Shown here piece by piece: positions 1 to 64,000 of a DNA stretch of 64,000 bases. The position numbers were made by a program, and so were the translations under genes. The first letter of the stretch is position 1. Every line of letters begins with the position of its first letter. The DNA is from an uncultured Acidobacteriaceae bacterium. GTDB taxonomy: Bacteria > Acidobacteriota > Terriglobia > Terriglobales > Acidobacteriaceae. Location: positions 145,519-209,518 of the forward strand of contig CAWEEI010000006.1 of the NCBI GenBank assembly GCA_963808025.1, read 5' to 3'. Under the pieces are notes generated by a model. It was not told the DNA's origin. It made no database searches and worked only from the letters and a program-made list of their open reading frames with translations.

Positions 1-96
1 TTGTACAGGATCAACGATACTGCGCGCGCCTGCACACGATGGCGCCGCCCGCGATTCTCAGATTTTCAGCAACAAGAGATTAAGGAGCAACAAATC

Positions 97-1012
97 ATGG
101 CTGCAAACGAAACCCGCCGGGCACTTGGCGATGTAGCGGCACGCAAATTAGCGAATACCACAAAGACCCCTCCCCAGCTCACAGCCATCACGCCGCGCTG
201 GCTGGTGCAACTGCTCTCCTGGGTTCCGGTGGAGTCGGGCACCTACCGCGTGAACAAGGCGAAGAACGAGGAGATCGACGTCGTCTGCGGCGCGCGCGAT
301 GAGCGGAAGATTCCGGAGAGCTTCGTCGACTACGAAGAGAAGCCGCGCGAGTACACGCTCAGCGCCATCTCCACCATCGTCGATGTGCATACCCGCGTCT
401 CCGATCTCTACAGCCATCCCTACGACCAGATTCGCGAGCAGCTGCGCCTTACCGTTGAGAAGGTGAAGGAGCGGCAGGAGCATGAGCTGGTCAACAACCC
501 CGACTACGGCCTGCTGCACAACGTCGCGCCTGAGTCCCGCGTGAAGCCGCGCAAAGGCGCTCCCACCCCCGACGATCTCGACGAGCTCCTGGCGCAAGAT
601 CTGGAAGGAGCCGGCCTTCTTCCTCGCGCATCCCCGCGCCATCGCCGCGTTCGGCCGCGAGTGCACGCGCCGCGGCGTTCCTCCGCCCACCGCCACCATC
701 TTCGGCTCGCCCTTCCTCACCTGGCGCGGCATCCCGCTCATCCCGTCCGACAAGCTCACGGTCGACGACGCAGGCAAGAGCAACATCCTTCTGCTGCGCA
801 CCGGCGAGAAGCGGCAGGGCGTCGTCGGCCTCTTCCAGCCCGGCCTTCCCGGCGAGCAGACCCCCGGCCTCTCCGTCCGCTTCATGGGCATCGACCGCAA
901 CTCCATCGCCTCCTACCTCGTCTCGCTCTACTGCTCAGCCGCCGTGCTGACGGAGGATGCGCTCGGCGTGCTCGAAAACGTAGAGGTCGGAAACTACCAT
1001 GAGTACAAGTGA
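97..1012 (+). CDS. Family 2A encapsulin shell protein (SrpI / major membrane protein I-like); frameshift near 595
   Basis: RBS AAGGAG then MAANETRRALGDVAARKLANTTKT..ITPRWLVQLLSWVPVESGTYRVN..VDYEEKPREY..GAPTPDDLDELL; continues in another frame as KIWKEPAFFLAHPRAIAAFGRECTRRGVPP...ENVEVGNYHEYK*; no cNMP-binding insertion. Confidence 0.92.
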
Positions 1013-2921
1013 TCCTGGCTTCCAGTTCGATGAGGACGCAGTCTCGCAGGCGACGGTCGGCCGTAGCAGGCGCGTTGCCGGACGTCGCCACGATGACTCG
1101 CATGGCGAACGACTTCTTTCGTGCGCTGCCGAATCAGGCGGCAGATTGCAGGCAGCAGTCTCGCGCAGCCGGTCCGTCACCCACCCTCCGCCATCCCCGG
1201 CACGGAGATGCGCCAGCCTCAGTTCGGCGTCCCCGCGCCCTCTATGCCATCGCTTCCCTCGATCGACAAGATTCCCAGCGAGGCGGATATCGCGCGTCTC
1301 GCGGGTGCAGGCCTTCCCATGAACTTCCCGGCGGAGGCGACCTCCTTCGCCGGTACCCCTATCTCTGTCACCTCTAAGCGCGGGCCTCTCTTCCGCCGGC
1401 CCCCTGCCCTCGCAGGCCGCTCTTCCGCACAGCGCGACTGCGCCTCACATCCGTCTCGCCCTTCAGCCTGCCGCTGCCGGACTTCGATCTCCCATTCCCC
1501 AACTTCGAATCCTCACTGCCCAACCATCCCAGCTCTCGCCGCCCTTGGCACGGAGGATGTCGCGAAGTCTGCGCTCAGCTCGTTTTCTTCGCTCTACTTC
1601 CTCGAGCACGCCGGCGCGCTCTCGCAGCCCGTCGCCTCTGCGCCGCAGCCCGCGCAGAGCTTCGCGCCCGCCGTCGTTCCCGAAATCGGCGCCATCCGCG
1701 GCCAGTTCGATGTCACCTCCATCCGCAACGACTTCCCCATCCTGCGCGAGAAGGTCAACGGCCGCCCGCTCATCTGGCTGGACAACGCCGCCACCACGCA
1801 GAAGCCGCAGGCCGTCATCGACCGCCTGAAATACTTCTACGAGCACGAGAACTCCAACATCCACCGCGCCGCGCACGAGCTCGCCGCCCGCGCCACCGAC
1901 GCCTACGAGGACGCTCGCAGCAAAGTCGCGCACTTCCTCAACGCGCCGTCGTCCAAGGAGATCGTCTTCGTCCGCGGCGCCACCGAGGCCATCAACCTGG
2001 TCGCGCAGAGCTGGGGCCGCCAGCACATCAACAAGGGCGACGAGATCGTCATCAGCTGGATTGAGCACCACGCCAATATCGTTCCCTGGCAGATGCTCGC
2101 CGCCGAAAAGGGCGCAATCCTCCGCGTCATCCCCGTCGACGACAGCGGCCAGATCCTGCTCGACGAATACGAGAAGCTGCTCAGCTCCCGCACCAAACTC
2201 GTCTCCTTCACCCAGGTCTCCAACGCGCTCGGCACCATCACCCCCGCGCAGCAGATGGTCGCGATGGCCCACCGCTACGGCGCGCGCGTGCTCGTCGATG
2301 GCGCGCAGGCCGTCTCCCACATGCGCGTCGATGTGCAGGCGCTCGACGCCGACTTCTACGTCTTCTCCGGCCACAAGGTCTTCGCGCCCACCGGCATCGG
2401 CGTCCTCTACGGCAAGCCCGACGCCCTCGCCGACACGCCCCCCTGGCAGGGCGGCGGCAACATGATCGTCGATGTCACCTTCGAGAAGACCATCTACCAG
2501 CCGCCGCCCTTCCGCTTCGAGGCCGGCACCGGCAACATCGCGGACGCGGTCGGCCTCGGCGCGGCCATCGCCTACCTCGACACCATCGGCATGGAGAACA
2601 TCTCCCGCCACGAGCACGAACTGCTCGTCTACGCCACGCAGCGAGCTGCTCACCATCCCCGGCCTCTGCATCATCGGCACCGCAAAGGAGAAGGCCGGCG
2701 TGCTCTCCTTCGTCCTCGAGGGCTACAAGACCGAGGACGTCGGCGCCGCCCTCAACCGCGAAGGCATCGCCGTCCGCTCCGGCCACCACTGCGCCCAGCC
2801 CACGCTGCGCCGCTTCGGCCAGGAGACCACCGTCCGCCCCTCGCTGGCCCTCTACAACAACTTCGAAGACATCGACGCCATGATCGCCGCGCTACGCCGG
2901 CTCAAACAGCTGCCCGCCTGA
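999..2921 (+). CDS. sufS: Encapsulin cargo cysteine desulfurase (SufS-like) with long disordered N-terminal extension; frameshifted
   Basis: WLDNAATTQKP, EHHANIVPWQ, DGAQ, FSGHK (PLP Lys), FEAGTGNIA, RSGHHCAQP (catalytic Cys); ATG overlaps the encapsulin 3' end. Confidence 0.93.
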
Positions 2922-3000
2922 CCCCTCGACTTCGGCCCACAACAAGATGGAGCCCTCCGCTGCGGAGGCCGCTATAACTCATGTATTTTGTGGGGGAATT

Positions 3001-3077
<77 letters not shown>

Positions 3078-3197
3078 GTGCCAGTATACTGCGGTGAACG
3101 CGAGTGGGTCAACGCGGCGTGAGGCTCGGCAGCCGGGTGTGCATCTTATGTTCAGCGGCTGGAAGCGAGTTCCAGCGGTCGGGAGGGAGGCGCGACT

Positions 3198-3300
3198 CCC
3201 ACATCTCAGAGTCGAGATGTGGGGCACCCGGCGAGTGGTCAGTGAGTGCGGTCGCGCATCCGCCTGATACCCACCCAAGCGGAGCTTGGATGGGGCACCC
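3198..3300 (+). repeat. Two copies of REP-like palindrome family A (CCCAC-hairpin-TGGGGCACCC)
   Basis: cccacatctc-agagtc-gagatgtggggcaccc (3198-3229) and cccacccaagc-gga-gcttggatggggcaccc (3270-3300). Confidence 0.85.
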
Positions 3301-3408
3301 AGTTCTGTGGAATTGGAGGTGGGCGCGTAACTTTTTCCTGAATTTTGAGTCTGCAAGAGTAGCGGTTGTGTGCGAATCTGCCGGGCCGCGGGACATTGGA
3401 GGATGGCG

Positions 3409-4738
3409 ATGAATCGGATGGATGCGAGAGGCTTTGGGCTGTTGAAGGGTGTTGCGCGGGCGGCGATGGTCGCCGTGCTGGGCGGTGCAGTGGCGATGGC
3501 GCAGGATGCGCAGCCGCAGAACGCGCCGCAGGCACAGGCGCAGCCGACTGCGGCACCGACTAAAGGGACGAAGACGATTCCGGATGCGCAGATTGAAGCG
3601 GGCGTGCTGAAGGCGCTGGCGGGCGCGCCCGATCTGGCGAACCAGGCGATTACGACCTCGACGGTCTATGGGACGGTGACGCTGTCGGGTTCGGTTGAGA
3701 CCGAGGCGCTGCGCACGGAGGCGGAGAACCTGGCGGCGCGCACCTTTGGGGTGAAGAAGGTGATTGACGAGATGACGCTGGGCAGCCAGCCGGCGGGGCA
3801 GCTGCAGTCGGACGGGACGATTGCACCGGCGCAGGGCGGGCCGGACTCGGACAATACAGGGCAGGCTGCAAACCAAGTCGCTCCGAATCAGGCTGGGCCA
3901 AGTCAGGCGCAGGGGCAGCCGAACTATGGGCCGGGCGCGCCTGAGTATCCGCAACAGCAGGGCTACCCACAGGCTCAGGGCTATCCGCAGCAGCAAACAT
4001 ATCCGCAGGCGCAGGGCTATCCGCAGCAGCAGCCGTATCCGCCGGCGCAGCGGTATCCGCAGCAGGGATACGCACCGCAGCAGCCTGTGTTTGGCGGGCA
4101 GGAGGCGGGCCAGACGGTGACGATCCCGAGCGGCGCGCTGGTGCGCATCCGGATCAACCAGACGCTGGATAGCGCGAAGGCCAAGCCGGGCCAGCACTTC
4201 GACGGCATCGTGGTGAACGATGTGGCGGCGGAGGGGGCGATTGCGATTCCGCGCGGCGCGGCGGTCCAGGGCGTCGTGGTGGACGCGAAGAAGTCGGGCG
4301 CGGTGAGCGGACGGGGCGAGATCTCGCTGCAACTGACGCAGGTGACACTGGGCGGCAAGAGCTACCCGATCGTCTCCGATGTGTGGGCTCACAACGGCGC
4401 GGACAAGGCGGTGCAGTCGGTCAACAGCACGGCGGTGGGCGGCGCGTTTGGCGCTCTGGTGGGCGCGGCGGCGGGCGGCGGCACGGGTGCGGCGATCGGC
4501 GCGGGCGTGGGCGGAGCTGCTGGGCCTGGGCTCGTCGGCGGCATCGCATACGGGGCAGGTGTATATCCCGTCGGAGGGGATGCTGACGTTCCATCTGGCG
4601 CAGCCGGCTGCGGTGGCGACGGTCTCGCAGGCGGAGATGGACCGGCTGGCGCAGGGCGTCCCGTCAGGCGGACAGCCGCAGATGCAACGGCGCTATCCTC
4701 CGGGATACTATCCGCGACCGTATCCTTATCCCTACTAA
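3409..4738 (+). CDS. Secreted BON-domain protein with YPQ-rich repeats and glycine zipper; frameshift near 4525
   Basis: Signal peptide, BON motif (DAQIEAGVLKAL..GTVTLSGSV..GVKKVIDEM), YPQQQGYPQAQG repeats, [25 protein letters not shown]. Confidence 0.8.
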
Positions 4739-4773
4739 CGGGGAGGGCGAAAGCCAGACACTTCTATCAGATA

Positions 4774-4810
4774 AGAGCCCCTGACGCGATGGCTTCAGGG
4801 GCTTTTGGTT
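4774..4810 (+). terminator. Probable intrinsic terminator
   Basis: agagcccctga...tcaggggctttt followed by T-rich tail. Confidence 0.6.
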
Positions 4811-4811
4811 T

Positions 4812-4994
4812 CTACAGGGAGTGGCGACGCCGTGGATGGGTTTCGGCGGGCGGTTTGAGCAAGCGTTCGAGGGCGCGGCGGCGGGTGGGGCGGTGGCGGA
4901 TGCAGTAGGGCTCCAGCTGGATCCGCTGGTGGCTGCATTGGCGTCCTCCGGCGTAGATGTGGCGGCATGGTCCGGTCCGTTCGGTCTCTTTCAT
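4812..4994 (-). CDS. Small Cys/His-rich hypothetical protein
   Basis: AAGGGGAG RBS then MKETERTGPCRHIYAGGRQCSHQRIQLEPYCIRH; putative CCCH zinc site. Confidence 0.45.
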   Translation of the reverse strand: MKETERTGPCRHIYAGGRQCSHQRIQLEPYCIRHRPTRRRALERLLKPPAETHPRRRHSL

Positions 4995-5300
4995 GGCATA
5001 TCTCCCTTGGGGGGGTACTTGGGATCTAAAATCTTGTTGATAAAGGGGATGGGGTGCGATAGGTATCCCTGGTCTATACCATTGGGGGTTAAAGCGAGAA
5101 GCCCGGCGGGTTGCGCCGGGCTTCTTTGTTTTTCCTACTATGTTAATGATAGCAGGTTGGGCAAAACTAGTATGCCAACTATTTTTGAAATTTATACCGT
5201 TTGGTTTGTGTGGGTTGGGGGAATTTTGGAGGTTTTGGGGGGTTGACAAGGTAAAAGAGGGACGAGGTTCGGGGTTCCAGGTTCGAGGTGGTGTATGTAG

Positions 5301-6167
5301 CTAGTCCTCGTCAGGTTTTTCGATGTGGTCGATGACCAGGCGCTCGACGGGAGCCTTGGTGGGTACGAGGCGCAGACCGAGTGCCTCCACGCCGTCCTCG
5401 AGGGTGGGGGCATTCTCGTCGAACATGTGCGAGTCGGGTTCCATGTCTTGACCGGCCAGGGGTAGGGCAAAGGTGTACCTGCCCGGCAGGTTGGTGTGGT
5501 CCGCGACCAGGCGGTCCATGTCATTGGACATGACCTCGGCCAGGTCGGCCATGGTGTATGCCTGAAAGTGGGCGGTGAGGCCGATCCACTCGTACGACCT
5601 GCCGGTGAGTACGTGGCCGTCCGGCAGGGTGGTCTGATCGCCCTCTTTGTAGGGCGTCAGGTTGACCTTCTTCGTGGCGGTGAGCGCGTAGATCGCCTTG
5701 GGCGAGTTGTCCACGTGGATCTTGAGTTTTACTGTGTCTGCCAGCACCTTGCGGATGAGCAGGCGGCGGGCAGCAAGGTCGAGCTGCTGCCAGGCTGCAA
5801 AGTCCTCCGGCGCCACCTTGGCGATGAACTCATAACGGTCGTCCTCGACCCACTTTGGATAGCTGTCCACGCTGTAGACCTTGATCGACCCGTTGTATGC
5901 AAAGTAGATAATGCGCGCCAGCGACTCGCAGTGATAGGCGATGTAGTCGGCTGTCATGGGCATGTCGACCTTGGTTGTGCCGAACTTGTCCGGCGGGCAG
6001 CGCTTGAAAGAGACAATGTCGAAGTTGATCTTGGGCGGCACGGCATCGAGCGGCGCAGGGGTGACGATGGTCAGCTGAGGGGGCGACTGCCCGGCGAGGG
6101 GATGCGCGGCTGACAAGAGGAGGGCGGCGCAGATGAGGGATACGATGGCAGCGGGCTTGGCAAGCAT
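5301..6167 (-). CDS. TIGR03435-type (soil-associated) secreted protein
   Basis: FDIVSFK..YPKWVEDDRYEFIAK..DRLVADHTNLPGRYTFAL..LGLRLVPTKAPVERLVIDHIEKPDED. Confidence 0.85.
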   Translation of the reverse strand: MLAKPAAIVSLICAALLLSAAHPLAGQSPPQLTIVTPAPLDAVPPKINFDIVSFKRCPPDKFGTTKVDMPMTADYIAYHCESLARIIYFAYNGSIKVYSVDSYPKWVEDDRYEFIAKVAPEDFAAWQQLDLAARRLLIRKVLADTVKLKIHVDNSPKAIYALTATKKVNLTPYKEGDQTTLPDGHVLTGRSYEWIGLTAHFQAYTMADLAEVMSNDMDRLVADHTNLPGRYTFALPLAGQDMEPDSHMFDENAPTLEDGVEALGLRLVPTKAPVERLVIDHIEKPDED

Positions 6168-6304
6168 CTGTACCCTCTTCGCGTGAGGCAGGTCAAAAAC
6201 CGCGCTCTGGATAGAGAGAGTAGCAGATGCGGTGGGGGTGAGGTACCCGCGGGAGCTTCTGTCGGAAGAAAGGTTTGAGCGGGCTGGGGCAGTGCGTGGG
6301 GTAT

Positions 6305-6333
6305 CGGGGTCCTTCGCTACGCTCAGGATGACA
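6305..6333 (+). repeat. REP-like palindrome family B (ends GGATGAC)
   Basis: cggggtccttcgctacgctcaggatgaca; relatives at 15712, 21571, 22079, 24301, 39594. Confidence 0.8.
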
Positions 6334-6523
6334 GCAAGAACAAAGGCGGGGTGATTTATACTTATCGCTTGCCCTTGCAGGCGGTGGGTGCGCGGAGTTT
6401 TGTGCGCCGGAACCACGAGCAAAATCGACGGGCAGATGCGCTAGTCTTCGGCTGAATGGGCAGAATGGGCTGAATCCCAGGCCGGGAGATGGGCGCGCAA
6501 GTAAAAAGGTCGCAAAGTAAAGC

Positions 6524-8534
6524 ATGATTCGTTTTCTTCAGCAGGACAATAAGCTGGTCAAGATTCTGTTCGGCGTCATTATCGGCGGCGCTGTGCATTT
6601 CGATGGTGATGTATCTGGTTCCGGGGTTGATGGACACCGGCGACGGGCTCGGACCCGGCGGTATATGCGACGGTGCGGGCGCCGGGGCTGGCGGGGCGGC
6701 TGTTTGGCGAGACCACGCCGATCAAGACCGAGGACGTGGCCAAGCTGGCGGCAGCGGCAGCTGCAGCAGCAGCGCTATCCGGAGGCGACGATACAGGCGC
6801 TGCTGCCGATGATGATGCCGCGCGCGGCGGAGGTGCTGGTGCAGCGGGCGATCCTGGAGCAGGAGGCGGACAAGCTGCATCTGCAGGTCTCCGATGACGA
6901 CTTGCGGCGCGAGCTGAAGGACCGAGTTTGCGCAGTACTTCTTTCCCAACGGGAAGTACATCGGCGACGACGCGTATATCAACTTTGTGCAGACGGCGCT
7001 TCGGGCTACTCGATCAAGGACTTTGAGTCGCAGGTGCAGGCGGACATGGAGATTGAGCCGGCTGCAGGCGCTGATCACGGGCGGGGTGACGGTCTCGGAC
7101 GCCGCGGTGCGCGAGGCGTACCGGGCGCAGGGGACGAAGGTGAAGTTCGACTATGCGGTGGTGTCGTCGGAGGACATCAAGAAGACGATCAACCCGAGCG
7201 ATGCGGAGCTGCAGGACTTACTTCAAGCAGAATGCGGCGCGGTATGCGACGGCGATTCCGGAGACGCGGAAGATTGAGTATGTGGCGTTCGACGCATCGA
7301 AGCTGCCGGGCGGCAAGCCGCCGGTGTCGGACGCGGATATCCAGGCGTACTACACGGCGCACGCAGGCGGAGTACAAGACGGAGGAGCAGGTAAAGACGC
7401 GGCACATCCTGATCGCGTCGAAGACGGGCGCGGATGCGCAGACGGATGCGGCGGCCAAGGCGAAGGCGCAGGACGTGCTGAAGCAGTTGCAGGCGGGCGG
7501 GAACTTTGCCGACCTGGCGAAGAAGTACTCGGAGGACCCGGGGAGCAAGGATGCGGGCGGCGAGCTGCCGCTGATTCCGACGGCGCAGCTTGATCCGGCG
7601 TATGCGAAGGCGGCGATGGCGCTGAACGCCGGGGCAGACCTCGGGGCTGGTGAAGTCGGCGTTTGGGTACCACATTATCCAGACGGAGCAGAAGCAGGCG
7701 GCGGGCGTGAAGCCGCTGGCGGAGGTGAAGGACTCGATCGTGCAGATGCTGCAGCAGCAGAAGCAGGGCGCGGCGGAGCAGCAGTTTGCGCAGCAGCTGG
7801 CGGACGAGGCGAAGAAGGACGGGCATGGACAAGACGGCGGCGGCGCATGGGCTGCACGCGGTGACGACGGACTATGTGGCGAAGGATGGCGTGATCGGCG
7901 GGCTGTCGGATGCGAGCGGCGCTGCTGACGCAGGCGTTCGCGACGGACAAGGGCGCGGCGCCGGCGACGGTTTCGACCGGCGACGGGATGGCGGTCTTCC
8001 AGGTGGTGGATGTGAAGGCCGGCGCACGCGCCGGAGTTTGCGGCGTACAAGGACGCAGATCCTGGACGACTATCGCGAGCGAGAAGGTGCCGCAGCTGCT
8101 GGCAGCAGGAGACGACCAAGCTGGCCGACCGGGCGAAGGCGCTGGGCGACCTGAAGAAGGCGGCGGCGGAGTTGAAGGTGCCGGTGAAGTCGAGCGACCT
8201 GGTGGCGCAGGATGGGCAGGTGCCGGACCTGGGCGCGATGAGCGGGCCGGGCGCGGTGGCGTTTACGCTGGCGAAGGGCGCGATCTCGGGGCCGCTCGAC
8301 GCGGGGCAGAATGGCGTGGTGCTGGCGGTGACGGACAAGGAGGAGCCGAGCGCGGCGGAGATGGCGCAGCACTTGGACCAGACGCGGGAGCAGTTGCTGA
8401 ACGAGCAGCGGGACGAGATCTTCCGGTATTCCTGGGGACGCTGACGCGATGCGTATGAGAAGGGCGGCGGAGTGCGGTATACGAAGGCAGCTACGCCGGC
8501 GCAGGGCCTCCTGGGTATTCCCACGAGGCAGTAG
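6524..8534 (+). CDS. ppiD: PpiD-like peptidyl-prolyl isomerase (SurA N-terminal plus parvulin domain); many frameshifts
   Basis: MIRFLQQDNKLVKILFGVII; parvulin VKTRHILI..NFADLAKKYSEDPGSKDAGGEL..VKSAFGYHII. Confidence 0.8.
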
Positions 8535-8667
8535 CATTTGGGTAGAGGATGGGGCCTGTTCCCTGCCCTGCGGCGATTGCGCTGGGTTGGGAGCGGGCCT
8601 TTTTCGTTTGTTCGGGCGGCTTGGACGCATCAGACATAGGAGCGGTCGATACGCGAAGGGTGACGGG

Positions 8668-10190
8668 ATGAATCAGGAACGGATGTCGGGAGTGCTGCTG
8701 CATGTGACGTCGCTGCCCTCGTACGGCGGGGTGGGCGACTTTGGGCCGGCGGCGTACGAGTTTGTGGACTTTCTGGCGGCGGCGAAGCAGCGGCTGTGGC
8801 AGGTGCTGCCGCTGAGTCCGACGGGGTATGGGAGCTCGCCTTATTCGGCGCTGTCGGCGTTTGCGGGAAACCCGATGCTGATCTCGCTGGAGCGGCTGGT
8901 GGAGGATGGATGGATTGCGGGGGAGCGGCTGGCGGGGCTGCCGGGGCGGGATGGGCCGGCGGACTTTGGCGCGGCGGCGAGGCAGAAGCTGCCGCTGATC
9001 GAAGAGGCGGCGGGGAACTTTCTGGACGGCGCGAATGAGGAGCAGAGGGCGCGGTTCCAGCGGTTCTGCGAAGAGAACATGAGCTGGCTGCCGGACTATG
9101 CGATGTTCAACGTGCTGCGGCGGCGGTTCGGCTATAGTGAGCTGGAACGAGTGGCCGGCGGAGTTTGCGCAGCGCAAGCACGATGCGTTGACGCAGGCGC
9201 TGACCAAGCATGGGCGCGAGATTGCGGTGGAGCAGGCGATCCAGTTCTTCTTCGATGAGCAGTGGTGCGCGCTGCGGGCGTACTGCAAGGAGCGCGACAT
9301 CCGCATGCTGGGCGATGTGGCGATCTTTGTGAACTACGACAGCGCGGACGTGTGGACGCATCCGGAGCTGTTCGAGCTGGACGAGAAGGGGCAGCATGGT
9401 GCGGGTGTCGGGCGTGCCGCCGGATTATTTTTCCGCGGACGGGCAGCGCTGGGGCAATCCTTTGTACAAGTGGGGCGAGATGCGGGAGCGCGGGTTCGAC
9501 TGGTGGGTGGCGCGGGTGCGGCGGACGCTGGCGCTCTACGACATGATCCGGCTGGACCACTTTCGCGGGTTCGAGGCGTACTGGTCGATTGCGGCGGAGG
9601 AGCCGACGGCGATCACGGGACAGTGGGTGAAGGCGCCGGGGCAGGAGCTGTTTCCAGCGGCTGAAGGAGGTGTTTGGCGAGCTGCCGTTTATCGCGGAGG
9701 ACCTGGGGCTGATTACGCCTGAGGTGGATGAGCTGCGCGAGCAGTTCGGGATGCCGGGGATGCGGGTGCTGCAGTTCGGCTTCTCCGATCGCGGAGCGCA
9801 TATTTATCTGCCGCACAAATTTGTGCCGAATACGGTTGCATATACGGGCACGCACGACAACGACACCACGCTGGGATGGTGGAAGGACGGCGCGACCGAG
9901 GTGGAGCGGGCGAACTGTGCAGACGTATCTGCGGCCGATTGCGCGGGACGAGGAGGTGGTGTGGGCGATGATGCGGGCGGCGGCGCGGTCGGTGGCGAAC
10001 CTGTGCATCTTTCCGCATGCAGGACATTCTGGGGCTGGGCAGCGAGGCGCGCATGAATACGCCGGCGGCGAGCCAGGGCAACTGGACGTGGCGGTATGCG
10101 AGCGGGGCGCTGCATCCGGAGTATGCGGAGAGGCTGGCGGCGCTGATGGAGATGACGGACCGGGATGGGTACGTTGCGCCGCGGCTATGA
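8668..10190 (+). CDS. malQ: 4-alpha-glucanotransferase (amylomaltase, GH77); frameshifted
   Basis: SGVLLHVTSLP, WQVLPLSPTG, SPYSALSAFAGNP, SGVPPDYFSADGQRWGNP, RLDHFRGF, IAEDLG, YTGTHDNDT. Confidence 0.95.
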
Positions 10191-10262
10191 GGCGCCCAAG
10201 GCGGTGTGAACGATGCCGCGGTTTAGACTGGTGGGAGCGAAATTCAATCTACAGGAGCAACG

Positions 10263-10448
10263 ATGCCTCTCTCTGGCGAAGCAATACGGACGATGAACTA
10301 TGTGGACGATATCTCGGTGACGCTGCGGCGCATTCTGACGGTGCTGCCGTCGCTGACGGAGGAGGAGCGGCAGCGCGTGGCGGAGCACATCAAGGAGTCC
10401 GACCCGAGCTACGAGAGCGTGATCCAGGCTGTGCAAGGCAAGAAGTGA
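10263..10448 (+). CDS. Small helical hypothetical protein (61 aa)
   Basis: AGGAG RBS; MPLSGEAIRTMNYVDDISVTLRRILTVLPSLTEEERQRVAEHIK; coding-like codon usage. Confidence 0.75.
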   Translation: MPLSGEAIRTMNYVDDISVTLRRILTVLPSLTEEERQRVAEHIKESDPSYESVIQAVQGKK

Positions 10449-10451
10449 GCT

Positions 10452-11041
10452 GTGGCTGACGCGGTTGGGCCGGGGGCGCCGGGAGGGGCGTTTGCGATTC
10501 GCACGGTGGCGGTGATTGGGGCGGGGCGCGTGGGGCGGAGCTTTGCGCTGGCGTGCGCGGCGGCGGGGTTCGACGTGGTGCTGGAAGATGTGATGCCGGC
10601 GAAGCTGCGGCGCGCGCAGGAGGAGTATGCGGAGCTGGGGGCGGTGCCGGCTGCGGGTGCGGGGCGGCTGCGGGTTGCGCTGACGGTGGAGGATGCGGTG
10701 CGCGAGGCGGATGTCGTGGTCGACTTCGTGCCGGATGAGCTGGAGTCGAAGCTGGAGATCTTTTGCCTGGTCGACCGGATGGCCCCGCCGAAGACGGTGC
10801 TGCTGACGCCGAGCGATGCGCTGAGCATTACGGATCTGGCGTCATGCACATATCGCGGCGAGCGGTGCTTTGCGGTGCGGGGTGGGTTGGCGAGCGGGCG
10901 GTGACGGTGCGGCTGGTGCATCCGAAGGGTGCGGCTGCGGAAGCGTCGAATGCGGTCGGGTCGTTCCTGCGCGCGCTGGGATATGCGGTGCAGGTGGAAG
11001 AGGACCGGGATGCGCCGATGCTGGTGAAGAATTACTTGTAG
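10452..11041 (+). CDS. 3-hydroxyacyl-CoA dehydrogenase NAD-binding-domain protein (short form); frameshift near 10900
   Basis: VAVIGAGRVG Rossmann motif, DAVREADVVVDFVPDELESKLEIF. Confidence 0.75.
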
Positions 11042-11929
11042 CCCATGCCGGCGAGGACGCCGCGCATGTAGGCGAAGCTCTCGACGACGCCGGGCATGGG
11101 GTTGTCGGCGTGGATCTCGTATTCGAGGTCGACGTTGCCGGGGTATTTGATTTGCGATGAGCGCCTCGAAGATGGCGCGGATGGGCATGACGCCTTCGCC
11201 GACGGCGACCTGGCTCTCGCGCGCGGTGGCATCGGCGAGGTCCTTGATGTGGAGGTCGTAGAGGCGCGGGCCGGCGGCGTGGATGGCGGCGACGACGTCG
11301 GCGCCGGCGCGCATGGCGTGGCCGAGGTCGATGCAGAGGCCGATGCGCGGGTCCATGTCCTTGACGGCCTTGAGCACGTCGAAGGGCGAGGGGAAGTTCT
11401 TGTCCTCGGGGCCGTGGTTGTGGATGGCGAGCTTGATGTTGTATTCCTTGACGAATTTTTCCAGGCGCGGAAGGTTCTCGTGCGTCGGCGCGCAGACGGC
11501 GATGGGGATGCCGGCGGCCTTGAGGTATTCGAACTTGGGGCGGATGTCGTCGTCGTCATCCTTGGCGAAGGTGATGTTGCCGGCGGCGGTGAGGATGAAG
11601 CCGGCGGCGCGGTATTCGGCGGCCTTGGGCGCGACCTGATCAAGCGGCGTCATGGGCAGATGCGCATCCTTGAGGTTGAGCAAGGGTGTCTTGAGCTGGT
11701 GCATGAAGTCGATGAGGTGCGCGGAGTCGAAGCTGCGGAAGGTGTAGCTGGCGATGCCGAGGCGGATGGGGAGATCGACGGCAGGGGTGGGCGGCTTGAG
11801 TGGCGTCGGGTGCGCGGGATGGGCGGAGGATTGGGATTCGGATTCCGCGGGCAGGAGGGTGGCTGCGGCGGCCAAGGCGCCGGTCTGGAGGAGGGTGCGG
11901 CGGGTGATTGAGTTTGTCGTGGTTTTCAT
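11032..11929 (-). CDS. Tat-exported sugar phosphate isomerase/epimerase family (TIM barrel); frameshift near 11150
   Basis: TRRTLL Tat motif; IKLAIHNHGPED, GLCIDLGH, LHIKD, VDLEYE. Confidence 0.88.
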
Positions 11930-11995
11930 CGCGCGCAATGGTAGCGCGTGGGGTGGGGGTGAGTCTATGGGCGGAGGGGTGGGAGGGTGATCGCG

Positions 11996-12283
11996 TCAGT
12001 CAAGTCGCATCAGTTCGAGATCGCCGTCCCACTGCACCTTGCCGCGGAGTTTAAGAATGCCACGTTGCAGGTGATAGGGACTTATGCGCCGGTAAAGTCC
12101 GCGCTCCACTCTCACAAACAATTCGCTTTCACTCCCGTTTCCTACTGCGTGCTTTCCAAGGAAGGTGTTGTAGGTACGGTCTGCCCAGCCCGGGCAGGCC
12201 TTTCGAACCATTGCGGCGTTGAAGGGCTCTGACAGTCTGTGGTCACGGACAGCCGCGTAGATTTGTGATCCGAATGTCTTCAT
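11996..12283 (-). CDS. Hypothetical protein with VapB/DUF2191-like C-terminal tail
   Basis: Lower-GC ORF MKTFGSQIYAAVRDHRLSEPF...; tail QRGILKLRGKVQWDGDLELMRLD. Confidence 0.55.
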   Translation of the reverse strand: MKTFGSQIYAAVRDHRLSEPFNAAMVRKACPGWADRTYNTFLGKHAVGNGSESELFVRVERGLYRRISPYHLQRGILKLRGKVQWDGDLELMRLD

Positions 12284-12305
12284 ACATGTTTTGTCTCCCA
12301 GCAGC

Positions 12306-12703
12306 TCAGCGTCTTTCCTGTTCCCATAAACGATATAAATTATCGCTCGGTAGACCAATTGCAGAACGGAAGCCCAAAGTAAACCCGATTTTCCAGCAGA
12401 GTCTCTCGTCAGCCTCTCGGTCGATATTCCTGGAAACTTCCTGGAAATGTTTGTTCAGCGCCTGATGCTCTGCTTGCGTGGCATTTTGATCGGGTTTCAT
12501 TTCCGCGTCTAGAAGTTCCCCTGCTGCACTACTAAGTTGACCATCCTTTTCGCTGTAATAGTCGATCGTTTCAGATATTCGCACGAGCATTCCACTAGTA
12601 GAGTGGTCACGAACAGGACTATCGCCAGCCTATGCCACCACTTCTTACTTAGGCCTAGCTGCCGAAACTTATTGCGGAATGGGAATAGTACGCTGAGCTC
12701 CAT
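12306..12703 (-). CDS. Lower-GC hypothetical membrane-anchored protein, probably frameshifted or decayed
   Basis: Overlapping ORFs 12509-12703 (KKWWHRLAIVLFVTTLLV) and 12306-12590. Confidence 0.35.
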
Positions 12704-12726
12704 GGCTCATTCTAGTCAGCTCCGCA

Positions 12727-14095
12727 TCAGTCTTCGGGTTTTTTGCGGAGGGCGGTGAGCTGGGGGTGGAGGAGTTTGGCGGTGAGGGAGCGGGTGAGGG
12801 CGTCGACCGCGGCCTGCTGCGCGGGGGTGAGGGGGGTGGCGGTGCCGGCGAGTTTGGCGGCGGTGCGGGCGAGTTCGGCCTGGCGGAGGGATTCGGCGTA
12901 TCTGCTGCAGGGCGAGGATGGCGGGGACGGCGTCGAGCGATTCGAGGCGCTGGTGGTACTTGTCGACCTCGGCGGTGACGATGTTCTCGGCGGCGGCGGA
13001 CTCGCGGCTGCGGTCGGCGAGGTGGGCGGCGGCGACCTGCTGCAGGTCGTCGATGTCGTAGACGAAGCAGCCCTCGACCTCGTTCATGCGCGGGGTCGAC
13101 GTCGCGGGGGACGGCGATGTCGATGAAGAACATGGGGCGGTGGCGGCGGCGCTCGAGGAAGGCGCGGCCGTGGGCGCGGTCGAAGATGTGGCGTTCGGAG
13201 CCGGTGGAGGTGATGACGATGTCGGCGCGGCCGGCCTGGGCGTGGAGCTGGTCGAAGGGGATGACTTCGGTGGTGCAGGCGAGCGGGCGGGTCGTTGGCG
13301 ATCTGGGTTGAGATGAGCTCGGCGATCTGGCCGGCGATGAGGGCGGCGCGCTCGGCGGTGCGGTTGGCGACGAGGATGGAGGTTGCGCCCTGCTGGATGA
13401 GGTGGCGGGCGGCGAGCTCGGACATCTTGCCGGCGCCGACGAGCAGGACGGTCTTGCCTTGGAGGCAGCCGAAGATCTTGCGGGCGAGGTCGACGGCGAC
13501 CGAGGCGATGGAGACGGAGGAGCTGCCGATCTGGGTCTCGGAGCGGACGCGCTTGGCGACGGAGAAGGCGCGCTGGAAGAGGGGTTCGAGCGCGGTGGCG
13601 ACGGCGCCGGCCTCGCGGGCGACGGTGTAGGACTGCTTGACCTGGCCGAGGATCTGCGGCTCGCCGACGACCATGGAGTCGAGCGAGCTGGCGACGCGGA
13701 AGAGATGGCGGATGGCCTCGCGCTCGCGGAACTCGTAGAGGTGGGGCTCGACGGTGGCGGCGGGGATGGCGAAGTACTCGTGCAGGAAGCGGAGGAGGTT
13801 GGGGGCGGCGGATTGCTGCGCGGCGGGGTCTGGCTGCGATTGGAAGGTGAGGAACTCGACGCGGTTGCAGGTGGAGAGGATGAGGGCTTCGCGGATGCCG
13901 GGCTGCTGGGTGAGGGTGCGGATGGCGTCGGCGAGGCGGGCGGCGGGGATGGCGAGGCGCTCGCGGACCTCGATGGGCGCGGTGGTGTGGTTGACGCCGA
14001 CGAGCACGAGCGAGCCCTCGGGCGCGCGCCGCGGCGCGGCGTCGGGCGCCGAGGCCGGGGGCACGATGGTCAGGCGCTGCGTGGATTTGGCTCAT
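12727..14095 (-). CDS. hemA: Glutamyl-tRNA reductase; frameshifted
   Basis: LVGVNHTTAPIEVRERLA, LSTCNRVE, SSLDSMVVGEPQILGQVK, GAGKMS, FFIDIAVPRD, YDIDDL. Confidence 0.95.
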
Positions 14096-14926
14096 GGCGT
14101 GGCGAACCTGTGCACGGCGGAGAACTGGTTGGCCGCCCAGACGGCGAGGACGACGAGGAAGACGAAGCTGGAGAGATAGACGGCGCGGCGGCCGCGCAGG
14201 CCGGAGCTGCGGCGGATGAAGATCATGGCGATGTAGGCGAGCCACATGGCGAAGGCGAGCAGGATCTTGGGGTCGCGGAAGTAGGCGGCGCCGAAGTCCT
14301 GCTGGGCGATGACGGAGCCGATGAGCAGGCCGGCGGTCATGCAGGGCAGGCCGAAGAGGAGGGTCTTGAGGGCGATCTGGTCGATCGTTTCGAGCGGGGT
14401 ATCGAGGGGCGGGAGAAAGTGGTGGGTGGTGGACTTGGATTTGAGGCGGCGTTCCTGAATCAGGTAGAGCAGCGAGGCGAGCAGCGAGCAGAGCAGCGCG
14501 GCGTAGGCGGCGAGGAGCAGGACGATGTGGAGGAAGATCCAGCCGGTGCGGAAGGGGACGGCGAAGGTCCTCGTGCCCGGGACGGAAGGCGGCGAGCATG
14601 GCGAGGAGGAAGGCGATGGGCAGCAGGAAGATGCCGATGGAGACGCTGCGGTAGCGGGCGTAGACGGCGAGGAAGGCGAGCGCGAGGATGAGGGCGAGGA
14701 GGGACTGGATCTCGTGGGTCTCGACGGGCAGGCGATGGTGGGCGGCGTTGAGGGTCTCGGCGAGGGAGACGAAGTGGAAGAGGACGGCGGCGACGGCGGC
14801 GGGGATGGCGAGGCTGCGCCACGCAGGGCTGACGCGGGCGGGATCGGCGGAGAGCGCGGCGGGCAGCACCGCGAGGGCGGCGATGCCGTAGAGGACGACC
14901 GCGACACGGAGCCAGAGGAGGGTCAT
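14092..14926 (-). CDS. CcsA/HemX-like cytochrome c assembly family membrane protein; frameshift near 14580
   Basis: Multi-TM; [36 protein letters not shown]; overlaps the hemA start. Confidence 0.85.
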
Positions 14927-15113
14927 AGAAGAGTTAGGGCCACCTTGCAGTATATCCGGCGGGCGGGCATGGACGCGGGCGCGCGCGGGTTGGAGTTGCG
15001 TGCCGGGCATCTGGTATCAGGGTCGGCGAGGGAGGGCAGTATGGGCAGTGACGTTGGTCACAGGGAGTCAGCTTGAGTGCGCCAAGGGTGGGGTGCGGTA
15101 TTCTGGCGGTTCG

Positions 15114-18028
15114 GTGAGCGATGCGATGAAGGTGGATGCGGCGAGGGCGGCGGCTGAGCAGACGCCGGTGATGCGGCAGTACTTCGCGGCGAAGCAGGCG
15201 CACCCGGACTGCCTGATGTTCTGCCGCATCGGGGACTTCTACGAGCTGTTCTACGAGGACGCGATTGTGGCCTCGCGCGAGCTGCAACTGACCCTGACCG
15301 CGCGCGACCGCGAGAAGAAGCAGCCGATGTGCGGCGTGCCGTACCACGCGGCGGAGCAGTACATCCAGCGGCTGCTGCGCAAGGGCTACCGCATCGCGCT
15401 GTGCGAGCAGATGGAAGACCCCAAGCTGACCAAGAAGATCGTGCGGCGCGAGGTGACGCGGGTGCTGACGCCGGGGACGGTGGCGGATTCGGGGCTGGGG
15501 GCGGAGCAGAGCAACTGGCTGGCGAGCGTGGCTGCGGTTGGGGCGGGTCCGGCGGCTGTGCGTGGGGCTGGCGCTGGTGGATCTGTCGACGGGGGAGTTT
15601 CGCGCGACGGAGTTTGCCGGGGCGGGGGCGTGGGCGCAGTTGGCGGATGAGGTGGGGCGGGTGAGGCCGGTGGAGATGTTGTTCGCGGAGGGTGGGCTTC
15701 GGAAGGTACAACAGCAGGTCCGTCGGCTCCGCTGCGCTTCGCTCAGGATGACAATTCTGTCGGGGCTTTGGGGAAGGAAGGCGGGAGCGGCGGTGGATGG
15801 TTGGAGGGGGTGCGGACGAGGACGGCGCTGGAGGATTGGGTGTTTACGGCGGAGTATGCGGTGCCGCTGCTGCGGCGGCACTTTGGGGTGCAGTCGCTGG
15901 ATGGGATGGGGCTGGGCGGGCATGAGGCGGCGGCGGTGGCGGCGGGGGCGCTGGTGCATTACTTGCAGAAGACGATGCAGGGTGGGCTGGAGCATGTGGA
16001 TGCGGTGCGGTTTTACGAGCGGGCGGAGGTGCCTGGCGCTGGATGCGGTGAGCGTGCGGAATCTGGAGCTGGTGGAGCCGCTGTTTTCGGGCGAGTCGGC
16101 GCAGACGACGCTGTTCCATACGCTGGATGCGTGCTGCACGCCGATGGGCAAGCGGCTGCTGCGGGCGACGCTGCTGCGGCCGGCGAGCGAGTTGGCGGGA
16201 GATTGAGGCGCGGCTGGATGCGGTGGGCGAGGCGGCGGGCGACCTGCGGCGGCGCGAGGGGGTGCGGCGGGCGATGGATGGGCTGCTCGATCTGGAGCGG
16301 CTGCTGGGGAGGGTGGCGCTGGATTCGGCTGGGCCGCGGGAGGTGATGGCGCTGGCGGGCGACGCTGGCGTGTCTGCCGGGGGTGCGGGAGGCGGTGGGG
16401 AGGTTTGAGGCGACAGGTGGAGGGAGCTGGTGGGTGGAATTTCCACAGCGAATTCCACAGGGATTTCCACAGAAAATCCGCTGGATTTCCCCGGTATATC
16501 CACAGCATCTTCCACAGGGATTTCCACAGGATTCGACGCGATGGAGGACCTGCACCGATTGATCGTGGAGACGGTGGTGGAGGAGCCTCCGGTGACGCTG
16601 GCGGATGGTGGGGTGATGCGCGCGGGGGTGGATGCGGAGCTGGATGAGCTGCGGGAGCTGGGGCGGTCGGGGCGGCAGGCGCTGGCGGGGATTGAGGAGC
16701 GGGAGCGGCAGCGGACGGGGATTGGGAGCCTGAAGGTGAGGTTCAACTCAGTGTTTGGGTATTACCTGGAAGTGACTAAGGCGAATAGCAGATCGGTTCC
16801 GGCGGATTATGAGCGGAAGCAGACGCTGGTGAATGCGGAGCGGTTTACGACGCCGGAGCTGAAGGAGTATGAGGCGAAGATTTTGACGGCGCAGGAGCGG
16901 TCGGGGGAGATCGAGCGGCGGATCTTTGCGCGAGCTGCGGCGGCAGCTGCTGGACGCGGCGGGGCGGATGCGGGAGACGGCGCGGCGGGTGGCGGAGATC
17001 GATATGCTGGCATGTTTTGCACATCTGGCGGCGCTGCGGGGGTGGGTGCGGCCGCAGGTGGAGGATTCGGGGGTGCTGGAGTTTGTGGCGGGGACGGCAT
17101 CCGGTGGTGGAGAGGAGGATGGAGGAGTCGGGCGGGGGGAGGTTTGTGCCGAACTCGATCTCGCTGGAGGGGTGGTTGGAGGGGACGGACGAGAGGCAAC
17201 CCACCCTTTCCGATGAAACTGGAAAGGATGGGCCACCCGAGGGTCGTGGCTCGTCTGGGCACCTGCGTCGATTGCGCTGATTACGGGGCCGAATATGGGG
17301 GGCAAGAGTACGTATCTGCGGCAGGCGGCGCTGCTGGTGGTGATGGCGCAGTGCGGGGTGTTTTGTGCCGGCGGAGCGGATGCGGCTGGGGCTGGTGGAC
17401 CGGATCTATACGCGGATTGGGGCGAGCGACAATGTGGCGCGGGGGCGGTCGACGTTTATGGTGGAGATGACGGAGACGGCGGCGATTCTGAACACGGCGA
17501 CGGCGCGAAGCCTGGTGCTGCTGGATGAGATGGGGCGTGGAACTGCGACATACGATGGGCTTTCGCTGGCGTGGGCGACGGTGGAGCATCTGCATGAGAG
17601 GATCGGGGCGCGGACACTGTTTGCGACGCACTACCACGAGCTGACTCTGCTGGCGGAGCGGCTGCCGCGGCTGAAGAACCTGCGGGTGACGGTGAAGGAG
17701 ACGGCGGGCGGGATCGTGTTTCTGCATACGGTGGAGGCGGGGGCGGCGAGCAAGAGCTACGGGATCGAGGTGGCGCGGCTGGCGGGGCTGCCGACGGGGG
17801 TGATTGCGCGGGCGCGGGAGGTGCTGAAGCTGCATGAGCGGGCGGAGACGCAGCAGGTGGCGCAGTGCGCTGGAGCCGGCGGGAGGGGCGATGCAGATGA
17901 CGATGTTTACGCCGCTGTCGCAGAGGATTGTGGACCGGATGGCGGCGGTGGATGTGGATGGGCTGACGCCGCGGGAGGCGCTGGCTCTGCTGGCGGAGTT
18001 GCAGCGCGAGTTGGGAGCCAGCTCATGA
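15114..18028 (+). CDS. mutS: DNA mismatch repair protein MutS with internal insertions; frameshifted
   Basis: [98 protein letters not shown]. Confidence 0.97.
16434..16530 (+). repeat. Phased 11-12 bp direct-repeat array of TCCACA (DnaA-box-like) inside mutS
   Basis: TCCACA at 16442, 16454, 16466, 16499, 16511, 16523; degenerate copies at 16477 and 16488; inverted half (gtggaa) at 16434. Confidence 0.85.
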
Positions 18029-19268
18029 TCGCGAGGTCGAAACCGAAGGCGATGGTGGTGGCGGGGGTGATGAGCGGGACGTCGGCGGATGGGGTCGATG
18101 TGGCCGTGTGCCGGATTGCGCCGGGGGCGCGGGCGGGGGATGCGCCGCGGGTGAAGCTGCTGGGGCATGTAGGGGTGGGCGTATCCGCGGGCGGTGCGGG
18201 CGGAGGTGATGCGGGTGATGGAGGGGGAGCGGTGACGGCGGCGGAGATGAGCCGGCTGAATTGGCGGCTGGGGGAGATTTATGCGGGGGCGGTGGTGAAG
18301 ACTTGTTGGGAGGTGGGTGTCGGGGTGGGGAGAATCCCCACGTCAGACCAAGGTCTGACATGGGGCACCCAAAGGCGTTGGGGTTGGTGGGGATGCATGG
18401 GCAGACGGTGCATCATGACGCGGCGGGAGTGCGGGCGCTGGGCGCGCGGGTGCGTTCGACGTGGCAGATGGGCGAGGCGGCGGTGGTGGCGGAGCGGGTG
18501 CGGTGTCCGGTGGTGAGCGATTTTCGGCCGGCGGATCTGGCGGCGGGCGGGCAGGGTGCGCCGCTGGTGCCGATGCTGGACTGGTGCCTGTTCCGGTCGA
18601 AGACGCGAGGGAGGGTGCTGCTGAACCTGGGCGGGATTGCGAATCTGACGGCGATCCCGGCTGGGGGTGGGTTGGAGGAGGTGGTGGCGTTCGATAGTGG
18701 GCCGGGGAATATGGTGATTGATGCGTGCATGGGGGAGCTGTATGGGAAGCGGTACGATCGCGGTGGGGCGGTGGCGCGGCAGGGGCGGGTGATGCGGGGG
18801 GTGGTGGGGAGGGTGATGCGCGAGCGGTACTTCCCTGCCCTGCCGCCGAAGTCGTGTGGGCGGGAGGAGTTTGGGGCGGGGTTTGCGGCGCGGTTTATTG
18901 CCATGTGCCGGGATGCGGGTGGGAGCGATGCGGATGTGGTGGCGACGGCAACGGCACTGACGGCGGAGTCGGTGGTGGAGGCGTATCGGCGGTTTGTGAT
19001 GGAGAGGTTCGCGGGGTCGAAGGTGGAGGCGATTGTGGCGGGGGGTGGGGTGCGGAATGGGACGCTGATGGGGATGCTGCGGGAGGGATTCGGCGGGCTG
19101 GGGGTGAGGGTGCGGGCGATGGACGAGGTTGGGGTTCCGGCGCAGGCGAAGGAGGCGGTGGCGTTTGCGCTGCTGGCTTGGCTGACGTGGCATGGGAGGG
19201 CGGGGAATGTTCCGGCGGCTACGGGAGCGGGGCGAGCGGTGGTGCTGGGGAAGGTTTCGTTCGGATGA
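18025..19268 (+). CDS. anmK: Anhydro-N-acetylmuramic acid kinase; frameshifted
   Basis: [70 protein letters not shown]. Confidence 0.95.
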
Positions 19269-19837
19269 CCACTCTTGGGAGCAAAGATCGGTGGTGGAAT
19301 CGGCGGGTGCCAACCCTGAAGATTAGTGTCCTCGTGGGAGTTGTTTTGATTGGGTTCCTCGCGTTTCTGTTTTGTGGGGATTTTGTCGCGAACGCTGTGT
19401 GGAGTGTTAGCCATCGACGAGCGGCGAGCTTTCGAGGACAGACTCTGAAGCTGCCTTGGCTATGGCGGGAAGAAGCGTGGACCAACTACAACGAGTTTGA
19501 TCTGACTCGGAGATATGTTGGGGTTGCGTTGCCTTCGACGGCGATGGTCAGGTATGTGAATCTTTCGAAGGCGGATGTTCCGAGGGAGATAGACGGCTTC
19601 CGAAGACTCTACGCCAACCTATCTAGCAAGGCGCCCGGTACATATACACGCGAAGATTTGATTGATGCCATTTTCGTCTGCGAGGATCAGGGGTCCAATC
19701 GGTCACAGATTCTTTTCATCAATTGCATCTCTCGGGATGGCCGTTGGAGGGTTACGTTTATTGGCCTGGAACGGAGCCGGTCGAACTTCGAGATGATTCT
19801 GAAAGGGGTGGCGTCGATGGGGACTCCGTCGAAGTGA
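19265..19837 (+). CDS. Lower-GC hypothetical membrane-anchored protein
   Basis: ATGA overlap with the anmK stop; N-terminal TM (VLVGVVLIGFLAFLFCG). Confidence 0.6.
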   Translation: MTTLGSKDRWWNRRVPTLKISVLVGVVLIGFLAFLFCGDFVANAVWSVSHRRAASFRGQTLKLPWLWREEAWTNYNEFDLTRRYVGVALPSTAMVRYVNLSKADVPREIDGFRRLYANLSSKAPGTYTREDLIDAIFVCEDQGSNRSQILFINCISRDGRWRVTFIGLERSRSNFEMILKGVASMGTPSK

Positions 19838-19905
19838 TCGGTACAGGCCAGGCCGGACGGTTGAAGAAGACGGTCGAGCTTCGCTCGATACCCCACCCTG
19901 TCGCG

Positions 19906-21556
19906 ATGAAACCGCGCCGAGGATGGGGCACCCGGGTTTGTGGAGGAGTGGTGCTGGGGCTGTGTGCGGCGATGGTGGGGTGTCATGGCGCGGGGCCGGA
20001 GGCGGGGACGGTGGTGGTGGTGATTGAGAGCAGCCCGAACAATCTCGACCTGCGGCAGGGGACGGATGCGCAGTCGGCGCGGGTGGGCGGTCTGATCTTC
20101 GATGCGCTGGTGAAGAAGGACGAGCACGACAACCTGCGGCCGTGGCTGGCGACGAGCTGGGAGCAGCCGGACCCGCTGACGTGGGTGATCCATCTGCGCG
20201 ATGGGGTGCGGTTTCCGATGGGCGGCCGCTGGAGGCGGCGGATGTGGTGTGGACGATTGAGAGCCTGATCGACCCAAAGCTGACGGCGGGGCTGCCGGGC
20301 GGGACGCTGGTGAGCGCGGTGAGCGGGAACTTTGCGAGTGTTGACCGCGCGGTTGCGCTTGCGACCGGCTGACGGTGGCGGTACACATGAAGCGGCCGGA
20401 TGCGGGGCTGCTGTTCAACATGAGCGATGGGCTGTTTGGCGTGGTTCCGCGCGGGGCGGGGAGCGACTTTGGGCTGCACCCGGTTGGGTCGGGGCCGTTT
20501 AGGTTTGTGAGCCAGGTGCAGGACAAAGAGGTGGTGGTGGAGAGGAACCACGATTGCTGGAGTGACGGGATGAGCGGCAAAGATCCCACCCATCGCGATA
20601 CGGCCGCGATGGATGGGGCACCCGGGCTTTCGGAGATTGAGAGGGTGCGGTTTATGGTGGTGCCGGATGGGATTACAACGGCGCTGGAGCTGCGCAAGGG
20701 TTCGGCGGACGTGAGCAGCAATGCGCTGACGCCGGACATGGTGTACGCGCTGCGCGATGCGCCGGGGCTCGAGACCTCGCGGGTGACGGGCTCGAATGTG
20801 TGGTATCTGAACTTCAACGTGGCGGAGGGCGCGCTGCGCGACAAGCGGGTGCGGCAGGCGATCGCGCTGGCGATCGACCGGCCGGCGATTATTGCGTCGC
20901 TGTGGCGGGGACATGCGCGACCTGCGGAGTCGCTGCTGCCGGAGGGGCACTGGGCGGCGGCGACGCATGAGGAGCTGGCGCAGTATCCGCATGACCCGGC
21001 GCGGGCGCAGGCGCTGCTGGAGGCGGCGGGGTATCGCGCGGGGCGGGATGGGGTGCGGCTGCGACTGAGCTGAAGAGTCTCGACGGAGGAGGAGACGCGG
21101 CTGCTGGCGGCGGTGCTGCAGCAGCAACTGCGTGCGGCGGGGATCGCGTTGACGATCCGGTCGGCGGAGTTTGGGACGTTTTACTCGGATGTGACGAAGG
21201 GGGCGTTCCAGATGTACGTGCTGAAGTGGGTGGGGTCGAATGAGGACCCGGATATCTTTCGGTATATGTATTCGTCGGCGAGCTTTCCGCCAAAGGGCGC
21301 GAACCGCGGCCACTACGTCAACGCAGAGGTAGACGCGCTGCTGGCGAAGGCGGCGCAGGAGACCGGGCCGGCGGCGGAGGTGTTGGCGCGGCGGCGGGCT
21401 GAGTATATGGAGGTGGAGGAGATACTGGCGGAGGAGATGCCGTCGGTGCCGCTGTGGTATCCGGACAGCGAGGTGGTGCATACGACGCGGCTGGCGGGGG
21501 TGCGGGCGCGGGAGGATGGGAGCTTCGATTTTTTAAGGGATGGGCGGGTGAGGTAG
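19906..21556 (+). CDS. Family 5 (peptide/nickel) ABC transporter substrate-binding lipoprotein; frameshifted; start may be GTG 19834
   Basis: Lipobox-like MVGC, IESSPNNLD, LIFDALV, HLRDGVRF, PVGSGPF, VRQAIALAIDR, ANRGHYVNAEVD. Confidence 0.88.
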
Positions 21557-21570
21557 GAAAGAGCCAATAC

Positions 21571-21610
21571 AGAGATTCTGGCCTTCGGCTTCGCTCAGGC
21601 CAGAATGACG
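21571..21610 (+). repeat. REP-like palindrome family B
   Basis: gattctggcc-ttcggcttcgctca-ggccagaatgacg. Confidence 0.8.
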
Positions 21611-21641
21611 GCATTTGAGGGCGATAGGTGGGGCGCGCGGC

Positions 21642-22034
21642 TTATTCCGCGGCCTGGTGGGCGAGGGTTTCGATGACGGCGATGTTGGCGAGGAGGTCTT
21701 CGGGGAGGTTGTGGCGGGCGCGGAGGTAGGCGGGGGAGTTCCAGGTGATGGTGGTTGCGCCGGTAGGGTCCTGCGCGATGAGGAGTTTGAGTGGGAGGTC
21801 GATGGCGATGGAGGGTGAGGCGAGCATGAGGGGCGTGCCGGCTTTGGGGTTGCCGAAGATAACGACTTTGGTGGGCGGCATGGCGAGGCCGGCGGCGGCG
21901 GCTTCGCCGGAGTGGTCGATGACGACGAAGAGCTTGACACCTTTGGCGGCGAGCAGTTGGGTGAGGCGCGCGACGGTCTCGTCGGCGGAGTGGTGGGAGG
22001 AGATGGATAGGAGGCCGGATTCGGGAGGGGTCAT
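21642..22034 (-). CDS. DUF302 domain protein
   Basis: IDHSGEAAAAGL..VIFGNPKAGTPLM..IAIDLPLKLLI. Confidence 0.9.
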   Translation of the reverse strand: MTPPESGLLSISSHHSADETVARLTQLLAAKGVKLFVVIDHSGEAAAAGLAMPPTKVVIFGNPKAGTPLMLASPSIAIDLPLKLLIAQDPTGATTITWNSPAYLRARHNLPEDLLANIAVIETLAHQAAE

Positions 22035-22078
22035 GGGTGCCTCCTTGCGCTGTTATGGGAGCGCGAGCCAGGTCTGAA

Positions 22079-22134
22079 ATGCGGGGGTCCCTCCGCTCCG
22101 GCGGCAAAGAACGCCGCCTTCGGTCGGGATGACG
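22079..22134 (+). repeat. REP-like palindrome family B
   Basis: atgcgggggtccctccgctccggcggcaaagaacgccgccttcggtcgggatgacg. Confidence 0.75.
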
Positions 22135-22173
22135 GCCATTCAGGATTAAGGGTTAGTTGATGCTGCGCGCGGT

Positions 22174-22247
22174 TGGTTGCCCCCCAGGGATTCGAACCCC
22201 GATCGAGCGAGTCAGAGTCGCTTGTCCTACCATTGAACGAGGGGGCA
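22174..22247 (-). tRNA. tRNA-Gln (CTG)
   Basis: Minus strand TGCCCCCTCGTTCAATGGTAGGACAAGCGACTCTGACTCGCTCGATCGGGGTTCGAATCCCTGGGGGGCAACCA. Confidence 0.96.
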
Positions 22248-22349
22248 CCGGCGATGCACGATTGCCGGAGCGAAGCGGACTGACGCGACCGCTGGCTGCC
22301 TTATTGAGTGTACTGGGGTGAGTGTGCGGGGTCAACGGCGGGTGGGCGG

Positions 22350-23618
22350 CTACTCGACGGGGCGTTTGGCGTTGTAGCCGTCGCGGGCGACGACGTCGTA
22401 CTTGAGGGGCTTGCCTTTTTCGTCCTGCATCTGGAGGGGGTGGCCTTCGTTGTCCACGAGGATGACTTTAATCTTGCGGTAGCTGCCGTCGTTGGCCATG
22501 TTGGTGGGGCGGTAGGTGAGCAGGTACTGGTTGCGGATGGAGTTATTGATCTGACTGAAGTCGTCGGGCAGCTCGCCCTGGAAGATGGGGGCGAAGTAGA
22601 GGCCGCCGGTCATGGTGGCGAAGGTGCGCATCTCGTTCTGGGCCTGGAGGTAGTTAATCTCGCGCATGCCTCCGCCGCGGCCCATCTCGTTGAGGATGGC
22701 GCCGGTGGAGATGGTGAAGATGGTGACGTTTGGAGTGGCCTTGATCTTGGCGAGGATCTTGTCGAAGTTGACTTTGGAGAAGGTGTCAGCGCCGGAGCCG
22801 ATGAGCAGGATGTATTTGCGGCCCTCGATGCGGCTGGTGCGGTCAAGCGCCTCGTAGAGCGCGTCGAACATGTCGGTGTCGGAGAAGCCGGGGAGGGTGA
22901 GCGAGTTGAGCGCCTGCGCGACGACCTGCTGGTTGTTGGTGAAGTCGGAGAGGATGTGGGTCTGCAGGTCGTAGGTCATGACGGCGACATAGTCATCGGG
23001 GCGCAGGGAGTGGAAGAAGCCGACGGCGGCGTTGCGCATGTCGTTGATGAGGACGTAGGAGTTGGCGGCGAACTCGAGCAGCATGACGGCGGTGATGGGC
23101 GTCTGCGTGATGCGGACGGTGTCGACCTTCTGCTCCACGCCATCTTCGAGGACGAGGAAGTTGGAGGCTTTGAGGCCGGGGACGAACTGGTGGTTCTGGT
23201 TGAGGATGACGGAGACATCCAAATTGACGATGGGGACGTCGACGCGCAGGGAGTAGGTGGCGCCGCCGGGGTTCCTGACCCGAGGCTCTTCGGGGGCGGG
23301 CGGCGGTTCGTCGGATGGCTTCTTTTTCGGGATGACGATGGGGCCGTTGTCGGTGTTGGGGCCGGAGTTGTCCTGGGTTTGGGATGCGGGAGGGGCGGCT
23401 TGTGGCGGGGCCTGCGTTTGGGCGTGTGCGGCGGGGAGGACCAAAGCGATTGCGGCGAGAGTAAGGGCGGCGAGCAGCGCGGTGAGGAGGAGCTCGCGCG
23501 AAGCAGGGGACCGTCGCATGCGGCAATCTCGTAGACCCGGGTGCAGGCCGAGTCGAGTGCGGGGGCGCACGGAGCGATTTCTTTGCGGGGCCATCGAGTT
23601 CGGATTCATGGTCGGCAT
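22350..23618 (-). CDS. Acidobacterial VWA-domain protein (TIGR03436-like); start uncertain
   Basis: LRVDVPIVNLDVSV..FLVLEDGVEQKV..MFDALY..GRKYILLIGSGADTFS..IRNQYLLTYRPTN..DGSYRKIKV..RDGY. Confidence 0.88.
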   Translation of the reverse strand: MPTMNPNSMAPQRNRSVRPRTRLGLHPGLRDCRMRRSPASRELLLTALLAALTLAAIALVLPAAHAQTQAPPQAAPPASQTQDNSGPNTDNGPIVIPKKKPSDEPPPAPEEPRVRNPGGATYSLRVDVPIVNLDVSVILNQNHQFVPGLKASNFLVLEDGVEQKVDTVRITQTPITAVMLLEFAANSYVLINDMRNAAVGFFHSLRPDDYVAVMTYDLQTHILSDFTNNQQVVAQALNSLTLPGFSDTDMFDALYEALDRTSRIEGRKYILLIGSGADTFSKVNFDKILAKIKATPNVTIFTISTGAILNEMGRGGGMREINYLQAQNEMRTFATMTGGLYFAPIFQGELPDDFSQINNSIRNQYLLTYRPTNMANDGSYRKIKVILVDNEGHPLQMQDEKGKPLKYDVVARDGYNAKRPVE

Positions 23619-23741
23619 GGTCTCTAAACTTTACTCCCGGTTAGACGATTTTCGCGTCTATCTGGATGTGTGCATAGGCAAGCGTGCGACATCCAGGTTT
23701 ATATTCGCTCGCGTTGGGGCTGGTTGTTCTAGTCTGTGGAG

Positions 23742-25826
23742 ATGAGAGCTTTGCCAAGGACGCTTAGGGAATGCCGACGGATACGCTGGACGGTAATGGT
23801 TGTAGCGTGCCTAGCGTGTGGGAGTGCGGACGCGCTCAGCCAGCAGACCGCGAGTCCGATGGCGGCGGCAGGACTTCCGGCGCCAGCGGCGGCGATGCCG
23901 GCGGTTGCGCCGAATGGGGCGCAGGTATTTCCGCTGGCGGAGGTGCGGCGGGGGTTGCGCGGGGTGGCATATACGGTGTTTGAAGGGGTAACGCCGGAGC
24001 CGATGACGGTGGAGATTCTGGGTGTGCTGAAGGATGCGATCGGGCCGGGGCAGGACATGATCCTGGCGCGGCTGGGCGGTGAGAAGGCGGAGTACACAGG
24101 GGTGGTGGCGGGCATGAGCGGCTCGCCAGTGTATGTGGATGGGCGGCTGGTGGGGGCGATCAGCTACCGCATCGGCGAGTTTTCCAAGGAGCCGATCTGC
24201 GGGATCACGCCGATTGAGCAGATGCTGGAGGTGCGGGACGGAGCGGCAAGCCAGATGCAGGTGGCTGGGGTGGGGGGCGGGCAACGACTACAAAGTGCAA
24301 ATGCGGGGGTCCCTCCACTCCCCCTTCGACTCACTGCGCTCGCTCAGGGTCCGGTCGGGATGACGGCTTCTGGGGCAGTGCAGGGTGGGAACGGCGAGGT
24401 GCAGCCGATTGAGACGGCGCTGGTGTTTGGCGGGTTCTCGCAGGATGCGGTGGCGCGGTTTGGGGAGCGGTTTCGCGCGATGGGGATGACGCCGGTGGCG
24501 GGGTTGGGCGGCGCGGCGGCGGCGGGGACAAAGCAGCCGGAGCCGCTGGTGCCGGGGTCGGCGGTAAGCGCGGTGCTGGTGCGCGGCGACCTCTCGATCT
24601 CGGGGACGTGCACGGTGACGTATGTCGACCCGACGCAGCTGCTGGCGTGCGGGCATCCGATCACGCAGTTTGGGCCGGTGGAGATGCCGATGACCAAGGC
24701 GGAGGTGGTGGCGACGCTGGCCAGTCCGCTGAATGCGTTCAAGATCATCAATACGACGGAGACGGTGGGGTCGTTTACGGAGGACCGCGCGTCGGCGATT
24801 CTAGGGCGGTTTGGCGTGGATGCGCGGATGATTCCGGTGAGCGTGGAGGTGGTGCCGGAGGGGGTGGGGGGTAGTTCGCCGGTGAAGCGGGTTTCGATGC
24901 AGGAGACAGGGAGTATTCCCACGTCAGGCGGAAAGATGTCTGACCCTTCGGCAGGCTCAGGGCAGGCTATGGGGCACCCATTGATTGGGAAGTTGGGCGG
25001 GATGCACTTTGAGGTGCTGAACAACCGTGAGCTGACGCCGGCGGCGATGCTGGTGTCGGTGTATCAGAGCCTCTCCGGGACAAACGAAGCGGCGAATGAG
25101 ATGAGCTACCGCATGACGGGCGAGCTGACGCTGAAGGGGCTGCCGCCGGTGCGGCTGGAGGGGATGATGGCGCCGAACGAGGCGCAGTCGGGCGCGATCA
25201 GTGCGGCGCTGTTTGTGAACGACCGCTTCAGCCGGCTCTATCAGAACTCTGAAGAGCAGCCGGAGGTGACGGGACTGCAGCTGCGGATGGAGGCGATCCC
25301 TGAGCGGCGGACAGCGGTGCTGGAGGGCGCGCGGCTGGGGCAGACCGAGGTGCGCGCGGGCGATACGGTGGAGGTGGAGGCGACGCTCGATCCATACCAG
25401 GCGCAGGCGCAGGTGGTGCGGCTGCAGGTGAAGCTGCCGGACAGCCTGACGCCGGGGCCGCTGCGCATGGTGGTGAGCGATGGCGCGACTCTGGACCGGC
25501 TGACCGGTGTGGGCGCGGCGGGAGCGGGGGTGTTGCAGATGGCGGGTGCGGGGCAACATCCGGTGTCGCTGGCGGATGCCGTGGCGAAGATGAACCGGAG
25601 TCATGCGAACGATCGGATCTATGTCACGTTGCTGGACCACACGGCGCAGGCGGAGCTGGATGCGGAGTCGCTGCCGGCAGTTCCGCTCTCGATGGCGAAT
25701 GTGCTGGAGCCGTTGAAGGCGACGCAGCAGATGCAGTTGACGGGTGAGAGCGCGGTGGAGGCGGGGTCGATTGCGACCGGGTACGCGGTGACGGGCGCGC
25801 AGGTGCTGACGCTGGATGTGAAGTAA
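23742..25826 (+). CDS. SpoIVB peptidase S55 domain protein
   Basis: GVVAGMSGSPVYVDGRLVGAISY, GITPIEQM, GTCTVT..ACGHP; signal peptide. Confidence 0.88.
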   Translation: MRALPRTLRECRRIRWTVMVVACLACGSADALSQQTASPMAAAGLPAPAAAMPAVAPNGAQVFPLAEVRRGLRGVAYTVFEGVTPEPMTVEILGVLKDAIGPGQDMILARLGGEKAEYTGVVAGMSGSPVYVDGRLVGAISYRIGEFSKEPICGITPIEQMLEVRDGAASQMQVAGVGGGQRLQSANAGVPPLPLRLTALAQGPVGMTASGAVQGGNGEVQPIETALVFGGFSQDAVARFGERFRAMGMTPVAGLGGAAAAGTKQPEPLVPGSAVSAVLVRGDLSISGTCTVTYVDPTQLLACGHPITQFGPVEMPMTKAEVVATLASPLNAFKIINTTETVGSFTEDRASAILGRFGVDARMIPVSVEVVPEGVGGSSPVKRVSMQETGSIPTSGGKMSDPSAGSGQAMGHPLIGKLGGMHFEVLNNRELTPAAMLVSVYQSLSGTNEAANEMSYRMTGELTLKGLPPVRLEGMMAPNEAQSGAISAALFVNDRFSRLYQNSEEQPEVTGLQLRMEAIPERRTAVLEGARLGQTEVRAGDTVEVEATLDPYQAQAQVVRLQVKLPDSLTPGPLRMVVSDGATLDRLTGVGAAGAGVLQMAGAGQHPVSLADAVAKMNRSHANDRIYVTLLDHTAQAELDAESLPAVPLSMANVLEPLKATQQMQLTGESAVEAGSIATGYAVTGAQVLTLDVK

Positions 25827-25932
25827 TTGTGAGTAATGAGTTGTGATCGATGATTTGTGTGAGTTCAGCAACGGATGGGGTGGGGCGTTTGGCTCCGCCT
25901 CTTTTATTTTGGATAGGCGGTAGACTGCGAGG

Positions 25933-28224
25933 ATGAGGATGCGGAGTGGTTTGGCGGTGGTTGGTGTTGTGAGTTTGGGCGCGGTGCTGCTGGGATTGAG
26001 CGCGGGGGCGGCGGCGCAGGGGACCAAGCAGTGGACGACCTCGCGCTACGACGAGATGGAGCAGGGGACGACAGAAGGCGTCGCGATCGGCGGGGATGGG
26101 CGGCTGGAGGCCGGGCCAGCGACTTCCCTGCTCTATGCGACGGCCGGGAATTATGTGTGGTCGGTGGCCGCCGACCCTGCGGGCAATGCGTATGTGGGGA
26201 TGGGTGGCGTGGCGGCGGGCAGCGCGGTGGTGATGCGGGTCGCGCCGGATGGCAAAGCGGCGAAGGTCTTCGAGGGGAAAGAACTTGGAGTGCAGGCGGT
26301 GCGGGTGGGCGGGGATGGACGCGTGTATGTGGCGACCTCGCCGGAGGGGAAGGTGTATCGGCTGGGAGCTGATGCGGGTGCGACCGCAGCAGACGCTGCG
26401 GTGGTCTTCGATCCGGCGCAGACGGCGGAGAAGCCGAAGTATCTGTGGGACGTGGTGCAGGCGGGCGGCGGGGACATATATATAGCTACGGGCGCGCCGG
26501 CCGTGGTCTATCGCGTGCCTGCGGGCGGAGGCAAAGCTGAGGTTGCGTTCCAGACGGCGGACCAGCACATTCGCTGCCTGCTGATGGCGGCGGACGGAAC
26601 GCTGTGGGCGGGCAGCGATGGCAGCGGGGTGATCTACAAATTCGATACGAAGCTGGTGGGGGCGAAGCCGTTTGCGGTGTATGCCGCGGCGAAGAAGGAG
26701 ATCACCGCGCTGGCGATGGATGGCGCGGGCAATGTATACGCGGCGGGAGTGGGCGCGAAGGCTGCGCCGGGCCCCGTGGGGAGCCAGCCTGGGCTGCCTC
26801 CTCTGCCGGTGACCGGAGCGGTGGGGGTGACGATCACGTTTGCGCAGCCGGGTTCGGCGAATGCGGCGACGGCGAATACGCTGGTCCCGGAGGGTTCGGA
26901 GATTTACAGGATCGCGCCGGATGGGAGCCCGGAGAAGTTGGCTGCGCTGAAGGACGATGTGGTGTATGCGCTGGCGGTGCATGCGGGGAGTTTGCTGGCG
27001 GCTACAGGCAATCGCGGGCGGGTGTATCGCGTGGGGATTGGCGGTGCTTCGGGCAGCTCTGCGGACGATGCGGGGCGGTTGACTGACGTGGCGCATCTGG
27101 AGGCCTCGCAGGGGATGGCGTTCGCGACGGTGAAGGATGGGATGCTGGTGGCGACGAGCAACAGCGGGAAGGTCTTTCGCCTGGAAGACAAGGCGGCGGC
27201 GAATGCGACGTATACCAGCGAGGTGTTCGATGCGGATGTGTTTTCGAAGTGGGGGCGGGTGGAGGTGCGGCCGGAGGTTGCAGTGGGCGCGGGGTTCGAT
27301 CTGTTTGTGCGCAGCGGCAATGTGCAGAGTCCACTGATGGGATGGAGCGACTGGTCGCCGGTGTCGCGGCAGGGTGCGGTGACGGTGCCGGGCGGGCGGT
27401 TTGCACAGTGGAAGGCAGTGCTGCGCGCGGGCGGAGAGATTAACTCGGTGGGGCTGAATTATCTGGAGAAGAACCTGGCGCCGGTGGTGGAAGATGTTGC
27501 GGTGCAGCCGGGGGCACGGGTGCAGGCGAACGCGATCCAGCAGGCGAATGGCACGGTGCAGGTGAGCTTCCCTGCCCCGGCGAATGCAGCGGGTGTACAG
27601 GTGTTTACACCGGACGCGAACGCGCAGCCGCTGATGGCGCAGAAGGACAAGACCGCGGTGACGGTGCGCTGGGCCGCGCACGACGACAATGGCGACGACC
27701 TGATCTACAGCGTGTGGTATCGCGGGGTGGGGGAGCGGAACTGGCTGCTGCTGAAGGACAAGATAAGCGAGAAGTTTTTGAGCTTCGATTCGGAGTTGTT
27801 GCCGGACGGCAATTACGAGGTGAAGGTGGTGGCGAGCGATGCGCCGGACCATACCGACGCCGACGCACTGACGGGTGAGCGGGTGAGCGAGGCGTTTGTA
27901 GTGGATACCACTCCGCCGGTGCCAGGGGTGCTAACGGCGGCGCTTGTGCCGGGCACTGCGGGGAAGATCCAGGCGACTTTTGAGGCGAGGGATGCGACCT
28001 CGCCGATCGCCCACGCGGAGTACTCGGTGGATGCGGGGCCGTGGCAGTATCTGGAGCCGGTGGGGGGCGTGTCAGACTCGTTGGAAGAGCGGTACGACTT
28101 TATAGCGGCCGTGCCCGCGGCAAATGCAACCGAACAGGTTACAGATGCGCGGGAGCATGTGCTGGCGGTGCGGGTGTACGACCGGTATGAGAATGTGGCG
28201 GCGGTGAAGACGGTGGTGCGGTAG
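25933..28224 (+). CDS. Secreted beta-propeller protein with C-terminal Ig/FN3-like domain
   Basis: Repeated blades (YVWSVAADPAGNAYVG, GRVYVATSPEGKVYRL, GTLWAGSDGSGVIY); WAAHDDNGDDL..DGNYEVKVVASD..VDTTPP. Confidence 0.85.
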   Translation: MRMRSGLAVVGVVSLGAVLLGLSAGAAAQGTKQWTTSRYDEMEQGTTEGVAIGGDGRLEAGPATSLLYATAGNYVWSVAADPAGNAYVGMGGVAAGSAVVMRVAPDGKAAKVFEGKELGVQAVRVGGDGRVYVATSPEGKVYRLGADAGATAADAAVVFDPAQTAEKPKYLWDVVQAGGGDIYIATGAPAVVYRVPAGGGKAEVAFQTADQHIRCLLMAADGTLWAGSDGSGVIYKFDTKLVGAKPFAVYAAAKKEITALAMDGAGNVYAAGVGAKAAPGPVGSQPGLPPLPVTGAVGVTITFAQPGSANAATANTLVPEGSEIYRIAPDGSPEKLAALKDDVVYALAVHAGSLLAATGNRGRVYRVGIGGASGSSADDAGRLTDVAHLEASQGMAFATVKDGMLVATSNSGKVFRLEDKAAANATYTSEVFDADVFSKWGRVEVRPEVAVGAGFDLFVRSGNVQSPLMGWSDWSPVSRQGAVTVPGGRFAQWKAVLRAGGEINSVGLNYLEKNLAPVVEDVAVQPGARVQANAIQQANGTVQVSFPAPANAAGVQVFTPDANAQPLMAQKDKTAVTVRWAAHDDNGDDLIYSVWYRGVGERNWLLLKDKISEKFLSFDSELLPDGNYEVKVVASDAPDHTDADALTGERVSEAFVVDTTPPVPGVLTAALVPGTAGKIQATFEARDATSPIAHAEYSVDAGPWQYLEPVGGVSDSLEERYDFIAAVPAANATEQVTDAREHVLAVRVYDRYENVAAVKTVVR

Positions 28225-28262
28225 GGGTTCGTATCTTAATTACATGATGCGCTCAGTCCAAG

Positions 28263-28511
28263 CTACTGAATGAACCTCTTCGGCGGCCCGGAGTCAATCG
28301 CCGAGTCCCCGGCTTGCGATTGCGCTTTACGCTCGGCTTGGTAGGCGGCCTGGTCGGCGAGAAGGGCTTCGAACCGGGACGCCATCGCCTTGTGGTGACG
28401 CTCCATTTGCTCCTGGATGCAGTCGAGCTTGGCCGCAATCGCCCTGATTTCGACTAGGATTTCTTCCTCAAGCATCTTACGTATCTCGAAGATGATCTCG
28501 TCGTCTGTCAT
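28263..28511 (-). CDS. Small coiled-coil hypothetical protein
   Basis: MTDDEIIFEIRKMLEEEILVEIRAIAAKLD... Confidence 0.6.
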   Translation of the reverse strand: MTDDEIIFEIRKMLEEEILVEIRAIAAKLDCIQEQMERHHKAMASRFEALLADQAAYQAERKAQSQAGDSAIDSGPPKRFIQ

Positions 28512-28535
28512 CCTGCAATAGTACGCTAGAGGCTT

Positions 28536-29777
28536 ATGCGGTTTGAGTTGTTCATTGCGGCGCGGTATCTGAGGGCGAAGCGGCGGCAGGCGGTGGTGGG
28601 GGTGATTACCGCGATCAGTGTGATTGGCGTTGCGGCGGGCGTGGCTTCGCTGATTATCGCGCTGGCGATTACAAATGGGATGCGGCGCGACCTGCAGGAG
28701 AAGCTGGTGGGCTCTACCGCGCATGTGGAGCTAATGAAGGTTGCGGCGGACGGCATCAGCGACTGGCGGCCGCTGCTGGCGCGGCTGCGCGCGTTGCCGC
28801 ATGTGACGGCGGCTGCTCCGGGACTGTATGGGCAGGTGCTGATCTCGCGCGGGGCGAGGAGCGGCGGGGCGCTGGTGAAGGGCGTGGTTCCGGCGGATGA
28901 GCGAACGGTGGGGGACCTGTTGCAGTCGGTGAAGGAGGGGAGTGCGGAGGAGTTGGAGCCGGTTGCGGCAGCCGCCGGACAGCAGTTGCCGCCGATTGTG
29001 ATTGGCAGCGATCTGGCGGAGACGCTGGGGGCGATGGTGGGCGACAAGGTGATGGTGACGAGTCCGCAGGGGGAGCTGACGCCGCTGGGGATTGTGCCGA
29101 AGTATCAGGGGTATCGCGTGGTTGGGATCTTCAAGTCGGGGTTCTATCAGTACGACTCGAGCTACGCGTTCGTACGACTGGCCGACGCGCAACTTCTCTT
29201 CTCGGAGCCGGACCTGATCTCAGTGATCAGCTTCAAGGTCGACGATATGTATAAGGCCGGCGAGGTGGGGCGCGAGATCGAAGAGGCCGCGGGGATGGGC
29301 TTCGAGACGACCAATTGGATGGAGGAGAACCGCGAGCTGTTTCGCGCGCTGCGGCTGGAGCAGGTGGTGACGTTCATTATCCTGGCGCTGATTGTGTGCG
29401 TGGCGGCGCTGAATATCCTGATTGCCCTGACCATGATGGTGATGGAGAAGACGCGCGACATCGCGGTAATGATGAGCTTTGGCGTGCGCGTGGACCAGGT
29501 GCGGCGGATTTTTCTGCTGCAGGGGCTGCTGATCTCGGTGATTGGCACGGCGCTGGGGTTGGTGCTGGGCTACGCGCTGAGCTGGGTGGGTGGGCACTAT
29601 CGGTTTATTCATCTCGACGCGGAGGTGTACTCGATCGACTATCTGCCGTTCGCGCCGCGCGTGGTGGATGCGTTGATTGTGGCGGCGGTGAGTCTGGGCG
29701 TCAGTCTGCTTGCTACGATCTATCCCAGCGGGAGCGCGGCGAAGGTGCTGCCCGCGGAGGCGCTGCGGTATGAGTGA
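28536..29777 (+). CDS. lolE: Lipoprotein-releasing ABC transporter permease LolC/E
   Basis: MRFELFIAARYLRAKRR..GVAAGVASLIIALAITNG..VAALNILIALTMMVMEKTRDIAVM..PAEALRYE. Confidence 0.93.
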   Translation: MRFELFIAARYLRAKRRQAVVGVITAISVIGVAAGVASLIIALAITNGMRRDLQEKLVGSTAHVELMKVAADGISDWRPLLARLRALPHVTAAAPGLYGQVLISRGARSGGALVKGVVPADERTVGDLLQSVKEGSAEELEPVAAAAGQQLPPIVIGSDLAETLGAMVGDKVMVTSPQGELTPLGIVPKYQGYRVVGIFKSGFYQYDSSYAFVRLADAQLLFSEPDLISVISFKVDDMYKAGEVGREIEEAAGMGFETTNWMEENRELFRALRLEQVVTFIILALIVCVAALNILIALTMMVMEKTRDIAVMMSFGVRVDQVRRIFLLQGLLISVIGTALGLVLGYALSWVGGHYRFIHLDAEVYSIDYLPFAPRVVDALIVAAVSLGVSLLATIYPSGSAAKVLPAEALRYE

Positions 29778-29803
29778 GCTATGATGAGAGCGAGGACTTC
29801 ACT

Positions 29804-30052
29804 ATGAGCGTGATCGAAGATACTCGGAAGGTGATGCAGGATTTTCTCGCACCTGAGCTGCGGGCCATCGCGGTGCGCCTGGATGCGCTGGAGAAGCAGC
29901 TGAATGGAGTGGACAAGCGCTTCGAGGACAGCGACCGGCGAGCCGAGAAGCGACATGATGAAGTACTGACGGCGATCGCGCGCATGAGCGATATCAGTGA
30001 CCTTCGAGAGCGGTTGGCTCGGTTGGAAGCCACGGATAGGCCCCATCAGTAA
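29804..30052 (+). CDS. Small coiled-coil hypothetical protein
   Basis: GAGG RBS; MSVIEDTRKVMQDFLAPELRAIAVRLDALEKQL. Confidence 0.7.
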   Translation: MSVIEDTRKVMQDFLAPELRAIAVRLDALEKQLNGVDKRFEDSDRRAEKRHDEVLTAIARMSDISDLRERLARLEATDRPHQ

Positions 30053-30060
30053 GTTGGGCA

Positions 30061-30504
30061 TCAGCCCCAGTCCGACACATAGTCCGGCGCCTTGGGTATT
30101 TGAACGGTAAATCGCACAGCGAGAACCTTCGGCCCGAATTGCTTTGTCGCATTCGGAAAGCTGTCCGTGAAGGAGAACTCCTCCTTGGAAGGGTCAAAGG
30201 CATCCATTCCAGTGCGGTTGGCGACCACTCTCCCACAAAAAGCAAACCAGCCGCCGTAAGGAATAAGTCCGTCGATCTCTTCGCCCCAGGAATATACCTC
30301 CCACTCCTTGAGCGGATCGACACCGAGACGATCCAACAAAGCCAGCAAGCTGGGACCGTAAGCTACGCTCCTAAATTGCCGGAAGTTCTTGCACCCTCCA
30401 CAGGCACATATGTCCGTTCCCAGCTCGCTGATTGCCATGTACGCTGACATCGTGGCTTGGCGGTCATACAGGATGATTTGGTCGTTGAGGGTCAGCTCTT
30501 CCAT
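30061..30504 (-). CDS. Lower-GC hypothetical protein with CxCxxC motif
   Basis: ICACGGCKNF..LDRLGVDPLKEWEVY..YGGWFAFCG. Confidence 0.7.
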   Translation of the reverse strand: MEELTLNDQIILYDRQATMSAYMAISELGTDICACGGCKNFRQFRSVAYGPSLLALLDRLGVDPLKEWEVYSWGEEIDGLIPYGGWFAFCGRVVANRTGMDAFDPSKEEFSFTDSFPNATKQFGPKVLAVRFTVQIPKAPDYVSDWG

Positions 30505-30548
30505 GGAGCAAAGATAGCGTGCGGCTAGAATCTTTGCGAGGGAGATTT

Positions 30549-31016
30549 ATGGCGGCACGATTGGAATATGGGAAGTTGGCGCCGGAGGGGTTGGCGCGGA
30601 TGCGCGCGCTGGAGCATTACCTGAACACCGGCACGGGGCTCGAGCCGGTGCTGCTGGACCTGGTGCGGCTGCTGGCCTCGCGGATGAATGGGTGCGAGTA
30701 CTGCATCCAACTGCATACGGCGGAGCTGCGCAAGCTGCATGAGCCGGACACGCGCATCGCCGAGGTGGTGGAGTGGCGGAGTTCGGGGGCGTATACGCAG
30801 CGGGAGCGGGCGGCGTTTGCGTGGACGGAGGCGCTGACGAACATCCAGGAGGGCCATGCGCCGGATGAGGTGTACGACGAGGTGCGCGCGCACTTCAGCG
30901 ACGTGGAGACGGTGAATTTGACGCTGGCGATTACGACGATCAATGCGTGGAACCGGCTGTCGATTTCGCTGGGGGATTTTCCGGGGCATAAGGGCGGCGG
31001 GGCGGTGGTGAGTTGA
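30549..31016 (+). CDS. Carboxymuconolactone decarboxylase / AhpD-like family protein
   Basis: LVRLLASRMNGCEYCIQLH..ERAAFAWTEALT..TINAWNRL. Confidence 0.92.
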   Translation: MAARLEYGKLAPEGLARMRALEHYLNTGTGLEPVLLDLVRLLASRMNGCEYCIQLHTAELRKLHEPDTRIAEVVEWRSSGAYTQRERAAFAWTEALTNIQEGHAPDEVYDEVRAHFSDVETVNLTLAITTINAWNRLSISLGDFPGHKGGGAVVS

Positions 31017-31032
31017 ATGGGCGAGTGCATGT

Positions 31033-31095
31033 CCCGGGGGCTGAAGCCCGAATCTTCTGTGGACCGATAATGTCCGGACTGAAGCCCGGACCTAT
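31033..31095 (+). repeat. Intergenic palindromic repeat (GGGCTGAAGCCC type)
   Basis: cgggggctgaagcccg ... tccggactgaagcccgga. Confidence 0.55.
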
Positions 31096-31118
31096 CTAAG
31101 AGCCAGGGCAAATACGCC

Positions 31119-31825
31119 ATGACGGCGATGTTGCGGGCGGTGGGGTTGGCGAAGGTGTATCCGGCGGTGCGTGGATGCGGCGGGCGGCGCGGGGCGAGGC
31201 GAGGTGGTGCTGTTTCGCGGGCTGGATTTTGCGGTGGCGTGCGGGGGAGATGGTGGCGATTGTGGGGGAGAGCGGGTCGGGCAAGAGCTCGCTGCTGCAT
31301 CTGCTGGCGGCGCTGGACACGGCCGACGGAGGGAGAGGTGTGGGTCGGAGATACGCGGCGTGGGCGGGTTGAATGCGCGGCAGGCGGCGGAGTTCCGCAA
31401 TCGCGACGTGGGGTATGTCTGGCAGTTCCACTATCTGCTGCCGGAGTTTACCGCGGTGGAGAATGTGGCGATGCCGCTGCTGGCGCGGGGCGAGCGCAAG
31501 GCGAGCGGCGATGGAGAAGGCGCGGGGGTGGCTGGGCGAGGTTGGGCTGGCGGAGCGGGCGGAGCACCGGTCGGGCGAGTTGAGCGGCGGCGAGCAGCAG
31601 CGGGTGAGCCTGGCGCGCGCGCTGGTGACGGGGCCGAAGCTGCTGCTGGCGGATGAGCCGACGGGCGATCTGGACGGGAAGACGGCGGAGGCGGTGTTTG
31701 GGCTGATTCAGCGGCTGCATCGGGAGCATGGGCTGACCAGCGTTCTGGTGACGCACAATATGGAGTTTGCGCGGCGGTGCGGGCGGGTGCTGCGGCTGCG
31801 GGATGGGCGGCTGGAGGCGGGTTGA
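31119..31825 (+). CDS. lolD: Lipoprotein-releasing ABC ATPase LolD; frameshifted
   Basis: GESGSGKS Walker [42 protein letters not shown]. Confidence 0.9.
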
Positions 31826-32144
31826 GCGGGTTGTGTAGCTTGCAGGTTGCAGCGGTTCGAACTGGGCTTGCTGGTTGGGGGGTGCACCGGAATTGGTGCT
31901 AGATTTGCACAGTGAGGGCGTTGCACCGGGGTGTTACGTTAGTCAGAACTTTCGAGTGATTGGGAATATTCGCACACAACGACTACACTAGGTAGGAGTG
32001 GAATGGGCGTTCCGTCACTCCGGAATGCGTCCAATGAGGAGCATCCTGAGGGTCTCGGCGAGCGATTGGCGCAGGGGCGGGCTGGATAGATGGTGCTGCA
32101 TCGCGCCGTCAGGGCAGGTGCAGTGGCCGGCTTGAAGGGGGAAC

Positions 32145-34623
<2,479 letters not shown>

Positions 34624-34733
34624 AGAGCAGTTGTGAGTTGGTAGTTGTGAGTTGATATTGAGGGGATTCGCGAGACTTGCGAGTCCCCTCTTCCGTCTTG
34701 GATGTATCTTGTTTGGCGGAGGAGAACTTCCAG

Positions 34734-35231
34734 ATGATGGATCGGCGTGAGTTTGCTTCGATAGTGCCGGCACTGCTGGCGATCGCGGGGGCGCTACCGG
34801 CGGAGGCGCAGTCGGGTGCGGCGCCGCAAGGCGGCAGGAACAGGCGCAGGTGCTGCTGCTGGCGCTGTGCCGCGTCCGTTGAAGGAGCTGACTTCGGGGG
34901 TCTTCAAGCCGCAGCCGGGACGCGGGATGGCAGGGCGGGCATGAGTCGCACCAGTTCCTGACGGGGATGCTCCCGGCGGGGAACGATCCGGCTGGAGATG
35001 CATGAGTCGGTGCAGCAGCCGGGCGCTCCGCATGAGGCGGTGGGGACGCACAAGCACAGCGAGATATGGCTGGTGCAGCGTGGTACGGCGACGCTCTATC
35101 TGAATGGCACCGAGCACACGATGGAGGCGGGCGATGTGGGGCTGTGCTGCGCGGGGGATGAGCACTGGATCGCGAACAAGAGCGATGCGGAGATGGCTTA
35201 TTTTGTGGTGACGGTGGGGCCGCCGGAGTAG
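34734..35231 (+). CDS. Tat-signal cupin domain protein; frameshifted
   Basis: MDRREF; HKHSEIWLVQRG..EHWIAN..YFVVTVGP. Confidence 0.75.
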
Positions 35232-35257
35232 TGCTAGCGCAATCCGACTTGAAACAC

Positions 35258-35290
35258 AAACGCCTCGGACGTATGCCGAGGCGTCTGTGC
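35258..35290. terminator. Hairpin between convergent genes
   Basis: aaacgcctcgg-acgtatg-ccgaggcgtct. Confidence 0.55.
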
Positions 35291-35332
35291 TTGCGCTTCG
35301 CAGATCTGGGGAGCGCTGCTGCGTGGGAAGGG

Positions 35333-35627
35333 CTACATCAAGGACTGGACGCTCTTGACTGCGCCAGTGGCTACGCCGGTGGCCTTGTCGACCACATCGT
35401 CGACCTGGCCCTTGGTGCGCTTGATGGTCTTCTGCGCTTCCTTGCTGAGGTATTCGGCCTGCTCTTTGAGGTAGGCTGCGGCGTCCTCGAGATAGTCGAC
35501 GCCGTCGTCGATGTTCGCTTCAGCTGGCGGCGGGTCTTGACTCCGGGTTGGGAGCGTAGAGGAGAGCGACGGCGGCTCCTGCCGAGACGCCCAGGCCAAA
35601 AGCGATCCAGATACCTTTTGCACTCAT
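35333..35627 (-). CDS. YtxH-domain protein; frameshifted
   Basis: MSAKGIWIAFGLGVSAGAAVALLYAP..GVKTRRQL then helical stretch. Confidence 0.75.
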
Positions 35628-35764
35628 ACTGTCTCCCTCGTAGACGAATTGTCATCTGCTGAAATGAGATTCAGGCGGACCGCGATTGGTTGCGTTTTGT
35701 TCGATGCAGATTGCGAGTTCGACCCGATCGCGGTGCGCGGACTGTGCCGGGCATCACAGCCGGC

Positions 35765-36530
35765 TCAGCGTAGGCCGGCCAGCTCGCGGGCGCGGACGAA
35801 GACGCGGGCGAACATGGCGCGGTTGAGGCGGCCGGTGTTGGTGTTGCGCAGCGAGGGGTGGTAGCTGCCGAGCAGGTGCAGGCCGTTGGGCAGGGTGTAC
35901 TCGGCGCCGTGGGCGAAGCGGTAGTCGGAGCGGCGGGCGATGACGCCGGCGAGCAGGAGATGGGCGAGGAAGCCGTCCCAGGCGATCTTGCCGAGGCAGA
36001 CGACGACGCGGACCCTGGGCAGCGCGGCGATCTCGGCGGTGAGATGCACGGCGCAGTTGCGAATCTCCTGCGGGGTGGGCTTGTCGCCGGGCGGGGCGCA
36101 GCGGACGACGGAGGCGATCCAGGCGTGGCGCAGGCGCAGGCCGTCGTCGCGGGAGATGGCGCGGGGTTTGGTGGCGAGGCCGAGCTCGTGCAGGACGGGA
36201 TACATGAAGTCGCCGGAGCCGTCGCCGGTGAAGGGGCGGCCGGTGCGGTTGGCGCCGTGGGCGCCGGGGGCGAGGCCGAGGATGAGGATGCGGGCGCGGG
36301 GGTCGCCGAAGCCGGGGACGGGGCGGGCCCAGTAGGTCTGGTCGATGATAGGCGCGGCGGCGGGTCTCGCCGATGCGGGTGCAGTAGTCGCGCAGGCGGG
36401 GGCAGAGCTCGCAGGCGACGATGGAGTCGCGGATACGGTCTAAGTCAGAAGCGGAAGGCTTGGCTGGACGCGGAGAGAGGACACGAGGCAGCGGTTGCGG
36501 TGTGGATGCGGTGCGGGGGATTGAGGTCAC
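35765..36530 (-). CDS. Uracil-DNA glycosylase family 5 (UdgB-like, Fe-S); frameshifted
   Basis: CELCPRL, YWARPVPGFGD, GLAPGAHGANRTGRPFTGD, VRCAPPGDKP, SYHPSLRNTNTGRL. Confidence 0.9.
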
Positions 36531-36673
36531 CTGAGGTTAATAGCACTTTAGTGGTGAGGGCGGATGGACGCGCCCGGCGGATAGATAGAATACATCCGAA
36601 TACATCGGGGCAGGCCAGAGAAAGAGACGGCGGAGATTTGGACGATCCACGAATCGGCGGGATGTATCTGGGG

Positions 36674-37946
36674 ATGGCGCAGGAGTGGTTCTCGGCCCTG
36701 TTCGATCGCGTCTGGCGGCGGGGGCTGATGCGGTCCGGGATGGTGACCGGGCTGGTCCTGGCGATCCTGGTAGTGGGACTGGGTGTGGCATACCGCGAGC
36801 GCGGACGGGGCAACCTGCATAAGCTGAAGGCGAAGATGGAGACTCCGGAGCGTCCGGAGTCGCAGGTGGCTCGGCCGGGCGGCCAGGAGGCGATCACGCT
36901 GATGCGGACGCGACTGGAGGGCGACCCAGTCCGGAGTTCCTCTCGGCCACGCTGCTGCCGGGACGGGGTATGAATGTGCTGCAGATTACGGCCTACATCC
37001 CCGGAAGGGCGAGGTGAAGCTGCTGGCTTCGCCGTCGGTTGAGGAAGCGGACCGCGCGATGAGCGGCAAAGGCGACGATGCGGACGGGCAGGCGAGCCTG
37101 GCGATGGGCGGGGCGTTTGAGGCGCCGTGGGCGGGCGGGATTTGGGGAGCGCCGGCGCAGACCGCAGACCATGTGACGGCGGCGTGGAGGTCGCATACGA
37201 TGACGCTCCCGGCAACGACGGGCAGCGGCGGTTGCGCAGGGCGGTCTGATGCTGGAGGAGCCCACCGACTCCGCGGGAACGACCGCGATGCCGGACGGCG
37301 GAGAGGCGCAGGCGGAGTTCCATGCGGGGGACTTTGGCGCGCACTGGCCCTCGAGGACGGAGGTGACGGTGACCGTGCTGCTGAGCAGCCGCGCCATCGA
37401 GCTGACGGTGACGGCGCGCAACATGGGCGACATGGCCGAGCCGATCGGGATTGGATGGCAGTCCGCGGTTTGCGATGCTCGACGGACGACGGCAGCAGAT
37501 GCGGCTGCGGATCCCGGGCGAGATGCGGGCGGTGCGCGATAGCGCGGCGGGACAGCCGACAGGTGCGCTGGTTCCGGTGGCCGGTACGCCCTACGACTTC
37601 GCCACGAGCGGTGGCGCGGCGCTGGGACAGATGGCGCTGGATGACAGCTTCGTCGACCTGCAACAGGAGCTGCTGGACAGCGGGCCGTCGGCGGAGCTGA
37701 GCGACCCGGCGAACGGCTTTGGACTGCGGCTGACGGCGCTGAGCCCGACCATCAAGACGATGCGTGTGGTTGCGCCGGCGGATGGGGACTTTGTGACGAT
37801 CGACCCGCAGTTCAACTACGACGACCCGTTGGGGCGGGAGTGGGGCAAGGACACGACACGGGATGGTCGTGCTGCAGCCGGGGCAGACGACCCAGTGGAA
37901 GGTGCGGCTGGAGATTTACTCGCTCTCGGATGCGGCCTCGATGTAG
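36674..37946 (+). CDS. Membrane-anchored aldose 1-epimerase (galactose mutarotase-like) protein; frameshifted
   Basis: N-terminal TM; TLLPGRGMNVLQI, ARNMGDMAEPIGIGW, GTPYDF, LDDSF, IDPQFNYDDP. Confidence 0.75.
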
Positions 37947-38096
37947 TGTGGCGCGCGCAAGGCGAGGCAAGCGGGTTTGACCCTTCCCAAGCAAGACTCG
38001 TAGAGTGGATGAGGACGCTGGAGTTGGTCTGCGACCGATTACGGCGCGCGCTTGGGACAGCTTTGGGCGTCCGTGGAAGGCATTGATTTGAACCCG

Positions 38097-39575
38097 ATGG
38101 GAATAACGGAAGAGAACGAGACGATGACGGACGAGGCAGTGACGGAGCATGTGGGGACGCAGTTGGAGGCGGTACCGGGCGCGGAGCATGAGCACAGCCA
38201 TGAGCATGGGGAGCACAGCCACGACCATGAAGGGCACGACCACAGCCACGAACATCAGCACGCCCCGTCGCTGAATCCGGAGCTGACGCGTGAGATTGAG
38301 GTTGAGGTGCCGGCGGACGAGGTCTCGAAGGCCTACAAGACGGTGACCAAGCGGTACCAGAAGCTGGCGCGGATTCCGGGGTTTCGCGCGGGCAAGGTGC
38401 CGGAGTCGCTGGTGCGGTCGAAGTTTGCGAAGGAGCTGCGCCAGGAGGTGCTGGAGGCGCTGGTGTCCGAGCGGTTCCGCACGGCGATCGAGGAGCGCAA
38501 GCTGCGGCCGGTGTCGGAGCCGCAACTGCTGGACCTGCAGCTGAACGATGGCGAGCCGCTGCGCTTCAAGGCGGCGTTTGAGGTGCTGCCGGAGTTCGAC
38601 GTCGCGGGCTACGACACGGTGCGGGTGGAGAAGCCGAAGACGGAGCTGACGGACGAGGAGTTTGAGAGCGAGCTGCGGCGGGTGCTGGAGAGCCAGGCGA
38701 CGGTCGAGCCGGTGGAAGAGGACCGCGCGCTGGCGGACGGCGACTGGGCGGAGATCCAGTTCCGCGGCGAGATCAAGCCGCTGGCGCAGACGGTGACCGA
38801 GGAGGGCGTCGCAGGACGCGACGCCGAGCGAGCCGATTACCGGCGAGGATGTGCTGATCGAGATTGGCGGCAAGAACACGCTGGCCGGCGTTCAACGATG
38901 CGCTGCGCGGAGCGAAGGTGGGGCAGGAGCTGAAGTTCGAGGTCGAGTATCCGGCGGACTTTGGCGAGCGCAAGCTGGCCGGGCAGACGGTGAGCTACGA
39001 CGTGACGGTGAAGGCGATCAAGCGCAAGACCTATCCCGGAGCGCGATGCGGAGCTGGCCAAGCAGATTGGCGGCGCGGAGAGCTGGGAGGAGTTCGAGAG
39101 CGTCAGCTGCGCGAGCGCACGGCGCGCGCGCAAGCGCGAGGCGCTGGAGTCGAACGCGAAGAACCAGATGCTGGACGAGGTGGTCGGGCGGTATGAGTTC
39201 CCTGTTCCGGAGTCGTTTGTGCAGCAGCAGGTGGATGCGCGGCTGGAGCGCGGTCTGCGCGCGCTGGCGCAGCAGGGCATGAAGGCGGAGGACATGCGCA
39301 AGCTGGACTTTGCGCGGCTGCGTGCGGCGCAGCGCGACGAGGCGGAGCGCGAGGTGCGGGCATCGCTGGTGGTGGACCGGATCGCGGACGCCGAGAGCGT
39401 GGCGGTGAGCGACGAGGAGCTGGACAACGAGGTGATGATGCTGTCGATCCAGGCGCGCGAGCCGTACGAGACGCTGCGTGAGCGGCTGGCGAAGGACGGC
39501 GGACTGGACCGGCTGCGCGAAGAGATGCGGCGGGAGAAGACGGGCAGCGTGCTGTACGAGAAGCTGGCTTCGTAG
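38097..39575 (+). CDS. tig: Trigger factor with His-rich N-terminal extension; frameshifted
   Basis: IPGFRAGKVP ribosome-binding loop, FEVLPEF, FKBP-like region, FPVPESFV; upstream of clpP. Confidence 0.93.
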
Positions 39576-39593
39576 AGCGAGACAAGGCAAATA

Positions 39594-39630
39594 CGAGATT
39601 CTGCCCTCGCTAGCTCGGGTCAGAATGACG
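39594..39630 (+). repeat. REP-like palindrome family B
   Basis: gagattctgccc-tcgctagctc-gggtcagaatgacg. Confidence 0.75.
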
Positions 39631-39673
39631 GCAAACGGAAAGAACGCAGCATTAAGAAGGAAGAGAGAGCGAC

Positions 39674-40264
39674 ATGGGATTAGTACCGATGGTGATCGAG
39701 CAGACGAGCCGGGGCGAACGCGCCTACGACATCTACAGCCGTCTGCTGCGCGACAACATCATTTTTCTGGGCACGCCGATCGACGACAACATCGCGAACG
39801 TGATCATCGCGCAGATGCTGTTTCTGAGCGGCGAGGACCCGGAGAAGGACATCCAGCTGTACATCAACTCGCCGGGCGGGTCGATCACGGCGGGCCTGGC
39901 GATCTACGACACGATGCAGTACATCAAGAACGATGTGGTGACGTTCTGCATCGGGCAGGCGGCGTCGATGGGCGCGTTTCTGCTGATGGCGGGCAAGAAG
40001 GGCAAGCGGTTTGCGCTGCCGAACTCGCGCATCCTGATCCATCAGCCGTCGATGGGCGGGCTGAGCGGGCAGGCGACCGACATCGACATTCACGCGCGCG
40101 AGATCCTGCGCATCCGCGAGATCACCAACAAGCTGATGAGCAAGTCGACGGGCCAGTCGCTGGACCGGATCGAGCGCGACGTGGAGCGCGACTTCATCAT
40201 GACGGCGGCGCAGTCGAAGGAGTACGGCATCATCGACGACATCATCGACCGGCCGCGGACTTAG
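39674..40264 (+). CDS. clpP: ATP-dependent Clp protease proteolytic subunit
   Basis: [31 protein letters not shown]. Confidence 0.98.
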
Positions 40265-40280
40265 GCAGCGCTACTCGAAG

Positions 40281-40312
40281 GCAAGCCCCGGCGAATGGCC
40301 GGGGTTTGCTTT
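40281..40312 (+). terminator. Hairpin after clpP
   Basis: gcaagccccggc-gaatg-gccggggtttgc-ttt. Confidence 0.55.
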
Positions 40313-40451
40313 GGTACGTGTGACTGAGGTACTTGCGTGACCTGAAAGGGGTATCCGGGTGACTTCCGTGTAGTGGGCGGCAGCGCGGATTCGGGTGTAG
40401 ACTTAAGACTGTTCCCAGCACGACCGGTCCGATTCCAGGAGTTGCCGCAAC

Positions 40452-41739
<1,288 letters not shown>

Positions 41740-41978
41740 GGATTTTTCCGTTACTGAAGTAATCGTGGCGGCGTATCCAAACCAACAATTGATCGGAGCG
41801 GCAGGCGTAATTCGCCAGCAATGGCGGCAGGTTGCGCGCGCAATCGATGCGATTGGACATCTTTTTTACGATCCCACCAAAGTGCCGGGTGCGCTTTGGG
41901 CCGCAGGCATTACAATCACTGGAAGTGTTAACCGCAGGTTGCATCCTGACCGGCGTCGCACGTCTAATGGGGAGAACG

Positions 41979-44409
41979 ATGGCAAACCAATCGAAGACCG
42001 TTTTGACCGGCGAAGTCCGCAAGCTGCCGATGATGCCGATCCGGGACATGGTGATCTTCCCCCATATGATGACTCCGTTTGTGGTGGGGCGGGAGTCGAG
42101 CGTGCGCGCGCTGGAAGAGGCGCTGACCGGCGACCGCAAGATCTTTCTGGCGACGCAGCACGATGCCTCGGTGGATGAGCCGAGCGCGGACGATATCTAC
42201 GAGACCGGCACCATCGGCAATATCGTGCAGAGCGTGCGCATGCCGGACGGCAACATCAAGGTGCTGGTGGAGGGCGTGGAGCGGGCGCGCTCGATTGAGG
42301 TGAACGACGAGGACGGCTTCTTCGTCGCGACCGTGCGCACCGGCAAGACGCAGCTGGAGATGACGCCGCAGGTGGAGCAGCTGATGCAGCGCGTGCATAC
42401 GCTGTTCGAGCAGTATGTGAAGCTGCAGCAGTCGCTGAACCACGAGACCATGGCGGCGAGCGTGCGCATGGACGAGCCGGCCAAGCTGGCGGACACCATT
42501 GCGGCGAACCTGCAGCTGGGGATCGATGAGAAGCAGCAACTGCTGGATGTCTTCGATCCGGAGACGCGGCTGGCGCGCGTGGGCGATGTGCTGGACGTGG
42601 CGATTGAGAAGCTGAACATGGACCGCACCATCCAGTCGCGCGTGAAGCGGCAGATGGAGAAGGCGCAGAAAGAGTACTACCTGAACGAGAAGATCAAGGC
42701 GATCCAGAAGGAGCTTGGGCGCGGCGAGAAGTCCGAGTTCGACGAGCTGAAGAAGAAGATCGAAGCCGCCGGAATGCCGAAGGACGTGCTGGAGAAAGTC
42801 GCTGCAGGAGCTGAAGAAGCTGGAAGCGATGCCGCCGATGTCGGCCGAGTCGACGGTCTCGCGGAACTATCTCGACTGGCTGCTGGCGGTGCCGTGGAAG
42901 AAGCGCTCGAAGGAGATCCGCTCGATCGAACACGCGGAGACGATCCTGAACGCGGACCACTATGGCCTGGAGAAGATCAAGGAGCGCATCCTGGAGTTCC
43001 TCGCGGTGCGCCAGCTGGTGAAGAATCCGAAGGGATCGATCCTGTGCTTCGTCGGGCCTCCGGGCGTGGGCAAGACCTCGCTCGGGCATGTCGATCGCGA
43101 AGGCGACGGGCCGGAAGTTTGTGCGCATGTCGCTGGGCGGCGTGCGCGACGAGGCGGAGATTCGCGGGCATCGCAGGACCTACATCGGCGCGCTGCCGGG
43201 GCAGATTATCCAGTCGATGAAGAAGGCGGGCACGAAGAACCCGGTGTTCATGCTGGACGAGATCGACAAGATGGCGTCGGACTTCCGCGGCGATCCGGCG
43301 AGCGCGCTGCTCGAGGTGCTGGACCCGGAGCAGAACACTTCGTTCCAGGACCACTATCTGGATGTGGAGTACGACCTCTCGAACGTGCTGTTTGTGGCGA
43401 CGGCGAACGTGCTGCATACCATCCCCGGGCCGCTGCAGGACCGCATGGAGATCCTGCGGCTGCATGGCTACACCGAGATCGAGAAGCTGGAGATCGCGCA
43501 AGCAGTATCTGGTGAAGAAGCAGCGCGAAGGCACGGGCCTGACCGAAGAGCAGATCGTCTTTGAGGACGACGCGCTGAAGGCGATCATCCGCAACTACAC
43601 GCGCGAGGCCGGCGTGCGCAATCTGGAGCGCGAGATCGGCAACGTCTGCCGCAAGGTGGCGCGCAAGGTGGTGCAGACCGGGCCGGAGCATCGCGAGGTG
43701 CTGACCGGCGAGAACCTAGGCGAGCTGCTGGGCGTGGCGAAGTTCCGCGACTCGCAGGTGCATGAGAAGAGCGAGGTCGGCCTGGTGACCGGACTGGCGT
43801 GGACGGAGGTCGGCGGCACGCATTCTGCAGACCGAAGTTCAGGTGCTGGATGGCAAGGGCAAGCTGACCACGACCGGCCAGCTGGGCGAGGTGATGCAGG
43901 AGTCGGCGCAGGCGGCGATGAGCTACATCCGCTCGCGCGCGCAGCACCTGGGGCTGGGCAAGGAGTTCTACCGGCACGTCGACATCCACGTGCATGTGCC
44001 CGAGGGCGCGATCCCGAAGGATGGGCCGTCGGCGGGCATTACGCTGGCGACCGGCACTGGCCAGCGCGCTGACCAAGATCAAGGTGCGGCGCGATATCGC
44101 GATGACCGGCGAGATCACGCTGCGCGGCAAGGTACTGGCGATCGGCGGCCTGAAGGAGAAGCTGCTGGCGGCGCATCGCGCGGGGATCTTCGAGGTGATT
44201 GTGCCGGAGGACAACCGCAAGGACATGGCCGACATGCCGGAGCTGCTGAAGACGGAGATGAAGCTGCACTTCGTCGGAGCAGATGGATGAGGTGCTGCAG
44301 ATTGCGCTGGAGGAGAAGCTGCCGGAGCTGGCCGAGGAGACGCCGGTGGCGCTGGCCGCGGTGATGCCGCCGGTGCTGCCTGATGTCGCAGCCGGTGGCA
44401 CACCAGTAG
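41979..44409 (+). CDS. lon: Lon protease; frameshifted
   Basis: [56 protein letters not shown]. Confidence 0.97.
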
Positions 44410-44434
44410 GGTTGAATGCTTTGAAGTACGCCGA

Positions 44435-44464
44435 AGGCCGGGCCTGATGAGGTCCGGCCTTTTG
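44435..44464 (+). terminator. Intrinsic terminator after lon
   Basis: aggccgggcct-gatg-aggtccggcct-ttt. Confidence 0.75.
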
Positions 44465-44487
44465 CTGTGCCTGCCCCCTGAGTTGGA

Positions 44488-44775
44488 CTAGTTCATGTGA
44501 GAAGGCGCGCCATAGGGAACGACCATGCGAGCTTCATCGTATTCGCCGCGCCACTGCATTACCGTCTCCGGCTTTTTGCTATAGTGTCTCACCGCGAGCT
44601 CCAGACATGTGGTCATTCCGGTCTTGTCCTTAACGTTGGCCAGGTGCCGCCTGACCGTCTCAATCCCAATGCCCAGGCGGCGGGCAATGTCCTTGTAGGT
44701 CATCGCCTCTTCCACAACGAGCAGATAGACCTCGCGTTCACGCGGCGTCAGTTCGGGATGGATGTCGTCTCTCAA
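44488..44775 (-). CDS. Stand-alone LuxR-type HTH protein
   Basis: ELTPREREVYLLVVEEAMTYKDIARRLGIGIETVRRHLANVKDKTG; TTG start overlaps the upstream stop. Confidence 0.75.
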   Translation of the reverse strand: MRDDIHPELTPREREVYLLVVEEAMTYKDIARRLGIGIETVRRHLANVKDKTGMTTCLELAVRHYSKKPETVMQWRGEYDEARMVVPYGAPSHMN

Positions 44776-45398
44776 GGCGTGAGGGGCACCGCGCAGATCA
44801 GGCTGGACGTTCCACTGGTGAAGGTCTGGCCAAAGCTGCATTGCAGGGTGACGCCATCGAGCGTCAGGCTCATCTGGATGCCGGAGAGCAGCGTGCCCAC
44901 CAGTTGCGCGAGAGGCACCATTCCCGACGTGGGGCTGAAGACCATCGCATCGACCGAGCCCGGGACGATGTTAATATTCGACAGGGTCACGATATAGACC
45001 TGGCCGGGAGGGACCGGGATGGCCGGTCCCGTCGTCACAGTCCCTGTCGCAGGAATGTTGATGGTGGTCACAAGCGCGGGCGTCACCGAGGTATTGGTCG
45101 AGGTCACCGACTGTACGGTGGCGATCTCCAGCACCTGGAGCAGCTTCGCTACTCCTGGATCGGGATCGGGAAACTTATACTGGCCGTCGAAATAGGCAGT
45201 CGGGTTGATGGTGGTTGCGGCCGCGACTGTAACCGAGGCCGACCATTTGTTGTCAATCGTGTCGCCGAGCCGGTAGGTCGCTCCCGCAGGCAGCGCAACG
45301 GAGAGGGTTGAGCTTTCCGGGGCAACGGTCACCCAGGTCTGCGCATGAAGCATGGGGACGAAGAGGAGAGGCGCGATATAGCGTAGAAGTCTGATCAT
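44772..45398 (-). CDS. Secreted Thr/Val-rich hypothetical protein
   Basis: GGAGG-like context absent but clear signal peptide MIRLLRYIAPLLFVPMLHAQ; FPDPDPGVAKLLQV motif. Confidence 0.7.
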   Translation of the reverse strand: MIRLLRYIAPLLFVPMLHAQTWVTVAPESSTLSVALPAGATYRLGDTIDNKWSASVTVAAATTINPTAYFDGQYKFPDPDPGVAKLLQVLEIATVQSVTSTNTSVTPALVTTINIPATGTVTTGPAIPVPPGQVYIVTLSNINIVPGSVDAMVFSPTSGMVPLAQLVGTLLSGIQMSLTLDGVTLQCSFGQTFTSGTSSLICAVPLTP

Positions 45399-45447
45399 TT
45401 GGAGGTTTACCGGGGGTCAATGTCATCGATCTGCCCATTATGGGAAA

Positions 45448-45518
45448 GTGCAGTGGGGGTATCTTTTACCATGGCTTGACTCTCGTCAAGCGCGACTGGT
45501 CAATCCAGCTCACTGCAC
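45448..45518. ncRNA. Candidate structured RNA (four-way junction)
   Basis: P1 gtgcagtg/cactgcac, P2 ggta/tacc, P3 gcttgac/gtcaagc, P4 ctgg/ccag. Confidence 0.5.
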
Positions 45519-45623
45519 ACAGGGAAACGGCAGATAGCCATACTGGCCTTCTAAGTTGACGGGATGTGGCGTAGGAGTCGCGCGATCGGCCCTCTCGATA
45601 GAGGACCGATACTTACGCCGCTG

Positions 45624-45776
45624 CTAGCCTGCGCTTCGACTTCCCGCGATGAAGTGCAGGATAAGAGAGATGAGGGCGAAGAGCAGAAGCAGATGAATCA
45701 GCAGACCAGCGGTCTTGAAGAGAATGAACCCGCCAATCCACAACGCGAACAGGACGAGCGCGAGTATGAGATACAT
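45624..45776 (-). CDS. lmo0937/DUF5670-like small membrane protein
   Basis: MYLILALVLFALWIGGFILFKTAGLLIHLLLLFALISLILHFIAG; GAGG RBS. Confidence 0.8.
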   Translation of the reverse strand: MYLILALVLFALWIGGFILFKTAGLLIHLLLLFALISLILHFIAGSRSAG

Positions 45777-45967
45777 TGCTGACGTCCTCTTAGCCCCTCT
45801 GCGCACGGCGTGCAGGCAAATGGGAGCAACTCTAACTCATTTAGACGAAGGGCGCAGGATTTCGTTGCCTGGAATTGGCGCAATGATGACGAGAATAAGT
45901 CGGAAATTGTGATGTTTCTGCTTCAGATCGACAATAGGCAGATTTGATCGCCCTGCAGGATCTGCCC

Positions 45968-46251
45968 TCAGCCGCAGCCGCCGGCGATGGAGGGGATCAG
46001 CATCACCTCATCGCCATCCTGGAAGGCATAGGCGTCGCCGCCGAGGAAGCGAATGTCCTCGTCGTTGATGTAGATGTTGATGAACTTGCGCAGCTTGCCG
46101 TGCTCGTCCTTGATCTGGGTGGAGAGCGCAGGAAACGTCTGGTCGAACTCGGCGAGCAGACGCGGGAAGGTTCGGCGCGGCTCGAGTCGAATTGCTTGCG
46201 GCCATCGGTGTGGCGGGTGAATGCGGTGGGAAGCACAACTTTGATGGACAC
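45968..46251 (-). CDS. MoaD/ThiS/CysO-family ubiquitin-like sulfur carrier; frameshifted
   Basis: VSIKVVLPTAFTRHTDG...LRKFINIYINDEDIRFL..DGDEVMLIPSIAGGCG*. Confidence 0.88.
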
Positions 46252-47539
46252 TAACGTTCTCCTGCGGCGGCAAGTTCGGGTTCGGGTGCTCCGTCGAGCG
46301 AGCGCAGGTAGGCGTCGAAGTCGGCGAGGCGCGGACGGATGGCGCGGCGCGTCGATGTGGTCGTAACGGCCGGCCAGCGCGTCGGTGGTCTTGAGGCCGT
46401 TGCCGGTGATGCAGACGACCGTGGTCTCATCGGGCGAGATGCGCCCGTGCGCGTAGAGGCGCGCGGTGACGGCAGTGGTGACGCCGCCGGCGGTCTCGGT
46501 GAAGATGCCTTCGGTCTCGGCGAGCTCTTGAATGCCGGAGACGATCTCGACATCCGAAACGTCCTCGGCCCAGCCGCCGTCGGCGCGGATCATCTTCGCG
46601 GCCGCCGGTCCGTCCGCGGGGTTGCCGATGGCGAGCGAGCGGGCAATCGTGTTGGGCTTCTGCGGGATGATGTCGTCGGTGCCGTCCTTGACGGCGACGG
46701 AGATGGGCGAGCAGCCGGTGGCCTGCGCGCCGAAGAACTTCACCGGCTTGTCCTCCACCAGGCCGAGGTAGATCAGCTCCTTGAACGCCTTGCGGATCTT
46801 GCGGATCAGCGAGCCGCCGGCCATGGGGACGACGACGTTGTCGGGCAGGCGCCAGCCAAGCTGCTCGGCGATCTCATAGCCCACGGTCTTCGATCCTTCC
46901 GCGTAGTACGGCCGCAGGTTGACGTTGACGAAGCCCCAGTTGTACTCATCCGCGATCAGCGTGGAGAGGCGGTTGACGTGGTCGTAGTTGCCGTCGATGC
47001 GGATGAGCCGCGCGCCGTAGACCAGCGTGTTGAGGATCTTCGCCGGCTCGAGATCCGCGGGCACCAGGATGCAGGCCTTCAGGCCGAGGCGCACGGCCTG
47101 CGCCGCAACCGCGTTCGCGAGATTGCCAGTCGAAGAGCAGCCGACGGTGGTGAAGCCGAAGCTGCGCGCATTGGCCAGCGCGACCGCGACCACACGGTCC
47201 TTGAAGCTGAGCGTCGGGAAGCAGACCGCGTCATTCTTCACATAGAGATTGATTGGCGCCGATGCGCTTGCCGAGGTTGGCGGCGTGGAGCAGCGGCGTA
47301 AAGCCTACGGGCAGGTCGGGCTGGAAGCCCTCAGGAACGGGCAGAAGGCGGGCGTAGCGCCAGATGCTGGCCGGGCCTTTGGCGATGGACTCGCGGGTAA
47401 ATTCGCCGCGGGCGGAGTCGAGATCGTAGACGACTTCAAGGGGTGCGATGCAGTCCGGGCAGGCGGAGAGCGGAATGTTGCCGAAGCGTTTGCCGCACTC
47501 GTTGCAGGCGAGCTCATACGCGGTACACGAATAGTTCAT
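46251..47539 (-). CDS. Threonine-synthase-like PLP enzyme (probable O-phosphohomoserine sulfhydrylase); frameshifted
   Basis: N-terminal CNEC..CPDC, PTLSFKDR (PLP Lys), SSTGNLA, YAEGSKT, PMAGGS, ETAGG, ITGNGLK. Confidence 0.9.
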
Positions 47540-47671
47540 CGAGTGTCGATCTCTCTCCGAGGGGGAGAGGTTCGATCTCTGAGACGTTCTCTTCTGGGTT
47601 TGCCGTGGCGGCGAGGGAAAGGAGAATTGCGGGTGCGTCTGGAGTTTGCCCCTCCGGACTGCGTGGTCCGA

Positions 47672-47790
47672 ATCTCATGTTCCCTGTGGCTTTTTGAGCC
47701 TTCCAGGAGAGAGTTGACACCGGTACGACTTGTTCTGTCCGGTTGTCGTGGCGTCTCAGGGCTCGTCCCTCAGCCACTCTGCATGAAATT
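47672..47790 (-). promoter_or_regulatory. SAM-I riboswitch (variant)
   Basis: Minus strand TTCATGCAGAGTGGCTGAGGGACGAGCCCTGAGACGCCACGACAACCG...CGGTGTCAACTC...GGGAACATGAG matches SAM-I P1, kink-turn P2, P3 and pseudoknot layout. Confidence 0.85.
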
Positions 47791-47930
47791 CAAATCTGCC
47801 GCGAGGCAGACTGGAATAGAACTACCCTAACATAAGCATTCTTCAGGCGCAACTAAGTCCGGGGGAATCAACGTCACTAGATCGTGGCAAATGGCCGAGT
47901 TACAAGCTACGATGAGGGGAGGGTAAGAAG

Positions 47931-48197
47931 ATGGCCACTCTGGACTGGTCCCAATGCGAAGCCGTAGAAAGTGTTCCCGGAAAGCGCAGTGGCGCTTGGG
48001 TGTTCCGAAACACGCGTACGCCGGTCTCCGTTGTCTTCGACAATCTGGAGGTGGGGGCCTCGATTGACGAAATCATGGAATGGTTTCATCTGTCCCGTGA
48101 ACAGGTGGTTGCCGTGATTGAATTCGCTGCGCGCAGCCTCGATGCGCCGCCTGTTCCGCCGCCCGCGCAGGTGGCCGATGCTCATTCTTTTCGATAA
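47931..48197 (+). CDS. DUF433-domain antitoxin
   Basis: VESVPGKRSGAWVFRNTRTPVSVVFDNLEVGASIDEIMEWF..LSREQV. Confidence 0.88.
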   Translation: MATLDWSQCEAVESVPGKRSGAWVFRNTRTPVSVVFDNLEVGASIDEIMEWFHLSREQVVAVIEFAARSLDAPPVPPPAQVADAHSFR

Positions 48198-48504
48198 CGG
48201 AACGCCTGCTCCGCTGCGGCATGCGCTGACAGGCCATACTGTCGTGGAGGCGATCGAACGCGGGTGGGACCGGCTGGTGAACGGCGAACTAATCGCGGCC
48301 GCTGTGGAGGCGGGATTTGACGTCCTGCTCACGACTGACAAGAACATTCGCCACCAGCAGAACCTGAAGGGACGGAGGATCGCGTTTGTGGTGATCGGAA
48401 ATCAGCAGTGGCCGATCCTGCGCCAGTATGTCGGACGGGTCGTGGCAGCTGTGAACGCCGCAACACCCGGCAGCTACGCCGAAGTCGAAGTTCCATTACA
48501 ATAG
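48178..48504 (+). CDS. DUF5615/VapC45-like PIN-domain toxin
   Basis: MLILFDNGTP..GHTV..GW..NGELI..FDVLLTTDKNIRHQQNL. Confidence 0.85.
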   Translation: MLILFDNGTPAPLRHALTGHTVVEAIERGWDRLVNGELIAAAVEAGFDVLLTTDKNIRHQQNLKGRRIAFVVIGNQQWPILRQYVGRVVAAVNAATPGSYAEVEVPLQ

Positions 48505-48508
48505 CGAA

Positions 48509-49828
48509 TCACTTCACCAGGTTGACGACGAGGCTGCGGTCTTCGCCGGTCATCTCGGTTGGTTTGGCGAGGGTGGACTCAATCGCATCGCAGGCCAGGG
48601 CGAGGCCATCTTCGTCCTGCATCTGTCTTCCAATCTCCCTCGCCCGATTGGCAAAATGCGATTCAGACAGCAGGCGTTGCAGCGCGCTGGTTGCGGTGTT
48701 CAGTGAATATGCGTTGCGCGATACATGCAGGCCGGTTCCCAGCCTCTCGATGCGGGCTGCGTTGTCAGGCTGGTCCCATCCGTATGGGACAACAAGCATA
48801 GGCTTCCCAGCCCTCAATGCTTGCCCAGTTGTTCCAGAGCCTCCCTGGTGCACATTGACTACAGCATGGGGAAATATCTCTGAGTATGGGGCGTACGGCA
48901 GTACCAGAACGTCTGTTCCGTGAGCTTGAGAAACTGTCCCGGCGCCCAGCAGGACTGCCCGCCGTCCCAATCGGCTCGCAGCCTCCGCGCTCACCTCGTA
49001 GAAATCGCCTGCATTGTGAACAGCTGTGGAGCCTTGGGTAAATACAATTGGCGCGTCACCCGCCGCTAAGAAAGCAGTCAACTCCGGTGAAGGAGCATCT
49101 TCTGCCTTCTGACGATCGAAATAAACAAAACCGGGCTGGAGAGTTTGCGGAGGCCAATCCGGCTGGGGCTGCGCCAGCCAGCGAGAGAAAAGCGCCAAAA
49201 CAAGATCGGGTGAATACTTGTCTCGAAAAACAGGATCGCAGTCCGTGCGAAGCCCCAACTCCCGGCGTAGATGGCGCACCGGGTCCGACCAATGCCGCGT
49301 CGCGAGGCGACCAAGATTCAACCCCGCTCGATAGGTCCTCCACCCAGCCTTACGCAAGTGAATGAGGCCCGGGAGATTAGCGAGCACGGAAGGATCATGA
49401 GAGGAAAAAAAGGAATGGGGAGAAAGAATCTCGGATACCCATCGCAAGGAAAGCTTCTCCGCGACCAGCGGGGCTGCGTAAACCAATTCCGAGGCAATCA
49501 TCAGGTCAGCGGTGGCGGCAACAGAGATCAGGTCGTCGTAGGTCCCTCTCAACTCCGGCAGGATCAGCTTTCGGTAGAGGACCTCAAGCCCCCGCTTCAG
49601 GTCTCCGCATTGCCGAATTAAGTCCTGGTCGGTCGGGTCCCAATTGGGACGAATCGAATGGAACTCAATCCCCAACTCTTCGACCTTGGTGCGGTAATAC
49701 CCCGTTGACGCGATGGTCACGCGATGACCACGTCGACCGAGTTCCTGCGCCAAAGCAATGCACGGATGCAGATCGCCCAGCGATCCGATCGTCGCAATCA
49801 AAATCCGCTTTGGCGTCACCATCTTCAA
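48509..49828 (-). CDS. Family 1 glycosyltransferase
   Basis: ILIATIGSLGDLHP, FTQGS, YAPYSEIFP..VHQGGSGTT..PYGWDQPDNA. Confidence 0.92.
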   Translation of the reverse strand: MKMVTPKRILIATIGSLGDLHPCIALAQELGRRGHRVTIASTGYYRTKVEELGIEFHSIRPNWDPTDQDLIRQCGDLKRGLEVLYRKLILPELRGTYDDLISVAATADLMIASELVYAAPLVAEKLSLRWVSEILSPHSFFSSHDPSVLANLPGLIHLRKAGWRTYRAGLNLGRLATRHWSDPVRHLRRELGLRTDCDPVFRDKYSPDLVLALFSRWLAQPQPDWPPQTLQPGFVYFDRQKAEDAPSPELTAFLAAGDAPIVFTQGSTAVHNAGDFYEVSAEAASRLGRRAVLLGAGTVSQAHGTDVLVLPYAPYSEIFPHAVVNVHQGGSGTTGQALRAGKPMLVVPYGWDQPDNAARIERLGTGLHVSRNAYSLNTATSALQRLLSESHFANRAREIGRQMQDEDGLALACDAIESTLAKPTEMTGEDRSLVVNLVK

Positions 49829-49840
49829 CCTACAGCCTCG

Positions 49841-51475
49841 CTATGCGTCCGCAGCTGGATACTGCTTCGCGAGGTTAACGACGAGGCCGAGGTCCTGGCC
49901 GGTCATCTCGGTGGGCTTGCCCAGGTTCAGCAGCGAGAGCATGGTGGGCGCGATGTCGCGCAGGCTGCCGTTGGGCTTGAGGGCGAGGGTGCCGGTGGGC
50001 GCGTCGGTGACGAGGATGAAAGGTACGGGATTGGTCGTATGCGCGGTGTGCGGGCCGCCGGTGAGGGGGTCGATCATGAGCTCGGCGTTGCCGTGGTCCG
50101 CGGTGACGAGCAGCCGCCCGCCGCGTAGTTTGATCTCGTTGTAGATGCGGCCAAGCTCACGGTCGACAGTCTCGACGGCGCGGATGGTGGGTTCGAGCCG
50201 GCCCGAGTGGCCCACCATGTCGGCGTTGGCGAAGTTGACGATGATGACATCGAAGGCGGTGTCGTTGAGCGCCTTGATAACGGCGTCGGCGATGCCGACG
50301 GCGGACATCTCGGGGGCGAGGTCGTAGGTGGCGACCTTTTGCGAGGGGACGAGGGCGCGGTCCTCGCCGGCGAAGGGTTTTTCGATGCCGCCGTTGAAGA
50401 AGTAGGTGACGTGGGCGTACTTCTCCGTCTCTGCGACGCGCAGGTTGCGCAGCGCGGCCTGGGCCATCAGGTGCGCCAGCAGGTTGTCCATCGACTCGGG
50501 CGGGATGATCTGGGGGAGGGTGTAGTTCTTGTCGTACTGGGTCATGCAGACGTAGTGGATGTTGTTGGGGACGAGGGTGCGCGGGATCTCCAGATCAAGC
50601 TCGGCGGCCTTCGGCAGGTCGGCGCCGGCGTTCGCGGTGAGGCCGGAGTTGCGCGCGAGGACGCGTGTGATCTGCCGCGCGCGGTCTGCCCGGTAGTTGA
50701 AGTTGATGACCACATCGTTGTCGCGGATGGGGCCGATGGCGCGGCCGGCGGCGTCAACCACAGTGAATGGCGGGATGAACTCGTCGGTGACGCCGCTGGA
50801 GTAGAGCTCCTTAATGCGCAGCGTCGCGTCGGGGTAAGTGCCACCCTCGGGATGGCCGGTGACGAGGGCGTCGAAGGCCTGACGCTCTTTCTCCCAGCGC
50901 AGGTCGCGGTCCATGGCGTAGTAGCGTCCGCTGACGCTGGCGAGCGCGCCGACGCCGGTCTCGCGAAACTGCTGTTCAAGCTCGCCAATGTAGCCGAGGC
51001 CGCTGGTGGGCATAGTGTCGCGGCCATCCATGAAGGCGTGGACGAAGACGCGCGGCAGCTTCTGCTGCGCGGCGAGGCGGAGCAGCGCGTAGAGATGGCG
51101 CTGGTGCGAGTGCACGCCGCCATCGGAGAGCAAGCCGATGAAGTGGAGGGCGCTCTGGTGGGCGCGCGCGGCGGCAACGGCGGCGAGCAGCGTGGGATCG
51201 GTGAAGAGGCTGCCGTCGGCGATGGCGGTGTCGATGCGGGTCATGTCCATGCGCACAATGCGGCCGGCGCCGAGGTTGAGATGGCCGACTTCGGAGTTGC
51301 CCATCTGTCCGTCGGGCAGGCCGACGAAGTGGTCGCTGGCGCGGATGAGGGTGTTGGGGTAGTCGCGCAGCAAGCCGTCGTAGTTGGGTTTGCGGGCGAG
51401 CGCGATGGCATTGCCGCGCGTCTCGGCGCGGTAGCCCCAGCCGTCAAGGATGGTGAGAACGATGGGTTTTGGCAT
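49841..51475 (-). CDS. gpmI: 2,3-bisphosphoglycerate-independent phosphoglycerate mutase
   Basis: [55 protein letters not shown]. Confidence 0.98.
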
Positions 51476-51599
51476 GTGATGACAAGGATAGCAAGAGTTG
51501 CGCGGGGAGGCGGTCTATCGCGGCGCGGGCGGCGGTGGTATATTTTCCCCCGGCGCGATTGGTGCGGGGATGCGCGCGGGACCGCAAAAGGAGTGGTGC

Positions 51600-52770
51600 A
51601 TGTTTCTGTCGTGGAAGTTTGCATTGTCGGTTGGTTTGATCGCCGGGGTTCTCCCGGCACTGGCGCAGACGCCGCCGGCTGCACCTGCGCCCGCCCAGCC
51701 GCCGGCGCGGGCAGCGCGGCCTCCGCGTCCGCCGATGCCGACGCGCGATCCGAATGCGCCGGGATATGTGAAGGCTACGGAGTTGCCGGATGGCACGGTC
51801 CCCTCGCCCAGCGCGGATGGCAACTTCATCATCGGGCCGACCCACACCGCGGCGCCGGAGATGACGGCCGACCCGAACGTGCCCAGGGGGACGGTCTACA
51901 CCTTCACGATGAAGTCCGAGGACAGCAAGATCTATCCGGGGATTGCGCGCGACGATGGGACGTTTGGCACGCCTGACCCGAACGACCCGACGAAGCTGGT
52001 GGTGACGACGAGCCATCCCGCGCCGTACACGCGGCGGGTGGGCGTATATGTGCCGAAGCAGTATGTGCCGGGGACGGCGGCGCCGTTTATCGTGGGCGCG
52101 GACGGGATCGACCAGGGGCTGTTTACCGCGCTGGACAATCTGATTGCGGCGCACAAAGTGCCGGTGATGATTGCGATCTCAATCGGCAACGGCAGCGGCG
52201 ATGCGCAGGGCAGCGAGCGGGGCCTGGAGTACGACACGATGTCCGGCCTCTATGCGGAGTTTGTGGAGAAGGAGGTGCTGCCGCTGGTGGAGTCGCAGTA
52301 CAACGTGAAGCTGACGAAGGACCCTGACGGACGCGCGACCATGGGCGGGAGCTCGGGCGGCTCGTGCGCGCTGATCATGGCGTGGTACCACCCGGAGTGG
52401 TACCACCGCGTGCTGACCTACTCCGGCACCTATGTGAACCAGCAGTGGCCGCACAGCGACCAGACGCCGCATGGGGCGTGGGAGTTCCATGAGCACCTGA
52501 TCCCCAACAGCGCGAAGAAGCCGCTGCGGCTGTGGATGGAGGTCGGCGACAGGGACAATCTACAACCCCAACGTAATGCGCGACGAGATGCACGACTGGA
52601 TTGTGGCGAATGAGAACATGGCGAAGGTGCTGGCGGCCAAGGGCTACCACTACCAGTTCGTGTTTGCGCGCAATGCCGGCCACACCGACGGCGCGGTGAA
52701 GCGGCAGACGCTGCCCGAGGCGCTGGAGTATCTGTGGCAGGGCTACCCGATGGCGGGAAACAAGAAGTAG
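51600..52770 (+). CDS. Secreted esterase (enterochelin esterase-like alpha/beta hydrolase); frameshift near 52560
   Basis: VYVPKQY, ERGLEYD, GGSSGG nucleophile elbow, VGDRD, GH. Confidence 0.88.
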
Positions 52771-52838
52771 CGAGGAGCTGTGGCACGGTTATCCGGTATC
52801 AACCAGCGTGGCAGTATCCGCCCACACAGCCCACCTGG

Positions 52839-53117
52839 CTAGGAACGGGGAGCCGGAGCTCGGCAAGCCGTCACGAGTATGTCTTCCCCGAGTTCAAGAT
52901 TGCGGCATGTCTCAACTTCGGTGACCTCGGTTCCTGAGGTAAATCTAGAGATTCCGCAAAAAACTACCTCACCGGAAGGTCTTGCAATTAGCAAAGCAAC
53001 ACGGTCGTTCTTCCTGAATCCGAACAGGGCATGCAATTTCGCGGGGAACTCAAACCCTTTCTTCTTGGAATAGGTCTTCTTGCTAAAGGTAGCCGTCACG
53101 AGGCTTCGCAATGGCAT
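52839..53117 (-). CDS. Small lower-GC hypothetical protein
   Basis: AGGAGG RBS; MPLRSLVTATFSKKTYSKKKGFEFPAKLHALFGF. Confidence 0.55.
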   Translation of the reverse strand: MPLRSLVTATFSKKTYSKKKGFEFPAKLHALFGFRKNDRVALLIARPSGEVVFCGISRFTSGTEVTEVETCRNLELGEDILVTACRAPAPRS

Positions 53118-53303
53118 GTGGTGACCTCCTAACCGTTGGTAGACTTTTGTCGCTCATTTCTCAGGGCTTGCGACATCCTCGACTCCGCCTCCGATCATAT
53201 ACTGCCTTCGTCTGACACGAGGAACATCTTGCGGATGACGGGTGTATGTAGTCAGAATAACAAGACCAATGCTCAATCGCTCCGAGAAGATGAGGCCCAC
53301 CTG

Positions 53304-53933
53304 ATGAATTGCCATGAACGAGTCCGACCATTGTGTATCTGCCTCGTCTTTCTTGTCATATCACCGACTCTCTGGGCAAACGACTTGGACGATACTATCT
53401 CGGCTTGCGGAAAGCCCACTGCCGCATTCAGCACCCAGGACGGCAAATACGATGTTGAGTACAAAGCCCGATCGATATGGCTTAAGTACCAAGAGGTCGG
53501 GGGCATCTTGCGCTGGTATAAGGCGTTTGACGACCGCACAAACGACGATCTTAGTCGCGAACAGGTTTTGAAGAGATTGCCATGCTCCGCAGCCATGCTG
53601 AAGGCCAATGCCACGTCTTCAGCTACCCTCCCTCCGCCTGCGCCACCTCCGCCTTCAACAGATTCTGGAGGAGGCACCGAGTTGGGTGGCTTCATAGGCG
53701 CACTATTCCTGCTAGCTCTACTCGGGGGAATCGTTTGGTTTGACCTTTTTGGCAAGCCGTCTGGGCTGAAATCCCAACCCAATCACACCGTAAGGTGTCC
53801 CAAATGCCTTTCGTCCCAAATCCACGCAGAAAAACGTGGCTGGAGCCTGTTATCCGGCCTCATCGGAAGCGGAAAAATTGTGATCACCTGCCTTGGATGC
53901 GGGCAGAAATTCAAGCCAGGACGGGGCGCGTAG
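53304..53933 (+). CDS. Membrane protein with C-terminal zinc ribbon
   Basis: Signal peptide, Pro linker, TM, CPKC..KRGWSLLSGLIGSGKIVITCLGCGQKF. Confidence 0.7.
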   Translation: MNCHERVRPLCICLVFLVISPTLWANDLDDTISACGKPTAAFSTQDGKYDVEYKARSIWLKYQEVGGILRWYKAFDDRTNDDLSREQVLKRLPCSAAMLKANATSSATLPPPAPPPPSTDSGGGTELGGFIGALFLLALLGGIVWFDLFGKPSGLKSQPNHTVRCPKCLSSQIHAEKRGWSLLSGLIGSGKIVITCLGCGQKFKPGRGA

Positions 53934-53972
53934 TGGCCCCGAAGGTGCGGTGCCTACAGCCAGTCACATCAG

Positions 53973-55182
53973 TTATGCGTAGCTGCTCACGCTGTTCGCG
54001 TTGCGCGCGCCGCGCTCGCGGCTGATGCTCTCGACGTAGCCGCTGTCGCGGCAGCGCGGTGAGCGGTTCGGCGGGGAGCTTGCGCGCCTCGCGCCACTCC
54101 TTGACGGCGGGGCGAACGTCGGTCCAGAAGGCGGTGCGGAAGGTCTCCTCGGCCTCGACGAGGCTGCACGATTGCTGTAGCGCGGCGAGCTTCTCGCGGT
54201 CGACCAACGCCGCCTTGGCGAAGAGTTCCTGCGCCATCACCACGGTCTGCACCATGGCCTCGACCTTGCCCTTGAGGTTGTGGCTCTGGTCGATCATGTA
54301 GGCGATGCCGCTGGTGGCGGCGGTGTCCGGGCAGCTGAGGATCTCGTGGAAGATGCGGAAGACCTGGTAGGGGTCGATGGAGCCGAGGGTGAGGTCGTCG
54401 TCGGCGTACTTGCGGTCGTTGAAGTGGAAGCCGCCGAGCGCGTCGCAGTGCAGCAGCCAGGTGACGATCTGCTCGATGTTGGTGCCCTGCAGGTGGTGGC
54501 CGGTGTCGACGAGCACCTTGGCCTTGGGGCCGGCGCGGCGCGCGAGTTCGAGCGCCATGCCCCAGTCGGCGATGTCGGTGTGGTAGAAGGCGGGCTCGAA
54601 AGGCTTGTACTCGACCAACATGCGCTGGTCGGGGCCGAGGGCTGCGTGGGTCGAGGCGAGGACATCTTCCATCCACTCGATGCGCTTGCGCATGGACTGC
54701 GTGCCGGGATAGTTCGATCCGTCGGCCAGCCAAATCGAAAGGTCCTTCGATCCCAGCTCGCGGCCGATCTCGACGGAGTCGAGCAGGTGAGCGAGCGCGT
54801 TGCCGCGAATCTCCGCGCTGGGGTTGCAGATGGAGCCGTACTTGTACTCCTGCGCCTGGAAGAGGTTGGGATTGATGGAGCCGGCCTTCACGCCAAAGCG
54901 GGCTTCGAGCCGCTTGATCTCGGCGACGTCGCCCTTGCCGTTGGGCAGGTCCCACAGCACATGCAGCGCGACGGTGGGGCTGGCGCCGGTGAGCTTGTTC
55001 ACCTGGCCGGCGTCGGCGAATTTTTCTTCGAGCGTGGTGGCCGCGCCGGCCTGGGCAAACTTGCCGAAGCGCGTGCCGGTGTTGGCGAAGCCCCACGAGG
55101 GTACCTCGATGCGAAAGCCGTCGAGCGCGGCGAAGATTTTCTCCGTCGCACGCGCGCCGGATGTTGCACCATTGATACCCAT
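53973..55182 (-). CDS. rhaI: L-rhamnose isomerase (RhaI-type); frameshift near the 3' end
   Basis: EVPSWGFANTGTRF, ALHVLWD, INPNLF, WLADGSNYPG, EYKPFEPAFY, DTGHH, FHFNDRKYADDDL, DQSHN. Confidence 0.9.
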
Positions 55183-55258
55183 GGAATACCCCTCAATACT
55201 TCAATTACGAAAATATACTCTCTCTTGAAATCGTTTCGCTAATGCTTGCGGATCGGAC

Positions 55259-55924
55259 CTAGACCACCAGAATCACGTCGAGGAAGCGGGGGCCGTGGAC
55301 GCCTTTGACCCGCGTCATCTCAATGTCGGCGGTGGCGGATGGGCCGGAGATAAAGGTGGTGGCGAGCGTGGCGGTGGGCGCGAGGCGCGACATCGCTTCG
55401 GGCACCGTCTCGACCACATCGGCGGCGCGCACGACGCAGAGGTGGTAGTCGGGGATGAGCGTCGGAGCTCGTCTTCCCTGCCCCGGAACGTTCTGCAGGA
55501 CGATGGTCCCCGTCTCGGCGATGGCGACGGTGGAGGCAGTGACTACGCCTTCGAAGCGGTCGAGTTCGTTTGGGGTGAGGCCGCGGTCGAGGGTGAACTC
55601 GATGCCCCCGGGTAGCGATTCGCCCAGCGCCTCGGGCAGGCCGGCAGGGACGACGATGCGGTGGATGGCGCGCGCGGCGATCATGCGGGCGATCTCGGAG
55701 GCAACCGAACCGGGGTGCGCGCGAACGACGGTGGCGTCGTAGTCGCGCAGGCGGTCTTCGAGCATGTCGAGAATCGCCTCGCGGTCGAGCGAGGCGGCGC
55801 GCTTGTAGTCACGCGGGAGATCGCGCCACTCGGCGGCAATCGATGCTTCGGCTGCGGGGTGAGTTGCAATGGCGGCGCGGATGCGGCGCAGGACTTCGTC
55901 GCGTGCGGAGACTTCAGTGCCCAT
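55259..55924 (-). CDS. lutC: Lactate utilization protein C (LUD domain)
   Basis: AIAETGTIVL..GRRAPTLIPDYH..FISGPSATADIEMTRVKGVHGP. Confidence 0.9.
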   Translation of the reverse strand: MGTEVSARDEVLRRIRAAIATHPAAEASIAAEWRDLPRDYKRAASLDREAILDMLEDRLRDYDATVVRAHPGSVASEIARMIAARAIHRIVVPAGLPEALGESLPGGIEFTLDRGLTPNELDRFEGVVTASTVAIAETGTIVLQNVPGQGRRAPTLIPDYHLCVVRAADVVETVPEAMSRLAPTATLATTFISGPSATADIEMTRVKGVHGPRFLDVILVV

Positions 55925-57408
55925 CTTTGGCCCCCTTCCCGCTACCGGACTTCGCGCGCTCCTCGAACCACTCACGGAAGGTCTGCTTCGGCATCTCGCG
56001 CAGGTCGCGCACCTGGGTCCATCCGCCGAGCAGGCCGGGCAGCCATCCGATCCAGCCCTCGCCCTGTCCGTCCTTATGCACCAGCGGCCACTCCGCCATG
56101 CGGCCCAGCCGCTGCGCCGCGCGAAAACGGCTTTCGCTGCGGAAGATCATTGCGACGGATCTTAAGGGCCATCGCTTCGGGGTTGGTGAGTATGCGCAGG
56201 CCGGCGGTCTCCTGCTTAACGACTTTGTTGCGCAGGTGGATGAGGACCTCGGGGATGTTGATCTTGACCGGGCAGACCTCGTAGCAGGCACCGCAGAGGC
56301 TGGAGGCGTAGGGCAGCGACTGCGCGTGGTGCATCTCCTGCAACTGCGGCGTAAGGATGGCGCCGATGGGGCCCGCATAGACACTGCCGTAGGCGTGGCC
56401 GCCGGTCTGCTGATAGACGGGGCAAGCATTCTGGCATGCGCCGCAGCGGATGCAGTGCAGCGTCTGGCGCGCCTCCTCGTCGGCGAGAATTTCGCTGCGC
56501 GCGTTGTCCATCAAAACCACATGGAACGCGCGCGGCCCGTCAGTCGCATCCACACCGGTCCAGATGGAGTTGTACGGATTCATGCGCTCGCCGGTGGCCG
56601 AGCGCGGGAGCAGCTGCAGGAGGACTTCGAGATCGGCAAAGCGTGGCACGACCTTGTCGATGCCGGCCACGGCGATCAGCGTCTCCGGAAGCGTAAGGCA
56701 CATGCGGCCGTTGCCCTCGCTCTCGACGATGCAGACGCCGCCGGTCTCGGCGATGAGGAAGTTCGCCCCGCTCACCGCCGTCTTCACCCGCAAGAACTTC
56801 TCGCGCAAAAACCGCCGCGCCGCATCCGCGAGGTCATTCGGCGTCTCCCCGAGCTCCGGCAGGTGCATCTCGCGCATGAATATCTCGCGAATCTGCGAGC
56901 GGTTCTTATGCAGCGCGGGGACGACGATGTGCGAGGGCTGGTCGTGGCCAAGCTGAATGATCAGCTCGGCGAGGTCAGTCTCGTACGCGTGGATGCCGGC
57001 GGCTTCGAGCGCCTTGTTGAGCTGAATCTCTTCGGTGGTCATCGACTTGATCTTGATGACTTCGGTTGTGGAGCCGCCTTCCGCGCCGCTCGCCTTGACG
57101 AGCGCGATGACGATGTTGCGCGCCTCTTCGGCATCGCGCGCCCAGTGCACGGTGCCGCCGGCGGCGGTGCAGTTGTGCTCAAACTGCTCCAGATAGAAAT
57201 CCAGATGGCGCATGGTGTGCCGGCGAATCTCCTTGCCCGCCTCGCGCAGTTGCTGCCAGTCCGGCATCTCATCCACCACGCGCAGGCGCTTGGCCTGGAT
57301 CACGTTGGTGGCATGGCGGACGTTCTTGCGCAGCTGCGCATCGCCCAGCAGCGCGTGCGCGGCGGCGGGGAAGGTGGGTGCGGTCTTCGGATCGAGGGCT
57401 TCGCTCAT
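55914..57408 (-). CDS. lutB: Lactate utilization Fe-S protein B (LutB/LldF); frameshift near 56165
   Basis: KSMTTEEI, ETDLAE, PSHIVVPALH, ESEGNGR, CIRCGACQNACPVY, SSLCGACYEVCPVKI. Confidence 0.93.
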
Positions 57409-57446
57409 CGCAGTTCCATGACTTGACTCTACAGCGCAGATGAATA

Positions 57447-57677
57447 TTAGCTTTGTTTCTTGCGATCGGGCCACTTGAGAACGAGCCATGCGGTCACGAG
57501 CGCGCACACGGGAGCCACCACCAGGCCGAGGATTGTGCCTCCCATCGCGGCCATAGCACCGCTGTCAAGATGAAGCCAGTCTGCACAGAGGCTGTACGCA
57601 ACATTCACGAGGATGAAGCTGACGACCAGCATTGCGACCCCCGACGCTAGTGAACCCAGAATCCGTTTCCGAGTCAT
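57447..57677 (-). CDS. Small two-TM hypothetical protein
   Basis: MTRKRILGSLASGVAMLVVSFILV..GGTILGLVVAPVCALVTAWLVL. Confidence 0.55.
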   Translation of the reverse strand: MTRKRILGSLASGVAMLVVSFILVNVAYSLCADWLHLDSGAMAAMGGTILGLVVAPVCALVTAWLVLKWPDRKKQS

Positions 57678-57700
57678 AGGGCTATTTCCCCGCGGTACAA

Positions 57701-58462
57701 CTATCCCTCCTGACTCGCTAGTATCTCCGCCAGATGGACCACGCCTACGCCGGTCTTCTGGCGGTGCAGCGCGCCGCCGATGTGCATCAGGCAGGAGTTG
57801 TCGCACGCCGTACATGCCTCCGCGCGGGTGTTGAGAACGCAGCGAACCTTTTCTCCCAGCATGGCGCTCGACACCTCTGCGTTCTTCACCGCGAACGTCC
57901 CCCCGAAGCCGCAGCACTGCTCAAGGTTCTCAATCTCAACCAGGTCGATCCCGCGCACCGCGCGCAGCAGCTTCATCGGCCCATCGCCCAGCGCGAGGTT
58001 GCGCAGCCCATGGCAACTGGCGTGGTAGGTGACGCGGTGCGGATAGTACGCGCCCACGTCCTCTAGCCCAAGCTTCTTCGTCAAAAATTCCGAAAACTCC
58101 CAGACCTTCGGCAGCAGCTCGGCGACATCCGCCTTCAGCTGCTCATCCTTCAACTGCTCGGCCATCATCGGGTAGTGGTCGCGCATCATGCCGACGCAGC
58201 TGGTGGACGGGCACACCACAGCCTCGGAGCCTTTGAACTGGTCTACGAACCGCTGCAGCAGCGGCATGGCCTCGGCCTGGTAGCCGGTGTTCCAGTGCAT
58301 CTGGCCGCAACAGGTTTGCCCGGCGGGGAAGTCGACGGTGTGGCCCAGGCGCTCCAGCACGCGGACGACGGCCTTGCCGGTCTCAGGAAATAGCGTGTCG
58401 TTGTAGCACGTAATGAACAGCGAAACTCGCAATGCTTCCCCTTGCTCCTGCCCGGTGTCCAC
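57701..58462 (-). CDS. lutA: Lactate utilization protein A (CCG domains)
   Basis: VSLFITC, QTCCGQMH, TYHASCHG, CCGFGGTF, SCLMHIGG. Confidence 0.92.
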   Translation of the reverse strand: MDTGQEQGEALRVSLFITCYNDTLFPETGKAVVRVLERLGHTVDFPAGQTCCGQMHWNTGYQAEAMPLLQRFVDQFKGSEAVVCPSTSCVGMMRDHYPMMAEQLKDEQLKADVAELLPKVWEFSEFLTKKLGLEDVGAYYPHRVTYHASCHGLRNLALGDGPMKLLRAVRGIDLVEIENLEQCCGFGGTFAVKNAEVSSAMLGEKVRCVLNTRAEACTACDNSCLMHIGGALHRQKTGVGVVHLAEILASQEG

Positions 58463-58591
58463 GCGACCCGGCCGATGCTAAACCGCTGTGCAACCTCTAA
58501 CTTATTCCAACCGACAATCGATTTCCACAACGCAACTCACTCAGGTACGATGGTACGCGGTTCACCTATTTTTTGACTGTAGCGAGGCCTC

Positions 58592-59770
58592 TTGGAACCG
58601 AATCCGTTTCTCGGCGTCATCTTCCACTGGATTGGCGGCTTCTGCTCCGCCACCAACTTTATCCCGTTCCGCGGCATCAAGCGCTGGTCGTGGGAGGTCT
58701 ACTGGCCCATCCAGGGCTTTGCGGCCTGGATCATCGCCCCCACCGTCCTCGCCACCATCTTCATCCCCAACGTCTTCGGCATCCTCAGCGCTGTCTATGC
58801 CAGCAACCCTCGCGACGTGCAGTATGCCTTCCTCTTCGGCGTGCTGTGGGGAGTGGGCGGCATCACCTTCGGGCTGGCCATCCGCTACCTCGGCATTGCG
58901 CTGGGGTACGCCATCGCGCTGGGCCTGTGCGCCTTCTTCGGAACGCTGGTGCCGCCGGTCTACCACGGGCAGATCGTCACGCTCTTCCACCAGAGTTCGG
59001 GCAGGATCATTCTGCTCGGCGTGCTGGTATGCCTCTTCGGCGTGGCGGTGAACGGCGCGGCCGGCTACTCCAAGGAGCAGGAGATTACGCCGGAGGAGAA
59101 GGCCGAAGCGGGCGAACGCGACTACAACTTCGGCAAGGGCATCGCGATTGCGATCCTGGCCGGCTTTATGAGCTCGTTCTTTGCGTTCGGCCTGGATGCG
59201 GGCAAGCCGATCGGCGACCTTACGGCGTCGCACCTGATCGCGGCGGGGATGACGGGGCGGCTGGTGCTGAAGAACCTGCCTATCTTGATTGTGGTCCTGT
59301 GGGGAGGGTTCGCGACGAACTTTGTGTGGTCTGCGATCCTCATCTTCCAGAACGGCTCAGTGAAGCAGTTCTTCGGCGAGCCGGGCAGCAACCCCATGCG
59401 CGCCGCGGCGACCTCCGGCGACACGCTGGTGGACTTCGATCCGCTGGACCCCTCCACCTACGATCGCCTCGCTCCGGCCACGCTGATCGCCAACTACATC
59501 TTTGCGGCCATGGCCGGCGTCATCTGGTACTTCCAGTTCTTCTTCTACTCCATGGGCCAGACCAAGATGGGCAAGTACGACTTCTCGTCATGGACGCTGC
59601 ACATGGCGTCGATCATCATCTTCGCCACGCTGTGGGGACTGGTGCTGAAGGAGTGGCACGGCACGAGCGTGCGCACCAAGGTGCTGGTGACCTGCGGGCT
59701 GCTGCTGCTGGTAGGGTCGACGGTCGTCGTGGGCTACGGCAACTACATCCACGCGGTCACGGGAATGTAG
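58592..59770 (+). CDS. rhaT: L-rhamnose/proton symporter
   Basis: GVIFHWIGG, WSWEVYW, WGVGGITFGLAIRYLG, WYFQFFFY, SSWTLHMA, KEW. Confidence 0.92.
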   Translation: MEPNPFLGVIFHWIGGFCSATNFIPFRGIKRWSWEVYWPIQGFAAWIIAPTVLATIFIPNVFGILSAVYASNPRDVQYAFLFGVLWGVGGITFGLAIRYLGIALGYAIALGLCAFFGTLVPPVYHGQIVTLFHQSSGRIILLGVLVCLFGVAVNGAAGYSKEQEITPEEKAEAGERDYNFGKGIAIAILAGFMSSFFAFGLDAGKPIGDLTASHLIAAGMTGRLVLKNLPILIVVLWGGFATNFVWSAILIFQNGSVKQFFGEPGSNPMRAAATSGDTLVDFDPLDPSTYDRLAPATLIANYIFAAMAGVIWYFQFFFYSMGQTKMGKYDFSSWTLHMASIIIFATLWGLVLKEWHGTSVRTKVLVTCGLLLLVGSTVVVGYGNYIHAVTGM

Positions 59771-59828
59771 AGGCGGGCGCGTCCATTTGTTGAATGGTCT
59801 CAACCCTCATTAGTACGTGAGCCGTTGA

Positions 59829-60812
59829 TTAGTCGAGCCCGCTGTCAGTAAATCGAAATGTGCTGCCGTCTTTCCATCCGAACGATAAGGGCAACCCATA
59901 CCGCTTAAGGCTCTTCAAATAATTTCGATCCGCTTCGGTGGGCTCGCAGTCAAGTACCAATATCCAGCGGTCGTGCTTTGTTCGTCCTGGATAATGGTTG
60001 TACTCCAAGATTTGGCCAAGGGCCTCGCGGATTGCTGGCTTCGGGTCCCCGCTGTAGGCAATTTTGAATTCGACCAAATAGGTCTTCTTGCGGAGGCTGA
60101 AGCTGACGTCAATGTTCCTACGCTCTATCTGACAAATCAGCCCACGTTCCGCTCGTATCCACTTTGTAAAGCTCTCGCAGAGCTTGACGTGTCTGCGCTC
60201 TATGGTTCTGATGGCTTCTTGCGTGTATCGGGTATAGGCTGCGCTTTCAAGTTGTCTCAGTCCAATCTGATACTCAATGGCGTTAGCTTCTTTTGTTTCT
60301 CCACGGGGCGCGGCCTTTCTCGTCGCATGATTACGAGCAATCAGCGCCTTGATTTTCCTAGCTTCAACGATTCCCAGATCGAGGACCGTAGCCTGCGCAG
60401 CCCATGGATTCGGATATGCCACCGGGTCAAAGTGTTGCTCCCATTCGACTGCGAGCTGATGGCGCCAAGGGCGCCTTTCCGAATCGATTATCGGAGTTCT
60501 CTCGACGTACCGGTATCCTAGCGTGCCCGCTGGACCCCGAACCCTCCCAACGCCGATCAGGCGAGAAGGATAGGATTCCGCTACATAGAGGGTGTCCCCT
60601 CCTCTGATCCTCCACGCAAACTTTCGCATGCTTCCGCTCTGAGAAGGCTCAAGGCGGTCCCACTGTGCCGGCAAGTTCTCTTCGGTAATTTTGGACAAGT
60701 CTACAGACTCGATAGGGTCGTAATGGATTGCTGCGACACCCTCGGCGAGGCATTTACGGAACATGTCAGCGCCGCCATTTCCAACCCTCATGCGCATTCT
60801 CCAATAGGCCAA
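59829..60812 (-). CDS. Putative restriction-like nuclease (N-terminal EVE/PUA-like domain, C-terminal PD-(D/E)XK)
   Basis: Lower GC; MAYWRM..IRGGDTLYV..IGVGRV..VEW; NIDVSF..YLVEFK..IREALGQILEY. Confidence 0.7.
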   Translation of the reverse strand: MAYWRMRMRVGNGGADMFRKCLAEGVAAIHYDPIESVDLSKITEENLPAQWDRLEPSQSGSMRKFAWRIRGGDTLYVAESYPSRLIGVGRVRGPAGTLGYRYVERTPIIDSERRPWRHQLAVEWEQHFDPVAYPNPWAAQATVLDLGIVEARKIKALIARNHATRKAAPRGETKEANAIEYQIGLRQLESAAYTRYTQEAIRTIERRHVKLCESFTKWIRAERGLICQIERRNIDVSFSLRKKTYLVEFKIAYSGDPKPAIREALGQILEYNHYPGRTKHDRWILVLDCEPTEADRNYLKSLKRYGLPLSFGWKDGSTFRFTDSGLD

Positions 60813-60938
60813 TGCTTCCTCCCTTTACTTGTGCAATCGATTGTTCGCTGCCGATCGCGACCATTATCTGATGCTACTGATTGATGCTGGGGAAGGTAGC
60901 CACGGGACGAAACATCGCATCACACTGCTCCAGCGGGT

Positions 60939-62225
60939 CTATGTTGAATAGTCCGCGTTGATGTGAACGTACTCGACGGTGAGGTCGCAGGTGAGGAAGC
61001 GGCAGGCACCATCGCCCGCACCGAGATCGATGGTGATGGTGTACTCGGGCTGCATCATGGCGGCGTGCGCGGCGGCCTCGTCGAAGGCTGCGGCGCGGAC
61101 GCCGTACTCGAAGACGGGCTGGGCGCCGATCCAGATGCGGGTGCGCTCCGCCTGGAACACAGCTCCACTGTAGCCAGCTGCCGCGAGCAGGCGGCCCCAG
61201 TTGGGGTCGCCGCTGGACCAGGCGGTCTTGCACAGCGGGCTGTTGGCGATGGCGCGGGCGACTTGTTTTGCCTCGGCTGCAGTGGCTGCGCCGCGAATGT
61301 CGAGGGTGACGACGTGGGTGACACCTTCGCCATCCGCGATGATCTGGTGGGCGAGAGATTGGCAGACCTCGGCGAGCGCGGCGTCGAAGGCAGGGACAAG
61401 CTCGCGGGTAAGGCGCACGCCGCTCGCTCCGCTGGCGAGCAGCAGGACGGTGTCGTTGGTCGAGGTGTCGCCGTCGATGGAGAGGGCGTTGAGGCTGGGC
61501 TCGACGGCGGCGGCGAGCGCGGCGTTCAGGTCGGCAACGTCCGCCGCCAGATCGGTAAAGAGATAGACCAGCATGGTGGCGTGGGGCGGCGCTGGTGGTG
61601 CGCTAACGGGCGCGCTGAGGCGGGGATGGATCATGCCGGCGCCTTTGGCCGCGCCCCAGATGCGAACGTCTGTAGTGGCCGAAGATTCCGCGTCTTCAAC
61701 CGCGAAGGACGCGGACGCTGTCTTGAGGCGCGTGTCTGTCGTCATGATCGCGCGGGCGAAGGCCTCGGCATGTCCGACGCCGCTGCCCATCGTAGCCTTC
61801 AGCTCGGGCATCGCGGCGACGACCTTCTCCGCGGGGAACGGCACGCCGATGATGCCGGTAGACGAGGGAAAGACCTCGTCGAAGATGCAGCCGAAGGTCT
61901 GCGCAGCGGCGACGCAGGTGGCGACGCAGCCCGCGATGCCCGGCTCCCCCGTAGCGCAGTTGGCGTTGCCTGCGTTGACGAGCAGCGCGCCCACGCGGCC
62001 TCCAGTGGCCAGCAGATGACGGCGGCCGACCGTGACCGGCGCCGCGACCACCTGGTTCGAGGTGAACATGACCGCGCCGGTGGCGATGCCCGCGGATGCG
62101 CCAGCACCGGTCACAACCGCGGCGGCGAGATCCAGATTCCCGCTGGCCTTGATTCCCGCCCGTACCGCGCCCCAGGCAAACCCCCGCGGCAACGCCCCCG
62201 CCGTGGAACCCACATCATCCTTCAT
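60939..62225 (-). CDS. argJ: Ornithine acetyltransferase
   Basis: NAGNANCATG, SSTGIIG, IMTTDT, KGAGMIHP..ATML, DGDTSTND, DGEG, DPNWGR, YVHINADYST. Confidence 0.97.
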   Translation of the reverse strand: MKDDVGSTAGALPRGFAWGAVRAGIKASGNLDLAAAVVTGAGASAGIATGAVMFTSNQVVAAPVTVGRRHLLATGGRVGALLVNAGNANCATGEPGIAGCVATCVAAAQTFGCIFDEVFPSSTGIIGVPFPAEKVVAAMPELKATMGSGVGHAEAFARAIMTTDTRLKTASASFAVEDAESSATTDVRIWGAAKGAGMIHPRLSAPVSAPPAPPHATMLVYLFTDLAADVADLNAALAAAVEPSLNALSIDGDTSTNDTVLLLASGASGVRLTRELVPAFDAALAEVCQSLAHQIIADGEGVTHVVTLDIRGAATAAEAKQVARAIANSPLCKTAWSSGDPNWGRLLAAAGYSGAVFQAERTRIWIGAQPVFEYGVRAAAFDEAAAHAAMMQPEYTITIDLGAGDGACRFLTCDLTVEYVHINADYST

Positions 62226-62270
62226 GCACTTACTCTACCAAGCAACGCCGACCCCACGCCCACGCTACTC

Positions 62271-63035
62271 TTACGGCAGAGGCTCCATCACCACCTGGAC
62301 ATCCAGCCGCTGTGTGCTCCCCGGGATATCCAGCGAACCCAGCATCAGCGGCTTGCCCGCAGTCAAAAACGACGCCCCTTCCAGCGACATCGTCCGGATC
62401 ACCGGCTGCTCCACCGGACCGGGGCCGGTCTTGTCCTCCTGAATCCCCGAATTTTCCACCAGGCTCTTCAGCCTCACCCCATTCACGGACTCCTCCAGCG
62501 TCGCCTCGAAGGTCATCCCCACATCCATATAGGTGAACTGCGTCTGGCTCCCTGCGCTGTAAGACCCGGTCGTCACCGGCACCCTGCTGTTCTGCTTCAT
62601 CGTGGTCATCTGCCCGGCGACCGCAACCAACGCGAAGCGCTGCGTCGCGACCAGCTTCGCGCCGTCCATCTCCGACACCGTAAATGTCAGCCGATACGTC
62701 TTCTTCGCCCGGTCGAGCTCGTCGATCAGCCTCTGCGCCGCCGCCACGTCCGCCGGCATGGCCTGGACGAGGATCGCGTCCTCGCTGGGGACCAGAAAGC
62801 ACTTGGCATAGGCAGGCATCAACTGCCGCAACGCCGTGAACACCTCATTCGTATCGCTGTGCTGGCTGACATTCTTGAGAAAAAATGTTCGCTCGATGGG
62901 GACGAACTCCGGGTTCGCCTTCGCCGGGCTCGCGTCGGTGGTGGGCTTGGGGGCAGTCTGGGCAGAAGCGCCCGAAGCAGAGAGCGCAGCTGCGAGAGCT
63001 GCGGCCAGAAGCGTAGTAGAAAACCTCATCGTCAT
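62271..63035 (-). CDS. Secreted protein with Secretin_N-like domain and a short secretin-like C-terminal part
   Basis: RTFFLKN..DAILVQAMPADVAAAQRLIDELDR; RVPVTTG..FTYMDVGM..PVIR..GKPLMLG. Confidence 0.65.
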   Translation of the reverse strand: MTMRFSTTLLAAALAAALSASGASAQTAPKPTTDASPAKANPEFVPIERTFFLKNVSQHSDTNEVFTALRQLMPAYAKCFLVPSEDAILVQAMPADVAAAQRLIDELDRAKKTYRLTFTVSEMDGAKLVATQRFALVAVAGQMTTMKQNSRVPVTTGSYSAGSQTQFTYMDVGMTFEATLEESVNGVRLKSLVENSGIQEDKTGPGPVEQPVIRTMSLEGASFLTAGKPLMLGSLDIPGSTQRLDVQVVMEPLP

Positions 63036-63061
63036 TCTCCTTGTTCCTTCACGGTTCCAAC

Positions 63062-63700
63062 TCATTCGTGGACTTCCATGGCCGGCAGCGGCGGAGAAGG
63101 CGGTGGGGTGAAGAACTTCTTGAACTCCTCCTCCTGCTGCGCCCCCAGCCTCGCCTCCGTCTCGTCATCCATCGCCGCAAGCTGCTTCGCATCCGGCGTC
63201 CGCGCCAGGAGCACCAGCTCGCGCTCCTGTTCGGTCAGGGGCAGCTGCGGGGCCTGCCTGACAACGGCCAAGGTCCGCACCCCTGTCGAGGCCGTTCCGG
63301 GTAGCACGGCAGCAACCAGACGAGCCGCCCGAACCGCCGGACGGGCGCACGGCCCGTCGCCAACAACACCCCTCGCCCTACCGCCGGCAAAGTCCGCGGC
63401 GACAACTCCCCCCGGCGCCGCGGTCCCGCTGGCCGGCGCTGCCTGCGACATGTGCGATCGCTGCGGCGCCGCCCGCAGCCGGTGCTGGATCAGCGCCATA
63501 CTCCCCACCACCAGCATCGCCGCCGCCGCACCGCAGGCCGCCCCGCGCCACCACGCACGCGCCACAACCCGCTCGGCCGGCGCCATCGCAGCCCGCGCCT
63601 GCAGCCGCTGCGCCACCCGCGCCTCGATCCCCTCCGGAGCCGCAATCTCCCGCAAAGCCCTCAGCGTTTGATCGATCTCCTCATCCCATTTATCCCGCAT
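63062..63700 (-). CDS. Putative anti-sigma membrane protein
   Basis: DEEIDQTLRAL..APEGIEARVAQRL..WWRGAACGAAAAMLVV TM; downstream of an ECF sigma. Confidence 0.65.
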   Translation of the reverse strand: MRDKWDEEIDQTLRALREIAAPEGIEARVAQRLQARAAMAPAERVVARAWWRGAACGAAAAMLVVGSMALIQHRLRAAPQRSHMSQAAPASGTAAPGGVVAADFAGGRARGVVGDGPCARPAVRAARLVAAVLPGTASTGVRTLAVVRQAPQLPLTEQERELVLLARTPDAKQLAAMDDETEARLGAQQEEEFKKFFTPPPSPPLPAMEVHE

Positions 63701-63723
63701 AACCCCTCCTCTCCACAACCGAA

Positions 63724-64000
63724 TCAATCCCGCAACCGCGCCCGAAGATGCGCCCGCGCCCGAAACAGCAGCGACCGCACACTCGACTCGCTCTTCCCCA
63801 GCACCGTCCCAATCTCCGCCGTACTCAACTCTTCCATCGCCGAGAGCAGCAGTGCCTCCCGCTCATGCCTGGGTAGCCGCTCCATCGCGCCCAGCACGCG
63901 GGCGATGCGCGCGGCCTCGGCGAGGGCGTCGTCGGCCGGGGTGTCGCGCGCGACCAGCTCGGCGGCCAAGGCCTCGTCCATCTGCTCCGGCCGCACACGG
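63724..64000 (-). CDS. ECF RNA polymerase sigma factor (C-terminal part, truncated by window end)
   Basis: AMERLPRHEREALLLSAMEELSTAEIGTVLGKSESSVRSLLFRARAHLR (region 4). Confidence 0.88.
   Translation of the reverse strand, partial: RVRPEQMDEALAAELVARDTPADDALAEAARIARVLGAMERLPRHEREALLLSAMEELSTAEIGTVLGKSESSVRSLLFRARAHLRARLRD

What the first reader, a model, noticed from the sequence alone, without database searches (positions are those of the whole stretch)
16434..16530. Helically phased DnaA-box-like array in-frame inside mutS
Seen: in a GC- and G-rich gene, a ~100 bp AT-richer patch holds six TCCACA cores plus two degenerate ones, spaced 12,12,11,11,11,12,12 bp (about one helical turn), preceded by an inverted copy (gtggaa-t-ttccac). 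The 9-mers (ATTTCCACA x3, AATTCCACA, ATATCCACA, TCTTCCACA) are 1-2 mismatches from the DnaA box TT(A/T)TNCACA. The frame stays open, giving [33 protein letters not shown], which does not look like MutS core sequence. Established: phased box arrays template DnaA oligomers at oriC, and extra-origin clusters (E. coli datA/DARS, B. subtilis DnaA-box clusters) regulate initiation. Inference: this may be an intragenic DnaA titration or regulatory site, or a DnaA roadblock coupling mismatch-repair expression to initiation. Skew does not flip here, so it is unlikely to be oriC itself.
Basis: partly seen in the sequence, partly recalled or inferred. Interest (0 to 1): 0.82.

Follow-up and report, generated by a model that had tools for sequence, protein, structure and literature searches.

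The report
DnaA-box array hidden inside mutS
A clade of soil and peat Acidobacteriaceae keeps a run of DNA motifs matching binding sites of the replication initiator DnaA, written in-frame into a tolerant loop of the mismatch-repair gene mutS and conserved as DNA rather than as peptide, where it likely soaks up DnaA away from the replication origin (binding untested).

Summary
Confirmed and extended. Six exact TCCACA boxes sit in a 93-nt in-frame insert in a MutS loop. It is the densest box cluster in this (68% complete) genome.

The same loop carries 1-6 boxes in 22 of 125 genus genomes, forming one clade. Selection acts on the DNA: 65 of 75 Ser-Thr pairs use TCC ACA (genome 24 of 1489), although flanking silent sites have diverged to 5-87% identity. 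Boxes also survive Ser-to-Cys changes and shifts of reading frame. 21 of 22 arrays hold a pair with a 2-3 bp gap, the E. coli 'double DnaA box'. The 9-mers match those at the candidate oriC (dnaN-upstream, box + trios) and beside parS.

It is not an origin: skew is the same on both sides of the loop in 20 of 20 genomes. The conserved DARS inverted pair and the datA IHF site are missing. Similar in-frame pairs occur in lhr (another genus), purL and an amidohydrolase.

Best reading: an extra-origin DnaA sink like the B. subtilis DnaA-box clusters, but encoded inside a gene. DnaA binding and function are untested.

The parts
15114..18028 (+). mutS (MutS1) host gene; frameshifted in this assembly, intact in relatives
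   Evidence: tblastn against an intact relative; that relative passes the NCBIfam MutS cut-offs; extra bases absent in short-read contigs of relatives
16433..16531 (+). Variable loop between W-R-E-L-x and F-D-A-M-E-D-L carrying the 93-nt in-frame insert; aligns just before E. coli MutS F400
   Evidence: PDB alignment
16439..16471 (+). Box triplet 1: ATTTCCACA, AATTCCACA, ATTTCCACA at 12-bp steps (3-bp gaps)
   Evidence: matrix scores 14.6, 11.4, 14.6 bits
16474..16493 (+). Two degenerate sites, probably spacer only
   Evidence: 0.4 and 0.7 bits
16496..16528 (+). Box triplet 2: ATATCCACA, TCTTCCACA, ATTTCCACA at 12-bp steps, 33 bp after triplet 1
   Evidence: 13.3, 11.8, 14.6 bits
15700..15765 (+). 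REP-like interspersed repeat in another MutS loop (not part of the array; shows the gene tolerates inserts)
   Evidence: end motif has 74 copies in the genome with up to 1 mismatch
17190..17255 (+). Second REP-like palindromic repeat inside mutS
   Evidence: hairpin; end motif has 121 copies with up to 1 mismatch
18025..19268 (+). anmK (anhydro-N-acetylmuramic acid kinase), overlapping the mutS stop; would share any transcriptional roadblock
   Evidence: best NCBIfam matches, below cut-off on the frameshifted piece

Best explanation
The insert is a DNA-level-conserved array of same-direction, DnaA-box-like 9-mers inside the mutS coding sequence, which likely binds DnaA cooperatively and acts as an extra-origin sink or inactivation site that damps re-initiation, like the DnaA-box clusters of B. 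subtilis. Shown: clade-wide conservation of the motif as DNA; double-box spacing; match to the family's candidate origin boxes; not an origin by skew. Inferred: DnaA binds pairs with 3-bp gaps as head-to-tail dimers or oligomers, and 12 bp is the only in-frame spacing inside the 11-12 bp range DnaA accepts. The peptide is then a tolerated by-product in a loop that also accepts unrelated repeats. Further inferred: the site probably lies in the late-replicating half of the chromosome, so its copy number would double late in the cycle. SeqA, YabA and a clear Hda were not found in the genomes checked, so DNA sinks may carry more of the control.
For: 22 of 125 loops carry arrays, forming one clade together with one box-less genome, SH-aLRT 98. 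TCC ACA in 65 of 75 Ser-Thr pairs against 24 of 1489 genome-wide. Thr third base is A in 45 of 50 loop pairs in G-rich genes and 17 of 20 in C-rich genes, against 11 of 146 and 6 of 78 in the flanking core. Flanking four-fold sites are only 5-87% identical. ATTTGCACA (Ile-Cys-Thr) occurs 3 times, and 3 of 72 boxes lie in other frames. Spacing is 12 bp in 29 and 11 bp in 2 of 50 intervals, never 13-14. A double box is exact in 17 of 22 arrays and has a one-mismatch partner in 4 more. E. coli DnaA prefers pairs 2-3 bp apart and loses binding at 4 (PMC11317965, passages). A matrix built from other genomes' dnaN-upstream and parA-upstream boxes ranks this array first in the genome. The same 12-bp pair is a family-wide intergenic element at lepA-skp, where no frame constraint applies. 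No SeqA or YabA match in 5 of 5 near-complete genomes; besides DnaA only partial AAA+ matches. Deleting extra-origin clusters causes early initiation in B. subtilis (PMC3245932, passages).
Against: No binding or phenotype data. Only 7 of 72 boxes are perfect TTWTNCACA: TTATCCACA 3, TTTTCCACA 3, plus none other; the commonest, ATTTCCACA, has one mismatch. This DnaA has His where the conserved Asp of the recognition helix lies, so its specificity is unmeasured. In B. subtilis the strongest in-vitro sites inside ORFs were not among those detected in vivo, and rplB showed no binding by ChIP-PCR, possibly because of transcription (PMC4447404, passages). Only two of six B. subtilis clusters affect initiation, and terminus-proximal copies work less well. 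103 of 125 relatives manage without the array. The matrix training was partly circular (sites picked by position and core motif). Sampled skew did not locate oriC independently. No closed genome carries the array, so its chromosomal position is extrapolated from relatives.
Confidence: 0.5

Rival explanations
1. DnaA binds the array mainly to act as a roadblock or attenuator of mutS-anmK transcription, tying mismatch-repair supply to the initiator state.
For: DnaA bound at datA contributes to attenuating read-through transcription (PMC10950094, abstract). The E. coli DnaA regulon includes DNA-repair genes (PMC11317965, abstract passage). Two of the host genes (mutS, lhr) are repair-related. The orientation is the same relative to mutS in 22 of 22 arrays.
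Against: Fixed orientation follows from a single origin. The lhr, purL and amidohydrolase boxes face the other way. The loop takes unrelated inserts in 21 genomes. Box number drifts from 1 to 6.
Confidence: 0.17
2. A different Acidobacteriaceae DNA-binding protein recognises the TTTCCACAG pairs, for example a nucleoid or segregation factor that also uses the lepA-skp site.
For: The consensus differs from TTATCCACA at positions 1-3. The pair was found in 75 of 277 family genomes but 0 of 23 genomes of the sister family. The DnaA recognition helix is altered.
Against: The same 9-mers sit at the box-plus-trio position upstream of dnaN and beside parS. The spacing equals the DnaA dimer rule.
Confidence: 0.1
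3. DnaA binds the array, but the effect is positive or structural: a DARS-like reactivation or timing signal when the late region is copied, or a chromosome-folding contact, rather than a sink.
For: mutS lies 66-98% along the replichore in 11 of 12 closed, array-less genomes. The array clade has dnaA detached from dnaN.
Against: DARS needs oppositely oriented boxes I and II (PMC6868365, passages). A reverse box occurs in only 2 of 22 loops.
Confidence: 0.15
4. A neutral 12-bp slippage repeat or a Ser/Thr linker kept for its peptide.
For: A tandem 12-bp unit and variable copy number. Repeats within one genome share codons by descent.
Against: The core is identical across genomes whose silent sites have flipped from G-rich to C-rich. 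The 3-bp gaps vary, with 11 kinds in 29 pairs. Boxes persist after amino-acid and frame changes.
Confidence: 0.05
5. The array is an origin or backup origin.
For: Densest box cluster in the genome; a skew flip about 15 kb away.
Against: Four-fold skew has the same sign on both sides of the loop in 20 of 20 array genomes, r = 0.99. No T-rich stretch or trio run flanks it, whereas dnaN-upstream has both. The assembly has 13 such flips.
Confidence: 0.03

Closest known systems
B. subtilis extra-origin DnaA-box clusters (DBC yydA-yycS, ywcI-vpr; PMC3245932, passages)
   Same: Cluster of DnaA-box-like sites outside oriC, in a lineage where SeqA and a clear Hda were not found; predicted negative control.
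   Different: All six DBCs are intergenic and mostly oriC-proximal. This one is in-frame in a conserved gene, probably oriC-distal, clade-restricted, and has no binding data.
E. coli double DnaA box (PMC11317965, passages)
   Same: Same-direction 9-mers with 2-3 bp gaps, usually followed by G.
   Different: The E. coli sites in the table rows seen are single pairs upstream of genes. Here triplets and multiple pairs are embedded in codons, with a relaxed 5' end.
E. coli datA (PMC10950094 abstract; PMC5835720 passages)
   Same: Extra-origin box cluster crossed by transcription; mix of consensus and one-misfit boxes.
   Different: No IHF-consensus site near any of the 22 arrays; coding rather than non-coding; far from oriC.
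E. coli DARS1/DARS2 (PMC6868365, passages)
   Same: Three or so close boxes away from oriC; DARS2 lies at a mismatch-repair gene (mutH promoter).
   Different: Lacks the conserved inverted box I/II pair.
In-ORF DnaA sites of B. subtilis (codV, rplB; PMC4447404, passages)
   Same: Boxes inside a coding sequence.
   Different: Those were reported as in-vitro sites, with rplB unbound in vivo. Here an inserted array is kept by DNA-level selection across a clade.
REP/RPE-like palindromic repeats inserted in-frame (class name recalled)
   Same: Use the same MutS loop and keep the frame.
   Different: The array is a single-copy direct repeat, not a multicopy palindrome.

Membership tests
DnaA box / double DnaA box | 9-mer close to TTWTNCACA and to the organism's own origin boxes | tested here: met
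   1-2 mismatches; 11.4-14.6 bits against a training median of 13.2 (partly circular); TCTTCCACA occurs at the box-plus-trio site of a relative and ATTTCCACA beside parS in two relatives
DnaA box / double DnaA box | Same-direction pairs with a 2-3 bp gap | tested here: met
   17 of 22 arrays exact, 4 with a one-mismatch partner, 1 without
DnaA box / double DnaA box | Bound by cognate DnaA | not testable with these tools
   needs EMSA, footprint or ChIP
B. subtilis-type DBC | Box cluster outside oriC | tested here: met
   candidate oriC on another contig, at least 0.6 Mb away here and at least 1.2 Mb in G052; no skew switch at the loop
B. subtilis-type DBC | Intergenic, mostly oriC-proximal location | tested here: not met
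   in-frame in mutS; mutS is oriC-distal in closed relatives
B. subtilis-type DBC | Loss causes early initiation | not testable with these tools
   needs recoding in a cultured strain
datA | IHF site among the boxes | tested here: not met
   0 of 22 arrays have an E. coli IHF consensus (recalled motif, up to 1 mismatch) within about 150-250 bp
datA | Stimulates DnaA-ATP hydrolysis | not testable with these tools
   biochemistry needed
DARS | Oppositely oriented boxes I and II | tested here: not met
   reverse box in 2 of 22 loops, not conserved
oriC | Strand-skew switch at the site | tested here: not met
   0 of 20 genomes discordant
oriC | DnaA-trios and AT-rich unwinding element next to a box | tested here: not met
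   absent at the array; present upstream of dnaN in 15 of 15 genomes (13 by pattern, 2 by eye)
REP/RPE repeat | Multicopy palindrome | tested here: not met
   no other copy in the genome; no Rfam match; weak fold, z = -2.9 against mononucleotide shuffles, explained by the non-conserved inverted start

The most novel reading that the evidence does not exclude
Acidobacteriaceae repeatedly evolve replication-control elements inside protein-coding genes: double DnaA boxes are written in-frame into permissive loops (mutS in one clade, lhr in another genus, purL and an amidohydrolase elsewhere). In the mutS clade this dual-coded DnaA sink arose with the move of dnaA away from oriC and times initiation from a late-replicating locus.
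Probability: 0.3. Interest if true: 0.85.

Novelty: new variant of a known kind. Interest (0 to 1): 0.7.

Why it matters
How bacteria without SeqA, Hda or YabA time initiation is open, and initiator titration is still being tested experimentally (PMC13674477, passages). A compact array whose boxes can be removed by synonymous recoding, without touching the protein, is a clean test of titration in a barely studied phylum. It also shows regulatory DNA sites being gained, and kept, inside core genes. Origin finders and annotation pipelines that look only at intergenic DNA would miss such sites, and would read this insert as a meaningless linker. As by-products, the work gives a candidate oriC, a relaxed DnaA-box consensus and a family-wide second box site for Acidobacteriaceae.

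Tried and rejected
Deriving the consensus from 'oriC near dnaA' in this genome failed: dnaA is detached from dnaN and has no box cluster beside it.

Locating oriC by skew was inconclusive. The window's genome has 13 minus-to-plus flips. KOPS listings were truncated. Twenty 12-kb samples each of G088 and G052 were too noisy.

The idea that the array replaces lost dnaA autoregulation was not supported. The dnaA promoter keeps one CTTCACA box in 11 of 11 array genomes and a CTTCACA or TTCACC site in 8 of 9 array-less ones; read by eye, as my pattern missed it.

The link with dnaA-dnaN separation is real but is one event. 0 of 21 array genomes have the two genes within 65 kb on one contig, against 86 of 94 others; most array genomes are fragmented. 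It was not replicated: in genus g9 all 24 genomes with both genes have them apart, whether or not lhr carries boxes. G064 is separated without an array, and G075 has an in-frame triple with the genes adjacent.

IS-end or REP origin of the array: no similar copy. Rfam: nothing. Promoter and terminator scan: at chance level.

The first tree misplaced the window's row because of frameshifts; it was rebuilt. Habitat was not inferred from the small-share runs. Earlier-findings look-ups were empty. PMC7738170 was read in passages and not used.

Full report
OBSERVATION. Six exact TCCACA cores start at 16442, 16454, 16466, 16499, 16511 and 16523, with two 2-mismatch sites between them; the patch is 49% GC and in frame. 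In the 3.58-Mb, 68%-complete assembly it is the only cluster of more than three such cores and the top cluster of boxes with at most one mismatch. The insert has no other copy in the genome and no Rfam match. The gene is mutS with frameshifts. Short-read contigs from independent runs, two of which span the array at about 95-97% identity, lack the extra bases, so the frameshifts are probably assembly errors and the array is real.

THE SITE. I searched 151 genus genomes; 135 had the mutS segment. I read the loop in 125; one was split across contigs and nine weak or partial matches were not fetched. In 82 genomes the loop has no insert (6 nt or less). In 21 it has an unrelated insert, 18 of them with REP-like repeat ends by a permissive pattern. 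In 22, including the window's genome and the unpublished G009, it carries 1-6 boxes. The loop aligns just before E. coli MutS F400. In a rooted tree of 72 rows (58 array-less genomes and G069 left out), 21 array genomes plus box-less G166 form one clade, SH-aLRT 98; a single clade is not rejected, p-AU 0.78. A scan of all GTDB species for a box joined to the downstream MutS codons gave 27 hits. Fourteen were in mutS of records titled Acidobacteriaceae, Acidobacteria or Granulicella, four of them new loops with 2-4 boxes; 13 were unrelated. One new loop has a 13-bp step, in a record that is frameshifted there.

DNA, NOT PEPTIDE. In 21 array loops (G069 left out as frameshifted), 65 of 75 Ser-Thr pairs are TCC ACA. 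The genome-wide figure is 24 of 1489, and flanking codon use predicts 1.8%; the genomes are kin, so no p-value is claimed. The stronger control is divergence. Four-fold sites next to the loop are 45% identical on average and 5% between the window's genome and G144, because mutS sits on G-rich strands in some genomes and C-rich strands in others. Yet the Thr third base stays A in 45 of 50 and 17 of 20 loop pairs, against 11 of 146 and 6 of 78 in the core. Three boxes are ATTTGCACA, which changes Ser to Cys but varies only the free position of the box. Three of 72 boxes lie in other frames, two of them in 11-bp pairs (G114, and G009, unpublished). The gaps vary (11 kinds in 29 pairs) while the cores do not. 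This rules out a peptide function and makes neutral slippage unlikely.

WHOSE MOTIF. No box cluster lies beside dnaA in this genome. Upstream of dnaN, 15 of 15 genomes show a box, then CTA-type trios, then a T-rich stretch, with further boxes on both sides. This is the unwinding-module layout of B. subtilis oriC (PMC8287927, passages; PMC13220808, passages). dnaA is within 12 kb of dnaN in 76 of 94 array-less genomes, so I take this site as candidate oriC; skew sampling could not confirm it. A second cluster lies between parS and parA. A matrix of 50 boxes from these two sites in other genomes is relaxed at positions 1-3. It scores the six mutS boxes 11.4-14.6 bits (training median 13.2) and the two degenerate sites below 1, and ranks the array first in the genome; training was partly circular. 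Of 50 intervals between exact boxes, 29 are 12 bp and 2 are 11 bp, none 13-14, and 21 of 22 arrays contain such a pair. E. coli DnaA binds in vivo mainly to pairs 2 or 3 bp apart and loses binding when one base is added (PMC11317965, passages). The 12-bp pair TCCACAGNNWTTTCCACA occurs in 75 of 277 family genomes across 22 genera, in 0 of 23 sister-family genomes, and the reversed control once. Of 50 loci inspected out of 79 matches, 35 are one intergenic site between lepA and skp. So 12 bp is preferred even where no reading frame forces it. Caveat: DnaA here has KHHTT where B. subtilis has RDHTT (10 of 10 parsed loci), in the helix that reads the box (PMC5043019, passages).

NOT AN ORIGIN, NOT DARS, NOT datA. 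Four-fold skew has the same sign on both sides of the loop in 20 of 20 array genomes, 14 G-rich and 6 C-rich. Reverse boxes occur in 2 of 22 loops and IHF-like sites near none; DARS needs an inverted pair (PMC6868365, passages). In 12 closed genomes, all array-less, mutS lies a median 86% along the replichore from dnaN. In array-bearing G052 it is at least 1.2 Mb from dnaN.

RECURRENCE. Among the 15 non-lepA loci, in-frame pairs lie in lhr (3 genomes), purL and an M20 amidohydrolase, all on the non-coding strand. A triple lies in a putative metalloprotease gene of G075 (no NCBIfam match). In genus g9, 7 of 31 parsed lhr loops begin with ATTTCCACA on the reverse strand, 5 with an exact second box 12 bp away, while the encoded residues vary. 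Monophyly of these seven was not tested. The purL, amidohydrolase and G075 cases are single genomes and could be chance.

CONTEXT. dnaA is within 65 kb of dnaN on one contig in 0 of 21 array genomes and 86 of 94 others; where contigs are long the gap is 70-718 kb. This is one evolutionary event and was not replicated in g9. SeqA and YabA were not found in 5 near-complete genomes, and besides DnaA only partial AAA+ matches.

MECHANISM. Most likely DnaA occupies the double and triple boxes cooperatively, and the locus removes or inactivates initiator. B. subtilis clusters do this: their joint deletion raises ori/ter 1.37-fold, and ectopic copies work in proportion to dosage (PMC3245932, passages). 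Titration by chromosomal boxes is established in outline (PMC5835720 and PMC13674477, passages). Against: in-ORF sites of B. subtilis bound in vitro were not seen in vivo (PMC4447404, passages), and most relatives lack the array. I put DnaA binding at about 0.85 and the sink role at 0.5. A roadblock on mutS-anmK, a positive or structural role, and another protein are the rivals.

NOVELTY. Nine full-text searches listed no paper whose title or abstract start describes DnaA boxes in Acidobacteria or a selected in-frame box array. The library lacks most subscription journals, bioRxiv supplements were closed, and the predicted-origin supplement of PMC8287927 was not opened. The finding is a new variant of a known kind: it works like an extra-origin DnaA-box cluster but fails the intergenic, oriC-proximal, IHF and inverted-pair features of the named members. 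Claims resting on unpublished G009: one of the 22 arrays, one of the two 11-bp frame-crossing pairs, and one row in the trees and dnaA-dnaN counts; the conclusions stand without it.

Noticed in passing
L044:3880-4090, L042:3620-3830, G000:C5:345950-346330: Family-wide intergenic site between lepA and skp: a reverse box, about 170 bp, then a 12-bp double box beside a terminator-like hairpin. It accounts for 35 of 50 inspected matches. Function unexplained; possibly the family's main extra-origin DnaA site.
   Followed up: partly
L164:1170-1290 (G000:C5, about 453.6 kb): Candidate oriC upstream of dnaN: box, CTA trios and T-rich stretch, conserved in 15 genomes.
   Followed up: partly
L037:4021-4225 (G000:C5, about 488.1 kb): parS sites followed by a conserved cluster of 4-5 boxes upstream of parA.
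   Followed up: partly
L290, L287, L291, L307-L309, L326: In-frame reverse-strand double box at the start of a variable loop of lhr in 7 of 31 genus g9 genomes.
   Followed up: partly
L300:1469; L256:1500; L192:1500: Single-genome in-frame box runs in purL, an M20 amidohydrolase N-terminus and a putative metalloprotease. The purL of G191 is the large single-chain type, and dnaN was not found in G191 at the threshold used.
   Followed up: no
L001 and L032-L036, L079-L082: DnaA recognition helix reads KHHTTVMHS, with His in place of the conserved Asp, in all 10 parsed loci.
   Followed up: partly
G000:C4:570 kb against C5:454 kb: dnaA is detached from dnaN throughout the array clade and throughout genus g9.
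   Followed up: yes
window 15700-15765 and 17190-17255: Two REP-like repeats inserted in other MutS loops; their end motifs have 74 and 121 copies in the genome. Six array loops also hold such a repeat end beside the boxes.
   Followed up: partly
window about 1500-2500: Minus-to-plus GC-skew flip, one of 13 in this assembly, suggesting many inversions or misjoins.
   Followed up: no
G122, nine places: parS appears as a variant palindrome at nine sites on eight contigs instead of the usual form.
   Followed up: no
12 closed genus genomes: mutS is kept in the terminus-proximal part of the chromosome, a median 86% along the replichore, if oriC is at dnaN.
   Followed up: partly
window 9600-19300: Many genes (hemA, ccsA-like, anmK and others) are broken by single-base indels, consistent with long-read assembly error.
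   Followed up: no

What the first reader, a model, noticed from the sequence alone, without database searches (positions are those of the whole stretch)
15712..24979. REP-like palindromes inserted inside protein-coding genes
Seen: the same palindromes found between genes also sit inside CDSs. mutS has two (15712-15753 family B; 17200-17238 family A, read [13 protein letters not shown] just before the Walker A motif). anmK has one (18337-18370). The ABC binding protein has two (19892-19933, supplying MKPRRGWGTR at the predicted signal-peptide start; 20585-20623, PTHRDTAAMDGAP). The S55 peptidase has two in an uninterrupted ORF (24301-24365, NAGVPPLPLRLTALAQGPVGMT; 24918-24979, PTSGGKMSDPSAGSGQAMGHP, with a family-B fragment nested in a family-A copy). 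That is 7 of 13 copies within ~9 kb of coding sequence. Established: Rickettsia palindromic elements create de novo peptide loops in this way. Inference: an active acidobacterial equivalent that remodels housekeeping proteins. The reading frame through the 15712 and 18337 copies is uncertain because of nearby indels.
Basis: partly seen in the sequence, partly recalled or inferred. Interest (0 to 1): 0.78.

Follow-up and report, generated by a model that had tools for sequence, protein, structure and literature searches.

The report
Palindromic repeats translated inside housekeeping proteins
Two families of short DNA hairpin repeats sit in frame inside at least 30 genes of an acidobacterium, adding short stretches that are predicted to form surface loops and were likely spread by two single-strand-DNA-cutting enzymes; this kind of insertion is already known from Rickettsia and other bacteria.

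Summary
Confirmed. All seven copies are where stated, and orthologues lack the extra residues. The frameshifts near three copies are assembly errors. Independent short-read contigs keep the 17200 and 18337 copies in frame and fix the downstream frame of 15712; S55 is identical to 24971.

Genome-wide there are 184 family-A and 131 family-B copies; at least 33 lie in coding frames, including IleS, ValS, LeuS, SecA, GlmS, GlmM and UvrC.

Family A is the hairpin that flanks an acidobacterial RAYT clade (4 of 7 Y1 genes here; 79 of 80 related loci). Family B flanks Ssn-like GIY-YIG genes in congeners (22 of 22).

Congeners carry their own copies in the same loops. Copies follow the local G-rich strand (307 of 315), not gene direction.

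In-frame REP/RPE insertions are in print (PMC3733652, PMC10969869), and this scan noted similar acidobacterial cases on other DNA. Ongoing activity, translation and any benefit are not shown. Verdict: a real new variant of a known kind.

The parts
15712..15753 (+). Family B hairpin (TGTC tag on the - strand) in mutS, in a variable loop near residue 200
   Evidence: downstream frame fixed by gap-free short-read contigs; upstream indel near 15699 inferred; G004, G006 and G018 carry their own A or B copies in this loop
17200..17238 (+). Family A hairpin (GTGG-foot subtype) in mutS, in the turn before the Walker A strand; loop 41 aa against 13-19 aa in 14 of 14 congeners printed
   Evidence: (X3 record 20 bridges it); the homologous site is a turn between two strands in the MutS model
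18337..18370 (+). Family A hairpin in anmK; loop 39 aa against 21 aa in 13 of 14 congeners; G004 has its own A copy at this site
   Evidence: (X1 and X2 bridge it)
19874..19933 (+). Composite: small upstream hairpin (19874-19888) plus family A copy (19892-19933) at the N-terminus of the family-5 solute-binding lipoprotein; predicted to supply the basic n-region and possibly the ATG
   Evidence: the family-A tail is at the same place in G002, G006, G018 and G020 (4 of 13 printed), degenerate in G010 by eye
20585..20623 (+). Family A hairpin inside the SBP_bac_5 domain, uninterrupted frame
   Evidence: G006 and G018 have A-derived peptides in the same loop
24300..24365 (+). Family B hairpin in the S55-like protein
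   Evidence: (X1 record 7 identical); G010 has its own B copy in this loop; coil in a low-confidence model
24918..24979 (+). Family A hairpin with a nested 24-nt hairpin module in the S55-like protein
   Evidence: the same nested form occurs in 8 copies in the list
21566..21610 (+). Intergenic family B copy between convergent genes
22078..22134 (+). Intergenic family B copy between the DUF302 gene and tRNA-Gln, both on the - strand
3198..3300 (+). Two tandem family A copies downstream of tRNA-Met, not called intragenic
39590..39630 (+). Family B copy, not called intragenic

Best explanation
The seven copies are in-frame members of two genome-wide hairpin repeat families that were likely spread by single-strand-DNA nucleases (family A by an acidobacterial RAYT clade, family B by Ssn-like GIY-YIG proteins) and likely persist in genes only where they keep the frame and fall in tolerant surface loops or termini. 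Shown here: the repeats, their frame, the extra residues relative to orthologues, the physical link of A to RAYT genes and of B to small GIY-YIG genes, different copies in the same loops of congeners, and the strand polarity. Inferred: that these nucleases make the new copies; that insertion or survival is tied to replication-strand asymmetry; that the peptides are translated and roughly neutral; that selection, not targeting, explains the reuse of the same loops.
For: Family A flanks 4 of 7 Y1_Tnp genes in the genome, each with its own stem subtype. The three scanned pass the NCBIfam RAYT cut-off (98-102 bits against 80). Of 80 related RAYT loci, 31 have a strict A hairpin nearby and 79 have the A tag within about 300 nt of the gene ends, against 1 of 76 control stretches. 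B-type motifs flank 22 of 22 small GIY-YIG loci and 0 of 7 UvrC-like loci from congeners. 29 in-frame copies lie in 27 ORFs with Pfam support; 24 of the 25 ORFs outside the window have family matches on both sides of the copy. Orthologues have short loops, or different A/B copies, at the same sites. In the MutS model of G004 the inserts (198-236, 453-493) are low-confidence coils between well-folded parts. No excess of target duplications (19 of 184 against a shuffled mean of 16), as expected for HUH-type rather than DDE-type movement. Orientation follows the G-rich strand in 178 of 184 A and 129 of 131 B copies, 23 of 24 A in G004 and 33 of 39 A in G016 stretches; 21 of 29 in-frame copies are antisense to their gene.
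Against: No Ssn-like gene was found in this 67.6%-complete genome, and only 1 of 131 B copies matches the published SRM pattern. The A foot is GTGC (172 of 184), not GTAG or GTGG, and neighbouring copies are tandem (57 of 58 pairs), unlike typical REPINs. Inserts are longer than the hairpin (about 18-28 extra residues for 34-39-nt hairpins in anmK and mutS), so the moving unit is not defined. No empty-site allele within the species was seen; joints that skip an insert come from more distant organisms. Local skew changes sign many times even in the complete G004 chromosome, so 'G-rich strand' cannot simply be equated with a replichore, and the tagged strand is the C-rich one, not the strand expected from IS200/IS605 lagging-template targeting. 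The S55 model is poor (mean pLDDT 58). The shared N-terminal copy in the lipoprotein is old, not recent.
Confidence: 0.75

Rival explanations
1. The copies spread mainly by host recombination, gene conversion or replication slippage between existing hairpins; the RAYT and GIY-YIG genes use them as binding or cutting sites but do not make new copies, and the strand bias comes from strand-specific deletion of hairpins.
For: Tandem same-strand neighbours (57 of 58 pairs) and large identical groups (27 and 25 copies); flanks travel with the hairpin; the A hairpin is more stable on the tagged strand in 162 of 184 copies.
Against: Single copies appear at unrelated coding sites with no prior homology; stem subtypes pair with individual RAYT genes; family B shows the same polarity with no stability difference between strands (-7.4 against -7.3 kcal/mol).
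Confidence: 0.15
2. Some intragenic copies are kept by selection, as protein parts (the lipoprotein n-region and start codon) or as DNA/RNA signals, and are not merely tolerated.
For: The A tail sits at the same distance from the lipobox in G000, G002, G006, G018 and G020 and encodes a basic stretch; an ATG lies in the hairpin loop in G000, G006 and G020. Essential genes carry copies.
Against: At least six congeners have an ordinary n-region without it; other inserts differ in family, orientation and frame at the same loop; copies decay in relatives.
Confidence: 0.15
3. The genes are pseudogenes broken by the insertions, or the pattern is an assembly artefact.
For: mutS, anmK and the ABC gene are frameshifted in the window as assembled.
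Against: 11 of 13 frameshifts in 15540-18480 are absent from independent short-read contigs that still carry the copies; S55 is identical in X1; the complete genome G004 has intact MutS and AnmK with such inserts.
Confidence: 0.03

Closest known systems
Intragenic GTAG and CGTC REPs (Di Nocera 2013, PMC3733652; parts 1-5 of 8 of the text read, figures not held)
   Same: Short tagged hairpins inserted in frame in genes, including uvrABCD and tRNA synthetases; highest numbers in Opitutus terrae and Rickettsia conorii; the paper names an acidobacterial group of tyrosine transposases with flanking inverted repeats.
   Different: Acidobacteria are not among its intragenic cases in the parts read; family A has a GTGC foot; head-to-tail neighbours dominate here but are rare there; it found no dedicated enzyme for CGTC repeats. 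The acidobacterial repeat sequences are in a figure I could not see, so family A may equal one of them.
REPtrons, TnpA-REP/RAYT class 2 (Quentin 2018, PMC6006769; passages, parts 4-5 of 10 and section 31 read)
   Same: HUH and Y---NP motifs, short low-copy genes flanked by cognate bulged hairpins; in-frame REP insertions inside RAYT genes are described for subclass 2.4.
   Different: The canonical foot is GTAG or GTGG; here it is mostly GTGC. Subclass was not assigned by a tree.
Ssn nucleases and SRM/NTS repeats (Chenal 2025, PMC11893778; abstract, passages and section 17 read)
   Same: CGTC/TGTC-AT hairpins flanking single-domain GIY-YIG genes of about 95 aa.
   Different: Family B does not fit the published SRM pattern (1 of 131); 'acidobacter' and 'intragenic' do not occur in the paper's main text; mobilisation by Ssn is only suggested in its discussion.
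Rickettsia palindromic elements (via review PMC10969869, passages; Ogata 2000 and 2002 not read)
   Same: Palindromes fused in frame into unrelated housekeeping genes.
   Different: RPEs as first reported are about 150 bp with a conserved peptide and nearly half are intragenic; here 31-66 nt, about 10% called intragenic (lower bound), both orientations, free-living host.

Membership tests
GTAG-type REP / REPtron (family A) | Many dispersed short imperfect hairpins | tested here: met
   184 copies, Markov control 11
GTAG-type REP / REPtron (family A) | Flanks a RAYT gene (HUH, Y---NP, NF047646) | tested here: met
GTAG-type REP / REPtron (family A) | 5' GTAG or GTGG tetranucleotide at the hairpin foot | tested here: not met
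   GTGC 172, GTGG 10, GCGC 2 of 184; my tail filter favours these words, but the tail was first found by k-mer excess
GTAG-type REP / REPtron (family A) | Mostly inverted pairs (REPIN/BIME) | tested here: not met
   57 of 58 neighbour pairs (A and B together) on one strand; inverted pairs do occur around RAYT genes (13 of 80 loci)
GTAG-type REP / REPtron (family A) | Hairpin-dependent ssDNA cleavage by the cognate RAYT | not testable with these tools
   Needs a nuclease assay
CGTC REP / SRM-Ssn (family B) | 5' CGTC or TGTC tag followed by AT | tested here: met
   CGTC 93, TGTC 38 of 131; required by my search, first seen as k-mer excess
CGTC REP / SRM-Ssn (family B) | Flanks a single-domain GIY-YIG gene | tested here: met
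   22 of 22 small GIY-YIG loci in congeners, 0 of 7 UvrC-like; none found in G000
CGTC REP / SRM-Ssn (family B) | Matches the published degenerate SRM pattern | tested here: not met
   1 of 131
CGTC REP / SRM-Ssn (family B) | Nuclease belongs to cd10448 / the Ssn clade | not testable with these tools
   No CDD library; inferred only from size, single domain and flanks
Rickettsia palindromic element | In-frame fusion into housekeeping ORFs | tested here: met
Rickettsia palindromic element | About 150 bp with a conserved encoded peptide | tested here: not met
   31-66 nt in the window, both orientations, several phases
Rickettsia palindromic element | Sequence homology to RPE families | not tested
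   No RPE sequences were fetched
MITE | Target-site duplication | tested here: not met
   Shared 6-mers on both flanks in 19 of 184, shuffled mean 16, max 29; duplications under 6 nt not tested

The most novel reading that the evidence does not exclude
In Acidobacteriaceae two unrelated single-strand nucleases, a RAYT clade and Ssn-like GIY-YIG proteins, deposit hairpins with one shared strand polarity and act as a continuing source of new protein sequence: the same loops of essential enzymes are hit again and again, and one copy has been recruited as the start and basic n-region of a lipoprotein signal peptide in several species.
Probability: 0.2. Interest if true: 0.72.

Novelty: new variant of a known kind. 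Interest (0 to 1): 0.45.

Why it matters
How REP-type repeats are copied to new sites is still open. This genus offers a testable case: cognate nuclease-hairpin pairs with matching subtypes, filled and empty orthologous sites inside conserved genes where boundaries can be read, and a near-absolute strand polarity that constrains the mechanism. It also gives a natural map of insertion-tolerant loops in essential enzymes and a candidate birth of a signal-peptide segment from selfish DNA. The basic phenomenon, in-frame palindromes in housekeeping genes, is known, which limits the surprise.

Tried and rejected
The repeat finder on the window missed both families because stems covary. A loose family-B anchor was mostly noise. 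No RNA holder was listed, so expression is untested. Rejected: pseudogene or artefact reading; MITE reading; gene direction as the cause of orientation (nearest ORF direction agrees in 117 of 181 A and 87 of 129 B). Rows dropped before counting: of 46 in-frame calls, 10 A-like hits failed the strict filter (one, C3:205167, looks genuine), and 7 more were dropped, one being ordinary GlmS coding sequence and six lying in five ORFs with no Pfam hit. 65 calls with coding flanks but no shared frame were not resolved apart from the three in the window. The test that skew is a pure domain property was weak: opposite-direction neighbours agree in only 252 of 450 pairs, and skew around rplN is only +0.06 to +0.10. 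The stretches were mostly centred on known copies, not drawn at random. The S55 model is too poor for a fold search. AnmK was not mapped on a solved structure. Supplements of PMC3733652 held no acidobacterial repeat sequences (4 files); its figures and the Quentin supplements were not seen and may already show family A. Literature searches (listings only, apart from the four papers named) showed no paper on intragenic repeats in Acidobacteria or on REP strand polarity; the library lacks most subscription journals.
Full report
1. Observation. The seven copies are present at the stated places. K-mer excess in the 3.58-Mb, 67.6%-complete genome shows two families. Family A is a hairpin that opens with CCCA, has a covarying stem and ends in TGGGGCACCC or TGGGCCACCC. 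Family B ends in GATGAC(A/G), so it begins with CGTC or TGTC on the other strand. A structure-aware scan found 219 A-like and 131 B-like hits against 11 and 1 in a Markov control; 184 A passed a stricter filter. The window has 12 copies; 9 fall in 15-25 kb, one of the densest 10-kb bins.

2. Frame. The assembly is rich in one-base errors. Frameshift-aware alignment shifts in 15540-18480. Contigs of public peat metagenome runs hold near-identical DNA and show compensating one-base differences at 11 of them. Contigs bridge the 17200 and 18337 copies, and with their differences applied both genes read through. For 15712 the downstream frame is fixed by three gap-free contigs; the upstream error near 15699 is inferred only. 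S55 is identical in X1 over 24140-24971 and 24942-26000. The best holder may be the source sample, but X2 and X3 come from other studies and agree.

3. Orthologues. From 40 relatives, the loop before the MutS Walker A strand is 13-19 aa in 14 of 14 congeners printed and 41 aa here. The AnmK loop is 21 aa in 13 of 14, 60 aa with an A copy in G004, and 39 aa here. At the first MutS site G004 and G006 carry A copies and G018 a B copy, while G002, G008 and G011 have 22-23 aa. G010 has its own B copy in the first S55 loop, and G006 and G018 have A-derived peptides in the ABC loop. Different families in one loop mean independent insertions. These counts include G009, an unpublished genome; no conclusion depends on it. 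At the lipoprotein N-terminus the A tail is shared by 4 of 13 congeners printed, so that copy is old or recurrent. An ATG in its loop gives a basic n-region, but upstream starts are possible. In an AlphaFold model of G004 MutS the two inserts are low-confidence coils between folded parts, and the pre-Walker site is a turn between strands 702-707 and 714-718; alignment to E. coli MutS also breaks at the two inserts. The S55 model places both inserts in coil but is weak.

4. Genome-wide. A coding model called 46 of 350 hits in frame. After the drops listed under Tried and rejected, 29 copies in 27 ORFs remain. 25 of 30 ORFs fetched outside the window hit Pfam: AroB, IleS, ValS, LeuS, SecA, GlmS (two copies), GlmM, IspE, RibF, MnmG, LeuC, QueA, UvrC, TatD, LigD, Lhr, PrmC, a ClC channel and others; 24 of the 25 match on both sides of the copy. 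With the other four window copies the total is 33 of 315 copies in 29 genes, or 30 with the excluded but genuine-looking C3 hit; this is a lower bound. The A pattern occurs in 23 of 24 congeners and in 8 of 8 genomes of the family, but at most 3 times per genome in the other 112 genomes of the phylum sample.

5. Candidate enzymes. The genome has 7 Y1_Tnp genes. Four are flanked by A hairpins of matching stem subtype; three scanned pass the RAYT model NF047646 and carry HUH and Y---NP motifs (class 2 of PMC6006769). The 80 best relatives are all in records titled as Acidobacteria of some rank; 79 have the A tag at a gene end, against 1 of 76 controls. On the tagged strand the foot is GTGC (172 of 184) or GTGG. 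For B, the only GIY-YIG match in G000 is UvrC, but 22 of 22 small GIY-YIG loci from congeners are flanked by B-type motifs, against 0 of 7 UvrC-like loci. This is the layout of Ssn nucleases (PMC11893778), although B misses the published SRM pattern.

6. Polarity. The tail-last strand is the locally G-rich strand in 178 of 184 A and 129 of 131 B copies, although the bodies are barely skewed. It holds in G004 (23 of 24) and G016 (33 of 39). Gene direction does not explain it. Local skew flips many times along contigs and along the closed G004 chromosome, so a link to replication with later inversions is likely but not shown.

7. Mechanism. Most likely, RAYT and Ssn-like nucleases cut single-stranded hairpins and seed copies without target duplication, with a strand bias; copies that break genes are purged and those in tolerant loops stay as near-neutral peptides (0.75). 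Rivals: host recombination with biased loss (0.15), selected function of some copies (0.15), artefact (0.03).

8. Known and new. In-frame REPs and RPEs in repair genes and tRNA synthetases are in print (PMC3733652, PMC10969869). Earlier notes of this scan report similar acidobacterial cases and a same-strand RAYT-linked family on other DNA; they are unchecked and came after my tests. Not found in the searches named: the GTGC-foot family as an intragenic element, two nuclease systems feeding the same loops, the shared signal-peptide copy and the polarity. It works like a REP/RPE system but fails the GTAG/GTGG, SRM-pattern and RPE-size tests, so I file it as a new variant of a known kind, interest 0.45.

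Noticed in passing
window 24938-24967; 8 copies in the list; G004 MutS near residue 470: A 24-nt hairpin module is inserted at one fixed point of family A copies, and a similar tract sits inside a B copy at G000:C4:435123. Its length keeps the frame; it may be a third, parasitic element.
   Followed up: partly
window 16436-16541: mutS has a third insert made of imperfect repeats of a TTTCCACAG-like word, in the loop where G004, G006, G007 and G015 carry longer inserts, some with family A; not one of the two families.
   Followed up: partly
window 19265-19837: A 190-aa ORF of lower GC (53%) with no Pfam hit lies between anmK and the ABC lipoprotein; in relatives such as G002 the two genes appear adjacent.
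   Followed up: partly
G000 whole genome; G004 C1: GC skew is very strong (about 0.2-0.3) and changes sign in blocks, also in a closed chromosome; the cause is unexplained.
   Followed up: partly
L001 and L002: Two other Y1 genes are flanked by other palindromes (CCTAGG-centred and GGGCTTTAGCCC types); the second is also overrepresented genome-wide.
   Followed up: no
L005 and L003: The L005 RAYT has no clear ATG where the others start. The L003 RAYT follows serS divergently, with A copies overlapping both gene ends.
   Followed up: no
window 3937-4065: 18-nt tandem repeat encoding a QQxYP-rich low-complexity stretch.
   Followed up: no
G158 C1 and C4: In this congener several family A copies form inverted pairs about 50-60 nt apart, REPIN-like, unlike G000.
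   Followed up: no
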